DNA of 64,000 bases from NCBI GenBank assembly GCA_036172245.1, contig JAYWIR010000033.1, positions 2,046,001-2,110,000 on the forward strand, in the 5' to 3' direction. The stretch is from Raillietiella orientalis. Lineage: Eukaryota. Shown here piece after piece: positions 1-64,000 of the stretch. Position numbers and translations under genes: made by a program. Under the pieces are notes generated by a model. It ran no database searches, was not told the origin of the DNA, and was given only the letters and a program-made list of their open reading frames with translations. Positions within the stretch are counted from its first letter, which is position 1. Each line of letters begins with the position of its first letter.

Positions 1-3000
1 GACCCCGACATCATCTGCCTCTCTAGTTTTCCGGCTTCATTCTCATTAACCAATAACGAAATTGCTCGTTATGAAGACATTCTTCCGAGCGAAGCTCTCG
101 GAGCTGCTCTTGACCAAGAGAATGGCCATCTTGAAAGAAAACGCAAAGCATTTGCAAAGATATCTGCACGCACACGCGTTCATCTTCTTCTGCCTATGTC
201 GCAACGTGCGCGCTTGTTGATTTCTTGTTGCGGCATCCCTGAATCGTGCTGAACATCCGCAGCGTTTCCAAAGCTGCCGATGCAATTGCAACTGTGAACT
301 GTCTGAAGATTCCGTTCGCTCCAGCGTGCGCAAGATCTGGAAACTGCCGGCACAAATGGATGACCTCTTCAGCCAAACCCACTCGAATTGCTCTTGTCGC
401 TTGTCCAAATCAGATCTGCTTTGGTGATAGGAAGGGTTCATCCCACACCTACTCTTGCAGTTGTGGGCAGCCTTTTTTTCTCTCAACGCTCAAAGGTCAA
501 AGGATGCCCCCATCGTTCCCCTCGTCCCCATGCCTTCTCCAGCAGATAGGGAGTCCCCGATAACCAAATGTGACTGCAGATCGCTCGAAGCATTAGTTCT
601 GAAAGGTGCACTCGTTTCAGAGAAATTCAGGTGGATGAACGACCAAAGCATCGAAGAGCTGTTGCCTGCTGCCCACAGATCGATAATCGGCCACTTCTGA
701 TTTGATTTCCTGACATCATTGCGCTTCCGAAATCATTCTTCAATACAAAGAAACAACACGCTGATGAATTCTCTTGTGGAAACCCTACGCGATGCGAGCA
801 CGCCATGCCCATCCCGCTTTCGTCTGCTGCTACCGACTCCTGCGTTCCAGCGAAAGAAGAGATGTCTTCTCCATTTCACAACCCACACACCTTATGTTGC
901 TGACATATTTCTGTACTTTATATATGCATATTTTGGCTTTTTTCTAATGTGCGAACTTTGGCGGGAGGAGGAAGCCTAATCCACTCTTTCTTTCGAGACT
1001 TTTGCTGCAAGAACAAGTGCACTGCAGTGTTTCTTTTTTCCCATAATGCAATCGTTTCAAACAGGAAACGTGTTGAACAGGGAAACACGAACATGATGTG
1101 ATAAACTTGGAGTACACTCCAAGCACATGGAACTAAGCAGAGATAGGTAGATGTAATGCTCAAAGTTCAGTTTCAATGGAATCTCCGTTGGAAGAACTTT
1201 GGTTCCTGATGACTCCTTTTGACTAAATTCGAGTGATTTCTTGACAAATCCTGAACATCCTCTGATAAAATTCGAGCCATCGGCTGTCATTAAGTTCGCT
1301 CTTCTCAGATCATTCTGCCTTTTTTTGGTGGACAGGGTGTGTGAATGATTAAATTCCCGTTTAGATCCGGAAGGCGTTCAGAAAAAAAGAAGACACTAAA
1401 AACTGAAAAGTGCTTTTTAACCATGAGAGGGGAGCAAAGGACGGGATCTCAGTTGCTTCCCTGAAGTACTGTCCATCTTCGCCAGCATGCTGGAGACTTC
1501 CTTGTCCTTAATGCCGGATAGAAGATCCTGATAGATACAGGGATGAGACAGAGATACGATAGGAATGACATCCTACTTGGTTTGGTCCATTCCAGCATAT
1601 TTTCTCTTGCCACACCATCCCGCGGAGGCAGGAAGCAGATCCCATGGCTGCGGCAATGGACGTTCCTCTTCGCATGAAGAGCTGGCTCACAATGCCCTTC
1701 GAATGCTGTCCGTCGAGAGCTCCAGGGCCGGGGCAAAGCGTTCCCAAACGAGCCGAATGGCAACTCAGTTCACTAGCAGGTGAACGAAGGATTAAGCCTC
1801 ACTGCCTCTGGCGCAGCTTGGATTCACGCTTGTCCAGTGGTGCCGACAGATGTTTCATGGGGTGCCCGATGGAGCATCAGCGTCGCAGAGTCCTGCAATT
1901 GAAGCGGGAGTAAGGAGCTCTCCGCCAGCACCACAGGATCTCCACCGTCTTCCGTGAGGATTCCTTGGAGATCTGCCAAGCAATGAATTCCTTCTCAGTC
2001 CCGCATCCCAGGAGTTTTCTTCCTCTTGAGACTTCGCAGATGGCCTCCGCTTTTCGCTGTGATTGGACACCGGGAGAAAACACAGCTCTGCGGAAGGAGA
2101 GGGCTTAGAGAAGAGAGGAAGGAAAGCGACTACGGTTTACGTCCGTCTCGTCTTCTCCAGACTGCGTGCCATGCATCCACCTTCACTTGTTGTTTCAGGT
2201 GAGACCATTTCACCACACCTCCTCATCTCTGAGGAGGCCTTGCTGCTGCCGCAACCCCTGCGTGTACTGGGAAGCCACGATCCTGTTGACGCAGTGCAGA
2301 ATCGAGCGATCGCGGAAGCAGACGAAGATGAGCTGCAGTTTCTCCGGGATGTCTTCTGTGCGGAACAGGGAATTCTCTGATGCCCCGAAGAGTCCCATAG
2401 CTAGAAAGCAGGTGCAGGGACGTCTCCAATTCTCCACGCACCTGGTGCGGTTCGCGATGACGCTTCCCTTTGTCTCAGCGACGTCGGGATCACGGGAAGC
2501 TTCAGCTCAGGAGCAGCAAAGCCGCACGCTTCGACCTGAGGGATGGCGCGGAACCACCCAAATAAGGGAAAGGGATCAAAGGTTCCGAAGTGGAATGGGG
2601 CATAACGTCCGATGTCACGAGTTGCGAAATCGGATGTTATTGCCACATCGATCAGCTGATCCGTCGACCATTCTCTTAGGGGTTTTCCTTACTCTTGCCA
2701 TGCAGAGCCAGATCTCCCATCTTGCCGGTCGGCAGTTTTCATTATCCCCATAAGGAACAACATCCAATAGGTATCAATCTCTCCCCCATAGGGACAGCTT
2801 CCGTCCAAACCCTCTACCCGCGTTTGTCCGCGAGCTTCCTCAACGAGCAGCGAGAGTAGCTGGAAACTCTAAAAAAAAAAAAGCAAACTCCTCCAAGCTC
2901 GCCTCGTGAATTTCTGCCCACGTTTGACTCTTGAAGTGCTGTGAACCTCAGATCGCGATGCCTGTCAACAGCCACCACTTTGAAACTCTTGTCTGCAAGA

Positions 3001-4102
3001 TGCATAGTGACCGGAAGCTTCTTCATAAAGCAGTCGCATCCGCCATCTGGGCTCTGCATCTTGCGGCTCTCCGTTTTTGTCTCGGCCTGCCGATTTCTAT
3101 AGTGACAAAGTGGAATAGATTGCTTCACGTGGGAAGCTGGAGTTTATCCCAGCGCGAAATGCCGAAAAGGCAGCTCTGACTAGCTCTTGGAGCCTCTTCA
3201 AATTTCAAACATCTTCACTGGAATCTTTCATGTACTGTGGAGTTCTGTAAAAAGCATTTGAATGAAAGTGGACGCCGCTCCAGTGAAGAACCAGTGAAGA
3301 TCAGTGGGACTCAACGATAGGCGTGAGCGCAAATGAGATGTACATCTTTTCAAGAAATCCTCAGGTTTGACTTGGCTGCATCGCTTCGCACGGCCACCCA
3401 GCTTTAGGACCTTAGGCAGCCCATCAGGGGCACATCAGCGCCTGAGGAGAGTGGTCGTGAATGTCCACCGAGCGTAGGCGAGGTGGCTCAACAGGACTGA
3501 GGGACTCATATTTATCCTGTTCGGATACCACAGGGATAGTGCAGCCGGATCAGTCCCACAGGTAACAAGGCGCAAGAAACAAGACCTAGTAAGCGAAGGA
3601 AAATTCAAGATCTCCAAGAGCAGAGAACTCTGAGCCCAAGGCAATCATCCCACCCTCTCATGAACTTGCGATAGTCCGCAGAAGGAGATGGCTCCAGAGG
3701 AGGAAGGCATTAACCATCGAAAACTTTGACAGCCTCGCAGCAAGTGGTGATCCACACGAAATGCGAGTTATAAGCGCCTGCTGCAAAGGTGGACGATATT
3801 CAAGTATCTCCAATTCTGGCAGAGTTCAGGACTCGCACTGGAAGAAAGTCAACTCCCGAGCTATGGATGGCCATCTCCTCAGAATCTTCGGAAATGGCGT
3901 AGGCAAGGTTTGCGAAACCAGCCTTGAGCTCACACACGCCATCGCCCTTCTCAGTTTTCCTTCCAGTTTTTTGGGGGGTTCCTTGAGTGCCTCAAGAACC
4001 GTCGCGCCTCTGGAGGCAGCTCACTCAGCTCTTTAGCGCTGTTCCATGCCACCAGGGGGTGCGTGTAATTCTTCAAGATAGGTGGTACTCTGGGAGCGGA
4101 CC

Positions 4103-4745
4103 GCCCTATGAATCCAGGAAGGACCTGAAGTCCGTTCCTCTAGAGCCTTGGAAGGGATCTCCGAAGGGAGCCCTCACCCAGAGGAAGCACCTCACCCTCA
4201 CCCTGGTTGTCTCCGAAGGAAACCCCGAAGGGAATCTTAATCCTTATTCTCTCCAGGAGAGACCCCCGAAGGGGTCCGCTCCATTTTTTCCTCTCCGAAG
4301 GGAACCCGGTAAAGGATCCGCTCCTGTTTCCTTCTCTGAAGAGAACACCAAAGGGACACTTCCGAAATTCAAAAGGGCGCTGCTTCCCCGAAGGGAGCGA
4401 CGCGCTTCTCTGCACTCTCTCGAGAGGTGTGACACACCTACTCCATGGTGTGGCACGGAGAGCTTTCCCGAAAGGGGAAGTCTTCTCCTTTGCACAACCA
4501 GAGGGGAAGGAGCTCCCACTCCTTGATTCCTGGAAGGATCCGTAGGGTCGATTCCCACTGCCGGCCACTCATCAAGGACATCCCCTTTGAGTCACTACCT
4601 ATGTTGCACCCGAAAGAATAGAGTCCAACCAGCGTCATCTTGCAGGAGGCACTCGAACCCACGACGCACCCATCTCTCGGTGTCGATTCCTTCCGAGTAT
4701 TCGAATCCGCAACGCTTGGTGCTACGCATGGAGGTCGTGACCACA
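4103..4745 (+). mobile_element. Non-coding structured insertion element, copy 1 (643 bp)
   Basis: Colinear homology with 27580-28266 from TGAATCCAGGAAGG to ACCACA; flanks GGACC (4098-4102) and TGACC (4746-4750); dense CCGAAGG hairpins; splits a LINE RT. Confidence 0.8.
4109..4371 (+). ncRNA. Candidate type III hammerhead-like ribozyme with large stem-I insertion (copy 1)
   Basis: TGAATC (4109-4114) ... CTGAAGA-G (4336-4343) ... C-GAAA-TTCA (4363-4371); TGAAT/ATTCA helix extended by CGCCCT/AGGGCG. Non-canonical extra C after the AUC site; weak stem II. Confidence 0.3.
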
Positions 4746-5490
4746 TGACCACCAATGCGGGAGACAGTTGGCGATCTCTGACGATAGTTGAAACCGTCCT
4801 CTGGTGGTTTCAACTGTCGCCAGAAATCTGGAAATCCTTCTTGGTGCTCTAACACGGAAGGATCTTGCACGGCACAAGGATTCGACATCAGATCAGAATG
4901 CCAAGTGATGGGGACTGCCCTGCATTCGGGAGCATGGAAGATGGATTGCATCCCTGAGCCCTCAAAACCCTCTTCCAAGACAGAAGAGTGGTCGTGCGGC
5001 CAAGAGAATTAAAAGCACAGCTCGGAATAGGAATCCTTTGAGGACTCTTCCGAAAACAGGAAGTCATACTCCTGTATGAACTCACGTCGAGGGTCTGACC
5101 ACGGCCTCCTTTGTAAAAGGTATCCTCATCTGGAAGCAGAAGATTTGAAAGGGTGTGGAGGTTTCCGCTAAGGTCACACTAATGGCCTTCTCAAGAGATG
5201 GGCATGCGGAGGCAGCGGCAGGGTGCCAGATTGGGCCATAAGTTGCACCCTGCAAAAGATCCAGCAGGTCGAACGACAAGCCGTATCCACACCAAGCAAC
5301 CTGATAATCTGTGGACGTTAAAATACCCCTCCGCTAGTCGGACTGGGGAACGGTCAGTTCGATTCCCAAAACAACATGCCCTGTTCCTGCCGATTCTCAG
5401 ACAAGAGCTGAACTCAGTTGCGTCGATTGCATGCCAATGCTGGATGCGAACGAGATGGTGAAGATCCGGACGCGAAGTTTGCTACTTTCG

Positions 5491-5568
5491 AAAAAAATGA
5501 AGCTGGACGTCTTGAATGCTGCGAAATGACTCCTCTCAATCCTTTCTGTTTTAGGAGTTCTTTTACTG
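5491..5568 (+). repeat. Dispersed ~80-bp direct repeat, copy 1 (partner 7191-7269)
   Basis: AAAAAAATGAAGCTGGAC(G/A)TCTT(G/A)AATG...CTCAAT(C/T)CTTTCT...GGAGTTCTTT shared. Confidence 0.85.
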
Positions 5569-5599
5569 GTGCTTCCCCGCGAAAGCCAGCCGTTCCCTA

Positions 5600-5999
5600 T
5601 TTGTTTGTATTTGAGCTTTACTGTTTCGTACGGCGCGTGTACAAGGGCGAGGAGCGGTGAGTGGCACACCTGACAGTCGCATGCGGGCAAATTTTTTCAC
5701 AGGTAGCCGGCGAGAACATGACGTCGGCTGCCGAGTGGGTCCACCTTCCAGAGAACGTTAGGAGCGAGATCACCAGCATCCATAGCCTGTTCTGAAGAAA
5801 TGGAACGGCCAAACCAAAGACCCCTGTCCCCTCCCCTCCCCATATCTTTATTTCTATTTTTCATATGTGTATTTGTGGTCCCCTCCCTCCCGTTCCGGAC
5901 TTTCGGTTTACAGACCTGCGTGCCGGAGATCTCCCCCTTCGTTTCTTCTGTGTCCCTTGTCCGGGAACTCTGTCCCTGGATAGTTTAGGAATAAACGCC
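5600..5999 (+). mobile_element. 3' end of LINE family A (ORF2 tail and 3' UTR ending AATAAA-CGCC)
   Basis: 3' UTR aligns by eye with the reverse complement of 54303-54440 (GTTCC(G/A)GACT, CCTTCGTT, GGGAACT, AATAAACGCC). Confidence 0.65.
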
Positions 6000-7190
6000 C
6001 CGGCGCACCCGGGTGAGAAGTAGGTGCTTGGTGTAGGTGGAAAGCGGGAAGCGCTGCGGATTCGCCTTCCGTTTCCGTTTCTTCCCGATCGTTTTCCCTT
6101 TCTAAAATCGCCCCTGGAATTTCGTTCTCCCTTGCTTTTGGCGCTGGAAGCTAACCTGTCATTTCATTAGCCAGCCTCGTCGTCATCATCATTCCTTCCA
6201 ACTGTTCAGGGATTCAGTTATCCTTCAATTTTCATTAAGGATGAAGTTTGTGTTCCTCTGACTTCTAAGCCCGTGGCGAGCCTGCTCCCGAGGAAAAGCA
6301 GCCTCAATCCTGGATGTCTTTCCACAGACTTTCTGAGAGATGATGTACATGCATATGCATGCATATGCCTTCAAGTAAATGTAATTTAATTTATGCATCA
6401 TCTTTCTGATGCGCATATCACACGTGCATCCATAAAGAGTCCAATGCACTGACAGTCATGCGTCCGTGTAGAAGGCAGTATGTTCTTACGTGGAATATAT
6501 GTGTGCAGCGCACACTGTTCGGTATGCATAAATGTGTGTATTATGCTTCCCACACGTGTGTGCGCGCATTCTCCTTGCGTGCTTGGAATGGCCGCTGCGG
6601 ATGGCAGCATCCGATTGAAAATCATCCGAAAAGCAAAGACGTTCCGATGATAATCGCACACTTCCTCGCTTCGCTGATGCCAAAATCCTTGGGAAGTATC
6701 TCTGTGAAGAGATGCAGCGCTGCTGCACCTGTGTACCTTAAGTTCGATCCCACTTGTACTCGACTTCGAGACCGATTACCGGTGTCCCTTACCAGGAGGC
6801 ATTCCAAAATTTTCCGGGGGTCTTTTCAAACGAGCAGATAATATCTATTAGCGATGCATTTGTTCTTTCCGCTCCGGGCGTCCAGCGAAGATCTTTCCAG
6901 AAGGGGAGATCGAAACTGGTTAATCTACTTCCCCCCGGAAAAGGGCATGGGTGATTAGTGATGCGCGCAATATAAAGCTTGCGAAATCTCTGTTCTTCCC
7001 ACTTTTTCCCCTTTTTGCACAGAATCCTTCCTTTTTTATACAGAGCTGGAATGTATTTTATCCGTAATCGCAGCTTCTTTCCTGATCCCAGTTTCCATTA
7101 CTTGAGGATTATTTTTCCGATAACTTCAATGTTTGCCAGTCGTCTGTCCTCTCCCTTGTCTTGTTGTACAAACAACACGCACGCACACGC

Positions 7191-7269
7191 AAAAAAATGA
7201 AGCTGGACATCTTAAATGATTGCGGAATTGCTCCCCTCAATTCTTTCTTTTATTGGAGTTCTTTAATTG
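7191..7269 (+). repeat. Dispersed ~80-bp direct repeat, copy 2
   Basis: See 5491-5568. Confidence 0.85.
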
Positions 7270-7373
7270 AACATGAGAGTGCCAAGCCAACTGATGGGAT
7301 TGATGGAGACGAATCTGTGCGAGAAGGACTCCGCCTGTGCGCAAAGACATCGTTCGCGAGACGAGCGGCACGC

Positions 7374-7539
7374 GCGCGTCCAGCACAGCCCTAACCACCC
7401 GCTTCCAGGAGCGACAACCTGCGTGCCCCGAGGCGAGGTGAAGAGGGAAGTGCGCGTCCAGCACAGCCCTAACCACCCGCTTCCAGGAGCGACAACCTGC
7501 GTGCCCCGAGGCGAGGTGAAGAGGGAAGTGCGCGTCCAG
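7374..7539 (+). repeat. Perfect tandem repeat, 78-bp unit, ~2.1 copies
   Basis: GCGCGTCCAG starts at 7374, 7452 and 7530; the two full units are identical. Confidence 0.97.
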
Positions 7540-7679
7540 AGCACGTTGCCCGGCGCTGCGGAGATTCCTACGGTCCGGACGTGTCCGGAAGGGAAAAACC
7601 CCAAAGCGCAAATCGAGTCGCGAGAGCGGGTCGGCCCGTCCCTTTCGGGAAACGATGCTTTTTAACCCCCTCACGACAG

Positions 7680-8760
7680 GGCGTTTATTTGTAAACATAA
7701 ATAAACATTTCGAGTGGAAAACACGGCAAGCAAACAGTCATGGGTCACGTCCACACGCAGGCAAACCACATGCAAGGAAAAAAGCGGGTTCTGTACGTTG
7801 GGGATTGGGGCGTGAAGAAAATAAAGGAGAGAGAGAAGGGAAAAAATAGCAAATAAACTTGCCCAAGGTACCAATGAAAGGCAAAAAAAAAAAAAAAAGG
7901 AGAAATCTCCGGGTGCAGGCTCATAAAAAGGGGAGGCAGGAGGGAGTCACCAGGAGACCATACCACTCCTTCCTTGCAGCCTCATGGGTCTCAAATTCTT
8001 CGTTCTTGGTGCGGAGGTGAGCCCTCTCGTCGACCCGCTATGTGCTGCTGCTCGGATATGGCGCAAGACCACCACTAGCTTGGGGGTCGCAAAGTCCTTG
8101 AGACGTAAGCAACGACTTCAGAAAATTCCCGTGGTAATTCTCCGGATACAAGGAGGCTGTTGGTCACCCACTCTGGAGGAACTCGCAAACCAAGAGCGGG
8201 TGAGGGAGCACTCTGATTCCCTTGCATCTTGGCGCCAGTTCGAGGAAGAATTCTCTCCCGATGGTGCCAGAATCTCTTCCACCGCGAGGAGATGCTGAAC
8301 TTGGCATGCTCATTTTAACGCAGGTGAACCTACAGGTACAGTTTAGGATGATGGTCGAGATACCTGCCTGCCCTCAAAATCCTCAGCCTCGCGGTCGGTT
8401 GCGACACAATAGCGTCGTTGCTGCCTCGCAACTGAGGCGGCATGAAGGAGCTCGGGTTTTCACCGAGACCGATTATTTCCCTGCGGGAACAGGAATGGAT
8501 CTTCAGCATCCCCGCACGCTGCAACGCTTGACGGCAGATGGCAGTGGTCACCCGGACCTGCGCACCGATTCATGCGTTGATACACTTCATCTGGGAGCAG
8601 CACCCCTGGAAGAAGTGGAGGGAGACCAGAAGTGGGTCCTGTCCACTGCCACCTCCCCAGTCGCTGCAGCGCTGTCCTTCCTGCGGATACGAACTGACAG
8701 GCTGGGTGATCTCGTAGCAGCAGCAGCTTCGAGACTCCCAAGCGAGCGACCCAGATGACA
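7680..8760 (-). mobile_element. 3' fragment of LINE family A
   Basis: Pyrimidine-rich 3' UTR on minus ending AATAAACGCC (7689-7680); upstream remnants resemble the zinc-finger tail of the other family A copies. Confidence 0.5.
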
Positions 8761-9399
8761 CCCAGAGTCCGTGCAAAGGACCACCACGTTAGAAGGAATA
8801 CCCGGGCATTTCGCCTCAGGAATCTGTGATCCCCTCCCCTATACCTGGATGCCTCTGTGCTCCCTGCTCAGATGGCAGCACGAGAAAGCTTTGCTGTTCG
8901 TGCGCTTGGACCTCCGCGACACCAGCGGCAGTATCGCTGGACGAGGGAAAGGGAGAAGTGGGGGAGGTCTCGCACCTTCCTCTAGAAGGCGGTGGACTTC
9001 GGAGTGCTTAAACATGATGATCGATTAGCAGATGATCGATTCCGACTCGGAGACTCCAAGGCATGAGCTTCTTCCGCGGCACTGCTCCGCGCGGAAGGGT
9101 CCTGCTTCCCGGATCGCCGGATCCTGCCTTGCGATCCTTGTGGTATCCCGAAGCAGTTAGGAGACTCTCCAAAAAGGACGACTTCCAGGTGCCACGCGCC
9201 CAGCCTCCTAAGCGATGGTCTCAACTGAAACAACAAGCAAAGGAAGATGCCGGAACGGAAGACGTAGCAGGTGTAAACTGGTCCCTTTTCTTCCTTCTTC
9301 GATTATTTATTTAGTTATTATCCTTTACTTACGACCTCCTTGCTCTTCTGTGCAGCTGAGCTCAAAATCGGTGCTTCATTCTTCCTTCGTGACCTCGCA

Positions 9400-9990
9400 A
9401 ATCCTTGTGAAATGGATGTCCTCTTTTGTTTGTCCAGTCTTGTTCATACAGAATAAACTCCCTGGTTTCACCAGGCGACTGAGATGCTGGTGTTGGCAGC
9501 ATACGCGAAATCTGAGTGCAAGAAGGTCATCAAAAGTTTCCACTGAATTGGAAGCAGTAAACTGTCCAGGAAGATGGTAGGGACCATTAGTACATCCGAG
9601 GGGATTATAGAAGCGTCCTCAAGAGATCCCTTAATCGTGAATGCTAGATCCAATGTCATTCAGGGGGATGTCCACTCCTTTTACGAGTCAGGAAAGCGCC
9701 CGCCTAGCCAGCGAAGCACACGATGTTCCTGAAATTCCAGTTGGAGCACTTCGGGTAGGAAGGCAACAGAAGCACCTTGTACCATCAGGACCACTGGGAA
9801 AGTCACGTCTACATAGATAATGAGCCGGAAGGAATATGGGGCCCTCAGACAGTATCCCAGAAGGAGAAGCTCTCGGACATCGTGTCTCGTCTCCAGAGAC
9901 ATTGGAAAGGCTCCCATGGACCTCTGAGAAGTGCTGATGCTGCCAAAGACGCCGCTTTCACGCCTGGAAGCCATCAAGCCTCAGAAGGAT
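9400..9990 (+). mobile_element. LINE RT core fragment
   Basis: EAVNCPGR (QxAFxPGR-like), DVHSFYES (DFEKAYDS-like) and LYHQDHWESHVYID...QKEKLSDIV, clearly homologous to 13001-12870 on minus (HWESHVHVD...QKEKLSDVL). Confidence 0.6.
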
Positions 9991-10099
9991 CGGTAGGGTG
10001 AGAAGTTCGAAGGATTTTTCCCTCTGTGACTGAACCGCGGGGCGGTGCTCGCACCCCTGCAAGTGAATCATCAGAATCGAAGGTTCGTCGAATTCAGGT

Positions 10100-11450
10100 T
10101 TTTGGGTTTCGCTTCTAGGTCAAAGACTCTTATACTGATTCCAGCAACTTACACTTGCTGGAACGAATGCTGAGAGTGATGCTGAACATTGTGGGAGCTA
10201 CTCTTGCTGCTGGCGTTCTCCCTTATAATGCGGTACTCCAAATTAAACTTATTTCCTCTTATGGGGATGCTCTCGAAAGCACTTTCCAAGCCCCCATGAA
10301 CTAACTGACCTCGTACTGAAAAGTGCGTTCCGTTTTTGGCCTCTCTACTCTCGTGTGCCCCTCGCAACCTCTTGGAAGCAGCGGTGAAGCGATGCAAAAG
10401 AGAAATCCTCTCAGTCCGCTTTAATGCACTCGGACCTAAGTTTTCCTGAGATTCCTGAAATTTGGGGAGTTTGAACTGGAAATTCAAGACAAGAAAAAAT
10501 TGCATTCTCGAAAATCGAGGGATTTGGGGTTTCTTTTTTTTGGAGGATTCTGACGAGCTTTCCGACAGAGGTTTAGGGTAAGCATGGTTTCCTTCGACAT
10601 TCATCTTCGTGTTTCTGAGGTTCACTTGCATCCTTGGTTTAGCCGCTTGCCTCGAGGTTGACTGAAGACATCAGATGAAAGGTGTTTTTCGAAAAGGATG
10701 TTGAAGGGTGCTTGCAGAACGTTTGCTTCTGAATGCTCGATGGCTTGGCATCTACCTTGCTCTTGTTTTCCACATGAAGGTAGGTGCCTGAGCCGTAGGG
10801 AACTAAACGGAAGGAAGATACTCTCAAGAGTTTCTACGAACTTTCCGGTTTCCTCGCCGCTGACAAAGATTGGTGACTCGTGTTCAATGGGAGAAGTCAG
10901 TCCATTTGATTCATTTGCGCACAGTGATCACATCCACTTTTGTATGAAGATCATCAAAAATTCTTAAAAGGGTGTGCATGAAGATCCTCACCTGGTCACT
11001 CCACAATCCGCCATAGCAACAAAATTGCCATCTACCACATGAGGTAACTCCCCCATCCCGGCAGAATCGTGGACGATGTTAGTCTGCTTCTCGACAGTGC
11101 CCCCCTCTCCTGTATCAAAGGTATGAGATGAATTGCAGAGTGAATGGTGACCTGCCGGGCCGCGCGTGTTAATAAGTGCGTCGCTCAATGGAAAACCCAG
11201 AGCTAGCTCACGGAGCCAGATGAGATCTGCAAAAAGATGTCCCTCGGGATCCTCAAAAATGGATCGATTCTTCCGGGAATTTCTCGTGAAGATACCTGGC
11301 TTCCCGATCGAAGCTATCGTCCTCCCACTAGTGTACCAGAAGACTGTCATCTTTCTGTCGCAGTAGAACCTCCCTCGAAAGGACGAGCATCACCACGCCT
11401 CAGTGGGCACAGTGTCTAAGGCCAGCATACATTGAGGCACCGTGGGAACT
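10100..11450 (-). mobile_element. LINE APE endonuclease and linker remnant
   Basis: CLNVC (~11435, LNVRG-like), EDPEGHLF (DxxGR-like), LPHVVDGNF (GGDFN-like) in ORF 10988..11350. Confidence 0.55.
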
Positions 11451-11739
11451 TTGCCGCACGCGCTTCCTGGATGCGGAAGCCTTCGTCAGGGATGGACGCC
11501 CACGCTTATAGGTTGCCTTCGCTTCGTGAGAGAAGCGGTGACTGAAGGAAAGGAGATAGGGAGAACGTGGTTGTCATCTCAGGGAGCCAATTGCAGCATC
11601 TACTTCCTCCACGAGAAAGACAATGGAAGGGTTCAATCCAGGATCTTGTACTCTAAAACAACATTCGGACGATGTGCGCAGTCCAACGTAATACCGATAG
11701 CGGTGAAGTTTAGTCCATGTCGTTCCTAACTGCGCAGTT

Positions 11740-14700
11740 TTCATTTATTCATTTAAATAAATAAAAATCCTGGTAACCATGGCTGAGAGATCACTCCGAA
11801 GAAAGACAATAACTTAATAGAAAAACAAGGAAGAAAGGGTGCATTGATTCTGATCAGCCTGATCAAGGTGCTGAGAGCTCCTTGGTGGTTCCTGTTTGTA
11901 CATGTGTCTCGATTCTTCTGGTTGCTTTCCACAATAAGGACTACCATTGGGATAGTCGTCCAGTCTTCCCTTGCTGCTGGCTCAGTCCTCGTGCTATTCA
12001 GGGTCACACCACATTGCCACGAACGCGAGACAGCATTTGAGACCACAGAGGCAGGCAGCAGCCCACTCCGCATGAAGTGCCGACGCAGCAAATCTCTCGG
12101 AGTGCTCTCCGTGGACATGGGTGCTGCACTCCCATCATAGCGAAGGGCACCTCAGTTTCATAAGCAGGCGCAGGAACGATTCGACCAACCAGAGGACGTC
12201 TTATTTCGGGGAGGTAGTTTCCCCCCAAAGGGGTATCGCCCTTCATTTTACTAGGGTGCCCAGTGCAAAAAGTGCTATACTTCGTGCTGCTATTTCACAG
12301 GAAACACCAAAGAGTCGATGCACGAGGAAGGAACCACAGGTTTCTCTGTAGTCTCCCTCTTATTGCTGCTCAAGGACACATATTCCTGAACACGAAACAA
12401 AACCCAATCTGGTTTTCAATCTACAAGGAATACTCGAATATTGATGAAGGTAACTCATGGATGCTCAACGATTTCCTTGCCTTTCATCCTCAGTATAGAG
12501 CACATAATGAGCAAACTGTCAGAGTCTGCCTAAGGAAACTGTATCCTTCCTTATGCAGATACTCGCACCTTCAGGTGGTCGAGGACTCGCGACCGACACC
12601 GCAAGTGTACTGTCTCGAACTTTGAGGCAGCACAACCTGACATCGCTAAGTCTCTTATATTCGTCTCAAAAGAACAAGCCATCCCTTCTCTTCAGATTCA
12701 CAGTTGGTGGAAAACTGTCAAGCTGGTACACCTTTTAGACACTCGTCAAAGCATCGGCTGCTATCCAAGGCAGTTAGATCATTTGGGCCCGCGTTCTCTC
12801 CATGGTAAAAAATGAATGCCCTAAGAATCCCCCATTTCCCGATTTTGAGCCTGATGTGGAGTTGAGAAAGAGGACGTCCGAGAGCTTCTCCTTCTGGGGT
12901 GCTGTCTCAGAGAGTACCGAGGGACTCCAGCTTCCTCCCCGCGCATCATCCACGTGGACGTGACTTTCCCAGTGGCCGTAGTAGTGCAAGGCTTGTACCA
13001 CCAGCTGCTTTCCTACCTGAAGACAAGACTCGGAGTTCCAACGATTCTGTGCACGTTCAAACCATCTGGAGTGCTCAAGAAGGCTTGGGTGCTCATGAAG
13101 TCCAACACATCAAGAGCAGTCCAAACTTGTCCAGCAGAACAGCTAACGAGTGCATTATTCTGAAATAGGACAAGGCAAACTTCGCAGTGGGGAGCTCTTG
13201 GAATCGCACAGTCATGGTGCACTACAATCGTACAACTCCCAAATTATCACCTCTTTGCTGTTTTACCACAGAGATGATAAAGAATTCGAAAAGAATGACT
13301 GCAAAGCATCGGTTTCTGGAGAGGATTCCATCCGCTGACGGAATCTGGTATCGCAAGGCGAAGAACATGTGATCATACTCGACAAATCCATCGAAAGAAC
13401 TTTAGCTCACCTAGGAAAATACAGGAAGGAGAAGTTTGAAGTAGGCTCAGCGTTCACCGCTCAGCGCCTAGGTACGAACCATCGTCACAGGATTCATCGG
13501 TGTATGGAACCCAGGCAATGACCAGATGCTGAAAGAGTTCAGGATCAAGGAAGGAAACTTGTCCAAAGGACAGTTTCTTTCCTCTCCACAGGCACCTTCT
13601 GCCAGAAATTTTCCTGCAAACATTAGTGTTTTTGCAGTAAAAAAAAAACTCCCAGCTTGCCAGTAGACATCTGCTCTCTCTTGCTCAAAAGGTCAACAGC
13701 CTTGCGAACTCTTTTATGCATGTGTTTAAGGTGTCCTTGTCGTCCTCATGCAGTTATTCTTCAGCGGTTGACCCTCTCTACTCTGTTGTGCTTGCTAGAA
13801 ACTCCGTGATGGTTTCTCGTCTGGCCACCGCCCCGGCTTGGAAGATGGCAACTTTCCTCGGAAGCAGGAAACCTGCTGGTGCTCGTCTGAGTGGCAATGA
13901 TGACACTGCTCTGGTCTCCCGGATCCGCAGCTAGGAGAGGAACTCTACGGGATTCTGTGGGTAGTAATGCCTCTTCCACAGGAAACCCTTTATCTCCAGC
14001 ATGACTACCTTGCACCATTTCCCGCAGCTCTCGACGGACCTGGGTTAAGAGAAAATGTCTTTCACCCTCTCCAAACGTTCACCATGTGCTGAGGTTTTCC
14101 TAAGTGACCTACTTAGCACTCTGTAGCTAAAGCTGGATCAGAGGCATCGTGGATTCCTCGTCTGAACCGTTAGTCTCGTATTTCCTCGGATCAAGAGTTT
14201 GCTCCTGCTTTTCTTCCCTCTGTAGATATGGATCGTTTCCCCCTTAAGCAGTGATAGAAACGATTTTGAGCCTCACTTTTCAAAAGCCTCCAAGCTTCTG
14301 AGAAGCCTCCTAGTTGCGAAATTCTGGCTTCTCACCCGGAGGCAGGGCAGTTTTTCTGCGACTCCAGTTTTCCTTTGGACAGAGAACATAGAAGAGCCTA
14401 TTCCGTTGCTTTCTTTTTTTGTTTGCATTCTTCTCCATCCTAGCAGGAAAACCAGTTGCCACAATACCTACTTTGAGAAAAGTTGCACTGATATGCGAAG
14501 AGTACCACAGTACTTCCAGGAGGCAGGTCCACCCTCCCTCTTGTCCAAAAGGCAGTTTCCCCCCTTGAGTTGCTTCCGAAAGGCACCGTTCCTCGAAACC
14601 GTCTACTGAGAGAAGGAAAAAAACTCATCTCTTGAGGACTATAGGAAGAAATGGAGAACAATCCATGCAAGTATGCTGACACCCACTCAAGTACTCTTCC

Positions 14701-14870
14701 AGCGCAACCGTCACTTCGGAATTGTCGGTCTTCGTAGCTGTAGGCGGTGCCGCAACCCCGTGAGCCAGTGAATTTCACCCACCAAGGAAACCTCGCCTCT
14801 AGGTTCTTAGACTGCAGGCTGAGAGAATCCGTTAATAAGGTACTGTTAGTGCGGATCCCCTAGAATTCCG
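11740..14870 (-). mobile_element. Near full-span decayed LINE ORF2 (APE, RT, zinc finger, 3' end)
   Basis: In order on minus: GSRGCG...DGCAGRVLEWVSAY (APE-like), HHDCAIPR, LDFMSTQAF (LDFEKAF-like), QKEKLSDVLF, RDLLRR...WQCGVTL (zf-RVT-like), AT-rich AATAAA terminus near 11745. Confidence 0.6.
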
Positions 14871-15120
14871 CAAACATCCGATCGCAAAACCTACCTTGTT
14901 TTTGGCAGAGGGGTGCTGGAAGAGCGGATATATACCTGAGCGCTCGTGGTTATCAAATAACATTTTCCCACTCTTCAGAAATTGAACTTGAAGAGCAGCG
15001 GTCGGCAAGCATTCGCAACAGGCCATATGTGGTTCTAAAGACAAAAAGTTTGCAAGTACCCCAAGGTTGACTCACATCATATCAACACTGCGGAATGGCG
15101 AAGTGAGTGAGTTATCCGAC

Positions 15121-15280
15121 TTCGTGCCGTTACTTCATTCTCATTAACCACCAACAATGCGATTTTCCACTTTCAAGCCATTGTCGGCTATTTTTGGAAT
15201 TTCGTGCACACACCTCATTCTCATTAACCACCAACAATGCGATTTTCCACTTTCAAGCCATTGTCAGCTATTTTTAGATT
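15121..15280 (+). repeat. Tandem duplication, 80-bp unit x2
   Basis: TTCGTGC...TCATTCTCATTAACCACCAACAATGCGATTTTCCACTTTCAAGCCATTGTC(G/A)GCTATTTTT starts at 15121 and 15201. Confidence 0.95.
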
Positions 15281-15599
15281 TCTAGCTGCTCGCTAAGGTG
15301 ACTGGCAGCGTTTCTGTTCCTCTCATACGAGTTTCCTGTGCAAGATTTAGAAGTGTTACCGAACAAAAATTGGGAATCGCATCCGCACTATTAGAATGTG
15401 ATTTTTTTCATGTCCGCCCAAGCCGATGCAGTGATAGATGTGATGATTACTTTTTGCTAGCCCGTAAATGAAGAGATGCTTCAAGAACGTTCGTTATCAT
15501 GATGTGTTGGACAAACCATCTGGGAATATTGAAAAGACAGAAATGAATGCCTTATCTTCAGAATAAGTTCGAACATCTACAAACCTATCAGTACATAGG

Positions 15600-16150
15600 C
15601 TCTGGCTTTGCGAGTGCTTGTCTACATGGACATGTGACGCTATATGAGTTTTTGATTTGAATTTTTTCATCACGTGATGTTTCCGATCAACGGAGGTATT
15701 ACCGGGTGTACACTCATGTACCTTTGCGAAAAGCCAAGGAAACAATTACAAATGCGTTCGAGTTCAGGATCGTCTTTTCTACGAAAGGATAATCAATCCT
15801 ATCACTCGAACCTACGCACTTTTGCCATTCGTCTTAATAAGGCTTTATTCGATGATGAAACGGGCTCTGACTCCTGAGGGACTAAGTGCCCTCGTTCCCG
15901 GCACTAGGCAACCTTTTTGCCTTAATTGCCTGTGGGCTTAGCCCCCGCTGCCGTAGATTCGACGCACCTAGGGCGAAATCAGCATCGCAACGCGAACTGA
16001 TTTTCGGAATCGGGAAACTTAGAGGGAGTTTCGCTGATGACATTGCAGCTCGCAATCTGGAATGTGGACGTTTAGAAATGAAATGGAGCATTAGGACGTG
16101 GGCACTTCCACTTGTACGCATTCGGGAAATTCTTTCACGAGTTTTAGTGC
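15600..16150 (+). mobile_element. LINE RT core fragment
   Basis: LNKALFD (KAFD-like), PSFPALGNLFAL (PLSPxLF-like) and GSFADDI (catalytic FADD) in ORFs 15674..15877 and 15886..16155. Confidence 0.6.
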
Positions 16151-19100
16151 TATGAGGGAATGAGTATGTTTTTCCTTGCGGAGTCGGAAGTCACCAAGCT
16201 CGGTGCAAAGATCAAATTTCCCAGAGCAGCCAGTAGCCCGCAGCGCCCACGGCCGCCCAACAAATTGCTCCTATAACTGCAGTGCACCCAGTTTTCTTAA
16301 TTTGTACTATGGGAAGATGCTCCGTACTGTACGATGCACAACGAAGAGTAAGTAATGCTGGATGAAGAACGTGCATGGATGACATTATTCGTGAATACAA
16401 GCCATGCATACCATGTTGTACGAGAATTCAAAAGTACATAGCAAAACGCTGCACAATGCATGAAGAAAGTATAACACATATGGCACATGGAATGCGAGGA
16501 ATGATTACTGTATTGCAAAAGGCGGGATAGTCTACTAGACAAAAACAGCGCTATGAAATGTGAACTATTCATTGGATATATTGGTACATGTGCGCAATCT
16601 AAAGAACGAATTACTCCATACTAATGAAAGGGAAACGTTTACGAAGCGGACATAAGTGCGTCTAGTGAACGGGAATTCCATAAAGCATAAACTAAGCACA
16701 ACTTCATCTTTCTGTTGGGGTTTATAAAGCATTTTGAATAATGAGATTGGAATCCTTTTCATAGCGCTGTGCTGTTGTTTTCCTCTACGGCAGTTGACCT
16801 ACGATGTTTGCGCTTCTTGGAGGTCCACTCTTCTTTCGAGCCGAGATGAATGGCAGAGATTCTTGGGAAACGTGGCGCAGATTCGAGTTGAAGTGGGCAA
16901 AATTAGCTCCAGCAATCGAACTGGTCGCGTGCTCACCAATATTAGGTCTTGAAATTTGCCTGCCCTTCTTCGAAGATCTCCTTATGAGTTCGGGGCAGGA
17001 AATGCTTATTCCCATGAAAGTCGCTTTGGGCTGTCGTGGCATTAATGTCGCAGAGCAGGAAGGACGCTTCCGAAAACTCTCCGATTTCTATGGTCCTCTT
17101 CTTGATTTCCATGGTTTTTGAATGCCCTCATCAGTGCAAGTGACCATCTTTGAATTGAAGTGAATGTGGTCCCTCATTGGATTCTGGAGAACACGAAGGG
17201 TAATGATTTTTTCCCTTCTGTCTCTCTCTCTGCAGCAGCAATCCAAAGAATCACGGTGTAACCGGTTTGTGCCTTGCCGTGACGTGGCATCCTTTGAATT
17301 TTCGACTGCAGCGGGAATTTAAGAGGTGTTGGAAATTGGTGCTTTTGTCTCCATGGACTTCAACCTGGGCGCTTCCGATATGCAACTCTTGTGCTTCGGA
17401 CGGTTAGCTCGCCCGTTGATGGAAAAATAGAAATTCCTCGAAAAGCGCTGCACTGGGAAAATCTTAATCTGAGAAGTTTTCCATCTCGACGCTTCTGGTG
17501 AATGATTTCCAAAGCGCCATCCAAGTGACCGGGGATTCAGCTAAGTAATAACGCAAGTGCAACTGGGAAATGGAAAAAAGCATCAGAGAGCAAAGATCTC
17601 GAAAATTCGAAAGTTGAAACAAAGCTTTGGCGTTAAGTCATTTTTTTTAAAAGCATTTTTTAAAATCTCCTGAGGAGGTCCGTGAGTACAATCCGTGAGT
17701 ACCGATGGAAACTTGGCTGAGATACTTCCTTATCACGTGTGTATGCAATGTGACCTTTGTTTATCCTCATCGGAACAGAAGGATTATGCGTGAGTTCTCC
17801 CCATAACCCCGATCTGAAAAACGCGCGTCTCCACATTTTGTTATCCATGAATTTGGCGTAAGTGAACGACTCCTAGCAACAGAGATGTGGATTCTTCTCG
17901 GCTCTCTATCCATAATCCGCACTGTATATAAACCATGCACAGATGATTCACCTCATGGATTTCCAGCCCGGAAGCTGCTTGGTACTACGAACACATTGGT
18001 GTACGGGGCGCTGCCTTAGGCAAGCCGTCGGGTAGGCATGGAGGAAGGTTCCGATTTTCAACTGAATTTCTTCTTCACCTTCGAAGGCGTCATTATTTTC
18101 TGAAGATGAATTCATGGCGTCTTCGCCCTCTCCGCCTTTTAAATGCCTTACCTTAGTTTTTCCACACCATTTAACCATTCATTGGTATCTCATGACCGTA
18201 TGCGGAAATCAACTCGGAAAAAGCAAGAGGGTAATTCGTATTCGTAATTCACTCCAGTGCCGAAGAGGGAGGAAAAATTCCACTTTCGAGATGAGGACTC
18301 AGCTTTTGGGGAGAAATCCATAATTCCTCACTGGCGATGTGGAATTTTAAAGAACGCCTCCTAAGCGGTCTTCTCGGGGACGGAATTTTTCGATTCGGAA
18401 ACTCTAAACTGTTGCAGCCCCTTCCCTCTATAAACGCGTCCAGGATGAAGCTCTGCGCTTCCTAGCGAAATGAATAAACTTTTGGGCGACAGGATACAAA
18501 TTGCGACTCTGTACTTTCTTTTTCAATCCTGTCTCTGATTTCATTTCCCGGCGTGCACTCCCGAAGAAAAGTTATTTTTCTCACTTCTCCAGCCTCCTAA
18601 GAATTAGTTTCAAGCAAGATTTATTTACCGAAATTCTCATAATCAATAGGTTTCCTTATCTGACTCTTAAATACACTCATTTATCTACGTTTTGAGGAAA
18701 TATGGAAGGAATCTTTTCAACTCCTTCGGGGAATCAGCGTTTCGCCAAGAAAGATGAAAGCATTCATCAACGCTAATATTTCATGAAGCAGTGATTTTCC
18801 TTTTTATGAACTCGGGAAAATAGAGGCTAGCGCATCTGAAAGGATGAATCAGAACAGCAGAGATGCGAGAGAAAGTTGATTAAAGAAACCGTGAGATGCC
18901 TTATTTATCATGATTCAGAGATAAAAATCAAAGACTTAAAACCACTTATTAAGAGTGTACAGCAGGGACTGCAAGGAACTGATGGGTGTTTGCTTCTTCT
19001 CGGAGAGCAGCATTTCCAAATAGAGACGTATCCTTCGATGAATGATGAGTGCTTTCGCCATTCCTTCCTCATCCATCTCCAAATCCAGTTGGAGATATTC

Positions 19101-20206
19101 CGCAAAGTTGCTATCAATAAGGATTCTGCTCTCGCGAGCATAACCATGGCAACACAGCATAAAACCAAGAATCGTAACCAGGCAAGGTGGAATCCTCGTT
19201 TGAAAGAGATGTGCCCGACTTGGGGGTTTGTGGACCCTCCTGCCTCAGGCGCGAAGAAAAGTCTGCGCACCATTCGAGGTAACGGAACGTGCACTTCCCC
19301 TCATTGGAAAATAAGGGGAGGGGAAGGCCCCGGCCTGCCTTGAGAAGCACAGGGATTCGATGCATTTTCCGCACACGCGCGACGAACGCGTTCAGTTCGC
19401 AGATCACGGATTCGTTCGTGAGGAGCGACTCAACCTTTCTACGTGCGCGGTCACCTTCAGGGCACCGACCGCGTGTGCAGAAGGTGGGTAGATGCTCAGA
19501 AGATGGGTCACCGGTCGCAACTCTGTCACGGGGAGGCGTGGGGGCCTGGTGATTCAGATCAAGACCTCAGCACCGAAGCACCGGGAGTTGGTAGATTCCA
19601 ACCAGAGTGTTTCGATAACACGGTCAGAGCTAATGCCAGCTCCAGTGTTCAAGGTCGAAGGGTAGTTAATGGGGGTCGCTTGCTCCTATGGATACTTTGC
19701 CAGCGGCGTTGGAAGGAGCAAGACAGAAGGAGTGCCGGCCCAGAAATGACTGGCTCTCCATTTCGCGTACAAAGAACTGGCTGCTTCTGTAGAGGATGTT
19801 GGATCTCTGGTATGCCGGAACCCGACAGATGCTGAGGTGTTGATGGAACTGGGAACTCCCTGGAAGCACGTGGGACATTTCAGAGGGGAAATGGTGTGCT
19901 CGAACGTATAGCGTTCCCGGGACATGTGCTGGAGATGTCGGATGGGTCATCCTCCCCCGTCACTCAAAATCACAGAACGAGTCGAAGAGAAGATAGAGGA
20001 TGAAAAAATGGTACCATAATTATAGTTTACATCCTCTTCGTCCAGATTCAAATTCATCCGAGATATATTTCTCATAATTTCCAGCATCCTTCCTTATGAA
20101 TGCTACAGTAACAACCATGCAACACTGAGTTGGTAAAATCGAGTCGGATCTGTACTCGGTTCTTTGCCCCATTTTGTCTGAACAAGAGGTCGATATGGTG
20201 GTAGGT

Positions 20207-20335
20207 GGTATTCTACACATACATAGGAACCAAGACCTACTTCCACACTTCATCAATTCGCCAGTGCGCTATTTATTTATCATGTCATGTTGCATGGAGA
20301 TGGCAACACTTGCATGCACTAGAAAATGCAAATCC
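20207..20335 (+). repeat. Direct repeat left of the rRNA fragment (partner 21138-21255)
   Basis: GGTATTCTACA(C/G)ATACATA...CTTCATCAATT...ATGTTGCATGGAGA...CACTTGCATGCA...AAAATGCAAATCC in both. Confidence 0.9.
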
Positions 20336-20444
20336 TCTCGGGGTCTTTCCTCCTCCTGAGAGCACTTTGAGATTGCCAGTGCTGCAGAACTCTGTGTTGC
20401 GATTTTGAGAAATCCAGTTTCCTAGTGAGATTTCAGGAAGAAGC

Positions 20445-20992
20445 AGATCCAGAAGCAACTCCTGTTGGCGACGACGAAGCTAGAGAGAAACGTGGTGGAA
20501 GTTCGCAGCGCCCCTGACGTGCAAATCGGTCGCAAGGGCTGCCTGGAAGGGCGAAAGGCGAATAGAACCACTAATTAGTGGTTCTATTAGCTGGTGCCCT
20601 TCGAAGAATCCTGAGGATTACGTGGCTCTTGTCCAAGAGAAAGGGGAACCGAGTCTATACGGTGGAATGAATGATCAGAGACCTTGAGGCCAAAAATGAC
20701 CTCAACCTATTTTCAACCTTCAGATGGTTACGTTTTGCTTACTTGAAAACAGAGACTTGGGCTCTCAGATCCATTGGCGCGTTTCCAGTGGGTCCATTCT
20801 GGAAAGAACAGGTACGGTGAGAAGAGGCAAACACTGGGTCATGGAGCTTTTGGACGTGGATTGGCTTGGAGCTGCCGTCGGCGCAGATCTTGGCGGTAGT
20901 AGCAGTAAATACTTCAGAGATGTTCCTGAAGGTTTTACAAGGAGAGAGGTTCCGTGCAGAGGGACCCCTTGACTGTGGTTCAGTCGATCAGA
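20445..20992 (+). pseudogene. Degenerate, internally deleted nuclear LSU (25S/28S) rRNA fragment
   Basis: Eukaryotic LSU core blocks in order: GGTGGAAGTTCGCAGCG, CTGACGTGCAAATCG, GGGCGAAAG, TAGCTGGT, GAATGATCAGAG, ACCTCAACCTATT, CAGTGGGTCCATT, GCAGATCTTGGCGGTAGTAGCA, CAGTCGATC; the conserved block normally preceding GCAGATCTTGG is missing. Confidence 0.92.
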
Positions 20993-21137
20993 TCGTTCGT
21001 TCAAGTTAACAGAGAAACCCATCCAAAGGAATCAAAAGGATTCAAAATGCCACCGTGCCAAGTCTGAAAGGAAAAAAAAAGTCTTACTGACTAGCATGCT
21101 ATTTGAACCTTATGCTCGATGGAATGTTTAGGAAGAA

Positions 21138-21255
21138 GGTATTCTACAGATACATATTGAACCAAAATCTTCATCAATTTGTCAAAGCGTTGTTTATCTA
21201 CCTTATGATGTTGCATGGAGAGCCAGCACTTGCATGCAATGAAAAATGCAAATCC
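21138..21255 (+). repeat. Direct repeat right of the rRNA fragment
   Basis: See 20207-20335. Confidence 0.9.
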
Positions 21256-22539
21256 ACGACCATCCGAAGCGGGCAAGTGACCATCCGAAAAACGAGTGCT
21301 CGCAGATGCTTTCCAGAAGAGAGCTAAGTCAAATAAAGCTAACTACAAGAGGTTAGATCAATCAGATTTCATTGAGACTTTTTATCTTGGAAGCTTTCGA
21401 GATGTCTGAGGTCTTCATTGTGGTGGAGCGACTGCAAAGCTGACGCTGTTTCCGCAGCCGAAGAAGCAGCATGAAGTTGAGCAAAATAAAGGCAACATAA
21501 GAAGCTCAGCTTCAAGATTTTCATTGGCCTTCATTATGGTATTCAGGAGATGTTCCTCTTATAGTCTGTGATATGATGTAAGAAAGAAACATATGCTTGA
21601 ATAGGGCAAAAATCCTTGAAGAGAACCAAAATGGATGGGGTTTCATAAAAAGGAAAACAGAATGAAAGTTCAACGTTAGACACACGAAACCGCATGGCAA
21701 GTGCTACTGTACACAAAAGCTTGTGCATTGCATTCCTTAGCACTAGCACTACCTGCTTCTCTTATGAACCGTCCTTCCGAATGAAAGGGACTGCTTATTT
21801 ATGTCACCGTGGCTTCTAGCTTGTGATCCTTCGAATGATCCAGCGGATGCTATAATTAGTTGAGGAAAAATTGCGCTCCAAATTTTCAAATGCAAAACTC
21901 GGAAAACTCTTAATCAAGGACAGCAAAGTGACTTCGTCCTATAATTTGGTTACTGTGGCTGCGCGGAAGCTGTTTCTCGAAAACTGAGGGGCGGTACGAA
22001 CATTGCTAAACGTATGAAAATCACTCATAGGACTCACTTCTCCTCGCTGTCCACCGCAAGGACTTGAAACTGTGCCACTTACCATTCCGCAAATAATTTT
22101 TCTAGAACGGATGCTGCAAATTCTGCTGATATCGAAAGAATTCAGGAGGTCCGAAGGGACTCATTGAAAAGGTGAGCAAGCGCCCTGGATGAGATGCGGA
22201 GACACCATCCGAAGAATCTGGAAACGGAACTCAGGTCATCCATCAATTGCATAAGTGTAGTTTCTGGCAGGACGAGCAGGAGGAAACATTCGCTCGGCGC
22301 TTCTCTCAGGATCTCCCAAGAGATGATGACAGGTGGAAACTGGGCTGAAAAGTGTCTAGAAGAGCAGTGTGGTTTTCAGAGCAGCCTCCGAACCCAGTAT
22401 GCTTTGCAGTTTCTTCAGTGGACTGATTCCTGCCAAGATATGTGTTTACCATCAGCTAGAGTGATAGGGAGGTCTTCAGGAAAGATAGCTGCTTGAAGCT
22501 GTTAACCTCACTTGACCCAGAAACACAGGATTCATCCCG

Positions 22540-22680
22540 AAGAACAGCGATGCAGAGGAGATCGCAAACACCATCGGCGGATGAGGACTTGGGAGAATTC
22601 ACTTCGGCATCCGCCGGAGTGAAGCTGAACACATCCTGCGGCGACGTCGGGAGTGTTGGGACTGATGAAGGCGAGGCAGG
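22540..22680 (-). pseudogene. F-box-like N-terminal fragment
   Basis: PTLPTSPQDVFSFTP then (frameshift) QVLIRRW; shares GTCCTCATCCGCCG with the 51150 copy. Confidence 0.35.
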
Positions 22681-22749
22681 GGAGAGATGCAAATCCCGAG
22701 AGAAGAGAAACCAGAATTGCGACTGCGGATGCCATTTCGAACAAGCACA

Positions 22750-23265
22750 TGGGGATGGGGAACAGCTCCAGAAAAATGGGGGTGTGTGCTGCTGCTGTTG
22801 TGGGAAGGCCACTCCCTGCATGGACAGCATCGAGTGTTGACAGGAGACATAGACACAAGACTGCATATCTTGACGTGTCCCGCATTGCTTCGAGACTGGC
22901 TGATCCTGAAAAGGACCACTGGAAGAAACACCAGTTGTGTAATGGAAATTCTTGCCGGGGATGTCTCATCACCGCCATACTTGTGCGGTGGTGGAAGATG
23001 AGGAAAGCCAGGAGAGCCGCAACCCCGATGGAGATCCTGCAAGGACTCATCCAGAAGGAGATCGGTATCAGAAATTGTGGCAGAGTCCAGGTCTGGACGT
23101 ACCGATACATCCTGAAGAGGATTGAGGGCGACGCCCGGGAAACAACAATGAGGACCCCACCCTAAAGAAACTTTTCGTTTAAAATCCCAAACAGTGTAAG
23201 TGAAAGAGTATTCAAATTAGAAAGGAATAAATTTACCCCACCCCTTGTGGGACTTGGGGAAAATC
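22750..23265 (+). mobile_element. 3' end of LINE family B, copy 1
   Basis: TRLHILTCP zinc-knuckle tail, AILVRWWKMRK...PMEILQGLIQKEIGIRNCGRVQVWTYRYILKRIE, conserved terminal motif 23226-23262; homologous to 28840-29870. Confidence 0.75.
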
Positions 23266-25649
23266 GAGTGTTGACAGGCACCAAGTGTGCCCGCGGGGCA
23301 GCACGCACGGCGCCGATCGTATGTTCAGGGCGCTCCTGGTGCTGGAGGAGTCTCTCAGCCACTGAATTGGCAGCTCGAAAGGGATCGCAGAGAGCCAAGG
23401 TGATCGGGTGGCCCGGATCGAAAAGGATGCCCTGTAAGATAAGAGGCTGAATGGACCACTCCAGGAGTGGACTCCAAACTGCGATTGCGTCCGGCGGTCC
23501 AGGGAGACATAGCCCTGAAGGTCGCTTGCACCGGATCGTCCGTTGCTGCTCCAGATGCGCAGAGGGTGCCGTGGAATGGTTCCCCGTTTCGCCGCTAGAG
23601 GGGCACCTGCACCGGTGCGAGTGACGGTCGCAGACTCCTTCCGTTCGTGGGAACGACAAAACGTGAAGAGAGTGCTCAACATCTCTAGGGAACAAATTCA
23701 ATACCTCAGGAGAGAAAGCATACACCTCGAACATACACCACTCACGAAAGACATGCTGGAAGCGGATGGTGAGCCATCGTTCGGGTTAAAGCTATTCGAG
23801 AGAGCGCAGCGTTGTCAAGAGGAGCAGATGGAGAGTTCAGGTTGATTATAAGAAGATTATGAGAAGATATTCCCTGTCTTTGACTGTATTCAAAGAAATG
23901 TGATTTCTAGACAGTGACGTGAAAATGAGTTTTTAAATTTATTATGGGAACAACGAAATTGGTTTCCAAGGAAACACCGCTGTCTTCTTGTCTCTGATAA
24001 GCTGTACATGAATAAAGAAAGGTAGCGAACGAGCATTCCGGATGTTTTTTGAAGAATCAGTTTCTCTCTGAAGGAAGCGTCGCTAGAATTTCCTGCTTAT
24101 GTATGCTACAGGAAATTGTGATTCCCTGCATCAATGAGCTGTAACTCCAAACAGATTTTATTCCAAGCAAATAGAGATCGTCACACCAACACGACTTGGA
24201 GAAGAGTCATCTCAAAGCTAAGTTCACCGAGGGCAAATAGGAAAAAGATGGTGGCTGCAGTTATCCCCTTTTTCTTCCGAACAGACTCCCCATCCAGGTT
24301 CCCATTATGGAATACTCGGTGAGCAGACGTTATTTTTTGAAATCCCATGAGACTGGAGGAATTTAAGTTCGACACTGACACGAAACACTTCATCAGTACT
24401 GTCCACCCACACGTCGCTATCAACTCTGGGGTTAAGTCAATGATAATAAGAAAACGACGCTACTTATTTTGATGACAGAACTCATTTTCGCGGAAGCACA
24501 CGATGCTTGGCCGGAGGGTAATAACCTGACTTTCCTTGCTGTGCTTTGTTTGGCTGAACAGAGTTTTCGTTTTCGAAACTGTGTCTGAAAATACTCTTTA
24601 TGGAAATTCAAGTTGTGTTTCAAAAATGTGGAATGGCGCGAAGAAAAATAGAATCCCCCGAAGCAGCTGGAATCTGAACGCGAACGAATGGATTTCACTG
24701 ATGAAAAGTTCCGCCGCATTCATCAAAAGAAAAGAGTTGAGATTCAAACAGACCGCGCATCTTCGTCGCGCCTAAATTCGGAATTCCGAACTGACCATAT
24801 AACTTATAGAAAAACAGGCAGTCGTGTCGACAGTGCGAAAGCAGGCGTGACGTAATCGTTCCTTTTAACTGACGGACAACTCGTCGAAAAGGTGCTACTG
24901 GTCCACAGAAGTCTAAGAAATGGGGACAGACATCTGCAGCTTGGTCCCCATCGAAATTCGAGCAATACCTGACGGAGATCTCACGCGGATGAGGCGAAAC
25001 CTCGGTTCAGAACATTCGAAGGAAAAATTTCGATTGCTGCGTCAGCACACTCTCTTCTGGCACTTCTTTCAGCAGCCGCGTTTCCCAGGAAACGTTCCTC
25101 AGCGGCATCTTTTTTTTGTTCGAAATTTTTTCAACGCTGAGCTTCCAACACTTGTGTGCTTCCATCTGGAAGATGGAAGAAGATGAGAGTGTGTTTTCTG
25201 GGAACTTTTGGTAGTCGATTTGCGTCCCATTTGAAGAATGGAATAACCCTTCGGATAACTGCATCCGCAGTCGAAATCCACCGCTGCTATGTGAAAGCCC
25301 CCAAGACGATGGAGATGACTTGGAGTGCGCCTATATCTTGAGATTCCAATAGCTAATCTGTGGTCTGTGGGGTCACCGCTGCAACTAGTGCCAGCATTGG
25401 AAACCGAATTCCTCATCGCTGGGAAGGGTGAAGGCAAATGCGATTCCATGTCCCGGAAATTAAGGATAACAACACACGGTTTTTATTCTTCCCTGAAAGT
25501 GGACATGCCAAGAACCAACCCCTCCGATAGTGGTTATTGGAAAAGGAAAAGACTCAGCTCTTCGTCCACATGGAATGCTTGTGATAGGTGAAGACTGCTG
25601 ATAATACATTTTCTAAATCTATGCCATTAAACAGATCTCTTCTAGGCAC

Positions 25650-25780
25650 AGTGGATGCTGCTCAAAGAATGCCTCACTCTGCGGATGAGCACCAGGAGAT
25701 CGAAAAAACTCGATCCATCCGCATTTAGCAAATATCACACAACAGCCAGTCATCTCTGCTGTACCTTATTTTGGCTGTAC
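25650..25780 (-). pseudogene. F-box-like N-terminal fragment
   Basis: IFAKCGWIEFFR then (frameshift) LVLIRR, same motif as the 22540 and 51100 fragments. Confidence 0.35.
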
Positions 25781-27579
25781 AGATAAAGTCTATCGCTTTC
25801 ATGACTAAGGAATGTTTGTCAGAAATCCACTTGGAATTTCTACATCTAGAGAAGCTCCTTCGATCTGAACTTCAGGAAAAGGTGATGGAAGCAAGTAGGG
25901 CTCTTAGGAAAGATCTTTGGATGCTTTCCCTGCAGCAAAAGGATGAGCAGCATCCCGAGTTCAGCTCACACAATCCGATTTCTACGTTTCGTATTTGCTA
26001 CCACATCGGCTGTGAAGGTTTTCGAAAGTGAATTCTGTGTCTGCTGCGAAGATTCGTCCAAAATTCGAGTGTACAACGCGATTCGTACAACATCCACAGT
26101 GTATCATTCGTATTACGCAATCTCCGATTTGCCGTCGGTCTCTTGCTTACCCCTATTCCTTTTTTGCTTCTTCTCTGCTTTAGCGAATCACATCCTCACA
26201 GCTACAAGACCTGATGGAACTAATAGTTACACTGCCGGTAGAAGGATGAAGTCCCAGAAAACACCGTACTTGAGTTCTCTTCCGAGGTTTCCGAGGTTCA
26301 CGAAATCTGTAAGTTTTTCTTTCGAAATTGTAAGTTTTTCTGTAAGTTTTTTTTTCGGGTAGAAATTTTCTGCTCCTTGAAGATTTTTCCAAACCGCTTT
26401 AGCGTTCTTCACCCCTCCGCCACAGATTTTTCAACACCATGAAATGAGTTTTCTGAATGGACATCTCTTCACGGCACTCCGCAGCCCGAGGTATCCATGG
26501 CTACCTGAGATGGGCAAGGATCCTTCGCGTTGCCAACTTAGAGGTTTTCCAGCTGGACATACCACTTTGGGAGACCCTTCTAGCGGCCAAAAAAAAAAAA
26601 CATTTCGGCCGTTTTTCAATCAGTGGCCTTCGAAGTTTACAGGGTTTGCATGGTTGCAGAGAAAATTTTCAATTACGGGTGCTGCAAATAGTCTGATATA
26701 AAATGTTCCGGATGTTTTCATCAACCCCTGCTTCAATCTCGCAGGATGTGGAGTCTCATGAACAAATTATTGCACTGTTGATAAAAGACTATCCAGAAAA
26801 ACGACTTCCATTTTTGTCTCTAAAAATGATGTGGATGTGGATCGTTGCCTGCGACACATTCCGTTTCGTTATCAGTCGTTTGGCGGCGACCACCACTTCG
26901 CGGCTGAATCTACTTTCTGTTGCTCCCGCTGTTGCCTCCTTGACGACATCTCCTCAAGGCCCCTCTTCTTGGGAAGTCAGGTTTCCGTCTGCGCTTCCCT
27001 CGTTTTCTGTGCATCTACACCCCCGGCAGGCGTGACTTCGAGCCACCCTTCCCTCCTTTTCCTGTAGACTGGGAGCACGGCAGGCTGGATCGCTGGCTGG
27101 ACAGCCGTTTCGTCGGGCAGGGAAATCTCCTGGAGAACGAGCTTCCTCTGCTTCTGTCTGTCCGGGGAGCAATCTGCGTCTTCCTGCACCTGGTGTTGGT
27201 CTCATCTCTGCATTTCGCTGCGGACGTCTTCTCCCGTGGTTGTTCGTTTCCAGCTTTCTTCGGCGTCCTGTGAACGCTGCCGATTTTGGAATTCAGACCA
27301 TTCCTGAAACGTCCTGCATTCCTTCCTTTCGTGGCCGATGCTTTTGCAAAACAGGTACCACTTGGGGCGTGCACGCAATCGGCTGACGCATGTCTCCTTA
27401 CCACGCCTCTCGTGCCGGGGCGCGTCGCTGTTCTGTGGCCGAACGCCATGCATGTCCGGCAAAAGTCTGGCTGTTCGCCATTGGCTACCTGCACCATTTG
27501 GGAGTGTTCGTCGAGCCGGGCGAGGTTGCGGATCTTCGCATCTTTGAGCATGAGGATCTTCATCACCACGGGTAAAGCT

Positions 27580-28266
27580 TCTCTCTGAATCCAGGAAGGG
27601 CTCGGAGTCCGTTCCTCTCACGCTTGGGGAGGGATCCCCCCGGACGGGGGGGATCTCACCTCCCACCCTGGTTGTCTCCGAAGGGGAACCCCGAAGGGAA
27701 TCTCTTTCCTCATTCTCTTCGGAGGGACACCCCCTGGGAGGGGGGTGGTCCTCTCCATTTCATTTTCTCCGAAGGGAACCCGGAAAGGATCCGCTAGTAG
27801 GAATTTCTTCTCCGGAGGGAACCCGCAAAGGAGCCGCTCCTGTTCACTCCTCTGAAGAGAACCCCGAATGGATGCTTTCGAAATTCAGAAGGGGCTATGC
27901 AGCTTCCCGCAGGGGAATCGCTCTCGCTTACTTCCTTGCACTCTGTGAAGAGGCGACGACTCGGAGGGACCCATTTTGAACTGGAGAGTCGCTTGTGAGG
28001 GCTCCTGCTCCATCTTGAAACCGGAGGAGTCCCCCGGTGAGGGGGAACTCCCCACTCCTTGATTCCTGGGAGGACCCGAAGGTCAATTCCCATTGTTCCG
28101 GCCTTCATGGGGGGCCTCCGGCTTAAACGACCACCACGCCCGAATGTCTCGTCCAACCAGAGCCATTGCAGGAGAAACTCGAAACCCAAGGATGCAATGG
28201 CGTCAGTTTCTGCCGGAGTATTCGAACCCGCGACGCATGGTGCCACGCGCGGAAGCCTTAACCACA
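27580..28266 (+). mobile_element. Non-coding structured insertion element, copy 2 (687 bp)
   Basis: Homologous to 4103-4745; flanks AAGCT (27575-27579) and AAGCC (28267-28271); excision restores the host ORF1 frame. Confidence 0.85.
27586..27887 (+). ncRNA. Candidate type III hammerhead-like ribozyme with large stem-I insertion (copy 2)
   Basis: TGAATC (27586-27591); AGGA (27593-27596)/TCCT (27848-27851) stem I; CTGAAGA (27852-27858); GAA/TTC stem II; GAAA (27880-27883); TCTGAAT/ATTCAGA stem III. One extra C at the cleavage junction. Confidence 0.4.
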
Positions 28267-28839
28267 AAGCCTCCGAGAGGTCAGACCTTCTCTCAAACGT
28301 CGACGGCTCCACCCTATTGTTCAAAGTGCGTCCATATGCGGCCTCTTGCGGTCCCAGCCTCCAGATCCGACAGTTGGAATGTCGCTGTCTCCTGTTCGCA
28401 GATCCCGTGTCCATTGTCCATTCTCTACGAGATCGTCGATTACTTCGGGGCTGAGCCTGTACACGGAAAAGCCCCCCAAGAACGGCACGATTGCTTTGAT
28501 CTTCATGAAGTCGATCTTTTGGTGGTGCATCGCGAGACGGATATCACGCACCGCACTGTTGGTCACTGGTCCCATCGGGAAGGTGCTGATGTTCATCTCC
28601 GCACCAAAATCTCTCAAGGGGCGTCGAATCCTTCTTAATTTCTCTGCGGGAGATAAGCACCTCGTTCCGTTGTTGCCACGGAAGTGACCACAGTTGCACA
28701 TGACAGCGCTGTGGTGGCTGTGGTCGTCGCTGTGGCCGACGGTTCTGTTTTTCCACTTCCATCTTCTCCATGTTCCCTTCCGGTGGATTGGGTCCGGACT
28801 ATCGGCTTCTTATTACTTCACAATGGACTTAGTCACTTG

Positions 28840-29870
28840 TTTCCCGAAGTCCCTCAAGGGGTGGGGTAAATTTATTTTCTTTGATCATTCACTCTAGGTA
28901 TTCATGCATTCTTTTTCTCCAATTATTTCACTTATGTCTTCTGGGATTATCATTGAGGTTCACTATACTTGGGGAACTGGGCGTAGTTTATGCCTAGACG
29001 TTGTCCTCAATCCTTCTCAGGATATGTCGGTAGTTCCAGGCCTGTACTATTCCACAGTTTCTTATGCCGATCTCCTTGTGGATAAGCCCTTTCAGGATTT
29101 CCATCGGAGATACGGCGGTGCTGGTGGTCTTCATCTTCCACCACCGCACATTGATGGCGGTGCTGAAGAGGGCGATGGTCATCCTTAAAATGGGATTGTA
29201 ACAGGGAACGTTCCCATTTCCTTGGAACATGCCTGCTAAAATTCTCATGGTCGATGTGGTGCACAGCCCGATTCAGTGTGGGTGAGGGTGTGAGGGTAAA
29301 GGTGTGCCACTCTTGTTGCATAGTGGGGCAGGTGAAGACGTGGAGTCTTGTATGCTTGTCTCCAAATGCTTTGCAGTCCTCCTCTTCTTCCTGTGAAACG
29401 CTTCATGGCTGTCCCGCACAGGATTCCTCCATGATAAAACATCTTGTGAATCCAGTGACAAATCTCTCTTCCGGAGCGTCGTTTCGATCGCCAACAGGTT
29501 TATCCCAGCACTCCCGTGGCGATCGGAGGCTTCTTGGAGGACACTGGTGTATTTTTCCTCTTCGATTATTAGTCGGCGTAGGTTTCTCTTTGTCACCCTG
29601 GACCACACGCAGTTGTGGTTTTTCCACACTTTGCGGATCCTGTGGGTGAATCTTCCAGTTATCTTGTCAATGTATGGGAGTACTCGGGAGTGTTCAAGGT
29701 ACTCTCCTTGTCTCCATGCTTCAGCTGCTTGCAAGGTAACCCTGGACCGCTGGTGGATCCAGTCCTCCATATCCGGAGGTACCGGGAGCATCCACGGGAT
29801 GCTCCCAGTACCGGCTTCCTTAGTCACTTCCAGTCTGTCACTTCCACTTATAGAGACATTCACAATTTAC
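28840..29870 (-). mobile_element. 3' end of LINE family B, copy 2
   Basis: DCKAFGDKHTRLHVFTCP; AINVRWWKMK...PMEILKGLIHKEIGIRNCGIVQAWNYRHILRRIE; terminal motif 28876-28840. Confidence 0.75.
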
Positions 29871-31719
29871 TGACTCTTCTAATGCTTTCTTTTCACTGTA
29901 GGTAATATGACCAGCAGCGCGGCGCTCTTCTTGCAAAAGTGCCGAGCACGTGCAGCAGTAGCTTAACATTTCAAGTGATTAATTCTTAGCTTGCATTTTA
30001 TTTTTGTACTATTGAATCTGACATTAGATGATTCAATAATAATAATGATAAGTTCCTAGGTATTAAAGTCTGGGGATTTTCTTGTTCGAAGGCCATCTAG
30101 AGGGACTCCATCAATTTCTGTTGGCAGCCCTGCCAGCGGCTTGTTCAAAAGACAGGCCGCCCAAGGAGGAGAGCCGTTTCACCTCATCGATGCCGTCAAG
30201 AAGAACGACGAAAGCCAAACCGAAAGTAGGTTCGGGGGTCATCCCCTGATGTGAGCGGCTCTGGCTTCTGAACCAGGTCAAAGTGGAGTCTGGAGTCTCA
30301 GTGCGTGACATTTATGACAACAAGCGATAGCTCTTAAAGTGGCGCATTCACTGCAGGCAGTGACGTCAAATCGAAAAATTAGGCGTTAATGTAAACAAAG
30401 AAGTGTACAAAGAAGCCGAACGGTTACAACAACCAAATACAAATGCAGATGTATTCACAGATGCTTCGAATTTATGTTTACTTGGCCACGATTCATCTGC
30501 AAGAACGTTCGTGATAACGAGCTGCTTTGAAGTTTCTCGTCACTCACGGTTTGTGGAGCAATCGTCCGATCTGCTGGCACATTGGCTCAGGAAAATTCAC
30601 ACGTTGACCCACCCATCCACCAAAAATCTCATTCCAGTAATGCGTTGTGACTTCCGTACCACATTCTCGGCTGGCTGCAGAACGGATTTTCAGCAGGGAG
30701 GTTGCCCCATGCGAAAACGAATACGTTTCCTGCCACCTTGGAGAATGCACCAAAAGCTCTGAAAACAACCGATGACGACACCAAACGTGGAAACTCGAAT
30801 TGTCATCGGTTAATGAGAATGACGCAACGGGTCGATGCCGACAATTTGTCGCATTTCGTATCATCCTTGAGAGGAAGGTCCACCCGAGATCTGTTGCGAC
30901 AAAGAGTCTGCCCAGCACGAATTTATGAGGAAGATGCATTCTCTTTTCTTTTCTTCTCCCCCCCTCCCTCCCCACATCTTGAGGGCGTCTGACACTTGTT
31001 TGAGCTGAAAGGTCCTTTCCTCCGTTTCCAACTTCATTGAGACTCCAATAGAAACTGCCATGAATGCAACACGTGGCTTAAAAAAAGGGGGAGCGTATTT
31101 CAGGCTTTCTCTTCAAAACATGCGCTAGCCTGTGCTCCAATCTTCCAAGGAGGGAAATGCTTCCTGCCGAGATGCATCCCATTCAAGTACCCTCACTCCG
31201 AATGCCGCGATGGCTTCTTTGTTTTCCCGAGATTCCTGGCAGCAGCTGCATCGGGAAACAAAAGTTGCGATGGGAAGCAGCCGCGGAGCAGCGCGGTCTT
31301 AGAGGCACGTTTTCGGAAGACTTGACAGTGGTGTGAATGGCGTCTCCCAGCCAGCGGCCAAATGATCTGCAGCTCTGCAGCATCCGAACGAACGGACCAC
31401 CATTTTGCAAGGATTCTTTCGGAGAACGACAGGACAATTGTGTGTTTTCATGCCCGAGAGAATCGATCCAGGCGCTCGCTAATCAAATCGTTCTTCGTGC
31501 TGGCTCTTATTCTGCACTCCTGCCAGGGTTTTCCACAAAGAGGAAAATTCCTGTTTGTTTGTGTTCCTCAACTTTATTTTCTTCTTGCGAGCTATTTCTT
31601 TTCTGTAAATGCTTCTACCTGAGATGGAAGCATCGCCTTTTACGCGATGGCACGCGAATTCCAAGTTTTCCCCGAGGGGTCGCCCCTAAAGGAAGCAGAG
31701 CATCTCTTCACACTCTGCA

Positions 31720-32620
31720 GTAGAGGATCATCAATCCACCAGCTACGTGGCGCCCAAAGATACCTCACCTGCTCGACAAGACCGAGACCACTTCGCCGCA
31801 AGGGGCTGCTCTTGACCTCTCCGAGGCCAACAGTGCAGAGTCTATCCTAGAGGACATTGCGGGTGTGTGCGAGCGATGCCTACCAGATACCGCGCCGATC
31901 TCATGTGTAAGGGGTCTCTGGTAGGGTAGACGTCCCTGAAGCATGTCCTCAATCACTGCATCGGGGACGCACATTCCAGAACGCCGAAAGGTACAACGAA
32001 CTGGTGGTCTGGAACAAGAGGGCTCTTCAATAAAAGTGAGAGCTGGTGGACTCCCACGAACCCATTCCCGGCAGGTTCGACACTGAGATCGGATGTGCTG
32101 CTCCGAAATGACGGGGGCCTGTCAATGGTAAACCCTTCCCGCGAATGACAATCTTCTGCTGAAGCACCTGGAGGAGACGAAAGGAGAGAAGAACTAGTCT
32201 TTCGCCTTCGCCACAATGTACCAGAATCCATCAGAGAGATGGTCGTAACATCCTTTGGTTCACCACCCTCCGAGGAGAATATCAACCATCCCTTTGGTAG
32301 GCAATGGAGGGTTTTTTTCGCAGTCGGAGAGACGAAGACCCATTTCTTTGGCGTCGATCCTTTTCGAAGGGATTCGAACTCTCAATGCTTGCAACCACGT
32401 GAGGAGACCTCAGCCACACGTGGGCATTTTACGTGCCTGGGGCAGTCGCTGCTTGTAACCGATTTGCCGCGGGAGCTCGATCTCTTGGAAACCATTCTTC
32501 TCTCGGGTTCGGAGGAGATCCAATAATTCGAAATCCGCGCAAATTTTCGTTAATGACTTCCCAAGAATAGAATGAGCTCCATCGATCGATGGAAGCAAAA
32601 GTGCTTCGATCTGTATCCAT
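31720..32620 (-). mobile_element. Possible LINE APE/linker remnant
   Basis: GFTIDR...STSDL resembles the APE RID...SDH segment; heavily decayed. Confidence 0.3.
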
Positions 32621-32866
32621 ATTCTCCTGCTTGATCTTGTCCTCGGCTCTTTGTCAGATCTGATGGTCCAAGCGGCGGAGCATGTGTCGCATCCTGAGAT
32701 AAAGCACCAAGATATCTGTGCTTTTATCTCGAATGGGCATTTTGCAGTGATTCCTTGTTTCGTATACCCAGGGGAGTAAGTGGGTTAAGCTGGTGAGTTA
32801 AGACCCGGAAACGGAAAATCTCAACCATCTCGATTTTTATTTGGATTTTTATCCGGTGGCTCCGAA

Positions 32867-33700
32867 CGTTTATTTTGAAAAAAGGAAACTACAATTAGAG
32901 GGGAGAAGTACCCCTCAAAAAAGAGAAGTGTCAATAAATTCATTGGGGATGATCAACCGTACGCAGGCCGGCTACCAAAAAATAAAAAAAACGGAGGGAG
33001 TGGCCAACCAATACATAAAAAAAACCGCGAGGATAAAGACCGGAGGGTTCCATTCGTCCCTTACATTCTAGAAGAAGCTCTGAATGACGGCGATCTCCCT
33101 GGAGACTTCCGGGAGAGGAAGCAACCTTGCTGCTGCCCCCATGAGAGCTGCTGCCATGCTGGTGGCCTCCCTTCACTGAGAACCTGACTGCAGCACATAG
33201 CGGGCTGTCACTAAGGCGCGGATGCAGAATCTCGTTGGGATCGCAGCACCCCTCCCGGTATGGTGAAACGGACGAAGGACCCCCTTCGAAAAGCCCTCTG
33301 GGGCAATGGGGGTCCCGCGTGCTATTAAAAGACTTCTGTGCTCCTCGTCGCCACGGAGGACTTGAACTTCTGACGTTGGAGCGCATGGAAGTTCAACTGA
33401 GCTTCTGAAAACTGACCTTCGTCACAGAACTGGGTCATCCATTGGTACGCCCCTGAACGTTCGCTTTCCCGGCTGGCTGTCGGTGGCGAAGGACTCGCAT
33501 CCCTGTTTGCGTGTCAACACCGCCGCCTCCCATCTTACGGCTTCCCCCTCCGGTGCGTCGCTGCTCTGGTGAGAGCGAACACGTGGATTTCCTGCCGCCC
33601 TGCGAACACTCCGGCCTGGTGGCACAAGAAAGTGAGGACGTGGGTCCAGCTGACCCGGATTCCTCCAGAAGTTTTCCGCCGCCGAGGGTTTCAGAAGAAC
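32867..33700 (-). mobile_element. 3' fragment of a family A-like LINE
   Basis: T-rich 3' UTR on minus ending AAAATAAACG (32876-32867); GC-rich ORF2-tail remnants upstream. Confidence 0.45.
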
Positions 33701-33749
33701 AGCGGAAGAACACTGGAGGCGGTGGGTAGTGAGCTGACCGTGTTAGCCT

Positions 33750-34570
33750 ACCCAGCAACCATCCCCTCCGCCGCAGCGATGTCCTCCGCTGTTGAGGTAC
33801 ATGGCACCTGCCTACAGGCGAAATGGGAGAGTTTTTGCGAGATCTCGACCTGCAGGGAGCCTATCGGTGGCTGCACTCCGCAGCAACAGCAAGAACCGTC
33901 TCCCAAGGACTGGAATGTTGGGGTGAACCCTTATCCATTGGGCCCGAAGAGTTGGAAGTATGTTCTTGGACAGCAAGCTGCTTCCCATCAAATGGCAGCA
34001 GCAGGCGTTGCTGATACTGCACTGGGGTTTCCCGTGCAATGCGCGCCGGTGCCACTAGTCCAGGGGGAGCTCATCGCCGAACTGCCCCAGAGAAGGAGAC
34101 CTTCCCCTACCCCTTGCTGTAGTGCGTCTCGCCCTCCGGGACTTGTGGGAACGTTTCTCTGCGTCCGTGGGCGATCCCAGAGACTCTTTGAGGCCCCACC
34201 TCGTGCGGGACGCCATGACGCCCGCAGCCGCAGTGGCAGAGCTGTGCTGCGTGCTCCGTGTCGTCGCGGCGAAGTGCGGCGCCGAGAGGGGCCGGAGAGA
34301 CGGGGGCCCGCCCTGCACGCCATCCGCTTCCTGCAGAAAGCTTTAAGAAGGTCCCACCTGGAATGGAGAGAAGGAGGAGCTCACGGGCATCCTTCAACGG
34401 ATCCAGAGGTCTCACCCACCACGAAATGTAATCCCTTCCCTTTCCACCGACTAATCTTTTCTTGTTTGTTTGTTATCATTTTCTATTTTTGTTTCATCCC
34501 CCTTCCCCTTCGTGGACGTGATGGACCTCTCTGCCCCCCCCTTCTTTCCAGTGTAACAATTGGACTTGGT
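33750..34570 (+). mobile_element. 3' fragment of LINE family A
   Basis: CACTGGGG (the family's LHWG motif) at ~34020, zinc-finger remnants, AELCCVLRVV tail, pyrimidine-rich 3' UTR. Confidence 0.55.
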
Positions 34571-34574
34571 GGGC

Positions 34575-35350
34575 CATCAGCACCCGGGTGTGAAATCACA
34601 GCGCCTTTCTTCAGCCCGCCTCCGCTGAAGAAGCGTCGCAGCAAGTGCAAAGAGGTGTTCCGGGAGTTAGGGGAGGCAGCTCTCCTGGAATCCAGGTGTC
34701 TGAGCTGCTTGCACTGGAATCCCCAGTGCAGAAACAGCAGGACATCCCGTTTCCACCGAAGCGGAAGCACGGAGGTGTCCACACACAGGGAAAGGACCAC
34801 AAGTTCTTCGGGAGGCACATCAAGTAGCTCACTCCACCGAGGGAGTCCCTGCGCCCGGAAAACGAGAAGTGGCAGCGTTCACCAACTCCCTCCTCGGCTT
34901 CCAGCCGTTGAGGAGTTTCTCAACCCCAGCAGTTTTGCAGGAAAACGCCCACTCTGCCAGTTGGCTGCCGTCATCTTTTCCCCTGAGGGCAGTCGGTGCT
35001 GTGGCAAGGGGCCAGACAGCTATCCGGGGCAATGCGTTCCAGTCCTGCAGGAGATCTCCCGGCGGTTTGCGTGGGAGATTCTGCAGCGATCGCAGTTCTT
35101 CTGGAAGCAAAGGTTCCGGTTCCAATGTTCCAGTCCAGTGCTCCAGAGCTTCCTGCAGCCAGGCATTCCAGTTTTGTAGGCAGCAGCAGATCCACGGGTG
35201 GACTACAAGTAGTGAAGGCTGATGCCTCAGGGGGAGACCACAGCCAGTCCTCCGGCATAGGTTGCGCGCGGCACCAGCGAAAGAAGTCCTGAACTTCCAG
35301 CGCCTCGCCGGAGGATGGGGCGTGTCGGAGCACACCACAATTTCCCACAC
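34575..35350 (-). mobile_element. 3' fragment of LINE family A
   Basis: LPLRWKRDVLLFLHWGFQC and LLRRFF, matching the 46260 and 55040 copies. Confidence 0.75.
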
Positions 35351-38300
35351 AGGAATTTTCATTTCGGAAGCCTTTACCGATACATGGGATTTCCGGTCCG
35401 GTTTCCTTCATCCCGTAAAGTTTATTTTTACGTCAAACTCTAGAAAAAAAAGTGATCCTTCCGGAAAATTAGCAAACTGCCGTTTCGGCACCTATTTTGG
35501 AGATTTTGGATGTCTGATGGTGAAGCAGGAGCCGTTTGCGCTAAGACGATTATCAGCGGCAGCAGCCCCTTTTATAATGATGGTTCCAGGTTATAACGAT
35601 GGACCTCAAAGTTTCCAAGGAATCGATGGTCAGCAATTTTTCTAATTGCATTTCGAGTGATTAAGTGATGGAGCGCAGTACTTACCAGGAAAACTCATCG
35701 GAAACTGTTTACTCGGTGCGCCCTTGCGCCCACCGAGATAACTGCTCAGAGTCGTAAAATTTCCTTTATTGCGGAGAGGAATAATCCAGAAACTTCGACC
35801 GCCTACGTGGAAATTCCAAGAAATGGACCTACGAACAAACGTGGAATTCAAACAAACCCAATTACTGACACCGTCAACATGGACTTTTGTGAGTCAACGC
35901 ATGCAATCTCGCGGTCAACATATAAAACCTCAAACGCGCTGTGGGCAGATGATTTTGAAGCCATTGGAACTCGGATCGAGCCCAGGAAATTATAGGGACT
36001 GAGGAGGCGCAGCCTGGCGTTCCCGTTCCTGCTTTTCCCCCGTTTTCCTCCGAAAAAATGGCGTGGTTCTCTGGTTGGGAAATCGCCGTCGGGCACGGAG
36101 CCTCAAAGCCCAGAACAAGCTGTTCCTGGTGAGATTTTTGGCCGAGCTCCTCAAGGAAAGGGCGGAAAATCAGGATTGCTGATCACGAACGCCCTTCTTT
36201 CAGCACGGATGTGGATGCAGTCTGCTGCTCCTGCAAAAAAACGGCGTAGCTGTGAAGAAACGAAGCGCCTCGTTCTCTGTCAACACCTGCTATTTATCAA
36301 CGTGACCGATGACATTCTTTTGTGTTAAGAGAATTCGGTGAGAAATTCTTGTGATCGCGCGTTCCACGCCATCATTTCCAAGCTGATGGTTGGAATGGTA
36401 GCTTGGGCACGTCTGAATCGGATGAGGCACGTTCTATGGAATACTAGAGGAACTTTCATCGAAAGAGTGACAGGGACGATGCTCAGTGAATGTTGCATCG
36501 CAGCTCCAAAAAGCTGCACGACGGGCAACTTTTACTTCTCCATCACCGTATCTTTCTGAAAGTGAAGATTCAAAACGGAGCTGTCGATCCGGGAGCGTTG
36601 GGTCAGTCGGACGCTGCCGCATTCTCTTTTTTGGTTTCCTGACTTTGCAAGAGATGGCGCTTGTCCGAAACGGAAACAAAACTCTGCGGCTGGAAGGAGG
36701 AAGGATCAAAGCTGGGATCCGTTTTGCATCCTCGTAAAAGCCGGTCCTCCTGGAGCATGGGAAACGCTTTCCTTGGAACTTTCGCAGCAGCTTGCAGCTA
36801 CTATGGGGGGGATCGTCTCTCTACCAAATGAAATCTCAGAGGAGCTGCTGCGACTCCGCGCATCATTCCGAGGCATCGGAGAGGAGGACTGCTACCGTTC
36901 CAAGGAACCCATTTCCCGCTGGCCATCCATTCGGCTCCCAAGGAAAGGCTGGCCATATTCCTGATTTGCTACCACGGCGAAACTTTGCTTAATACATAAT
37001 AATAACAGTCGCACAGGAGCACGATTATTAATACAATGGACGAGAGCGTTTGGAAATTCGATGGCGGGCTTGAAAAACTGCCTGCAATCCGCAGCTTCCC
37101 TAACTGTGCTCTGGAATACGGGGTTTACGATCCTCTCTTGAAGGAAGATTTCACATCGCAATGCTTTAAGGTTCATCCGTGCCACTGCAGTGCTGCCGGA
37201 ATCGCCATGTTTTTTCGGGTTTTGTTTCTTTTGGAGGGAGGAGAACTAGGATTGAAAAAGGAAAAGGAAATACTCGCAAAATGTTTATGACCACCATATG
37301 AACTTTGGAGTCAACGCATTTCTCTTCGACAACATCATACTTCCTTATGCCTTGGAACGCTGGGTAGTTAAACCGGGAGGAAACTCAGGCATGAAACTCG
37401 GGAAAACCTCCCGCACACGGATGCAATCGAAGTAACAGGGAATGATGATGAAGCGTCTGCAGCAAGCAAACATGCAGTGGAAGATGGAAAGAAAGAAGAG
37501 AAGAAAAAAAACGTCTAACGGCAGAAAATCAGACGTTGCGAAAGATACGTACCAAAACATGGTGGGAACAGCCATTTAGAGAAGCAAACGACGGCGCGCC
37601 AGCGTGCTGGACCAATTCGTCAGGGACTCGCGGTACTTGGATCATAACGTCTTTCTGTTCTCTTTTTCCCGTAACCATGGCGAAGTTTCGTTCCCAGCCT
37701 TCGTTTCCTCTGAGATGAGATCGAATTTCATTTTATTTTATTCTTTTTTTTCGATTTCGTTTCGGATGGTCCCCGGACGTTTCCATTTTCCTTCTGAAAT
37801 ACCGAAGCCCTGTGATCTGCTGCTGCATTTCGGGTGTTCTGGGATCCGGGCACGAGCGCTGGTGCTGCAGCTGCGTCTTTCTCGGGTCTCTCCGGACACA
37901 TCCAGCGTCAGCATTCAGGATTTAAAGCATCCCCCTTTTCGGATGCGTGTGGATGTTGCGTCTCCCTTCGCCTGTTGCTTTTCGCGAGGACTCCTGACCC
38001 CATTCGGCACACCCGCTATATAAATTTCCATCCGCTTGAGGGTGTCGCAGTTTGAGATCCCTCGGAAAGGCAAACTTTTTCACAGACGCATATTGCAGCC
38101 GAGTCACAGCATGCAGCACGTGATGCTCAGCATCAAAAGGATGCCACTCTGAACTGCAAATAAGACATGCAACCGCAATTCGCTTCTTACCGTTCTACCA
38201 GCATTGCATCAACGCTTCATCTTTTCTCTTTTTTTTGTACTTCCATGAGATTATTCTTGCTGTAAAAGCATTTGTGTCTTTGGTGATGCTTTCGATGGTT

Positions 38301-39399
38301 GCATCTTTGATCGCTAGGACGAGGGCGAGGATGCAAAGACCTGGATGGGAGGATGTGGATGTTAGCCGCGAGCCACGACGAGGGCGGTGTGGTACGAAAC
38401 GGAAAGAGGAAGCTCTGAGGTTAGATAGGGGCTGAAGGCACCTTTCGAGATGAAATGGGAACGGAATCTGCTCGTGCGGGATTTCGGGAAGGGTGTCGTC
38501 TTCATAGTCAAGGAAGATTTTTCTAGGAATGTATGGGGAGTTGAACCCGGCGAACTAGAAGACTTTGATTCAAGGGACGAGTTTCTCCTTGGATCCTCTC
38601 TGATGCCCGTGGAATGTTTTCATGACCTGCGCTTCCTAATTTTTCCACCCGGAGATGAATCCAACGGCGCGGCGCGGAGCCTGGGAAAGAAAACAAGTGG
38701 ATTGGCAACGGCTATTGCAAGTGAAATGATGAGAAAAACTTCAAGTGTTTACTGTTTTCCGATTCCCTGAAGACGAATCGCCTTATAAACTTCTCTAATG
38801 ACTTTGGAATTCTTGAAAATCGAAGACGGTTGTGAAGGACTTCGCCGTTGCTATAGACGTGGCATAAAAAGTGTTTTATGAGAGGATAACAGTTTGGGGG
38901 AAGGAACGCCTGTGGCAATATCTTAGTGCAATGGAAACCTTTTGGAAAACTGACCCACTGAATTTCTCTGGAAAGCCATTACACGTTCTAATATCTACTA
39001 TGCTCTTCGGTGGTTCCCCATGAAAGAATGGAACAGATCGCATTTCTTTGTGTGTGTATTTTTTTTTTTTTTGGGGGGGGGAGAGGAGGGAAGGAGGGAG
39101 GTCATCATTCAGTCGCCACTGGAAGATTTAAAATCCTCCTTTCTTAGCTTCCGTTTTTGACTTTTGAATCTACAGAAATTCCTCCTCCGATTCGAAACCC
39201 TCCAAAATCATTTCGTACAGTTGTTGAATGCGTCTACCAAGGCTTCTTCTGCGTGGAAAAAGCTCGTCGGGAGCAAAACCTTGGAGCCAAAAGCAATCAG
39301 TCCGTCGAGTCGTCAGCAAGACTTTGAAAACGAAAAGGAAGAAAGAAAAAGGAAAACAAAACAAGATGGCGACGAGCGCTCAAGCCGGAGCAGTTCGCA

Positions 39400-39830
39400 T
39401 CCGGGTGTCCACAACTCGAGATACTTCGCGGAAATTCAGAAAGCCTGGTGGAAGATGCAGCATCGTACCGCTGAGTGGAGCAAGCTGGACCCATCACTGT
39501 TTCATCCCCCCGGAAGATCGAAACGGATGGTTCACAGTTTCCTGTTTTTTTCTTTCGGTTCGGGGATCGCATCCCACCATCCTCCTTATTGGAATGCGGC
39601 GAGGCACATTCACGCCGAGACGAGCAGGGACGCACCAGGAACACTGAAATGGTTCCTTGCGCGCTCCTGGTTTCTGGACTTGGTGGCGGGCCGAGAGCGC
39701 GTCATAATCGGAGGGGGCAGCGATGGCCCACGCGGCAAACTGCTGCAAGAAGAGCAGCTTCCACTTGAACCAAAGAGCGCCCTGCATGGTCTTCAAGGTC
39801 ACAGTGAGGAGAGAAAATGTTGAAGCTGAG
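39400..39830 (+). mobile_element. LINE ORF2 C-terminal remnant, family A-like
   Basis: CCTCCTTATTGGAATGCGG (~39580) resembles ACCTTGTTATGGACTGCGG (~46370); KAWWK upstream. Confidence 0.35.
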
Positions 39831-40249
39831 TGTGTGGTGCAACGAAGACTCCACGTCCTTTTGCAGAGTGTCCTTTTGTGTGAAGGAAGGAAGTCCCTGG
39901 GCCCACGTTTCCAATCGATTATTTGTGCCCTCGGATGTCCCCCTTCCTAAATCTACGACCCTCTTGGAGACACACGTAGATGCCATAAGTGCAGGCTCTT
40001 TTCCGCAATGAGATTTCCTTCGATGCCGGAGGCAGAATAACATGAAAATTAGACTTCGGCTTATGGATTTGTTGTAATCTCAATATGAGTTGTCTGCAAG
40101 CTCATTAGACAGGATTTATTAAGGATGAACATTTTGAAGCACCTTTTTCCCTTTCAAGCATTTTTCCTCGTGTAGCTTGACACCTGGGAAGATCAACCCC
40201 CCCCCCCCGGCAACCCTTAATTATCACAGGTCATACTGCATGGTCTCAC

Positions 40250-41600
40250 ATCCGGTTTTCTTTATGTGACAGTTATTGAGCAAGGTGGCGTGGAGTCCCT
40301 TTTCAACGCTTCACATACCTGAAATGCATGAGCTGCTCGAGCCCGATTTTTCAGGCATTTTCGGCTCGTATGAGCAATAGAAAATGAGCGGTTGAGAACG
40401 GGCGCACCTCTCTACGTTCCTCCGCAATCCCAGACTTGAAGAAGGGACAGTTTCAAGTCGCTCATCCTATAGTAAGAACCGAAATGGAGGCTTTCTAGAG
40501 CATTCCGATCGCTTGCGGAGAAACAGAGACCTTCTCTTCGTCCCGGCTGCTCCTGGAGAGCTTCCCCTCTTCCCTGAGCCACCGCATGCTGAGCACCTCG
40601 TCCGTTTTCAGGTTAGTAAGAGTCTCACGAAAGTCTGCACCCTACGATCGGGTTTGAAAGCACCAATAGGTGAAGGTCCTTAGAAAGGACAGTTATGTGA
40701 AACCGCAAACCCCGCTTAGATCAGTTTTAGATATAGTTTTAACGATTGTTTGATGATCTTTCAAAGCTTCGACCGGGGAGCTGAAGAGAGAATCATTCCC
40801 ATTGGCAAACAGCCTTAGATCAGAGTTCTTTGCAAGCAAAGAGATTACTTTCAGTTACTCTTCCTCGCTTCCACTGAAATAGAGTCATTCTAGGTGTTTA
40901 CAGGCCGAAGGGAGCTGACCAACCATAAGGTGTCGGAGAGGACGTATCTTTCCGGATTCAAGACTTCTGGCTTCTGCTTCGCTCTTCCCAAACATCCCCA
41001 ATGTACTCAATCTCGGTGCGCAGTGGTGAAGGCTGACCTCGAGCTTTCGCGGAGGATGGACTTTGTGTTGTTGCGTGGTGCACGAGAATATGCCCATCGG
41101 GAAGTTTGGAATTTTAGTAAGTAAATCACAGCTGAGAGATGAAGAATGAAAATCGAGGCTTTCCGGGAATCTGTCCCTTTCAATCACATTGCTGCCTTTT
41201 TAACGAATGCGGCCGTTCCTCGAATGGAGCAGGAATCGAATTTCTTTGAAGCCAAAACTCATGAGTGGGGTCGCAAGTTTCCTCTTTAATATGGTCATCA
41301 CAAGGAATTTTCGATCTCTTTGGGAATAGGGGAAGTCGTGATCAGTGAGACTCCTATTTGATTGGAACGAATCGGAACTCGGGGGATGCTGCCTTCGTCG
41401 GAGAGACCTCGCAGAGCTCGATCGTACGGGTTCGGTGCGCACGTTCTGCTTTCCCCATGAATTTGCGTTGACACTTGTCATCAATCATGTACCAATCAGT
41501 ACATTACTGCGACAGATCATGTTGGGACGGAAAATCCGAAAATCTGCATTATGGATCCCAGCCCTCAAACCCCCAATATTTGAACTTCCTCACGCATCAT
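40250..41600 (-). mobile_element. Decayed LINE APE-RT remnant
   Basis: SLTDHD (SDH-like, ~41340), SSPGRS (KSPGPDG-like, ~40775), GT*RGAP...EP (QGxPLS-like, ~40400) in order. Confidence 0.45.
40910..40980 (+). repeat. Dispersed ~65-bp direct repeat (partner 42213-42280)
   Basis: ACCAACCATAAGG(T/C)GTC(G/A)GAGA(G/A)GACGTATCTTTC shared. Confidence 0.85.
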
Positions 41601-42299
41601 TTGCTCTCCCGACGTAAACTCGTATTTCAGTTGGGGGGGGGGGGAGGGTTCATCCTGCCATCTCTCGGCTAACTGATGCAACTCCCCTTCCCGAAACATC
41701 AATAGATGGTCACTCGATGCACATCTTGATCAAGCACAGTTGCTATGAACTCTGCTTGCCGCTACCCGTACAGATTCCTCTGAAATCTGTAGCACTAATC
41801 TTCCTGAATAATAATCTGCCTATATCATTCTTCAGTGCCGTTAAAAAATTCTGGATCCGGAACTATGAGGAACCAGATGAAGCCTTTCACTTGATTCGAC
41901 AGAAGTCACTTGACAACCAAGAGGATCCTCTGCAGCTTGTTTGAAAACCTGGAAACAAAAAACAAAAAAAAACATGAAAGAAAGAAAAGTTTCTTTTCCC
42001 TTTCTTTTTTGGGAACGGGAAGTTCCACTCGGCACTTCAAACGAACTGACTCGATGTAAAACGCCCTTCGAAACCGAAGGTCTGTGATGTGCTTTATGAC
42101 AAACGATCACCACGATACCTTCACGTCCTAAGAACACGGTCTCCGATCCTCGTCTGGGAATGACACATTCACGTGATGCAGTTTTCATTTGAAAAGCAGG
42201 ACGCTCACACGTGGGAGCGTGCTAACCAACCATAAGGCGTCAGAGAAGACGTATCTTTCTGAATTCTGGAGTCTGCTTAGGCTTTTCCCCGGTGGGTCG

Positions 42300-42950
42300 G
42301 GCCAACGCCTTTCTGATGGTTTAAAAGGTGGCTGTCCGAGAATGCTTGCTCTTTGCAGTTGACCACCCTCCCCGAGTCAAAATTCAGATACCTTTCTCAA
42401 AGTTCCCATTCTCCTTTTGGCTCTCCTGACTTAGGCCTCTCTCTCGACATGGTTTCATGTACGGCTGCTGGGTAAAGAGAAGAATGCCCAGCGGCATGCT
42501 GGAAACAAGGAGTACTGTTCCTTTGACCTTCTGGGAGGCTTCTGACCATTTTCGGGGGAAGAAGATTACTGTCGTGAGTTACGCACGAGCCATCCAGGAA
42601 TTTGATCCCAAACAAGCACTGCAGATCAACTGCCTCACTGCTTGCGTTGCAGCAGACCCTGAAGAACTGCTGACAAATCGTCCCCATCCACTTGTAGGAG
42701 CACTTTGGTGAAACGCCGCGAAAGGTCCACAACGATCAAATAAGAGGGATGAGCAAAAGTTGGTGAAGAATGAAAAAGATCAACGAGACCAAAGGCCGTA
42801 TGGGAGAGTGGCAAGCTTCTGATGCTGCTGATGTTAAAACTGTCGCATCGGTGATACCTGGTCATCGCAAAACCTTGTAGGAGAAATTTCAGCTGCCACT
42901 TAAGAGTATCAGTAAGAAAAGAGAAACGAGATCAAACTCTCACTTGTCCC
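42300..42950 (-). mobile_element. LINE RT core remnant
   Basis: SHTAFGLVD (KAFDxV-like), FRGVSPKCS (RGVRQGCP-like), VTHDSNLL (YADD position). Confidence 0.5.
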
Positions 42951-42990
42951 AGGATGAACGATTCTCAGGAAACTTCTCGAAAAATTCGCC

Positions 42991-42997
<7 letters not shown>

Positions 42998-43023
<26 letters not shown>
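42998..43023 (+). repeat. Poly(A) tract
   Basis: Uninterrupted A run of about 26 nt. Confidence 0.9.
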
Positions 43024-45999
43024 CTCTTCAAAGGCTTCACCATGTTTAACACATAAATTTCCATCTCAATCTTCAGCATCCACGCGCAAACAGCAGAGTT
43101 TTCCTTGTGAATCGATGATGCAAAATGCGGGCATGAGCGGCAGTGTGGAAGAAAACTGAAGTTTCCTTGCAACTCCGTTAAAGGAAACCACTGGTCCAGC
43201 AGCAGTCCTTAACATTTCGACGAAGAAAGAACCACATCTTTACTGAGTGTCGGCACCTCTGAAACACGAAGTCTTTTCTAATCTTTTGTACGGGGGGGGG
43301 GGAGGGCATGCAGTGGAACTCTTCGCTCAGCTATGGCTTGCTGTCCATTCCCGGGTCTGACCTCCGAATGATCTGTGTATTGGGATGAACTGTGGTGCTC
43401 CAATTCAGAAACAGCTGAGCGAAGGGTAATTGATGAGGGTAGTTACGTCGATGAAAATGTCCCGTGATGAGACTTTGATGAAGAATCTGGCAGACGCCGA
43501 GCAGTCGCTTGCGGAGGATACGGAGAGCTTTGCTGCCGATTTGCCTGACGTCAGTGAAAAACAGTGGACAAGGAAGGAAAAAAAAAAAATCAAATGCAGC
43601 ATTCGGTGCAGAATAAGCAAGACGATTCGAGTCGATACTCAAAGATGGATGGCGGGCAAAAGGAGGCGAAGGAGTGGAAAGTTCCACCGACAACTCTCCC
43701 TCGCATGTCGAAGGCATAACGGTGCTGATCCAGAAAATTCCTGGAAGAGTACGTGAGAACCAAAGCACATACGTATAAAGCACTTTATCTGTAGGCAAGA
43801 GTGAAATGCTATTCATTCAACACGATTTACTAACTGTGTCAGGAAGCCTTGCTGGAAAGGTCAAAGAAGGTAATCATTCGATTGAAATAAGCACTCTCCT
43901 CTCACTTCATGAGTTGTGGTTGCGATAAATATGGAAAGGAGCTCTTTCTTGGATGAAGTAATGGAAAAGTCATGCCCCATCTATAAGCTGCCAATGTCAG
44001 AAGTAAACGTCCAATCAAACGCCGACTGCTGAAGGGCAGGCCAGACATCAAGTGGAAGAGATTGTGGAGGTATCAGGTTCGGTGCTTCTTCAGTACCGTG
44101 GAAAGCAGTAAGGATAAGTGATAAAAACGTGCACAGAATCTCATGATCAATTCCATACGAATTTTGTATGCCTGCTATTGAACGGTCAATCGGCCCTGTA
44201 GCCCTTCCGGAAAGCATCCATTCAGATGAATCAGCGGACTCATTGGGATTTCATCGCAATCACATTGAACCGTATTCTGTGAGGAATCTGACAGTACCGC
44301 ACTTCAGCTGGTTGATGCCTCACGCCTCCAACTGCTTCTTCGTAAACCTCGATGGTCACTGTCCTGAAGACAAGCGAAAGGGTTACGAAAAGGTCCAAGG
44401 GTGTTACCTAACTTCCGTCATCAAGAAAGGGTTGACACGACCGAGCGGAAATCTTCAGGCTGGACAAAGATCCTCATGTGCCACTCCTAACACTCTTCGA
44501 AGGCAAGCAGAATGTTGTTCTTCAGCTCTGGAAGCCACTCGAGATCTTCCTGTGGTATTCCCAGCAGCTCACCCCAGCTCAATGGTCCTTTCGGTGGGTC
44601 ACTTGGGGTCGCAACCCGTGGTCCAACCACCTAGTTTTCTCCTCTTCTGACTGATTCCGCAACTGACCTCCCATTTGGCCAGCTGCTTACTGCCCAGGTG
44701 CTGCCCGAGGGAGAGTAGTGCCGCGGCTGGGGAGCTTCATTGCACCCACACACATGTGGTGTGCTACACGCTGACATCCTGCAGCGAGCGGTTGCTATAG
44801 AAGGAGTGCAGCAGTCACTGCCGCATCCGCAGGCTGCGTTTTGTTTAGAGAGTGTTTACCGAGGTGTACCTCCGAAAACAGGGATTCCATGCAGATTGGA
44901 CACCCCACCAGTAGGTTGGAAAGATCCCATTCGGAACAGCTACTCCAACTATTCCCTGCGATAGAAAAGAAAAACTGCTCGAATGCAGCCTCGTAGTTTG
45001 CTCCTGGAAGTGCTTCGCTCATCCGCACAGTTTTATAGATTTCGAATAACACGGACAGAAAGAAAGAAAGAAAAAAAAAAAAAGGAATCATGGTGTCCCG
45101 GAAAGAAAAGCATTCAACCGCACTTCGCGATTTCTGGAAACTGGATCTCTCACGGCATGTGTCAATGTTATGTGTGTTGCAGCTTTTTCAGGAATCGTTA
45201 GTTTCCTCATTTTCTGGCATTATAATATTCTCGAGAGCTTGCCAAAAAAAAACAAAAAAAATCATCATTGAACGGGAGCGCGTCAGCGTCATTTTCATCC
45301 GTAGGTAAAGTTGGATAGTCTCTGTCTGCAGCTGTCAGCTATGTTGGGAAGGTAACTCATCACCGATGATGATCATCTGCGACAGATATAGTTCTCTGGA
45401 AATAGAATCTGTTTGTCATGTCGCAAGTGCCATAAGACCCGGAATCATCTGAATGACTTTTTGTTATGGGGGGTTCTGTGTAGAAATCGTCGGTCTCCAA
45501 AACTGCACTTTTGCTGTGCTCGTTTTCTCGTTTCGCTGAACTGAGCACGGCCAAGACGTCTCTCCGGTGCTTCAGAATTATCATTATCAGGCAGTGGCTG
45601 CCTGAGAGGGAAGCAGACAGCAGCAGCTGAGCTTAGCACCGGAGATGAAGGCGCGAGATTTTCATCAAGGCACCACAGTGATGAAGCCAATAAGAAGAAC
45701 ATACTTCGCATATGCCCGCGAAGTTCCAGCAGCAAAAGAATGGGAACTTTTTTTTGACGTCGCAGTCGCGGACGAAGGGGTCGATGCTGCATGCGGCGAT
45801 GTTTCCTTGCAGCCACAAATGGTCCTCTCTGTTGTTGGTGGTAACTTCTTTCGGAGACTTTCGACAACTCGTAGAGAGAACTCCAAGCCTCTAAAACAGT
45901 TGTTGCTGCTGCATGCAATTGAAGACGTTGGTTTACATCAATCCATGCAGTTGATTGGTAGGAAGGTGCAGATGGAGTGAGCTTTCCAATGTAACGAAA

Positions 46000-46856
46000 A
46001 GATGGAGATTCTGATATTATTATCCTCTCCGAGGTCAGACTCGGGTGGAGTGCGAAGACCGCAACTCACATCCACGACTACGTCTTTCGCGATTTTTCAA
46101 CCGAAACCTGAAGCTTGGGAGACGAGCGAGTTGGAGGATGCTGCCACTCCTCGGGCTACGGCAGAGGGACTCCTTCGGCGGGGAGAAGCTCTGGTGTTGC
46201 CACCCGAGGAGCTGATAGTCTCTTCCTGATGTTTGGACGGTTGGGTGCTTCCCCTTGCCTGGAAGCAAGACGTTTTGCTCTTCTTGCACTGGGGTCTGCG
46301 CTACCGAGTTTCCGGTGGGGTGGCTTCTCCCTACTGTGCCCGGTGCGGGCCGACGCAGTCGTTCCCGTACCTTGTTATGGACTGCGGTGCCCTCCACGAA
46401 GTCCGGCGGAGGTTGGCAGCAGCACTCCTTCCACCGGGGGGCACCGCTCGTGAAGTGCTGAGACGGTTCTTCCAGCCACGAGGACTTTCGACGGCAGCGA
46501 TGATCTCGACCGTTGGTTGCACACGTTGTGTGATTCAAGGGATGAATTTCTCCCGGAAACTGAGTCCGCGAACACGTAACCACACAAGACCAACAAACCA
46601 TTCCCCAAGATCCCATCGGAAACAGAGTCCGTATCCTCAAGAAGTGGTTTTGATGCTCCTTGCTCTTGAACTGCGGGAAGGCAGCAGGGCCCTTGGCTAC
46701 AGTTCGCCGTCGCGTTTTCCCAGCTTCGTTCGCTGCCCGAGCAACCCCCGTGCTCAAGAGAGCCATTTGCTCACGAATAGCAAAAAGCCAGAAAGCAACA
46801 CCCGGGTGGGGAATTGCACGCTCAGCACGTCTCATCCCTTAACGTCTTCGCTCTGA
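46000..46856 (+). mobile_element. 3' part of LINE family A ORF2 (zf-RVT-like), best preserved copy
   Basis: ORF 46233..46856: LPLAWKQDVLLFLHWG...PYCARCGPTQSFPYLVMDC (CCHC-type finger, His lost). Confidence 0.8.
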
Positions 46857-46859
46857 AAA

Positions 46860-48450
46860 ATCGTTTCGGGTCGCCTCAATCAGTGATGCACATTTCACAT
46901 CAACATTTGTTTCGAAATTTCAAAGCAGTGCATCAGAAATCCCGCAAATCTCTGCGTGAGGCGTGCTGCACTCCCTTCCCACAACTTCGGTTTCTTCAAA
47001 CGGTTCCCTTTTCGTACGTCCGGATGTTACCTGGTACTCACATGCTGCACGTGAATCCCTTCCAGATCCTGGAAGCGGGTTGCCTCCATCGACTCGGTGC
47101 GGACTGCCCACATCCCGTTCTGCTCCATTTGAACGAGAGGAAATGGGAATACGTCACAAAAAATCACATCACGTTCGTCAACTTCGTCGGGAAGGGGCTC
47201 CGAGCAGGCGAATGATGACTGCAGTTTCGAATTCCGTACGATTCCAGATGTGTATATTCGATGGTCGCTTGTAGATCGTTCAGTTTAGCAGTACTGATTC
47301 CCTATTTCAGTCCTGTCTCGACACTCTCATCAGTGGGAAATTCGGGATCCCACACGGCGTTGGCAACTTCCACGTCGATTCAGTACGGTGACCTGCGGCC
47401 ATTCAAATACTCTTCACTCTTTCAAGGGCTTCCTATAAGTGTCATCATGGGATCAGCACGCCAACCACGAGATTTTTTCCACACTGCAACGAACTTCATA
47501 CTGAGCTTCCCTCAGTTCACCGAGCACCAAAGGCGTATTTTAGACTTCCTTCGAAAGCCTTCCTCTCCCCATTGCTTGGAAACCGCTGGATGAGATGACA
47601 TCTCGCAGAACAACGTGAATGAATGGCTACCGGGATGAACGATTCCTCGGGAACATTCCTTTCTTCCTGACTTGATTTTAAAGTTCGTAATTTTCTTCCC
47701 TCTGGAAACTCCTGCGTCAAGTGATTCGGAAAGATTCTTCCAATTGCTGCTGAAATGTATTTAATCCCGACAACAGTTTCTCTATTCCATTTCCAATAGG
47801 TCCATCTGTGTATACATCTTATTACTAACCATCTGGTTTCACACGGCCTGAGGTGACCACGACGCTTGAAGCTCGTAGGGCGCAAGCACACCTATTTTCG
47901 GCCCATTTTGTGTTGCCAACACGGTGCTCACATCTCCATGATGAAATAACGGCTGCATTCGTAGGCTTTATGTAAATAGCAAGTTAGCAAAGAACCAGCG
48001 ACATTGCTCACGGATGAAATCATTTGCAGAAGATTTCCTTCCAGCCTTTTTGAATGAGCTGAAGATGGGAAATGTCCACCGGAGATTGAGTGAGCGACAC
48101 TGAAAATGCATTGGTGGATGCTTTCGCCCAGCGTGGGTGGGAGAGCTGCTCTTTGTGATGTGAACCGAATGATGGCTGACGGTCATGGGGAATGGTTCGG
48201 GATGGGTGAGAGTCAGTAGTGGAAGGGTTTTATATTCCTAGTTTCGAAATTATAATCTATGAAACGGATGGGGAAAGGAGGAAAGGGAAGGAGATGAAGA
48301 TGCAAGGGAATGGGAAGAAAACGGAAAGAGGCTGCTTGGATGAGAAACTACTTTATTCTGGAGTGGGTGGAAATCTAGGGAGAATCGGGGAGGAAATAAC
48401 GAAGCATATGCAAATTAAGTTGATTTCCAATCTATCTCCAGCATCATTTT
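46860..48450 (-). mobile_element. Penelope-like element RT remnant, no endonuclease evident
   Basis: PLE-type motifs in order: YIKPTNAAVISS (IHKPxxRPVIS-like, ~47960), KMYTQM (SMYTNI-like, ~47810), QAMG (~47572), HDDT (~47445), IYKRPSN...SHH (thumb, ~47270); hammerhead-like core at 46883-46863. Confidence 0.65.
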
Positions 48451-48949
48451 GCGCAGTTGCACAGATCCGGCAATAGGTCACTGCTGGTTAACACACCAAG
48501 ACATCAGATCCAATTCCTGAGCTGCTTTTAGCTGGCTCCTTAGAGACGATTTGCAATTGATTGGTGTCAGTCTACCAATGTGATGCAACATGGATTACTG
48601 ATTATGCATAACAGTCGTTGTCTTCTGGTATATTTTATTCTTCATACAATGTTCCTTCTTTTTTTTTTTTTCACCCTTTACATTCCTATATTTCTCGTTT
48701 CAGGTTTTCCAGCTTCTAGTTTGCGCATTCCAGTCGCGCATAGGCATCAACTGATCTATCAAGAAAAACGAACGCACCAGTGTTTTCATGAAAGTACCAG
48801 GCAATGTACTCCTCCTAATTTCGGAGAATCTATTTCTCCGGTAAGAGAATGTGAGGCAGCGTTCCGAAACAAGACTGAACATTTCACAAGGAAGCATTTC
48901 AACGGCAATGAATCGAAAATTAAAGAAGATGAGTGCCATTGAGTTACCA

Positions 48950-50950
48950 TGGCAGCGAGCTTTTCACTTTCCGTTATCGACTGGCAATCATCCCATCAAC
49001 GAGTATTCTTTGAGCTGCTCACAATGGAGCTCACTCAATCCATGAGTGGTTTGCACCACCTTTATCGTTTGTGACGGGCATGGGTTTTTGTGGTGAGATG
49101 CTGAGCTTGTGATGGCTGCTGGACCTTCCAGGGAGTCGCGGATGGGGCAGTGATCCATCCATAGCGGTTCTTCAGCAAATCCATAGACGAATACCCTTGA
49201 ATCCACCCCAGCCCTTGAATTCAAATTTCCAGACCGCTTTTGAAGTTCTTTGGGGTCAATATTTTCTCCGAATTCGGAATTCTTACAATATTTAGGACGC
49301 TCCAAAACTCGAGGTTTGCCTTTTTTTTTTGAGGGAGGAGGGGGGAAGGGGAGAGGGGAGGGGAAATCAGCTATGAAATCTCCTGCCTTCTCTGTCACAC
49401 AAAAGGATCGCTGTATACCTAAAATATCTTAATAAGGATCGAGACTTGATTCCGGGCGTGAAGTCAAAGCGTCCAGACTCCGCCACAAGACAAGGGAAGC
49501 AAACACCGCGATGTTTTTCTGCGGCTCTCCCACAGAGCATGGTGAGCATCACCACCGTAAGTCCTCAGGGTCACAAGATCGAGCACTCACGGTATGCAGC
49601 TTGAGATTACACGGGCATCCCTAGGTCGAAGAAACTCACGTCAGACATCAGATTCGGTCGAGACATCGACTCAGCAGTGCGACCGACGACCTTCGAAGAT
49701 GGAGGCCTTCCAGTCGGTCGAGGAAAGCAGGCAGCAGATAAGTTAAACATTCGGGGATGAAGCAGGATTTTCAACCGGGCGGCATAGAGAGGAGGCCAAT
49801 AGCCCAAGTCGTGGATACAGGAGACCATACTTTTCATATACCGCCGAAGTTTCAGCAACAAGTGGATAGGAGCGCCTCCTTTTATCAAATCATTCAGATT
49901 TCCCAATGCCTTCAACATTAGTTGAGTTTGCTCAGTCATTCGGACCTTTAATTGGAATTACGATTTCCATATGAATGAACTTCCGGGTACTCGTACTGAG
50001 TGCACGCTGACCTCCGTGTCTTTGACGTTGAGGGAAGGCCACTTGCTGGCTCGTTGCACCATGGCAATTGCCACAAGTAGTCATCGCATTGTCACTACCA
50101 AGGTCGTCGGTGACTACTGCCGAAGAAACAAACGCTGCATCGGATCCGAAGAGGTGTCGACGGGAAGCCAGAAGGTTGTAACCAGCCCCTCCCATTCAAG
50201 AGCGCCACACTCTAGCAGCACTGATGTCCGCCTCGATCGTACCTTAGGTACTCTCACTGGTAGTTCTATCTCGGCACCGATGGCATGAGATCCTCAGAGC
50301 TAGAGTGTCATCAGAATGCCTCAAAGTGAGAGGGGTGAGCTCACGATGCGTGGGTTTCAATGAAGTCGCCGTGCCGGAAGACGCCCCATGTTCACCACTC
50401 ACATGTTGAGAAGCGCGGTGAACGTGATCGGCTAGAGAGAACTCAAGAAAAAGTAATCCCCTACTGTCACTTTGAGGTGCTTAGGAGTTGACCGAAGTGT
50501 GGGTGACTGTGCTCAACGAGGGGACCACGTCACCCACGTGCATCCATCTTCGATATTTGGCGCATGGAGAAAGCTCCATTCCATGTTTGGCTCCTGTAAG
50601 TCGTTGGGACGCCTGTAAGAAGAACGTGCCTGAATCGAGCGCGTACGGTGAGCCCCACTGGGTCATACATGGGAGACAAGCAAAGCGAAAGCCACAGGGT
50701 CGTGGGGTAACTCGGAGATGAAGGCGGTCTCTCTGCGTGTGGTTTTCCCCTTACACCCAGTGACGCCGAGCGTTTCCCCAGGAGCCCAGGAGCCGTCGGA
50801 CAAGGCGGGAAGACAAGTAAACAAAGGCGCTTCCTGTTGAAGAGTCTGCTGGCAAAGGTTGTCGTCATTCCACGGAAGCGGCTGCCTCGACGGCGGAAAT
50901 GGAGCGAAGCGAGAGAGCACAGCCTGGACACACTTTGCCGAGTTCGCCCA
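48950..50950 (-). mobile_element. Decayed LINE linker-RT remnant
   Basis: ASSGTA (APGPDG position, ~50375), QVAFPQR (QxAFxxGR-like), LLHPRMFNL (PLSPxLFNL-like) in order. Confidence 0.45.
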
Positions 50951-51099
50951 GGAAATAAGCTGAGAACCACAATTTTGTACATGACGCAGGTTCTAGGCTG
51001 TACATTTCTTCAGTTTTACGTCTGCAACAGTCGGCTCCTCAATATTAAGAACTATGTGTGCTTTTCCACGTTGATCTTGGTAAGGTTGAGAGCCAAGGA

Positions 51100-51250
51100 T
51101 TCTCTCCAAGAAGTGTTGCTCGGAAAAGCACTGGAGCCACCGGCGGATGAGGACCTTGGAAACGTTTGGTCGGGTGAGTTCGAGAAAGGAAATGGTCATT
51201 CTGTAGATCTGGAAGCTCTCTCAGTGCTGTGCTGCTCAACTGCAATGACA
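51100..51250 (-). pseudogene. F-box-like N-terminal fragment
   Basis: LRELPDLQNDHFLSRTHP followed by KVLIRRW, fitting the F-box pattern LPxxxxxxILSRLP...VxRRW. Confidence 0.5.
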
Positions 51251-51499
51251 GATGAGAATTCAGTTCATTATCGCAAGATTTTTCAGGCCATCAGTTGTTT
51301 TGCTCTCCTCTTTTCTAGAACGGAAGCCATCAATCTCATTGCATGTCCCGTTTATGGGTCTACCACCACACTCAGTCTGCATCAAAAATGTCGAAGAATA
51401 CGCTTTATCTCTGATCTGAGCCCACGACTCGAGTCCGTGTTGGGTCATTCCCAAGGAGAAGAACGGATGAAAGAGATGGAAAAACAGTTCGTTCCTGCT

Positions 51500-54298
51500 G
51501 CATAACGACAGCGTCCATGGAACACATAGGAAGCGATCACGCCAGAAGACTGGAACTCTAAATAAAATCTCAGTTAACTGTTCCTTCTGGATGGAGACAG
51601 CGTTCAGGTTGAACTTTCCACGATTTGCTACCTTCATGTAGCAGGTTGCACACATTATTCATATCTGGATATAAAGATTTCTGGCTTTGTCTCTCTTCAG
51701 AAAGCTGGTCTGTATCGACAGTACTCCCCGCATCTTGCAATGCTCTCCACTGTGAGAAGCTGTTCGCACAGATACTCAGAACCTCGAAGAGCAGCAGACG
51801 CTTCCAAAGGAACACTATTTCACGAAAGAATGCCCTGTCACCAGAACACAGGTCTTGTGAGATCCAGTTACTGGAAGGGGGCTTAACTGACGTTCCGAGT
51901 CCGTCTCTCAAACCGACCAACTCAAGTTGAGAATCGGAAAAAGCAATCTCTCGGTGATTGTGCCGGGGATGCGAGATCTGTGAGATCATGGGGTTCGTAT
52001 CACGACCCAGCATTGGAGTTGGGTGCTAGGAGAGAGCTCCGGAAGTCGCGTCTTCCCTCGACCTAAGCTGCAAAAGGTGAGAAAACTCACAGTCACATCC
52101 GATATCGGATGCAACATGGACATCCGCTGGACCCCTACTCTGACTCGCCCGGCTGAGGATTCACCACATCAGTTGTGTATGCTCTCATCAGCTCAACTCC
52201 GCAAACGATGGGCGTGGACTGACGTAGATGTTGACGCGAAAGTCCTCGCCTTGTCAAACGATTAACCGCCATAAGGCCTGGTTAGCGAGAATGGACAGTC
52301 CATGAAGGACAGACCCCTCTTCCCTTTGTACATTAATTTCAGACTTAACGAAATAATTGCGCGTCATCTTAAATTTAAGCTCTTCTGCGAGCTTTCGACA
52401 TTCTTTCTGACATTCCACACTGGATGCCTGACTGAATGATCGTCCTAACGTTTTAATCTATCATTGGGCAGATGGTTCCCGAAGAATGCGAGAACTTGTT
52501 CTCACAGTCTCTTGAAAGGACAATGGAGCGAACTGCATGGAGCTCTGCAATATGATAGATGGTCACTGGAGATAAATGCTAGACCATAAAGCCGAAATCG
52601 TTCTTTTCGACGTCAGCATCCATCGAATTATTTGTCGCATCCAGAAGCGACTTAGCCCAGGATCTCCGACGACGTTTACTCGTCAGGTTGCTGCACACAT
52701 TCTTGAAATACTTGCCGAGCACTGAGGACACAGAAGACTTTGGTGTGTGATGCGTTGGAAGAACACAGAAGTTTCCGGCTAAACTTGAATCCATTTTCTT
52801 CCAGCTTTTCCACGAGACCATTGCTGTTGTTTTCCTTCCCAATCACTGAAGGAAGAACCTGTATGAAGAGTCCCCGAGTTTCGCCTATTCCCGGCTAGAA
52901 TACTGCAGGCAGGTTTTTCTTCTTGTATCTGTTTTGAAGAGGAGCTCACTTTCCATATCACCCTGCGCTCCTTGTTCTTTCTACGATGAGCTCCTCGGCT
53001 CAACCAGCCGTCGACAGAGTTCCATCTGCAGTCACTCTTACAAGCTCTTCTTATGGGAGGTTTAGATTTAATAAGACGGGCTTCACATCTTCGAATTTGT
53101 CTCTTCCCATGGTGGTCGGAAATGGCCACGTTTGGTGCACAATGAGAAAGCTCAACCAGACTTCGACTTTCTCTAACTGCTAGAGGATCGTAGGTCTCTG
53201 AGAATGGGCGCCAAGACTTCTGGGCAATGTGAGGCAATTCAAATCACCAGCCTGCTGGTGTCAGAGAATTTCGATGCCACTTTAGGGACGCCCCAGGAAT
53301 ACTTCAGAGCTCGCACCTTCTGGTGCAAGTCCTAAAAAAGCCGGAGGGCCTCACCAGATCTATCAGGAGCCAGGGAGGAACTCAGATTCTTCATGCTGCC
53401 ATTCTTCATTCAGACAGCGAGGGACACCTTTGTCAGTGGAATTCACCACCACATCTGCGACCGGTCAGGATTTTCTGAGGAACAGAGGAGAGGCAGAAAC
53501 CTCTCCCTACATGCCTGAGCCTCAGGCACGTTGCTCCAAAGGAGTCATCTACAGCAGGGCGTGGCCTTAGCAGGGCCACAAGTCTGGAAGTCCAGATTGA
53601 TAAACGCGGGGCATACCGAGTCCCGTCCAGGAACGGCGGCGTCCAGTTCGCGGTTCTCATGCGAAGGAGTCTCTGTCTAGTCAACATCTGCGCTGCTCAA
53701 CATCTCGAGAGCGCCATCTTTCGCGAAGTTTCGGGTAACTCCTAGGCCATGCCAACGAACTATTCATAACGGGGTGGAACCGTCACCTCAATCCGATGGC
53801 TCGAATGCATCGGCCCTGTGCTGTGCAAATCTCATCCAACGTGTCGAAGTCAGTGGCACCGACGCAGGAGACAGGTTGCCAAAGTCCCATTTCCTGCCTC
53901 GAGGGGATGACACGTGAGACCACAGCAACCTGCGTCTTGTCAAGCACGACTAGCTTTCAGGCATGAAAAGGGCGAGACCAGGAAGAGCGGTGGAATATGC
54001 GGTGAGCAAAGTAAACAGAGGTGCGCGCTTTCCCGGGAACGAGAATGCCTACAGTTGCCACCGACCTGTTCCAAGTTCACACCTGCAGCACCCAAGGTCT
54101 AGCTTGCAGGAAGAGAAGGAGCAACGTTCTCTCTCCTGGATGAAAAGCACTTGCGCCAAGAAGGCAACTAGCCATGCAGGAAGAGTCCAGTAAGTGGACC
54201 AGCTCTGGATGTCCGCCTTCCCACGTAGCAATGCGCCAGTATCAGTCCAAGGTCTCCGCGCTCTACGACTAATGGAATGTTTTCTCATTTCGTCCTGC
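51500..54298 (-). mobile_element. Decayed LINE ORF2 (RT to zinc finger); probably continues beyond 55095
   Basis: LLRGKA (~54225), INLDFQT (LDFEK-like, ~53595), QRCPSL (~53425), KYSWGVP (YLG-like, ~53295), CATC (~51645). Confidence 0.6.
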
Positions 54299-54302
54299 CA
54301 GA

Positions 54303-55094
54303 GGCGTTTATTTTATAAGAAATAAACCAGTCGGGAACACTCCAGTTCCCAACCGACGGCAACAGAAGTTCAACGAAAGGGGTCCACCGACACACAGGCC
54401 GGGACAACAGACAGTCTGGAACAGGGGAGAGACAAGGGAACAACAGAAACAGGAAAAAAAAAAGAAAAGAAAGTGGCTAAGATGGGGTAGGGATCTCTGG
54501 ATCGCTCCATAGGGACCAAGATCGGAACAAAAAGCATCGGGAGAACGGAGCGAACAGGGATGGAAAATGAGAAGAAAAAAAAAAGGGTGAGAGGAGGCTG
54601 TTGTTTCTAACTGTCTATCAACCGGCAATGGATGCACAATCTCCTCCTGATTCCTCTTCCAGGTGAGGCCATCTTGCAGCTTTCCTGATTTAGGCGGCTG
54701 CCATCCTGGTGACCTCCCTTCGCTGAGAGGTGGTTCCCAGCATCTGTCGGGCCGCAACAGTGGCACAGCTACACCACTATGGTTGCAATTGCAAATCCAG
54801 TCGAGAGTCCTCTCGGTGCGAAGAACCTTCTCTACATATCTCGGGAGGTGTCTTCCCAGTAAAGGAGTGCTGCTGCCAGACTCTGCCACGATTCCTGGAG
54901 AGTACCGCAGTCCAAAAGTGGGTGCGGCGGGATCGACTCCGCACCGACCCGCGCCTGGAACAGTTGGGGGAAGCAACCCCTGCGGAACCTCCGCGCCGTC
55001 GCTTGTCGCACTGGGATCCCCAGTGGAGGAAGAGCAGCACATCCTGTTTCCACGATTGTGAAAACACTGGAAGGTCGGTCTTTTTACAGGGGCG
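54303..55094 (-). mobile_element. 5'-truncated LINE family A insertion with probable TSD
   Basis: SWKQDVLLFLHWG...ASPNCSR; 3' UTR ending AATAAA; flanked by CAGAGGCG (54299-54306) and CAGGGGCG (55087-55094). Confidence 0.8.
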
Positions 55095-55899
55095 ACATCG
55101 CACGGTAAGTACAATGAGATATATTCTTTCGATACGGGAAGCTATACGACATCACTCATCCGGAAGCCGTATAGCAGAAGGTCACTCATGACTTTCTGGT
55201 TCCCAAGATGCCAGAGAGCTAGTTGCAGAAGCTCTCGCCAAGGTGTGAATTGTGGTAGAGTACAAGAAGAGAACAACCTCACCGTATTCAGATACTTCCT
55301 TCTGTAGGAATTCCATGAGCTCCATCGCAATGGTTTCAAAAGCAACAGCACATATCCATGGTCATCTTGATCTGTTCGTCTCTTCATGAAACCAGACTGG
55401 CCTGAACACAGAGTTGCACAGAGTCCACGCAAGAGACCCTCAGGCCGCAAACCAAAGACTTGCACAACATGCTGGTAGCTTTCTTCATGACTTGGACCGA
55501 GGTCTGTTTCTTGGTATAGAGAGGCGAGAGCGGCGCAAGAAGTAATTCAAGGTGTCAGGCGGTGCCTCACTCTACCCTCGACAGGGCCTACGGAAGAGAC
55601 TCAACGAAGGTTCGAAGGAGGATTCAAGCAGATTGCATGGAAGGAGCAGGAGCGAACGAATCCTCAAGAAGACTGATAGGAAATTTTTCGTAGCAGTCTA
55701 GACAGAGAGGATGATGATGCCCTTCGGAAGACATGGTCTCGTCCTAGTCCGGATTTGTTTCAATTAATGAATTCCTTGGCAACTGGACTGCGCTGGACCG
55801 TATATGTGCCATACGTAAACTTCCGACGAGCGGCGTGTTCAAATAAGAACTTCCTTGCGTTCGACTTTCCTCGGTCAGGGCTTCATAACGTCTGTATAT

Positions 55900-57000
55900 C
55901 AGGTTACTGGTCGACCGTTTGATCACTCAAACGGGCGATCTAGGATTTCCGAGAGACGACAGCGCTCTTCCTCTGTGTGAACCCTTCGTCCTCTCAGGAG
56001 GTCCTCTACTGAAGGAGTCTGCGAAAGTGTGGTAGTCAGGGATTGGAAGGAGACAGTGGCCGTCGGATTTCCTCGCTTGTCCGGGAAACCGTCCAGGAAG
56101 TACTAGTAGAAACTGGATGGAAGGGGAGACAGGACACTGACCGTCTTAGGGAGCCTCGACGGCCTTGCTCCTTTGGGATGTGGAGTCCTCCGGGAGAGCT
56201 CGCCTTGTCGGATAGGAAAAGCGGCTCCGTCTTTTAGAAAATGGTAACGGAAAACTGGAAGCGGCTGTTCTCTGAAGCACCTGACGGAAATAAAAAGGAG
56301 GATGGTGAAAGATGAATTGCATCTGTGGCGTCCCGTGGTGTCTGATGTCTGCAGTCAGATTTCTTATGACAACCCCTTGTCTGCTAAATTTCCCTGATAC
56401 TTGGCGAGTCTCCCAAGGTTTACTTCTGTAAGTGGAGTTCGGCGCTCATTTAAATAATGGAGCTGCCAGACGTTGAAAGCATTTGGTTACGGAGATGCGA
56501 TAAGCTTGGAGCAAAAATGGATGATGGAACTGCCGCCTTTACAAGAGAATTTCATAAGGCCTGAATACTCTTGGGGTGGTCACTTTGGAAATATATTCAT
56601 TCCTCTCCTCATCATCAGAAGTGAAGACGCTTTTTAATTGGCTGTCCTCTTGTTTCGCTCACAAGAGTTTAATTTCCGAAAGTGTGCGAGGGCTGAAGAA
56701 GCAAAACGTCTCGATGGCGTGGTTCTACTGCCGAGCAGGGCATCCGCAGTCGAAGACGGTCTTTGCTTTGACAGCACACGCTCTGTAGTGAGAAACCAGG
56801 AGAACACGAAAACACTCTTTTGGTCCGATGTGATAACCATGTACGTTTAGATGAGATTATAGTAAACCGGGGTTGAAATGAGTTGGGATGGTGAAAAGCA
56901 GGACCGAAGAAGAGCGATCACCCTAGATGTTTCACTGCCTCTTCGAAGGGGCGAAGACCACTTCTGAAATGTCTAACAGAGCCAGAAGCGCCAAAAGTCG
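55900..57000 (-). mobile_element. LINE post-RT remnant
   Basis: TYMVI (YLG position, ~56840) and PQEYSGL (PxxxGGL-like, ~56560). Confidence 0.35.
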
Positions 57001-58699
57001 CCAGTCAGCTCTTCATTTTTCTTCCGAAAGAGTTCCTGTACTCCCTCGTGGAGAAATGAAAATTTACGCGAACTATAGTACACAAAGCAGCCGGAACATA
57101 CAGTGACATTCGTCTGAGCTGAATGATGGAGCTGAGCTTAACTCGAAGCGAATACCACATGCGCGGTAGCTGGCAGCTCTCTGAGTAGATGTGTGAGTCA
57201 GCGACTATGTAGCAGAACACTCCAGTCTTCCTCTTTGCACATGAAGGCGCACGTGGCTGAGTCTGCAGAATGTTATCTAGAAGTGATGGATCGTCGACTG
57301 AGCGCTCTATGCAAAATCTTGAGAGTGTTAAGTTCAGTAGTTCTTCTGTGGAGGATGAAGGTGGGACGCTCCGTCGGTCGTTTGCCTGAGACCCCGGTAG
57401 AGCTGGAGATGCCTGCTTCCATCGCAACTTGAGCTGGTCTATTGAGAGTGGATAAATCTCGTGCGTCATATCCGAAGACAAGCATCATCGAGCTCTTTGC
57501 CCTTCCTCAGGTACCGCTGATTGGATAATCCCCATTCCAACGTCCCCAGAGGAGCAGATGCAAGAAATCAGAATTACAGTCTCAAATGAATTATCCACAC
57601 CATTTGACACCCATCAACATGAGGGGGCTCATTGAGTTTAGGAAGAAAAAAAAGCACAAATACCCAGATTTTCCACCGATGAAAGTGAGGAGAGCTGTCA
57701 ATGAAAAAAAACTTTACACCACCTGAGTTTCCATCCTTCTCCCTGAAAGCTTCTGAAAACACAACGCCAGAGTCTGCGTTATTGAATCTTCAATCCTCAG
57801 TTTCCACGTAGCATGGTTGCACATGACGACAAGCCACGTAGACTTTAAAAAAGCATACATTCCATGTAGTACATAGTACATAGAAGCATACTCATATCAT
57901 GCTCCAATGACTCGTTATCGTTTAGCCAAGCAGCAAGCAGAGTGGCCTTAAGTATATGATAGATCCGCAAAATTTATCTGTATTCAGTTTCACGTTGGAT
58001 GGGTTGCCGGCCAGCACGACACATAAGCTGAACGGTTCCGACTATCGTCAGAAGAAGAGAAAGATGAGGAGGAAGAAATTGTCTCTTCTCGCAGACGTAC
58101 CCTAATTTATAGTTATCCCTTCGACACTCGTGAAACGTCCCATGAAGCTCAGGATTGCGTCGGGTGGATTCGGTTCCACAAGGCTTCAGCCAGACAGAAG
58201 AGAATCATTCATTCCAGCCTGCCAATAGGTCATCGCAGACGGTCTTCTCCAGTGAAGGCTTTCTCCACATCTTGAGCATGCTTTCTCCGCACCACTCTAC
58301 ACTGATATCATATCGATACGCTTTCACATAGAAAAAGACTCGATCCTGTCTGGCAGTCTACTGACTGCTGGCAAAAAAGAAAGCACTCAAGGGCTCAACA
58401 TCCACCAAAACACTCTCCTTCTAATTTAAAAGTCCTGCCAAGCTACCCAGAGACTTCTACCAGGTATGCGATTTCTACCCCACAAGACGCATCGGTCTTC
58501 GCGCGCGTGTTCGGAGCTGAGGAGTTTACGAGTGTCCAAAGGGCCCACAAGTGTTCTCTGACTTTTGCATGATACGAGTAGGGCAGGCAACTCATTTCTC
58601 CTCGCCCCCACTTTCCGTTGATAAAGAGTAACTCGCTGACATCATCAACTGCAATCTCAACATACTCCATAAAATATGCCCCTTATTGATAGAAAGCCT

Positions 58700-60380
58700 T
58701 TGACAACCCCAGCCAAAATGCAACCGCCATCCCCATATTCCAATCACTGTTTGCACCCAGCCAACACCCAAAATACAGCATTGCACCCCTTGCGCATTCA
58801 TAATTACATTAGCATCCTTCCAATTTTGTGCTTACAATAACCCCACAATCATATTTCCCCTTCCCGCGATCATCTTATCCATCACCACTATATTCAACCC
58901 CATGTTGGTATCTGTTGATTGAGTGGATGGAGGGATTACACAGAATCTTTGCAATCTTCACCATCTTCACGTCCTGTCCATCTTTACGCCATGAGCTTGC
59001 GGTGCCATCTCCAGAAATCCTCCTTCTGCATCCGCATCCGTTTTCACTAGTTCTTCGAGTCGATGCTCTGATCTATCCCTCCATCGAAAGGATGTCCTCG
59101 ATATCCATTGGAGGCTGCGTGGAACATTAGAGGCAACCACAAGGCGCTTCATTGCGTCGAGATGCAGCCGGAACCTTTTCATCTCGGAAACACAAGTGCA
59201 CCAGAGACTGTCGGTTGAACTCTTTCGGTGACGTGCAAGGTCGACAGCAAGGTCCCGTTTCCTTCTCGAGAACTTCTGAACGAATAAGGGATGCTCTCGA
59301 ATGGCCGGGATAAACATTGCTTTCCTCGTAGGGAGACGGGACTCCACTCCAGAGACGAGCTTATTGCAGAACATCACTTCCCAGCTCCATCCCAACTGAT
59401 GAAGCAATGCATCTTGTCACTGAATGTACTGGAGAGAGTGTGATCCAACACCTGAAGCAGCGCCTCATCCCAAACTTGGCATCTAGCAGATGCAACCTTG
59501 TTTGCGACAGGGGATTCTTATGGCCTAGAGGTCGTTAAGCCTGGCGGAAAAGTTGTGCATCCCAAAGTTGCATATCAAGATCGTGGATGATGTTCCACCC
59601 TGTTTCACTACGTCTACGTAGAAGACACCTTTGTTTGTTCTCTCTTAGCCTTCAATGACCTCTGGCTCCACATATTACTCATAATTCCATCACTCGACCA
59701 ACTCTCCATCACCAGTACCTCCATGAAGCAACTACCATCCTTCATCTCAAAACTCATCAACAACAACCTATATCCACAAATCATCCGTTACCATTTCATA
59801 GATGCTGCTGCAACTCAAGCTTTCTTTCCCTACCATTTCGACAAACCTGAATAAAAAATACTCACAGAATCACTGGATTAACATACACCCCAAGGCATTT
59901 CATAGTAAATCTCGGATCAGTCGTAGTGATCCCAGATTTAGTCCTCATCATCCAACCGACCACAGGAATACTATCTCACACATCCCATACCAAAGAAACC
60001 TTCCTATCTTTGATCGGATTTTTGCACAGCACCCAGAACGGCTGACTTCCATTCTACATTCTCTCTGGCACTTTGCTCTAGCCGTCTGTCTACCCTTCCT
60101 AGCAGTGGAGTCTCCAATCCTCCTAGGACTACACTGTTGGAGCACATACTACTCTGAGGACACTCTGAGTCGTCAAATTCATTACTATCCAATTGTCCTC
60201 AATCCCTTCATCTATCAAAACACATCACCCCCTTCCTATGCGGAAGCTTCCTCTACCGTCAAGCGGTTCTTCGCCCTCCACTTCTACCCGTATTCACAGC
60301 TATAGTTAGCACGCTGCATTTCTGCTTCCTCTACACAGACCCCTTCAGGTGAGCCTCTAGGAGCCAAACGAAACCTGGAT
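58700..60380 (+). mobile_element. Penelope-like element RT remnant
   Basis: C/A-rich strand; TSLLQNI (~59360, SLFTNI-like), TGILMA (~59510, GxPMG-like), YVEDTF (~59615, YVDDTF-like), LPFH (~59790), HIPY (~59980) in PLE order. Confidence 0.7.
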
Positions 60381-62799
60381 ATGCTTCTTCCCATTCTTAC
60401 CGTTCTTTATCATGAAAGATCGACCAAGACCACACCTAAGTGGTGACCAGCTGTAAATTCCGGGTTACCTTTTTCGTAGCGGAAGACAAGTTCAGGGAGA
60501 TCAGGAGATTCCACACCCAAGACTTTTCCGGAAGAGCAGCTCATTTTCTGTAGATAAGATAGAACCAGTGATGCTGGAAAAATTATTCTTCTTACAATGC
60601 AGCGATTCCGGAAAACTACAAGGCAAAGCTCCCACTGGCTCTCGTAGACAGTGCAGATGAAACAGTGGAACCCATAAGTGGCTCATTAATGAATCACAAG
60701 ATGAACTCTGAAGCATTTCTGGGCCACGTTGCTGGTCAGACTCAGGGTTTAATTACCACCAGCTTTTCAACTCACTGAAATGGGCATTTTACTACCTGAA
60801 GGATTCGGTAGATGTCAGCTCCGCACTCTCCGAAGAAAATCAGCTGAGAAGGCGAGAGATGTTTACAGGAGATCCCTCCGCGTTGCACGAGCCATTGAAG
60901 GTGAAGGCTGATAGGTGCTTGGAAATAGGGAGTGGGGTTCTACGTGGATGGTATCACACTGCTTATAAAAAATCCATCTTAAGCGCTACAAAAGTAGAAT
61001 GGTTATTTTTTCAGGAAAAGGAAAAATATTAAAAGAATTTAGTATGTAACTTGAAGTAAAAAAAAAAAAAAGAAAATTTCTAGAGTTTTCTTAATACGTA
61101 ATCAATTTATGCAACTCTGCAATTTCAGCTTTATCGCTTCTGTTGCCCAACAACTCAGCCTGCTTAAATCTGTGTTCCTGTTGCTCTTAAAAACAGCTGA
61201 ACTGGAGCCATACCACAAAATGAAAGTTTATCCGCAAGCGTCGTACAGAGCTCATTTACCGCGTTATACGAGGGCTGTCGTCATTTTTTCCTCACGTTAT
61301 ACAAACTCGCGTTACTCGAGAGTCTGCTGCACACGGATGGCTTCCATCTAATAGTCACAAGAGTGGTGAAGCTGCAGAAAACGTGGGACAAACACGTTTT
61401 CTTTCATCCTGATCAGGAGGTTTTCGGTGATATTTTCCATCTCCATTTGGTCAGTTCTGGCAGAAAACTTACCAATGAGATCGAAACAGAAGTGACACAC
61501 ACGTCCAGCAGGATTCCAATGTCAGGGCATGAAGAAAGTTGCTTGACCTGAAAGATGGAATGAAAAGGCATGCCACAGAAATGGGGCACGGCCACTGGCA
61601 TTGAATAAAGGTCTCATGAAGGTTCATGCAACGATCGGTAGCAGCCGCAAAGAGACAGACACTGATGGCAATGAGTGCTTACAACTGCAGAGCAATTTTA
61701 TGGACTGCTTATCCAGCTCTAAATAAATACATGTTATCGTCCGTGGAAAGGCACCATTCTTCTTAAAGAACGATACCTTCCATGAGGAACATACATTTAG
61801 GTATGTGTACTTCTGCAGAATATACGCAGCCAATACCACGTTTTCAATAGGGTTCGAGATGGATATCAATGAACGTACTATGGGAAATCTCTTCTGTGTA
61901 AGATCGGGTATGAAAACTTCGATGAAGGCATTTAGGGAATCGCCTCTTTGTCGGTGTAATCAGCTGGAGCAATGGGACTGTGGATGCCGTGGCAGTGGGG
62001 TTGGACAAGAACTTCCATGGGTTAGCATGCCGTCTTACGAGGAGGGCATCGAACCGATGATGCTAATGGGGTCGGTGTCGCACTGCTTTCAGCTGCTGCT
62101 TCTGGACTGCGTCCTGTTGATGCATCGTGAGCCCAAGTCCTCTCGTGATCAACATCCAAGCTCATACTTTGAAGCTTCAAATGAATTTGCCTCAGGCTTG
62201 CTGTCTAACTTATTGCGACTCCACTAAAGGTGATTTTTTTTTTTTTCCTCTGATGCCATGTCCTCCTTGAACAAAACCTGGAATTCAGCAGCGATCCTCC
62301 TTAATGATGATGATTTCCATAGCTGCCTTTACCATTATCTCAGTTCGAGTCCCTTTTACAAATTCCGCACCACCCTCGTGTAAATTCCACTTCTTCAAGC
62401 CACAGGAGCTCCTCCAGCAATCTCGAGATTCCAAAGTGAATCCCATTTTAAATGGGGAGGGACTCTAAAAGGATTTTCCTCCTGAAAAATTGTCGCATCA
62501 AATGTTATGATAGCATAATGTGAATATCATAACTTATCGAAATACGCAAGTGAACTTTCATCGCAAAAGTTGGATCCGCTGTCTCGTGTTCCTGCTATCA
62601 TCCTCTCTAGTAGTAGAATTCGAGTATAGTGCAACTGAAAGATGTAGATGTAAACAAATAAACCTTCAAGTGCTGCATTCCTCTGAAGATAAAGCAAGCG
62701 AGTTCCCGAAGAGCTAACAGCATCCTCACTATTCTATTCAAATTTTGATAGATGAAATAATGTCAGAAGTAAGGATCTGACAGAGACATCATCCTCGCT

Positions 62800-64000
62800 T
62801 GCCTTCTCGCTTGAATTCTTTTTGCGTTTCCGAAGGTTCTTCCACTGAAGACCCATTCTCCGTGCCCTATGCCCTCTACAGCCCAAATGAAGGGCACTGC
62901 TGACCCGCGCCGGGACGATGCTCTGGGAATCCGGATGCTGGGATGAAGGGAGTTGCTAATGAAGCTCAGAAGATTCGCTCTGGTGGTCCAGAGGTTTAGT
63001 GAACATTAGTTCCTCACGAGCGTCGCATCTACCGGCAGGCTGTTGGCTGCGAGGGCCTGGCATCTCTACTTCTGCTCCAGGTTGAAGTGCCTTGGCTTTA
63101 TCCTGAGTCACGTGACCTACCTACTGAATATAAATTTCTGAAAAATTTTCAGAAATTCAAGGCAGATGTTTCACTGACCGATACGAAGAGGTCGACAGTT
63201 TGGAGTAAGGACGTAGTTTCCAGCCTCGTTAGGTAGATTGGGTATGCCTAGAAGATATTCCGTTGATTTCTCTGCACGGAGGTGCTCGTTGACTACTCCA
63301 ACATCGGCGACAAATGTGAAAATCGGTAGGCAGAGAGCAAATGGATGGAAACTGCGAGTTTGCATTGAGAATCAAGGAAACTCGTCATCAGTGTACAATT
63401 CACAACTCTTCCTGGAACACAAGCATGAATACAATCTGCATTTGTCTGAATTGAACTGAGATTGAGAAGTTCTCGTGATATCCTAGGTCCCTTGGAAAGA
63501 TGGAATGGGGAGGCAAGAAACTGGCAGCGAAGATCCTCGTTGTTGGTTGCACCCTCAAGCACATCACCCGTGAAACACAAAGATGAATAACTCAGGCATA
63601 GAAAGGAGGAAATTACATACAATCTGGCGTACGATCCAATGCAGAAAAGCACGGCTTTAACTCAGTGGAAAGCTCCAGGACCAAGGGGAGACAGAGACAG
63701 CATCGTGCGTCGGCTCCTTCATTGGTCGTTGGAGGAAGTTTCAGACTTCTCGATTGTAAACCTATTTATGCAGAGAGCAGCAGTTGACTGTTTGTGCGAG
63801 CAGCGCCCACCTCACATCAGAAGGTCAGCAACGTCTTCAGCCAATGAGTTGGAGACTCGAATGCGATTACGGAGAGGCTCCACGAGCTGTTGACTCCTAC
63901 GCAAGAAGAGCGAAAACTGATGGCCTCCCATAAATTCCTTCCTGCAATACGTCCGAAACTGTGCCCACATCTGCAGCTCCAGCCAGACAAGGAAGTGATC
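62800..64000 (+). mobile_element. LINE post-RT remnant running off the window
   Basis: ALGIR (YLGI position, ~62920), CSRL, PASLGRLGMP (PxxxGGLG motif, ~63220). Confidence 0.5.

Follow-up and report, generated by a model that had tools for sequence, protein, structure and literature searches.

The window, by which we mean the whole 64-kb stretch of DNA analyzed, contains two full copies of a noncoding element that belongs to a diverged, multicopy family and is surrounded by low-copy sequence. Our explanation, which is a tentative one, is that the family is an old one of composite, nonautonomous, noncoding retroposons similar to SINEs and SVA elements, read from the minus strand and dependent on a non-LTR partner. 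It is probably inactive now.

Two Full Copies and One Partial Copy

The first-pass annotation of the window had proposed that the two copies are colinear homologs, and blastn bears this out: positions 4106–4354 align with 27583–27831 (73.0% over 263 nt, E = 1.6e-32) and, in a second colinear block, 4509–4745 align with 28044–28266 (69.5% over 243 nt, E = 9e-17), with no blastn alignment between the copies in their middle parts (table 1). Both carry TGAATCCAGGAAGG near their left end and ACCACA at their right end, just as had been read before. Their surroundings are unrelated, and both blastn and a MAFFT alignment place their start and stop points at equivalent positions; in the latter, copies 1 and 2 differ by an indel of 42 nt, which corresponds to one hairpin unit. 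The copies lie 23.5 kb apart with nonmatching outer flanks, and blastn detected no further full copy within the 64-kb window. Under a model with 6-bp duplications, they would span 4105–4746 and 27582–28267, respectively, and copy 1 possibly extends leftward to about 4080.

A profile built from the two full copies identified a third, partial and diverged copy, whose match is confined to positions 1–97 of the head and begins at the common TGTGG end. This end (...CCACA/TGTGG...) is thus shared by all three copies of the window. The remainder of the third copy, past its head, does not significantly resemble the full copies (~200 of 300 shuffles did as well). At 31662–31726, ~600 nt beyond this head, the hairpin-unit region has a weak colinear match, which scores 3.1 versus a best score of −0.8 in 30 random pieces of 1.2 kb.

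Table 1. Positions of the Copies, of the Parts of the Element, and of the Candidate Target-Site Duplications (TSDs) in the Window
Feature	Position	Strand	Basis or remark
Copy 1, homology core	4109..4745	-	blastn, nhmmer, MAFFT alignment
Copy 2, homology core	27586..28266	-	blastn, nhmmer, contigs of the public DNA run
Third copy, partial and diverged	32321..32418	-	nhmmer E 1.2e-5, two-copy profile
Head block, copy 2	28044..28266	-	Starts TGTGGT; copy 1 counterpart 4509-4745
Variable middle, copy 2	27832..28043	-	Copy 1: 4355-4508; unaligned by blastn
Array of four degenerate 41-50-nt units, copy 2	27675..27856	-	Units start TCTCCGRAGG on the plus strand
Terminal stem-loop AGGAAC-GGAC...-UUCCU, copy 2	27593..27616	-	Helix 8, consensus fold
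Candidate TSD, copy 1, GACCGC / GACCAC	4099-4104 / 4747-4752	.	5/6 match
Candidate TSD, copy 2, AGCTTC / AGCCTC	27576-27581 / 28268-28273	.	5/6 match

An Old, Dispersed, and Multicopy Family

One public DNA run contains 14% of the sampled words, and no RNA run was listed as containing any of them. When contigs of this DNA run were aligned to positions 26500–29500 at a minimum identity of 80%, 106 short contigs were placed on that stretch, almost only over the element. Three of them fall in the class of at least 99% identity, 9 in that of 95–99%, 34 in that of 90–95%, and 60 below 90%. The summed depth ranges from 14 to 51 across 27510–28317, is 2–3 on 28318–28519, and drops to 0 on 26500–27509 and 28520–28822. 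Because the unique flank at 28356–28506 is reproduced exactly by one contig, the run comes from the same genome or from a very close one. The divergence of the copies, together with the presence of contigs on the element and the uncovered flanks, indicates that the family is old, dispersed, and multicopy. The description first given, that of an unclassified, noncoding, and mobile repeat family, agrees well with this multicopy state, with the low copy number of the flanks, and with the unrelated contexts of the copies. A separate repeat, at 28823–29226, is likewise multicopy in the same run.

The conserved element words occur at no locus in metagenome contigs and at none in viral contigs, and a 21-nt word match in the genome contigs of a betaproteobacterial MAG was dismissed as a chance match, the blastn homology ending with the word itself. 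We found no published description of the family in a literature search that was aimed at the comparison classes and not at the sequence.

Composite Organization on the Minus Strand

Read on the minus strand, the element is composed of a head of ~230 nt, a variable middle, hairpin units of 41–52 nt, and a conserved terminal stem-loop, and the number of units differs between family members. The head carries a box-B-like GGGTTCGAAT at 28229–28220 (4708–4699 in copy 1) and, in copy 2, a second such motif, GGTTTCGAG, at 28187–28178. In all three copies, GGTTCGAAT starts 36 nt after the GTGG of the defined end, which is close to the spacing between box A and box B in class I tRNA genes. The first-pass annotation had overlooked this motif. 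No tRNA was called by ARAGORN in the element, none of the tRNA, 5S, 7SL, and other small-RNA models of Rfam matched the head at E ≤ 10, and no cloverleaf could be built from the three heads.

Each unit of the array starts with TCTCCGRAGG on the plus strand, which corresponds to UUCG hairpins of the CCTTCGGAGA type on the minus strand. Copy 1 has this motif at 4158, 4210, and 4292. Whole units are skipped in contigs of the DNA run (from 27628 to 27803, from 27727 to 27804, from 27782 to 27828, and others). Tandem Repeats Finder did not detect the units because they are too diverged. The terminal stem-loop, located at 4116–4139 in copy 1, is formed by a helix of nine pairs, eight of them invariant and one U-A/U-G, and is followed by an invariant CCTTCCTGGATTCA (27599–27586 in copy 2 and 4122–4109 in copy 1). 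Within the window, both the stem-loop motif and CCTTCCTGGATTCA are restricted to the two full copies.

The element has no coding capacity. The ORFs scanned inside it match no Pfam family (five ORFs of 60–119 aa inside copy 2 were left out of the scan), and no relatives of the proteins encoded by its two longest frames were found. It also bears no poly(A) or simple-repeat tail, and the two copies have no terminal inverted repeat in common. The first-pass annotation, which had seen no conserved ORF, terminal inverted repeat, poly(A), or tRNA head, was therefore correct on these points (ARAGORN 0 calls, no Rfam tRNA match to the head at E ≤ 10).

RNA Folding and the Sense Strand

The element had also been called hairpin-rich, which stands as regards the CCTTCGG hairpins, 10 of whose 14 occurrences on the minus strand of the window fall in the two full copies, but not as regards folding energy: single-sequence folds of the whole element and of its halves, on either strand, were no better than those of dinucleotide shuffles (z = −0.9, −1.4, −1.3, −0.9, +0.2, and +1.1). 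A two-sequence consensus fold of the unit half, on the other hand, differed between the strands, with z values of −3.4 to −5.0 on the minus strand, where 0 of 100 column shuffles were as good, versus +0.3 to −0.6 on the plus strand. Five pairs change on both sides and yet stay paired, as compared with 2.5 ± 1.1 in shuffles (12 of 500 reached this number) and 0–1 in slid controls, and all eight one-sided changes on the consensus structure (8/8) give G-U, these counts being made on a structure that was itself built from these two sequences and against column shuffles, which do not preserve dinucleotides. About four in ten of the Watson–Crick stem pairs of one copy are nonstandard in the other, when G-U wobbles and gaps are taken as unpaired. 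A strand-neutral count showed no clear preference, 43 wobble changes fitting the minus strand and 34 the plus strand.

As modeled from these two copies, the fold leans toward a minus-strand RNA. Small cues in the same direction come from the position of the box-B-like motif, from the T runs, and from the higher depth of the DNA run on the unit side (48–51 vs. 22–36 on the head side). T runs of at least four are absent from the minus strand of copy 2 and occur once on that of copy 1; the plus strand shows T4–T6 at a conserved site.

The Ends of the Element and the Candidate Duplications

The right end (...ACCACA) is well defined: the three copies agree on it, and the depth of the DNA run falls there. 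The first-pass annotation had claimed defined ends with target-site duplications; a defined end is borne out on this side but not on the left. Homology between copies 1 and 2 starts at TGAATCC, and 3 of the 6 bases preceding it agree. However, nine contigs of the DNA run extend to the left past 27586 with a common continuation of 30 nt (agreement 0.74), which looks like one more hairpin unit. Copy 2 does not have this continuation, which is present in other family members. The flank of copy 1 at 4075–4102 resembles it, to a degree equaled by 153 of 20000 random 28-mers and by 297 of 9565 GC-rich ones, and positions 4093–4102 are exactly complementary to the internal unit at 4273–4282. This resemblance would put the candidate duplication of copy 1 inside the element.

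The 5-bp flanks first reported, GGACC/TGACC and AAGCT/AAGCC, are indeed present, and, one position over, a single common register gives 6-mers with 5/6 matches in both copies (table 1); that of copy 2 extends further to AAAGCTTC/AAAGCCTC (7/8). A joint match of at least 6 nt with at most one mismatch arose by chance in 112 of 20000 anchor sets with a slack of ±6 and in 341 of 20000 with a slack of ±12 (0.6–1.7%), and one of at least 5 nt in 418 of 3000 random sets. Neither duplication is significant on its own, the one of copy 2 being equaled in 2546 of 3000 shuffles. We rejected an alternative duplication of 10/11 nt for copy 1, CATGCCACCA at 4045–4054 and CATGACCACCA at 4744–4754, which was equaled in 112 of 3000 shuffles and in 213 of 3000 placements made at random, and which would also leave too few residues between two motifs similar to those of reverse transcriptases. 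The left continuation and the joint duplication, each at ~1%, thus point in opposite directions, both being post hoc and drawn from two copies. They could possibly be reconciled by a subfamily with a shorter end, by downstream sequence carried along by master copies, or by unit-like insertion targets.

These observations also bear on the main rival scenario, unlikely in our judgment although it deserves serious consideration, in which the copies would each be a fragment of some longer repeat (for example, a LINE untranslated region or a long LTR), with the right end in common, the left end and the short flanking repeats being accidents of truncation or deletion. The nine contigs and the flank of copy 1, with its match to the continuation and its complementarity to an internal unit over 10 nt, fit such a repeat. 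So does the third copy, which retains only 97 nt by the common end, and the pattern on the plus strand is that of 5′-truncated copies with a common 3′ end, 10–35 nt from which lies a hairpin. However, two independent truncations would be needed within about 25 nt of each other, the depth of the DNA run decreases toward the common right end instead of increasing, the plus strand gives no consensus-fold signal, and no coding partner was found in the window by Pfam among the 529 of 564 ORFs of at least 60 aa that were scanned.

Under the SINE/SVA-like interpretation, the lower depth on the head side is what 5′ truncation would give, which we regard as a cue. A transcript of the minus strand would start at TGTGGT with the ~230-nt head and its box-B-like GGTTCGAAT, and would continue with the fast-evolving middle, the C(UUCG)G-type hairpin units of ~41–52 nt, the stem-loop, and CCTTCCTGGATTCA. 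An autonomous non-LTR element would supply a reverse transcriptase that recognizes the structured 3′ part and copies the RNA to new sites, each insertion leaving duplications of about 6–8 bp. In this way the two full copies would have landed in decayed coding regions of retroelements. Several points count against this interpretation: with at least 640 nt the element is long for a SINE, neither its head nor its tail is a recognized one, and the 3′ end on the minus strand, which is expected to be constant, is ragged.

Comparison with Known Element Classes

Stringent tRNA-derived SINEs resemble the element in being noncoding and nonautonomous, with a sharp end bearing a box-B-like GGTTCGAAT, a stem-loop near the other end, short direct repeats, and many diverged copies within other repeats. 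In stringent SINEs, the tail is recognized by a partner LINE and no poly(A) is present. The element differs from them by its length of at least 640 nt, by a putative 3′ end that is not constant, by the internal array of hairpin units, by a head that is not recognized as a tRNA, and by the failure to find a partner LINE tail in the window, where the tail motifs (AGGAACGGAC...CCTTCCTGGATTCA) are confined to the two full copies and no LINE carries them. A strict tRNA-derived SINE seems improbable, the head being unrecognized by both ARAGORN and Rfam and forming no cloverleaf. SVA-like composites (SINE-VNTR-Alu) are similarly modular and noncoding, with a unit number that varies between copies, and 3′ flanking sequence carried along would be a possible source of the extended copies. 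The element differs from these by the lack of poly(A) and of recognizable parent modules, and the likeness is therefore one of architecture only, with no claim of homology. Two classes of DNA transposons were rejected. TIR or MITE transposons, which have terminal inverted repeats and make a duplication of fixed length, do not fit because the two copies share no terminal inverted repeat. Helitrons begin with 5′-TC, end with a hairpin and CTRR-3′, and insert between A and T without duplication; the ends observed here are TGTGG.../...GGATTCA on the minus strand or ...ACCACA on the plus strand, and show neither TC nor CTRR.

It is also conceivable, although improbable, that the element is a structured-RNA retroposon of an undescribed kind, without LTR, terminal inverted repeat, poly(A), or recognizable small-RNA head, and defined by the variable array of UUCG units and the terminal stem-loop on the minus strand. 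These may then serve as the handle of an unseen partner enzyme, with duplications of ~6 bp and with downstream sequence sometimes carried along.

The suggestion that the element is solo-LTR-like was not sustained. An origin as a solo LTR, or as the LTR of a small nonautonomous element (TRIM-like, including Helenus/TRIMp3) inserted by an integrase, would account for short duplications of equal length (5–6 bp) in both copies and for a minus strand beginning with TG(TGG), and the size suits an LTR. Helenus/TRIMp3 are nonautonomous LTR elements whose LTR contains a tRNA-like sequence and which make duplications of 4–5 bp; a tRNA-like box B motif inside an LTR is thus already known (PMC10886601). 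The likeness lies in a promoter motif of small-RNA type within a repeat that makes short duplications. However, Helenus has two LTRs around a primer-binding site (PBS) as well as a polypurine tract (PPT), whereas the element has none of these and no TG...CA against duplications. Indeed, no register in either orientation places TG...CA termini directly against a duplication of 4–6 bp: in the 6-bp register, the minus strand begins with AT/TT and finishes with GG/GA, and directly beside TG...CA ends (TGTGG...GGATTCA) stand the 5-mers GGTCA/TAGGG and GGCTT/GAGAG. We read no PBS-like sequence and no purine-rich tract beside any of the three copies. The first-pass annotation had also recommended looking for paired copies that enclose a region containing PBS and PPT; none occurs within the window, the two full copies being 23.5 kb apart, with different outer flanks and no shared outer duplications. 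We consider an LTR origin to be doubtful on these grounds.

The parallel suggestion of a retrozyme-like element, which would bear a ribozyme and spread via circular RNA, now appears extremely unlikely. The element is noncoding, measures 640–690 nt, and contains many small hairpins, and in this it resembles retrozyme RNAs, which are given as 600–1000 nt (PMC5680766). Retrozymes, as defined in PMC4918200, possess a hammerhead ribozyme in both terminal repeats, direct repeats of 300–400 bp that enclose a noncoding center of 300–600 bp, a PBS, and a PPT. Plant retrozymes share with the element a noncoding nature, a similar size, and a structured RNA, but the element has no hammerhead, LTR pair, PBS, PPT, or 4-bp duplication (PMC4918200). 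A search with all 4227 Rfam families found no ribozyme family (hammerhead, twister, HDV-like, or other self-cleaving family) at E ≤ 10 on both strands of both copies, and self-comparison gave only repeats of 10–16 nt, with no internal direct repeats of 300–400 bp.

Such a finding is ordinary in a eukaryotic genome rich in repeats, and nothing marks the element as exceptional. It matters mainly for annotation, as a repeat family to be masked and named in the genome. If the array of hairpin units were the handle of a partner reverse transcriptase, it would be a useful case of recruitment without a poly(A) tail; at present, it is indistinguishable in kind from many unclassified eukaryotic repeats.

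Host Sequences and Coding Content of the Window

The sequences that flank the copies had been interpreted as reverse transcriptase and ORF1 coding regions, an identification that Pfam did not confirm: 12 flank frames, in which stops were written as X, matched 0 families at E ≤ 0.1. What can be recognized are relics at the level of motifs. On the minus strand, copy 1 is preceded by ...PEDGFNYRQRSPTVSRIGG and followed by ...PLVAWNSAKELSELP, and the motifs in its flanks (GFNYRQRS... and ...NSAKELSELP) are 28–33 residues apart, depending on where the left boundary is set, a spacing that we take to fit motifs 2 and A of reverse transcriptases. Around copy 2, two relics resembling knuckles, FCRTCMAFGH and YLFCKSIGHERKEC, lie in frames that differ from each other. 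Excision of copy 2 had been described as restoring an in-frame ORF1, and that of copy 1 as rejoining consecutive reverse-transcriptase motifs. When copy 2 is taken out together with one repeat, DLSEA does run into LPVVMKIL in phase; removing copy 1 in the same way does not keep the phase. Judging from these motifs, insertion into decayed retroelement genes is plausible.

The phase of the host frames is also relevant to a reading that we hold to be very unlikely, in which the element moves at the DNA level, as introners or other such elements do, with its sense strand aligned to that of the host frames, and is removable as a GT...AG intron. Both copies have the orientation of their decayed host frames, both minus strands start with (T)GTGGT and finish with a pyrimidine-rich ...CCTTCCTGGATTCAKAG, and removal of the 683 nt from GT (28265) to AG (27583), done by hand, brings the frames around copy 2 in phase. 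On the other hand, the equivalent removal in copy 1 (4744...4106, 639 nt) loses the phase and would require a GT five bases upstream, and agreement of phase, as in copy 2, would arise by chance one time in three, even before allowing for the choice among several sites. The consensus of 5′ splice sites is GTRAGT, compared with which the sites here are poor; moreover, the hosts are dead repeats, and no terminal inverted repeats are present.

Among the 529 of 564 ORFs of at least 60 aa that were scanned in the window, Pfam identified no retroelement family and no family above its curated cut-off. For ORFs of at least 120 aa, 84 of 102 were scanned (18 overlapping ones were dropped by hand) and matched 0 families at E ≤ 0.01. 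For those of 60–119 aa, the scan covered 445 of 462, the ones left out being the five inside copy 2 mentioned above and twelve at 62.5–64 kb: 10 of 145 showed matches below the cut-off at E ≤ 0.1, unrelated to retroelements, and 0 of the remaining 300 had a match at E ≤ 0.001. The 64 kb around the element are therefore a desert of decayed repeats without a recognizable protein domain.

A few minor observations complete this picture. A search for a relic of the dinoflagellate spliced leader in the window, with up to three mismatches allowed, gave 0 matches, and the sole Rfam match in the window is a degenerate fragment of LSU rRNA, which marks the DNA as eukaryotic. A protein atlas returned only sub-threshold, unrelated neighbors. 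The 162-aa ORF in the flank of copy 2 (28324–28809, minus strand) has two matches among 1.84 billion representatives, and both are unnamed tandem-repeat proteins.

Architecture of the Repeat and Its Flank

The motif that closes the minus-strand repeat, CCTTCCTGGATTCA, recurs as a variant where the head block, the conserved ~230-nt start of the two homologous copies, comes to its end; in copy 1 this variant reads CCTTCCAGGAATCA, and the invariant AGGAGTGGG follows directly. This recurrence suggests that two units with like ends may have fused to form the element. In the partial third copy, a run of seven As (32312–32318, minus strand) lies two bases past the 97-nt head; it could be a short A-tail left by a retroposed RNA that consisted of the head only, or could be due to chance.

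The 162-aa open frame adjoining copy 2 is similar (E-value 2.6e−16, nine stretches) to an unnamed tandem-repeat protein of 1555 aa found in a public assembly; it matches every unit of that protein and shares with it the motif ...FPMGP.xN.... Judged by this similarity, the flank of copy 2 is itself a repeated unit elsewhere.

Features of the window outside the main body of the repeat, with the recurring motif
Feature	Positions	Strand	Details
Variant of terminal motif CCTTCCTGGATTCA	4524–4537 (copy 1); 28060–28073 (copy 2)	−	At head-block end
Open frame adjoining copy 2	28324–28809	−	162 aa
Degenerate eukaryotic large-subunit rRNA fragment	20432–21201	+	Rfam RF02543, 66 bits, model positions 665–1888
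Second multi-copy repeat	28823–29226; 22966–23146
Short tandem duplication	7364–7519		78 nt × 2, 95% identity
Short tandem duplication	15121–15280		80 nt × 2, 90% identity

Genomic Surroundings

Taken as a whole, the 64-kb window has the look of a desert of decayed repeats. No Pfam family scored above its curated cut-off in the 529 ORFs scanned among the 564 of at least 60 aa, and the longest open frame (33416–35176, 587 aa) is of low complexity and without family. TpA is strongly depleted across the window (observed/expected 0.50), and CpG only mildly so (0.81). Because it is remote from any rDNA context, the large-subunit rRNA fragment is probably decayed rDNA or a retroposed piece. The second multi-copy repeat includes an inverted pair (28986–29166 vs. 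22966–23146, 181 nt, 78%), and in its region the summed depth of X1, a public DNA run whose contigs were aligned on 26500–29500 at ≥80% identity, reaches up to 72.7.
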